Source: an uncultured Methanosarcinaceae archaeon
Lineage (GTDB): Archaea > Halobacteriota > Methanosarcinia > Methanosarcinales > Methanosarcinaceae
Length of the DNA: 11,100 nt
NCBI GenBank assembly: GCA_963721455.1
Contig: CAVRJG010000001.1
Location: 1 to 11,100, forward strand
Direction: 5' to 3'
How positions within the stretch are numbered: the stretch's first letter is position 1; each line of letters starts with the position of its first letter. The position numbers and the translations under genes were made by a program. Positions 1 to 11,100 of this stretch are shown here, in pieces. Below the pieces are notes generated by a model that searched no databases, was not told the DNA's origin, and saw only the letters and a program-made list of their open reading frames with translations.

Positions 1-94
1 GTTTAGGAATAACAAATATATAATTTAAAGTATTTTTATTGTCATATAATATTGTTGATTAAAATCTGTTAGAAATGACAAGGAATTTACTTTA

Positions 95-1308
95 ATGCTG
101 CGCACAAAATATTCTGAGGAAATTGAAAAACAAATGAAAGTGTTTTATAACACTTTAAATGAGAAAGATCGAAGAAGATATGCAGCCATAGAAGCAATGA
201 AATTAGGTCATGGGGGACAAAACTACATAAGTAGTGTTCTAGGCTGTCATTTTCAAACTGTTATGGCTGGAATTAGTGAAATCACTAATGGTATAGAAAA
301 ACCAGATAACAGGATTCGAAAGCCTGGTGGAGGTAAAAAGAAAATCATCGATACAGTCGAGAATATTGATGAAGTTTTCTTTGAGATTTTAAAAGATCAT
401 ACGGCTGGAAGCCCTATGGATAACGAAATAAAATGGACAAATCTGAGTCTTAAGGAGATTTCAAAGGCTTTTGAAGCAAAAGGCATGAACATAAGTCCCC
501 ATGTAGTAAAGCAGCTCTTAAAGAAACATGGTTTTGCAAAGAGAAAGATGCAAAAAACCGTCACAATGAAAGATTGTAAAGATAGGAATGAGCAATTTGA
601 GAGGATTCGTGAGTTAAAAGAAGAGTACTCAAAAAGCAAGAATCCGATTATCAGTATAGATGTCAAAAAAAAGAATTCATAGGCAACTTCTACCGTGACG
701 GAAAAGTTTATTGTACTCAGCCAGTTAAGGTTTATGACCACGATTTCAATACATTTTCAGATGGCATTGTAATTCCACATGGCATTTACGACTTAAAACG
801 TAACGAAGGATACATCACTTTAGGAACCAGTAAGGATACAAGCGAGTTTTGTTGTGATGGCATTAAAGACTGGTGGAAAAACTACGGTAAGCAAAATTAT
901 CCAGAAGCAAATAGCGTTTTAACCTTAGCCGATAGCGGTGGAAGCAACTCAAGTAGACATTTTATATTTAAAGAAGACTTACAAAAACTAGTAGACGAAA
1001 TTGGGATTGAAATCAGAATGGCTCATTATCCATCATATACTTCGAAATACAATCCAATAGAACACAGGTTATTCTGTCATGTTACAAGTGCCTGCAAAGG
1101 TGTTGTCTTTAGCAGTATTGATGTGGTCAAAAGCCTTATTGATAAGACTTCTACATCAACAGGATTAAAAGTGTTTTCGACTATCAAAAATAAAGTTTAT
1201 GCAAAGGCAAGAAAAGTAAGTGAAAACTTCAAGGAAAACATGAAAATTGTATTTGACGATTATTTGGGGAAATGGAATTATAAAGTAATTCCCGAAGTAG
1301 AAATGTGA
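95..1308 (+). CDS. ISAzo13-family DDE transposase (~404 aa), requires -1 frameshift at 665-673
   Basis: ORF 95-682 ends ...SIDVKKK. The -1 frame continues EFIGNFYRDG...YDHDF...PHGIYD...LADSGGSNSSR...HYPSYTSKYNPIEHRLF...GKWNY to TGA 1306-1308 with no stops; these are ISAzo13 (DDE_Tnp_ISAZ013) motifs. The called ORF 1018-1308 is only the tail of this frame. Confidence 0.9.
665..673 (+). other. Candidate programmed -1 frameshift / slippage site A_AAA_AAG (A8G)
   Basis: GTC AAA AAA AAG: heptamer at 667-673 in phase with the upstream ORF, 6 nt before the stop TAG at 680-682. Weak downstream hairpin AACTT..CCG-TGA-CGG..AAGTT (685-708). Confidence 0.75.
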
Positions 1309-1867
1309 AGTTATTTTTTAGCTATTCCTTAATCAATATTTTACCTGATTAATTTTCGTAGGGGCCACTTTTCTTGCAGGCATCAGCCCATCAAAAAACA
1401 GCCGCAGGCATGTGCTGCCTGTCCCAGCGGTTCAAAGAATAATGACTCCAGATGTATACTGTTAATTTAGCTAAGTTATTCTTAATTTGATAAAAAATCA
1501 TAATAACTCATACTATTTCCAGAAAACTATTGAGATTCGAATAATAAATAGGAAATTTAGTTAAGTTTATGTAATACTTTTGCTCTATCAAATCAGAAGA
1601 AAGTAACATGAAAATATATAATAGTAATAAATTAAAATTCCCTAATAATTATCTTATAAGTTTTTACCCAGAGCCTTCTTTAGTGATTCAAGGTTAAATT
1701 GTAAGCGTCGCACAATGGGGACGGTGCTAAGCGCTGATACAGTAACCAGTTTATTGATTGCGGGAGCATTGAAGAGATCAATGGCATTCTAAGAATTCAA
1801 CTAAAAAGTTAGCTGATTTTGCAGGCTTAGCAGATGGCAAAGATAATTCTTAGGATAGTGGGACTAT

Positions 1868-2446
1868 ATGGAAAAAGCTCCGATTACGCCAATGACGATG
1901 GAAAGTATACACTTCTATATGCGTGACCAGTCTGAGCATGCAGTTGTCCCAAAAAGCGCGTTCTTTGCGAGCTACTACGGCGATGACTTGGTCACTGTCG
2001 CCAATACTCCAGAAGTAATGAAAGCGATCGTCGCCAACTTCAAGGCCGGTGCCCGGAAGGCTGGAAAGGACCCTGAGAAGATGTCAAAGCAGGTCGAGAT
2101 AAAGGTGGCTTACACCGACAACGTGGATGCTGCCGTAAAGATATTTAGACATTACTGGGCCGGCACGATGATCTTTGCGACGCATCTCCAGCACATATAT
2201 ACGCCGGAAATGATGGCCGCGAACGGAGCGATCGCAGGAGACGATGTGATCAAGAACCGGCAATGCATCTCCAGTGACCCCGAAGTACACGCGAAATTCG
2301 CACAACGGATCATCGATGCGGGCTTTAACCGGCTTTACTTTCATTCCGCGGGCCCGGATCAGTACGAGTTCATTGAGGACTACGGGCAGGATGTGCTTCC
2401 GAGCATTCGGGAAAGAAACAAGCCGAGGGTTGCAGCCAATGCATAA
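1868..2446 (+). pseudogene. 5'-truncated F420-dependent LLM-class oxidoreductase (TIGR03557/G6PDH-like), C-terminal half only
   Basis: From ~1940 reads PKSAFFASYYGDDLVTV...FKAGARKAGKDP...CISSDPEVH...IDAGFNRLYFHSAGPDQYEFIEDYGQDVLP, typical of the C-terminal half of this family. The N-terminal half is missing. Sequence becomes visibly more GC-rich at ~1940, so the first ~24 codons are probably fortuitous. Confidence 0.75.
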
Positions 2447-2473
2447 AATTGATACCGGGTTGTGAGGAATTGC

Positions 2474-2984
2474 ATGCTAGAGCCTTCTGAACGAGAGGAA
2501 ATCCGCGAAGCGTGGGACATACACAAGACGCATACCCTGTCTGACAGCATTATCAACAAAATGGTCATACGGGACGGCGAGCTGACGCTCGTAATGCAAG
2601 AGGATGGCGAGATACCCATTAGAGAAAATTACGGGTATGGCCTCTATTACCATGATTGCAGGTACCTAAGTGGTTTTCTCATACGACTCATGGACACACC
2701 TCCTACGCGGGTTCTGTCCAGCGACGAGAGAGGTTTCAGATCAACGCTTATAGTCACCAACCCGGAAATAAAGGATTGTACGGGCACCACTGTCTCCAAA
2801 GAAACACTCCTCGGCACCCTGGCCACGATCGTACCGGGCTGCATCCGGCACAGCCATACCATTCAGAACTTCAACACGTTCCCCGTGACCTTGAACCTGA
2901 CTTATGAGTTCGACGCAGATTTCGAGGATATGTTCACCATCAGGGGCATCGCCCCTCCGACCTCTGGGAAAGTGTTGCCAACTA
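2474..2984 (+). pseudogene. 3'-truncated amylo-alpha-1,6-glucosidase / glycogen debranching enzyme (N-terminal GDE_N_bis-like domain, 170 codons)
   Basis: ATG 2474 with GTGAGGA RBS at 2462-2468, 27 bp after the LLM stop. Motifs GLYYHDCRYLSG, TNP, QNFN..PV.L.L.YEFDADFEDMF.IRG. Interrupted at CTAG 2982-2985 by IS630 element A; catalytic domain absent; the SASIPYFLNKN tail is IS read-through. Confidence 0.8.
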
Positions 2985-3037
2985 GTGCATCGATTCCATA
3001 CTTCTTGAATAAAAATTAATATAATACTTTAATTATA

Positions 3038-3233
3038 GTAACTATTCAGCCTACAAAAATCAGTTGGTTGATATCGATTTTGACGTAATAGCTACGTCTG
3101 ATTACTAACTGATGAAAAATGGAAAAACACGATTAATAGCCAACAATTAAATAAAATCAGTTCCCTGAAATTTGCCCATTGAATCTTAATAATGAAGGCT
3201 ATTGATGTTGTTTTGCCCAGACTGAGTAGTTAC
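3038..3233. mobile_element. 196-bp non-autonomous MITE with IS66-family (ISBst12-like) ends
   Basis: IRs GTAACTATTCAGCCT (3038-3052) and revcomp of 3219-3233 GTAACTACTCAGTCT (13/15). Perfect 8-bp duplication TAATTATA at 3030-3037 and 3234-3241. Removal shrinks the leader of A from 266 to 62 bp, matching the 61-bp leader of B. Confidence 0.88.
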
Positions 3234-3317
3234 TAATTATAATAATATTTATGGGTCGTATAAGCCGCCGTTCCAAGTTATCACTTACTAGTGCATCGAT
3301 TCCTAATTAACTCCATT

Positions 3318-4597
3318 TTAGATTGTGATTCCACCAGGCATTTCATCCCTTTCTTCCATTTTATATCTCCACGTAAATAGAACTGCTTTTTCGTTAACCT
3401 GGTTTATATATTGACTAATTCTTTCTTTTAATTCATTTATTGAGTCCACTCTTATTCCTCTCAACACGCTCCTCCCCATTTTACTGAAAAAACTTTCGAT
3501 GATATTCAGCCACGAAGCATGTTTGGGTGTGAAAACAAATTCAAATTTATCAGGAATTGTCGCCAAGTATTTCCGAGTTTCTTCTGATGTATGCATTTTA
3601 AGATTATCCAGTATAATTATGATTTTTTCTTCTGGATATATTGACTCAAGTCCTTTGAGATATTCAATGAATTCGCAGCTTCTATGCTGCTCAAATATTT
3701 TATAATAAATTCTCCCAAATATCAAGTCAATTCCAGCTAATAGTGAAAGAGTCCCATGTCTTTTATACTCATAATCTCTTGCTATTGTAGAATAATACCC
3801 TTCTACTGGCATAAGATCTGGATAAACATTTCCAATTACCTGAATACCTGGTTTTTCATCGTAGGAAATAATCACTGTCTTAATTTGTTCATTTTTCCTT
3901 TTTTTTCATTTAGTCTTTTAGGAATGGTTGAAGTATAACTTCAAGTTTTCACTTTGGTAATGGCTCTATAATTGCACTTCCCAAATATCATTAATGATAA
4001 TATGGGGCATAAATACTTGAAATTAAATTTCCATCATTCCTTAGCTTCTCTATATGTCTCCAGAACATTGGCTGCTTTTTGATCAAAATCGGGATCAACT
4101 TTAGCAATGTAACAGCTAATTTTATGTGGTTTTATCTTGCTTGCATTAAGAATCTTTGAAATTGTCCCCTGATTTATCTTCGATAAATCAGGATGTTCCT
4201 CTTTGATACAATTCTCCCTGATATGTTCAGCAAGGAGTCTCTGAGTCCATATTTCATGAGGATAACCAAGATCTTTTGGTTTCATACATGCAAGTGAGAC
4301 TACGCGAGCTCGTGATTCAGCACTAATATCTCGAGGTTTCCCACTTCTTGATTTATCTACCAAGCCTTCTTTGACCCCAAAATCTAAAACTCTTTGTATC
4401 CAGAGTCTTACAGTTTTGTAATCCACTTTTAACTCTCTGGAGATCTCGGTATCGTTTTTTCCCTGATAGCTCAAAAGAACTATCGTGGATCTTTTAACAA
4501 TGCTTGCAGCTTGATTTCTAGAGCGACTTAACTTGGTCAAATAATCTAACTCTTTTTGAGTAAATGATAATTTAGGGCGACGGCTTATACGAGGCAT
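3318..4597 (-). pseudogene. IS630 transposase of element B (orfA 4597-4041, orfB to 3318), interrupted by a MITE and needing a -1 shift
   Basis: The N-terminal HTH part MPRISRRPKL...YREAK stops inside the MITE. The DDE part reads SYDEKPG...ILDNL...HASWLNIIESFF...PGGITI. With the MITE removed, the halves join by a -1 shift at an A8 run (T8 at 3899-3906 on +) to give 385 aa. Confidence 0.9.
3921..4040 (-). mobile_element. 120-bp ISAzo13-derived MITE
   Basis: 26-bp IRs GGAATGGTTGAAGTATAACTTCAAGT vs GGAATGATGGAAATTTAATTTCAAGT (21/26). TTA duplication at 3918-3920 and 4041-4043. Both ends align with the ends of the ISAzo13 element at 6-1328. Confidence 0.9.
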
Positions 4598-5644
4598 AAG
4601 TACATTTATAGAACAATTAATATAATTATTTTATGGATTTATATCAGAATCGATGCACTAGAGAAGAAGAAGATTACTTGATTAAGTTAAGTAATTCCAG
4701 AAGTCAATCAGCAAGCCTTGTTGAACGAGCTAAAATTGTGCTTTTAAGTGTTCAGGGAATAAACGATACTGAAATCTCTCTGGAATTAAACGTTGCTTAC
4801 AATACCGTAAGAACTCGAATACAAAGAGTTTTGGATTTTGGAGTTAGAGAAAGCCTGAAGGACAAAAAAGGAGGTGGAAGACCAAGAACTATTACAGACG
4901 AATCTCGTGCATGGATGATCAAGATTGCATGTATGAAACCAAAAGATTTTGGGTATCCACATGAAATATGGACACAGAGACTCTTAACTAAATATGTGCA
5001 GAAAAACTGTGTCAAGGAAGGACATCCTGAATTATCAAAGATAAGTCAGGGAACGATTTCAAAAATCTTGAATGCAAGTAGCATAAAACCACATAAAATC
5101 AAGTATTACACCGCCAAAGTGGACCCAGATTTTGATGAAAAGGCAACGAAAGTTTTGGGCACATATAAAGAAGTTAAAAAACTAAAAAAAATTAAAAAAA
5201 AGAAAACGTTAGATAGAGCAATATTTTCGTGTGATGAAAAAACAGGTATTCAAGCTATTGGAAATAAGTATCCAGATCTGATGCCAGTAGAAGGAAAATA
5301 TCCTAAGATGGCAAGGGATCATGAGTATATTAGACATGGTACTCTTTCATTATTTGCTTGTACTGATCTGATTACTGGGAAAGTTCATCACAAAGTTTTT
5401 GAAAAAAATAGAAGTCGTGAGTTTATTGAGATTTTGAAAGAAATAATTTCAGATTACCAGGATACAAAAATAGTCGTGATTCTTGATAACTACATAATAC
5501 ACATATCAGAAGAAACTAAAAAATATCTAAGTACCTTGAAAAAGGGAAAGTTAAAGTTCGTATTCACACCAATACATGGAAGCTGGTTGAATATTATTGA
5601 AAGTTTCTTCAGCAAAATGATTAGAAGCTTTTTAAGGGCAATAA

Positions 5645-6516
5645 GAGTCTATCCGAAAAGTATTTGTCTTCCGATGAATGGTAATTTGTGGTAGTGACAA
5701 AACGAAAAACGGTACAGGACTACAAGATACCTTTTGAACTCTGGAATAAAATAAAACCATTATTACCACTGCCCAAATCTAAAAAGAAGCCTGGAAGACC
5801 TCGCGAAGATGATTGGAAAATCTTTAGCGGTATTTTTTATGTCCTTCGTACTGGCTGCCAATGGAAAGCACTGCCAAGAAGTTATGGAGCACCAAGTACC
5901 GTCCATGATCGATTCCAAGAGTGGCAGAAAGATGGATTATTTGAAAGAATGTGGCAAGCTGGTCTGCTGGACTATGATAATGAAAAAGGGATAGATTGGG
6001 AGTGGCAAGCAATTGATGGAGCTATGACAAAAGCACCATTAGGTGGGGCTGGAACAGGGGCTAATCCTACTGATCGAGGCAAAAAAGGCACAAAAAGAAG
6101 TTTATTAACTGATGCAAAAGGCATACCTCTTTCTATTGTAGCGGATGGAGCTAATCGTCACGATAAAATGCTCGTAAAAAAGACATTAGATGCCATAATT
6201 TTAGAAAGACCTTTTCTAGACGAGGGAATTCAAAATATATGTATGGATAAGGGATATGATTATCCTGATATCAGAGAGTTGGTTAAAGATTATGGTTATA
6301 CTGCCCATATAAAGAGCCGGGGAGAAGAAAACATAAGAATAGAGATTCCGGGGTTTAGAGCAAGAAGATGGGTTGTAGAAAGGACACATTCTTGGATAAA
6401 CAGATTCAGAAGACTCCTTATCAGATGGGAAAAGAAAATTGAGAATTACCTTGCTATGCTACATTTAGCATGCACATGGATAACTTTCAGAGCAGCAGGA
6501 CTTTTCGGATAGGCTC
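5645..6516 (+). mobile_element. Complete IS5-family (IS1031-type) insertion sequence, 872 bp
   Basis: IRs GAGTCTATCCGAAAAGT (5645-5661) vs revcomp of 6500-6516 GAGCCTATCCGAAAAGT (16/17). TAA duplication at 5642-5644 and 6517-6519. A TWA target, GAG ends and a single ORF fit the IS1031 subgroup. Confidence 0.93.
5688..6512 (+). CDS. IS5-family transposase (274 aa, intact; GTG start at 5688 or 5694)
   Basis: GRPR..D, IFYVLRTGCQW.ALP, STVHDRFQEW; catalytic motifs AIDG, MDKGYD, RWVVERTHSW..RFRRL; stop lies inside the right IR. Confidence 0.95.
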   Translation: MVVTKRKTVQDYKIPFELWNKIKPLLPLPKSKKKPGRPREDDWKIFSGIFYVLRTGCQWKALPRSYGAPSTVHDRFQEWQKDGLFERMWQAGLLDYDNEKGIDWEWQAIDGAMTKAPLGGAGTGANPTDRGKKGTKRSLLTDAKGIPLSIVADGANRHDKMLVKKTLDAIILERPFLDEGIQNICMDKGYDYPDIRELVKDYGYTAHIKSRGEENIRIEIPGFRARRWVVERTHSWINRFRRLLIRWEKKIENYLAMLHLACTWITFRAAGLFG

Positions 6517-6898
6517 TAAGAGTAGAATCTGCAGAGGAATTGAAGGATAGGATTGCTCAATACATAAATTTACTCAATGAGGAACCTGTGATATTTATGT
6601 GGAAATATAAAGTTGAAGAAAAAGATAAGATTCCCGGTGGAATTACGATATGAAAAAAATATGCAATTAATTTGGAATCGATGCACTAGTACCACAATCA
6701 AGAAAAAGACTTAAATACGGGAAAAGCAGCACCCGAGTTTCCTTTGTACCATTACTTATGAAAAGCGCCGGCTCTGGTTTTAGCCCACCGCAACTTCTGT
6801 AGTGACGAGAAACACCGAAGACAAGGAAAGATTTAACCCTGTAAATCAATCCGCTTTGCCGGGTGAAAAGCAGTTTCACTTACCTATAAATTACCCCT

Positions 6899-7040
6899 CT
6901 TGAGCGAATAAAAAAGATATCTTGCCCGTAAATTCAGCCCTTTTGAGCTCAAGTGGCGCAACGCTTGACCAAAACCATTGCGCCGTTTTATCACGCCATA
7001 ATACATCGTTTTCGCTCAAGCCTTTTTTGAAAAGGCTTGC
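6899..7040 (-). repeat. Palindrome-rich intergenic element / possible terminator immediately 3' of ala
   Basis: 10-bp stem CAAGCCTTTT-ttg-AAAAGGCTTG (7017-7039); 7-bp stem GGCGCAA/TTGCGCC (6955-6984); palindrome TTGAGCTCAA (6943-6952); 10-bp IR CTTGAGCGAA/TTCGCTCAAG (6899-6908 / 7011-7020). Resembles, from recall only, a dispersed Methanosarcina intergenic repeat. Confidence 0.6.
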
Positions 7041-7043
7041 GTT

Positions 7044-8024
7044 TCAGAACATACGGACTTGCCTGCCAAGCTTCTTGCTGACAGCCCTCTCATAAACCAG
7101 ATGCGCGCTTGCAACGTCCTGAATGGCAAGGCCTGTTGAGTCGAAGATCGTAATTTCCTCCTCACTTGTCCTGCCTGGTTTCAGGCCGGTGATCACTTCG
7201 CCGAGCTGGGCATGAATATCATTCTCCGAAATGTAGTGCTTGGAGAGAGGAACGTTTACTTCTCCTGAATGGAGTGCCTGGACAATATCGTCCACAACGA
7301 TCTTTGAGCGGATTAAAAGTTCGGGGTCAAGTTCTTCTTTTCCCACAGCATCGGCCCCTATTGCGTTTATGTGAGTGCCTTCTTTGATCCACTGGGCCTT
7401 TACGATCGGTTTTCTGGTCGGAGTGGTCGTGACAAGGATATCGCAGTTGCAGACCTTCTCAATGCTTTCTTCGTAACGTATTTCGCAGGGGGTAACGCCT
7501 GCCATTTCCCGGATAAACCGTTCACAGCTCTCTTTTGTCCTTGAAGTGATTCTTACCAGTTCAGGCTCAAAAACCTCGACGAGAGCTTCGAGCTGGGTCT
7601 TTGCCTGGTTTCCGACCCCGATAATACCGATAACCTTTGAGTCCTTTCTTGCCAGGTATTTTGCGGCAATCCCTCCTGCGGCCCCGGTCCGGATATCGGT
7701 CAGGTAGGTTCCGTCCATAATTGCTACAGGAGCGCCTGTTTCCGGGGAAATGAGGACGATCAGCGCCATTACAGTGGGAAGCCCGCGGTCCGGGTTCCCG
7801 GGGTGGACGTTTACGATCTTCACGCCAGTGATATTCTCTTCTTCAAGATATGCAGGCATTGTCCGCAGGTCTCCGTTGTAAGCCGTATAGTAAAGATAGG
7901 ATTTGGGAGGCATCTGCACCCTTCCAAGCCCGTGCTGCCTGAAAGCTCTTTCCACTACCTGCATATCAGAATGCATATCCATAACACTTTTTACTTCGTC
8001 CTGAGCCAGCCACAATAATTCCAT
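7044..8024 (-). CDS. ala: Archaeal alanine dehydrogenase (ornithine cyclodeaminase / mu-crystallin family), 326 aa
   Basis: QMPPKSYL, GDLRTMPAY, GVKIVNVHPGN..GLPTVMA, MDGTYLTDIRTGAAG, Rossmann IIGVGNQA, HINAIGAD..GKEELD, IFDSTGLAIQD. GGAGGT RBS at 8032-8037. Confidence 0.9.
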   Translation of the reverse strand: MELLWLAQDEVKSVMDMHSDMQVVERAFRQHGLGRVQMPPKSYLYYTAYNGDLRTMPAYLEEENITGVKIVNVHPGNPDRGLPTVMALIVLISPETGAPVAIMDGTYLTDIRTGAAGGIAAKYLARKDSKVIGIIGVGNQAKTQLEALVEVFEPELVRITSRTKESCERFIREMAGVTPCEIRYEESIEKVCNCDILVTTTPTRKPIVKAQWIKEGTHINAIGADAVGKEELDPELLIRSKIVVDDIVQALHSGEVNVPLSKHYISENDIHAQLGEVITGLKPGRTSEEEITIFDSTGLAIQDVASAHLVYERAVSKKLGRQVRMF

Positions 8025-8147
8025 AATATAAACCTCCAGCCGGAGCCATAAGCTAGCCCACGGCTGAAAACAACCTTATATTGAACAGAACCGGAACAAA
8101 AATCGCCAGAGGCAAATAGACTGCCGGATATCACGCATTGTTATTTT

Positions 8148-8177
8148 TATTTGCGCAAATATGTATATATAACATAT
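8148..8177. promoter_or_regulatory. Candidate TATA box with adjacent 14-bp palindrome in the divergent ala / DUF434 spacer
   Basis: Perfect palindrome TATTTGCGCAAATA (8148-8161) next to TATATAA (8166-8172; TTATATA on the - strand), itself flanked by the inverted pair ATATGT/ACATAT. Confidence 0.4.
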
Positions 8178-8225
8178 ATCTCCACTCATTTAAAGAACTT
8201 CCTTCCTAAAAGGAGACAACTATGC

Positions 8226-8936
8226 ATGAGAAGTATGCATGATAATTCGGTTGATTTTTCCGGCCTTTATCTAAAAGAAAAATTGCTCAAGCCTGCCCGG
8301 GATATCCGGAGCATACTCCGATGGGGCTACCCTAAATTTGCAACTATCCGTTTCGTCGCTGACCATTTCCAGCTCAGGGTAGAAGAGCGGCATATCCTCA
8401 CAAGGGTAATTATGCCCCCGGACAGAGTAGTTTCCAGGATTAATAAAAAAGTGGCCTGTACAGGCATAAAGGATAGGAACCTTCTCCTTGATGGATATAA
8501 TGTCCTCCTGAGTGTGGATAGCCTGCTAAAAAAGGAACCCATGTGGTCCTGTGATGACGGGTACATAAGAGATACCCGCTACTATTTCAGCAAAGCAAAA
8601 CAGGCCGAAGACATCGAAGAAGCCCTTGATACTATACTTAAATTTCTTTCCGAAGCCGGCCCAAAATCAGCCGTTTTTCTCTTTGACGCCCAGATCAGCA
8701 AGAGTGGGGAGCTTGCAGGTTTCATCCGCCGCAAACTGAAAGAACACGGGATTTCAGGAGAGGCTAAAACTTCAAAAACCACTGATTTCGAACTGAAAAC
8801 AGGCGGCGGAAATCCGGAAAATAACATGATCGTAGCAACTTCCGATGGAATTGTTATAGATTCAGTCCTGCAGGTACTGGACATCCCTGCCTGCCTGATG
8901 GAAAAAATGGGAATTGAGCCGGTCAGGCTGTATTAA
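8226..8936 (+). CDS. DUF434 domain-containing protein (NYN/PIN-like fold likely), ~236 aa
   Basis: DIRSILRWGYPK..IRFVADHFQL..EER.IL.R, LLDGYNVL, CDDGYIRD, LFDAQISKSGELA, VATSDGIVID. AGGAG at 8211-8215 favours ATG 8226 (or 8235) over the called TTG 8151. Confidence 0.82.
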   Translation: MRSMHDNSVDFSGLYLKEKLLKPARDIRSILRWGYPKFATIRFVADHFQLRVEERHILTRVIMPPDRVVSRINKKVACTGIKDRNLLLDGYNVLLSVDSLLKKEPMWSCDDGYIRDTRYYFSKAKQAEDIEEALDTILKFLSEAGPKSAVFLFDAQISKSGELAGFIRRKLKEHGISGEAKTSKTTDFELKTGGGNPENNMIVATSDGIVIDSVLQVLDIPACLMEKMGIEPVRLY

Positions 8937-8940
8937 TTTG

Positions 8941-9993
8941 TTACCAGGCACTCCGCTTAAAGAATTCTGCCTGCCTGTAGATTTCTTCGGCTTCTGCATA
9001 CTGCCCTTTTTCTTTTAACAACTCCCCATATCCATGCAGGGTTCCGAAGTGCCCTGGGTCAAGCTCAAGAGCTTTTTTGTACTGGACTTCGGCTTCGTGC
9101 CTGTGCCCAAACCTGGCAAGCAGCCTGGCATACTCGCAATGGGCTTCAACGTCTTCAGGGTTCAGTTTAAGAGCATACCTGAAGTGCACTCTTGCTCCAT
9201 GGATGAAACCGTGGTCTGCAAGCAAACGGGCATAGAACAGATGAGGTTTTGGATTTTCAGGGTCTGCCTTGAGGGCTGTTATGTAATATCTTTCGGCTTC
9301 AAGAGGCTCTCCTTTTTCTTCAAGGAAACGGGCATAACGGAAATTGGATTCCACGTGGTCAGGGTCGAGTTCAAGAGCCCGAATGTAGTGATAATTTGCT
9401 TCGGTTTTTTGCTCGCGTTTGGAAAGCAGAATCCCATACCTGCAGTGGGTGCTCACATGCATGGGGTCAAGCATCAGGACTCTATGGTATGCTTCTTCGG
9501 CTTCATCCATTCTTTTGAGCCTGTAAAGCAGGCAGCCGTAATTGCAGAGCGTATCGACATGGAAAGGATGAAGTTCCAGGGCCTTCTCGTACTGAATCCG
9601 AGCAGCATCCAGTTTTCCTGTTCTGGCCAGAACAGTCCCATATCCACAGAGGGCTTCGATATTTACAGGGTTTTCTTCGAGCAACTCTTCGAATTCCCGC
9701 GCAGCAAGTTCCTCAAATCCAAGCAGAAAAGCTGTTTTTCCTGCCTCCATAAGGGCGTCTTCCCGCACCTTTCCTGAGAACAGTGAAGTGCAAGCCCTGG
9801 AAATTACATATTTCTCTCTGTACATCCGATCTTTATCAAAAATAATCGAGAGTTTCAGCAGGATATCCCGGGAAAGCAAATGCTCATTTGAGAAGGAAAC
9901 GACAAACTCTATGACCTTATCGAGATCACAGTTATCTGTTGCAACCTGTTCGATTACACGAAAAACCAGCTTGTCTACAGCATCAATCTCCAT
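8941..9993 (-). CDS. Tetratricopeptide repeat protein, ~350 aa
   Basis: About eight 34-aa repeats of the form YG.LL...G...EA...Y.KALELDP.H. AGGAGG RBS at 10003-10008 favours ATG 9993 (MEIDAVDK) over the called start at 10065. Confidence 0.9.
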   Translation of the reverse strand: MEIDAVDKLVFRVIEQVATDNCDLDKVIEFVVSFSNEHLLSRDILLKLSIIFDKDRMYREKYVISRACTSLFSGKVREDALMEAGKTAFLLGFEELAAREFEELLEENPVNIEALCGYGTVLARTGKLDAARIQYEKALELHPFHVDTLCNYGCLLYRLKRMDEAEEAYHRVLMLDPMHVSTHCRYGILLSKREQKTEANYHYIRALELDPDHVESNFRYARFLEEKGEPLEAERYYITALKADPENPKPHLFYARLLADHGFIHGARVHFRYALKLNPEDVEAHCEYARLLARFGHRHEAEVQYKKALELDPGHFGTLHGYGELLKEKGQYAEAEEIYRQAEFFKRSAW

Positions 9994-10258
9994 GCATAAA
10001 AACCTCCTGAAATTTGCCTCTAAAGTGAATCTATTCGACTGGATATAAATAATTAGCTGTATCAAATTGAATCAAAGAAATTCAAAAAGGTAAGACCTCG
10101 TACAGGGTGAAAAAACCGAAAAAAATTAAAAATTTGAGATAAAAAATCGAGAAAACCTGAAATAAGGATGAATTAAAAAATAAAACCCAAAAAAGATAAA
10201 GATGGAAAAAACAAACCCGAAAGACATTCTATAAAATTGTCTCCGGTTTCAAGGCTTC

Positions 10259-10299
10259 TTTCTACCGTCAACAGTTTTCATTTCTATCGTCAACAGTTT
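10259..10299. repeat. Two 19-bp direct repeats, 22-bp period
   Basis: TTTCTACCGTCAACAGTTT (10259-10277) and TTTCTATCGTCAACAGTTT (10281-10299), 18/19 identical. Confidence 0.8.
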
Positions 10300-10364
10300 A
10301 TTCCGGTGTCAGTTGTTACGGAATCTCTCTCCGTAATTACTCTTAAGCCCTGGTTTCCACTCTT

Positions 10365-10782
10365 TCAGACTCTACCCACATGTAAACTGTACCTTGTCTC
10401 CACATCATAGGTACCCTTAAGTTCCTCTTCGGTCAGGATTCCTTTTTCTATCAGTTTACTGAGAGTTCTCCTGTCAACTGATTCGACTATGTCCCAGAGT
10501 TCCCTTTTCATAAGATAGGATTTTAGCCTGTTAACCCGCCAGAGCTTCCATTCAACTTTCTGCCGCCTGAGCTCCACATTTCCTATTCTAAGCACATCGA
10601 TGTCTTTTTCTATCAAGGTATTGAGAATATGAGTTCTCAACTCCTCCCGCCGCTTTTCCAGAATGGATATCGCAGAAAACAAGCTCATCGTATTCAAGCA
10701 CAACATCGGTCAGGTCCATGTCTTCAGGGTCCTGCTCACTGATATCAAGTTCCACTATCCCACACTCCCATTGATACCCCAT
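10365..10782 (-). pseudogene. Small hypothetical protein (~130-138 aa) split by a 1-nt frameshift
   Basis: Called ORFs 10588-10782 and 10365-10706 join into ...ELDISEQDPEDMDLTDVVLEYDELV|SAISILEKRREELRTHIL...YSLHVGRV if one T is removed from GTTTTC (A4 at 10676-10679 on +). Possible GTG start at 10755 with GGGAG RBS. Confidence 0.6.
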
Positions 10783-10798
10783 TGATATCCCATTAATA
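10766..10798. repeat. Three tandem 11-bp repeats (T/C)CCCATT(G/A)ATA
   Basis: TCCCATTGATA, CCCCATTGATA, TCCCATTAATA back-to-back at the 5' end of the hypothetical gene. Confidence 0.7.
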
Positions 10799-11100
10799 TA
10801 TATGTTGTAAACAAAGGTTTTATAATTCCGCTTTTATTGCCTGGACTTTTAATTTTATCCTACATTCGGCAGCAAGCACATTCTAACATCTAAATATCCT
10901 TAATTGTTATTTTTTGTAGGTTCACTTAAAAACCAATATCATACGGACTATATATCCAACACGATTTGACATTTACCTCATTTATCACAAATATATATTA
11001 ATTATGTTATGGTTAACATTTAGTAATTTTTGATTCAAATTGAATTTCAAAAGTTCTGAAAAAAACGATATGAACAGAAAAATTGAATGGATTTTTATGT

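Follow-up and report, generated by a model that had tools for sequence, protein, structure and literature searches.

The window, the 11,100-bp stretch of archaeal DNA analysed here, holds five mobile elements nested one inside another like dolls between positions 2985 and 6686, their linkage being as read from the contig. The outermost is an IS630-family element on the forward strand, designated A (2985–6686). Its own DNA is broken into four segments (2985–3037, 3242–3290, 4661–5644, and 6520–6686) that add up to 1253 bp, and it is flanked by a TA duplication (2983–2984 and 6687–6688), each copy of which lies inside a CTAG (2982–2985 on the left). Three guests interrupt A. MITE1, an IS66-type MITE of 196 bp (3038–3233) with the ends GTAACTATTCAGCC / GACTGAGTAGTTAC, is bordered by the 8-bp duplication TAATTATA (3030–3037 on the left and 3234–3241 on the right). 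The second guest, B (3291–4658, reverse strand), is an inverted IS630-family element between TA copies (3289–3290 and 4659–4660) at the only CTAG within A; it measures 1245 bp without its own guest, and its transposase lies in two frames. That guest is MITE2, an ISAzo13-type MITE of 120 bp (3921–4040) with the ends GGAATG...CATTCC and a TTA duplication (3918–3920 and 4041–4043), for which TAG or TTAG are alternative readings of the same repeat. The third guest of A is an 872-bp IS5-family element on the forward strand (5645–6516) with the ends GAGTCTATCC / GAGCCTATCC, inverted repeats matching at 17/18 positions, one 274-aa transposase ORF (5688–6512), and a TAA duplication (5642–5644 and 6517–6519). 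Three levels, five elements, and four families are thereby packed into 3.7 kb, and every target duplication (2, 8, 2, 3, and 3 bp) is perfect. The guests of A cluster in two groups, two on the left (A positions 53 and 102) and one on the right (position 1087), with 984 bp of clean A homology between them. The first-pass annotation had proposed this three-level nest, including which element holds which guest; its coordinates and duplications were all recovered from the sequence, and the order that it read from containment, A before its guests, was supported.

The family assignments in that annotation also held, for A and the IS5 element by profile scores and for both MITEs by ends and duplications shared with autonomous elements. 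Against the NCBIfam IS630 profile (NF033545, cut-off 100), the A piece scored 190 bits and the C-terminal piece of B 125 bits, while the N-terminal piece of B, a fragment, scored 77 bits; Pfam identified DDE_3 and HTH_32 in the IS630 elements of the nest. B is 72% related to A, and the nearest named relatives of the A transposase are Methanosarcina records with 60–68% identity. The IS5 element scored 263 bits against NF033580 (cut-off 110), covering profile positions 3–257 of 258, and carries the Pfam domains DUF4096 and DDE_Tnp_1; TAA flanks all seven of the termini of its type in the genome. We take the IS1031 group, as defined in ISfinder, to comprise elements of about 0.85–0.95 kb with a 3-bp TNA duplication, ends starting with GAG, and one ORF; the IS5 element agrees with this assumed definition, which makes IS1031 a candidate name for it.

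MITE1 contains no ORF. Its ends share 14/14 and 12/14 bases with three 1.56-kb IS66-family elements (C54:125994–127567, C2:3–1560, and C3:101869–103423), which encode PF03050 at 218–231 bits, and its similarity to these autonomous elements stops after the terminal 14 nucleotides. About 14 diverged copies of the MITE1 family (77–87%) occur in the genome; among the 10 copies examined, the 8-bp duplication, which we take to be an IS66-family trait, was perfect in five and retained 7/8 bases in one more. For MITE2, the counterpart is an ISAzo13-family IS at window positions 6–1328, of which identical copies lie on contigs C13 and C30. The two share the end pentamer GGAAT...ATTCC and the TTA duplication, and 29/40 and 24/40 of their terminal bases agree. 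The ORF of this IS scored 88 bits against PF07592 (cut-off 26.9), and as a 195-aa fragment it reached 173 bits against NF033519, below the cut-off of 200. No Rfam family was found at gathering score in a scan of the whole window.

To restore A and B, the guests were removed by coordinates and the remaining segments joined. Reconstructed A (1253 bp) aligned without gaps to C53:142576–143828 at 1252/1253 positions (99.92%), the sole mismatch being at position 671, and the four copies of A other than the one in the nest were at least 98.3% identical. The nearest copy of reconstructed B (1245 bp) was C33:26470–27715 (98.96%). These results confirmed the lengths of A and B, with leaders of 62 and 61 bp, and the search for uninterrupted copies in the genome that the annotation had called for thus found near-identical ones at C53 and C33. 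Furthermore, the uninterrupted forms were present in four public metagenome runs, compared as metagenome contigs from other populations. The joints 3029>3234 (204 bases skipped, MITE1 plus duplication), 3286>4657 (1370 bases, B), and 5641>6517 (875 bases, the IS5 element) were each seen in 4/4 runs, and 3917>4041 (123 bases, MITE2) in 3/4; one contig carried both the 1370- and the 875-base skip in each of runs X1 and X3. None of the junctions of the nest itself was found in the contigs of these four runs, which showed uninterrupted A and B forms, and a public-run search for the whole nest found no run containing it, the best share of sampled words being 0.42. The proposal that the pile-up is recent fits A, with its single mismatch to a sister copy. 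MITE1, MITE2, and the IS5 element lack a near-identical sister: their best matches in the genome, all partial, were 87%, 83%, and 86%, respectively, and the best full-length MITE1 copy was 81%. A recent arrival of these three would be compatible with this only if they were cut-and-paste movers or if their donors were lost or unassembled.

Below A, the structure does not unwind further. Although the guests can be removed and A and B restored, as had been claimed, the lowest level beneath A could not be. On its left, A abuts the truncated 5′ end of a glycogen-debranching-enzyme gene (2462–2984, forward strand; GDE_N_bis), which matched PF14742 with 117 bits over profile positions 1–136 of 194. 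Its homologue in a relative has at least 669 aa, whereas here closing the site of A in silico brings a stop nine codons on. The right flank (6689–11100, forward strand) does not continue the host gene and is instead a 98.9% twin of C24:10117–14530, where the CTAG bordering A on the right is unoccupied (C24:10117–10120) and has a different left neighbour. Of 18 same-genus relatives, 9 preserve the adjacency seen in C24 to within about 2.2 kb, or 10 when one at 4 kb is included, and the left and right flanks of A do not adjoin in relatives. A thus joins loci that are not neighbours, which suggests that recombination or deletion involving A or a sister copy occurred after or between the insertions, and that the history of this A copy exceeds simple insertion.

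These flanks raise the question of whether two A copies, located respectively in the debranching gene and at the right-flank CTAG, each collected some of the guests and were fused later, either through homologous exchange or through a one-ended transposase event. The truncated gene on the left, the empty CTAG on the right, and the separation of the left and right guest groups by 984 bp of clean homology all agree with such a fusion. Against it, the assembly contains neither a reciprocal product nor a second guest-bearing A copy, and the variants in the A segments form no mosaic, although the left 102 bp do not distinguish C53 from C45. We consider fusion of two A copies somewhat unlikely. A mosaic A assembled from known sister copies was also looked for and not seen, with the same left 102 bp being unable to discriminate.

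Another way to place unrelated flanks on either side of A is an assembly or strain chimera, in which the junctions are real but insertions from different A copies or strains were joined. The switch point would be the 984-bp A segment or the B segments of about 620 bp, both of which are common to other copies, and the high identity of the sister A copies would ease such a switch. The contig is only as long as the window; its first bases lie within a copy of ISAzo13 and its last ones in a repeat. Its right 4.4 kb is duplicated in C24, the left end of which is in turn a 99.3% twin of C12; the twins suggest redundant or strain-variant contigs, and the duplication together with the bounding repeats makes a strain mixture or path switch conceivable. 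However, the unique 3′ part of the debranching gene is absent from this 98.5%-complete assembly, so a true deletion to the right of A is the simpler explanation. No 'X-A' junction is present in the assembly, C53-type variants occur in both the middle and the right A segments, and mis-assembly cannot create perfect duplications. We consider a chimeric origin of the linkage improbable.

The targets used by the elements were then compared with those available. IS630 prefers the TA in CTAG, according to the title of Tenzen and Ohtsubo (1991), as cited in PMC2170065. The present genome has only 2234 CTAG sites, 15% of expectation, and the IS630 lineage uses them strictly, a combination that is a useful by-product of this analysis: CTA|element|TAG was found at both ends of A, B, and nine other full copies, the four other full A copies among them, and 63 IS630-type termini genome-wide carry a CTA flank. 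Reconstructed A has a single internal CTAG, at position 100, and this is the site of B. The targets of MITE1, MITE2, and the IS5 element are AT-rich.

The first-pass annotation had suggested that AT-rich IS630 elements act as safe-haven targets, drawing in IS and MITEs beyond what motif and selection would produce. A- and B-type DNA occupies 17.5 kb (0.45% of the genome) and contains four clean guests versus 0.17 expected for 38.5 modelled elements; 7/11 internal breakpoints of other truncated A or B copies abut repeats of at least four copies, and 9/18 B-type ends adjoin repeats. All four clean events, however, are at one locus that was picked for being striking, and the seven modelled families yielded no further guest with clean flanking duplications outside the nest. 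Repeats adjoin only 1/12 A-type and 1/22 MITE1 ends. With 10.9% of the genome repeated at least four times, IS ends adjoin repeats in 22/77 cases (28.6%), but the GC-matched background is already 17.5%, which leaves an excess of approximately 1.6-fold. The genome-wide enrichment test thus detected an excess of IS ends beside repeats when junctions were counted (P = 0.011) but not clearly when elements were (P = 0.057). Similarly, CTAG availability predicts about 1.05 IS630-into-IS630 events versus 3 of about 32 seen (P = 0.09), and in the part of PMC12065110 that treats E. coli evolution lines, IS-within-IS insertion is at random expectation. Because B took the only CTAG of A, the other targets are AT-rich, and the remaining excess is about 1.6-fold, special attraction to IS630 elements is unneeded, and we regard it as unlikely; survivorship of harmless insertions would account for the excess that remains.

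A related possibility is that, in a genome starved of CTAG, the most favourable targets for IS630 elements are IS630 elements themselves, so that the family would disrupt and stack upon itself and brake its own spread. Each IS630 copy contains a single CTAG internally and generates another at either border, giving a target density about four times the genome average, and a family whose DNA is richer in CTAG would tend to stack on itself. Two head-to-tail IS630 junctions occur elsewhere in the genome. If self-targeting operated, which we consider doubtful, these junctions and the nest would be its visible traces.

We therefore favour, with a probability of about 0.85, the explanation that the nest was built up by ordinary transposition, in a genome that is very rich in IS and probably belongs to a Methanosarcina-like archaeon. 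Ordinary transposition is supported by autonomous elements of the IS66 and ISAzo13 families that occur in the same genome and share the ends and duplications of the MITEs. In the proposed course of events, A would first have landed on the TA within a CTAG. Three later hits on A, the mutual order of which is not given by containment, would have brought MITE1 into an AT-rich octamer of the leader, B to the TA of the only internal CTAG, and the IS5-family element to a TAA near the end of the transposase gene. B would then have gained MITE2 at a TTA in place, or would have arrived in trans already carrying it. Each element would have chosen its usual target, and all events would have taken place in one A copy. 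The insertions were probably kept because they were harmless, falling in DNA that was already dispensable. Target preference together with the survival of harmless insertions would account for the pile. The phenomenon is a known one, of which the nest is a well-documented case, and no new mechanism is involved.

Nested IS have been described in other systems. In the sections of PMC3205602 that concern nesting, 18 cases are reported in three Wolbachia genomes, and like these the present nest consists of IS copies cut in two by another IS; unlike the Wolbachia nests as described there, it has retained intact duplications through all its levels and families, and its hosts can be restored to the base pair. 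Like the IS-within-IS events in E. coli laboratory evolution described in PMC12065110, it points to self or nested insertion without target immunity. In those lines the events were watched and occurred at the chance rate, whereas the nest is a natural end state in which selection is inseparable from targeting. That account also points out that recombination is favoured when nesting places homologous sequences close to one another. In the article texts retrieved by our literature search, supplementary files aside, neither this nest nor its elements were described by name. The locus is a clean teaching example, with four families, signature duplications, and restorable host elements; it illustrates how gene callers split such loci into partial 'transposase' genes, and, for a single archaeal genome, it lets a handful of transposition events be placed in relative order.

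Finally, the transposase genes of A and B differ in their integrity. The annotation had credited both with 385-aa transposases free of premature stops, which was true of A, where removal of the guests leaves a single open frame of 385 aa from the first ATG, but not of B. On the sense strand of B, frames of 211 and 195 codons stand in a −1 relation and are broken at an A8 run (3899–3906, reverse strand; T8 on the forward strand), with the downstream frame at −1. In 15/16 full-length B-type copies of the genus, the gene is likewise interrupted at an A run, which separates the HTH part from the DDE part, and the frame relation is −1 in some copies and +1 in others. A conserved programmed −1 frameshift was not adopted as the explanation, since a 92% subfamily needs +1 where B needs −1. 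Like IS630 of Shigella sonnei and ISY100 of Synechocystis, both of the IS630/Tc1/mariner family, A and B each have a single DDE transposase that carries helix-turn-helix domains at its N terminus. They also share short terminal inverted repeats, TA duplication, and preference for the TA in CTAG with IS630 and ISY100, as far as these are described in PMC2170065, and differ from both in their archaeal host and in the split of the B-lineage gene. According to the relevant part of the review PMC5009743, the decoding of IS630-family transposases sometimes involves frameshifting, and a Roseiflexus IS630 uses transcriptional realignment. As in the recoding cases treated there, the B transposase is divided at a homopolymer run into a DNA-binding and a catalytic part; unlike them, B-type copies vary in frame relation, and recoding in B is putative. 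The recurrent split at the A run is a useful by-product of the analysis and may represent a candidate case of recoding in an archaeon.

The sequence from 2700 to 7000 was read with the element borders printed, and the first-pass annotation, which had described a nest of five insertion sequences (IS), proved correct to the base. The outer element, A, is an IS630-family member at 2985-6686 with 1253 bp of its own DNA; it starts with GTGCATCGATTCC, ends with GGAATCGATGCAC, and is flanked by a TA duplication (2983-84 and 6687-88), each copy within CTAG. It holds an IS66-type MITE (MITE1, 3038-3233, 196 bp; target duplication TAATTATA at 3030-37 and 3234-41), an inverted IS630 element, B (3291-4658, 1245 bp once its guest is left out; TA duplication at 3289-90 and 4659-60, also in CTAG), and an IS5 element (5645-6516, 872 bp; TAA duplication at 5642-44 and 6517-19), whose inverted repeats match at 17 of 18 positions. 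B in turn carries an ISAzo13-type MITE (MITE2, 3921-4040, 120 bp; TTA duplication at 3918-20 and 4041-43), and because TTAG is repeated on either side of MITE2, this duplication is ambiguous by one base. Within the window, a repeat finder picked up the inverted termini of A and B, of MITE1, and of the IS5 element, together with a 539-nt inverted similarity between A and B. The nest is accurately described and far exceeds chance.

A script then cut out each guest with one duplication copy, by coordinates. The claimed sizes and leaders were reproduced: rebuilt A had 1253 bp, a 62-bp leader, and a single open frame that starts at the first ATG and encodes 385 aa; rebuilt B had 1245 bp and a 61-bp leader. 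Uninterrupted copies were present on other contigs of the same assembly. C53:142576-143828 aligned with all 1253 bases of rebuilt A, ungapped, with a sole mismatch at position 671, and C33:26470-27715 matched rebuilt B at 98.96%; three further full copies of A (98.3-99.3% identity) and four of B (88-92%) were found. Contigs from all four public metagenome runs contained joints omitting exactly 204, 1370, and 875 bases, those from three of the four a joint omitting exactly 123, and the 1370- and 875-base skips lay on a single contig in runs X1 and X3, indicating that uninterrupted forms of A and B exist in other populations. None of the nest's own junctions occurred in the contigs of these runs, and no public run contained over 42% of the sampled words, so the assembly is the sole source of the five-element linkage in one molecule.

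Family assignments were consistent with this map. A and B scored 190 and 125 bits, respectively, with the NCBIfam IS630 model (cut-off 100), and both matched Pfam DDE_3 and HTH_32; the closest named relatives of the A transposase were Methanosarcina records at 60-68% identity, and the host archaeon is probably Methanosarcina-like. The ORF of the IS5 element covered nearly the full NF033580 profile (263 bits, cut-off 110), and TAA flanked 7/7 termini of this type in the genome. In size, duplication, and GAG ends it resembles the IS1031 group, to which it may belong. MITE1 shares the ends GTAACTATTCAG(CC/GG) with autonomous IS66-family elements of the genome (~1.56 kb, PF03050 at 218-231 bits), and five of the ten MITE1 copies read had a perfect 8-bp duplication. 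MITE2 shares GGAAT...ATTCC ends and TTA duplication with a full ISAzo13-family element at the window start (6-1328, 1323 bp), of which 100% identical copies lie on C13 and C30. The nest elements may not yet have names within their families.

Since A differs from its C53 sister by one base and every duplication is perfect, the events look recent, as had been proposed. Containment places A earlier than its guests. MITE2 either inserted into B in situ or was carried there by a B moved in trans, as had been proposed; MITE2 was found in none of the other B copies of the genome. Close sisters of MITE1, MITE2, and the IS5 element were not found in the genome, where the best matches were 87%, 83%, and 86%, all partial (81% for the top full-length MITE1 copy); metagenome contigs from other populations held relatives at ≥93%. 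This pattern fits cut-and-paste movement, or donors lost or unassembled. Cut-and-paste is described for ISY100, of the IS630 family (PMC2170065); for the non-IS630 families of the nest we infer it.

The suggestion that AT-rich IS630 elements act as safe havens was not borne out. CTAG is rare in the genome (2234 sites, where base composition predicts 14,702; O/E 0.15), and 15% of its sites fall within repeats. All 63 IS630-type termini having a CTA flank followed the CTAG rule, four of them adjoining another IS630 end in two head-to-tail junctions, and rebuilt A has exactly one CTAG, at position 100, where B inserted. IS630-type insertions at IS630-associated CTAG sites numbered 3 of ~32, nest included, versus ~1.05 predicted by the proportion of CTAG sites that are of this kind (P = 0.09). 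Of genome positions, 26.6% have another copy and 10.9% at least three others. Against that 10.9% background, 22 of 77 ends of seven modelled families adjoined DNA repeated at least four times (P = 1.5e-5); however, their flanks average 27-40% GC, windows of like composition are 17.5% repeat, and the composition-matched excess was just ~1.6-fold (P = 0.011 by junctions, 0.057 by elements). It was due to B-type IS630 (9/18) and ISAzo13 (5/12), with no such excess for A (1/12) or MITE1 (1/22). Four clean guests lie in A/B-type DNA, which occupies 0.45% of the genome, versus 0.17 expected; all four are within one locus selected as striking. In truncated copies elsewhere, 7 of 11 internal breakpoints adjoined other repeats and were not clean insertions of modelled families. 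Target motifs and AT-rich composition, along with a presumed tendency of harmless insertions to be kept, are therefore sufficient. Nested ISs are already known: 18 cases are counted in Wolbachia (PMC3205602), and in E. coli lines the frequency of IS-within-IS matched the random expectation (PMC12065110). Nothing in the nest calls for a new mechanism.

Short elements of ~167 and ~103 bp with IS630-type ends and CTAG flanks also occur genome-wide (e.g., C21:9646-9812, C42:37321-37487, C44:48285-48387, and C53:7235-7337) and look like IS630-derived MITE families. One B-type copy stops at position 206 on one contig (C40:693-898) and restarts at 198 on another (C63:418-636), each breakpoint adjoining the same 11-copy repeat; this is probably a further nest that has a 9-bp duplication and was divided by a contig break.

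The 385-aa open frame claimed for both transposases held for A after guest removal, but not for B. The homopolymer on the B sense strand (window 3899-3906) is A8, not A9, which leaves two frames, 211 and 195 codons long, in -1 relation. The break is not unique to the nest: of 16 full-length B-type copies, 15 are split at this place, an A run that separates the HTH part from the DDE part, and the count takes in 12 copies (82-93% identity) from nine other genomes of the genus (loci: window 3899-3906, L100-L109, L116-L118, L124, L125, and L129). Ka/Ks was 0.16-0.50 in both halves, and split copies that are identical yet at different loci (in related genomes G038 and G061, and on C73/C63 here) have evidently transposed. 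A fixed ribosomal -1 site does not fit the frame relation, which differs among lineages (-1 or +1). The split may instead reflect native recoding, by transcriptional slippage on the A run; a review (PMC5009743) includes frameshift events in IS630-family decoding, with transcriptional realignment in an IS630 of Roseiflexus as a cited case. Alternatively, the A run may be a hot spot that has decayed repeatedly, the copies being moved in trans. The largest ORF of the ISAzo13-family element at 6-1328 (95-682) aligns with just positions 2-179 of a family model 387 positions long, and its transposase thus also looks split.

The nest had been said to unwind to the base, but the lowest level fails, as the two flanks of A are different loci. 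The left flank is the initial 523 bp of a glycogen-debranching gene (PF14742) that in relatives continues for at least 669 aa; with the A site closed, a stop follows nine codons later, and the rest of the gene is absent from the whole assembly (98.5% complete). The right flank (6686-11100) has a twin at C24:10117-14530 with 98.9% identity (44 mismatches, 5 gaps), so these 4.4 kb occur twice in the assembly. In C24 the CTAG is empty and preceded by sequence differing from the window's; of 18 relatives in the same genus, nine keep the C24-type adjacency within ~2.2 kb (ten with one at 4 kb), and in one relative the alignment is continuous across the site. A thus bridges two loci, through recombination between two A copies, a one-ended event with DNA deletion, or a contig mixing copies or strains. 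The window is an entire 11.1-kb contig whose start lies within an IS and whose end is a repeat, so mixing may have occurred; the missing unique 3′ part of the debranching gene favours a real deletion. The first 6.2 kb of C24 are a 99.3% twin of C12, and the twin stretches of C24 with the window and C12 suggest that a segment was duplicated or that the assembly includes a second strain.

Upstream, a luciferase-like gene (1744-2455) is truncated: it encodes 192 aa, its counterpart in a relative 338 aa, and ~830 bp present in the relative are missing between 1875 and 1946; its neighbourhood as a whole is in decay. The contig end (10856-11100) is a ~245-bp repeat with copies on C61, C17, and C15 at 86-96%. 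A hairpin with a 10-bp stem (~7008-7045) lies directly past the stop of an ornithine cyclodeaminase-like gene on the minus strand; related genomes contain tens of copies of its 33-38-nt core, often at 97-100% identity (G012 has 57 matches and G004 48), and it may be terminator-like or a REP/MITE-like repeat.
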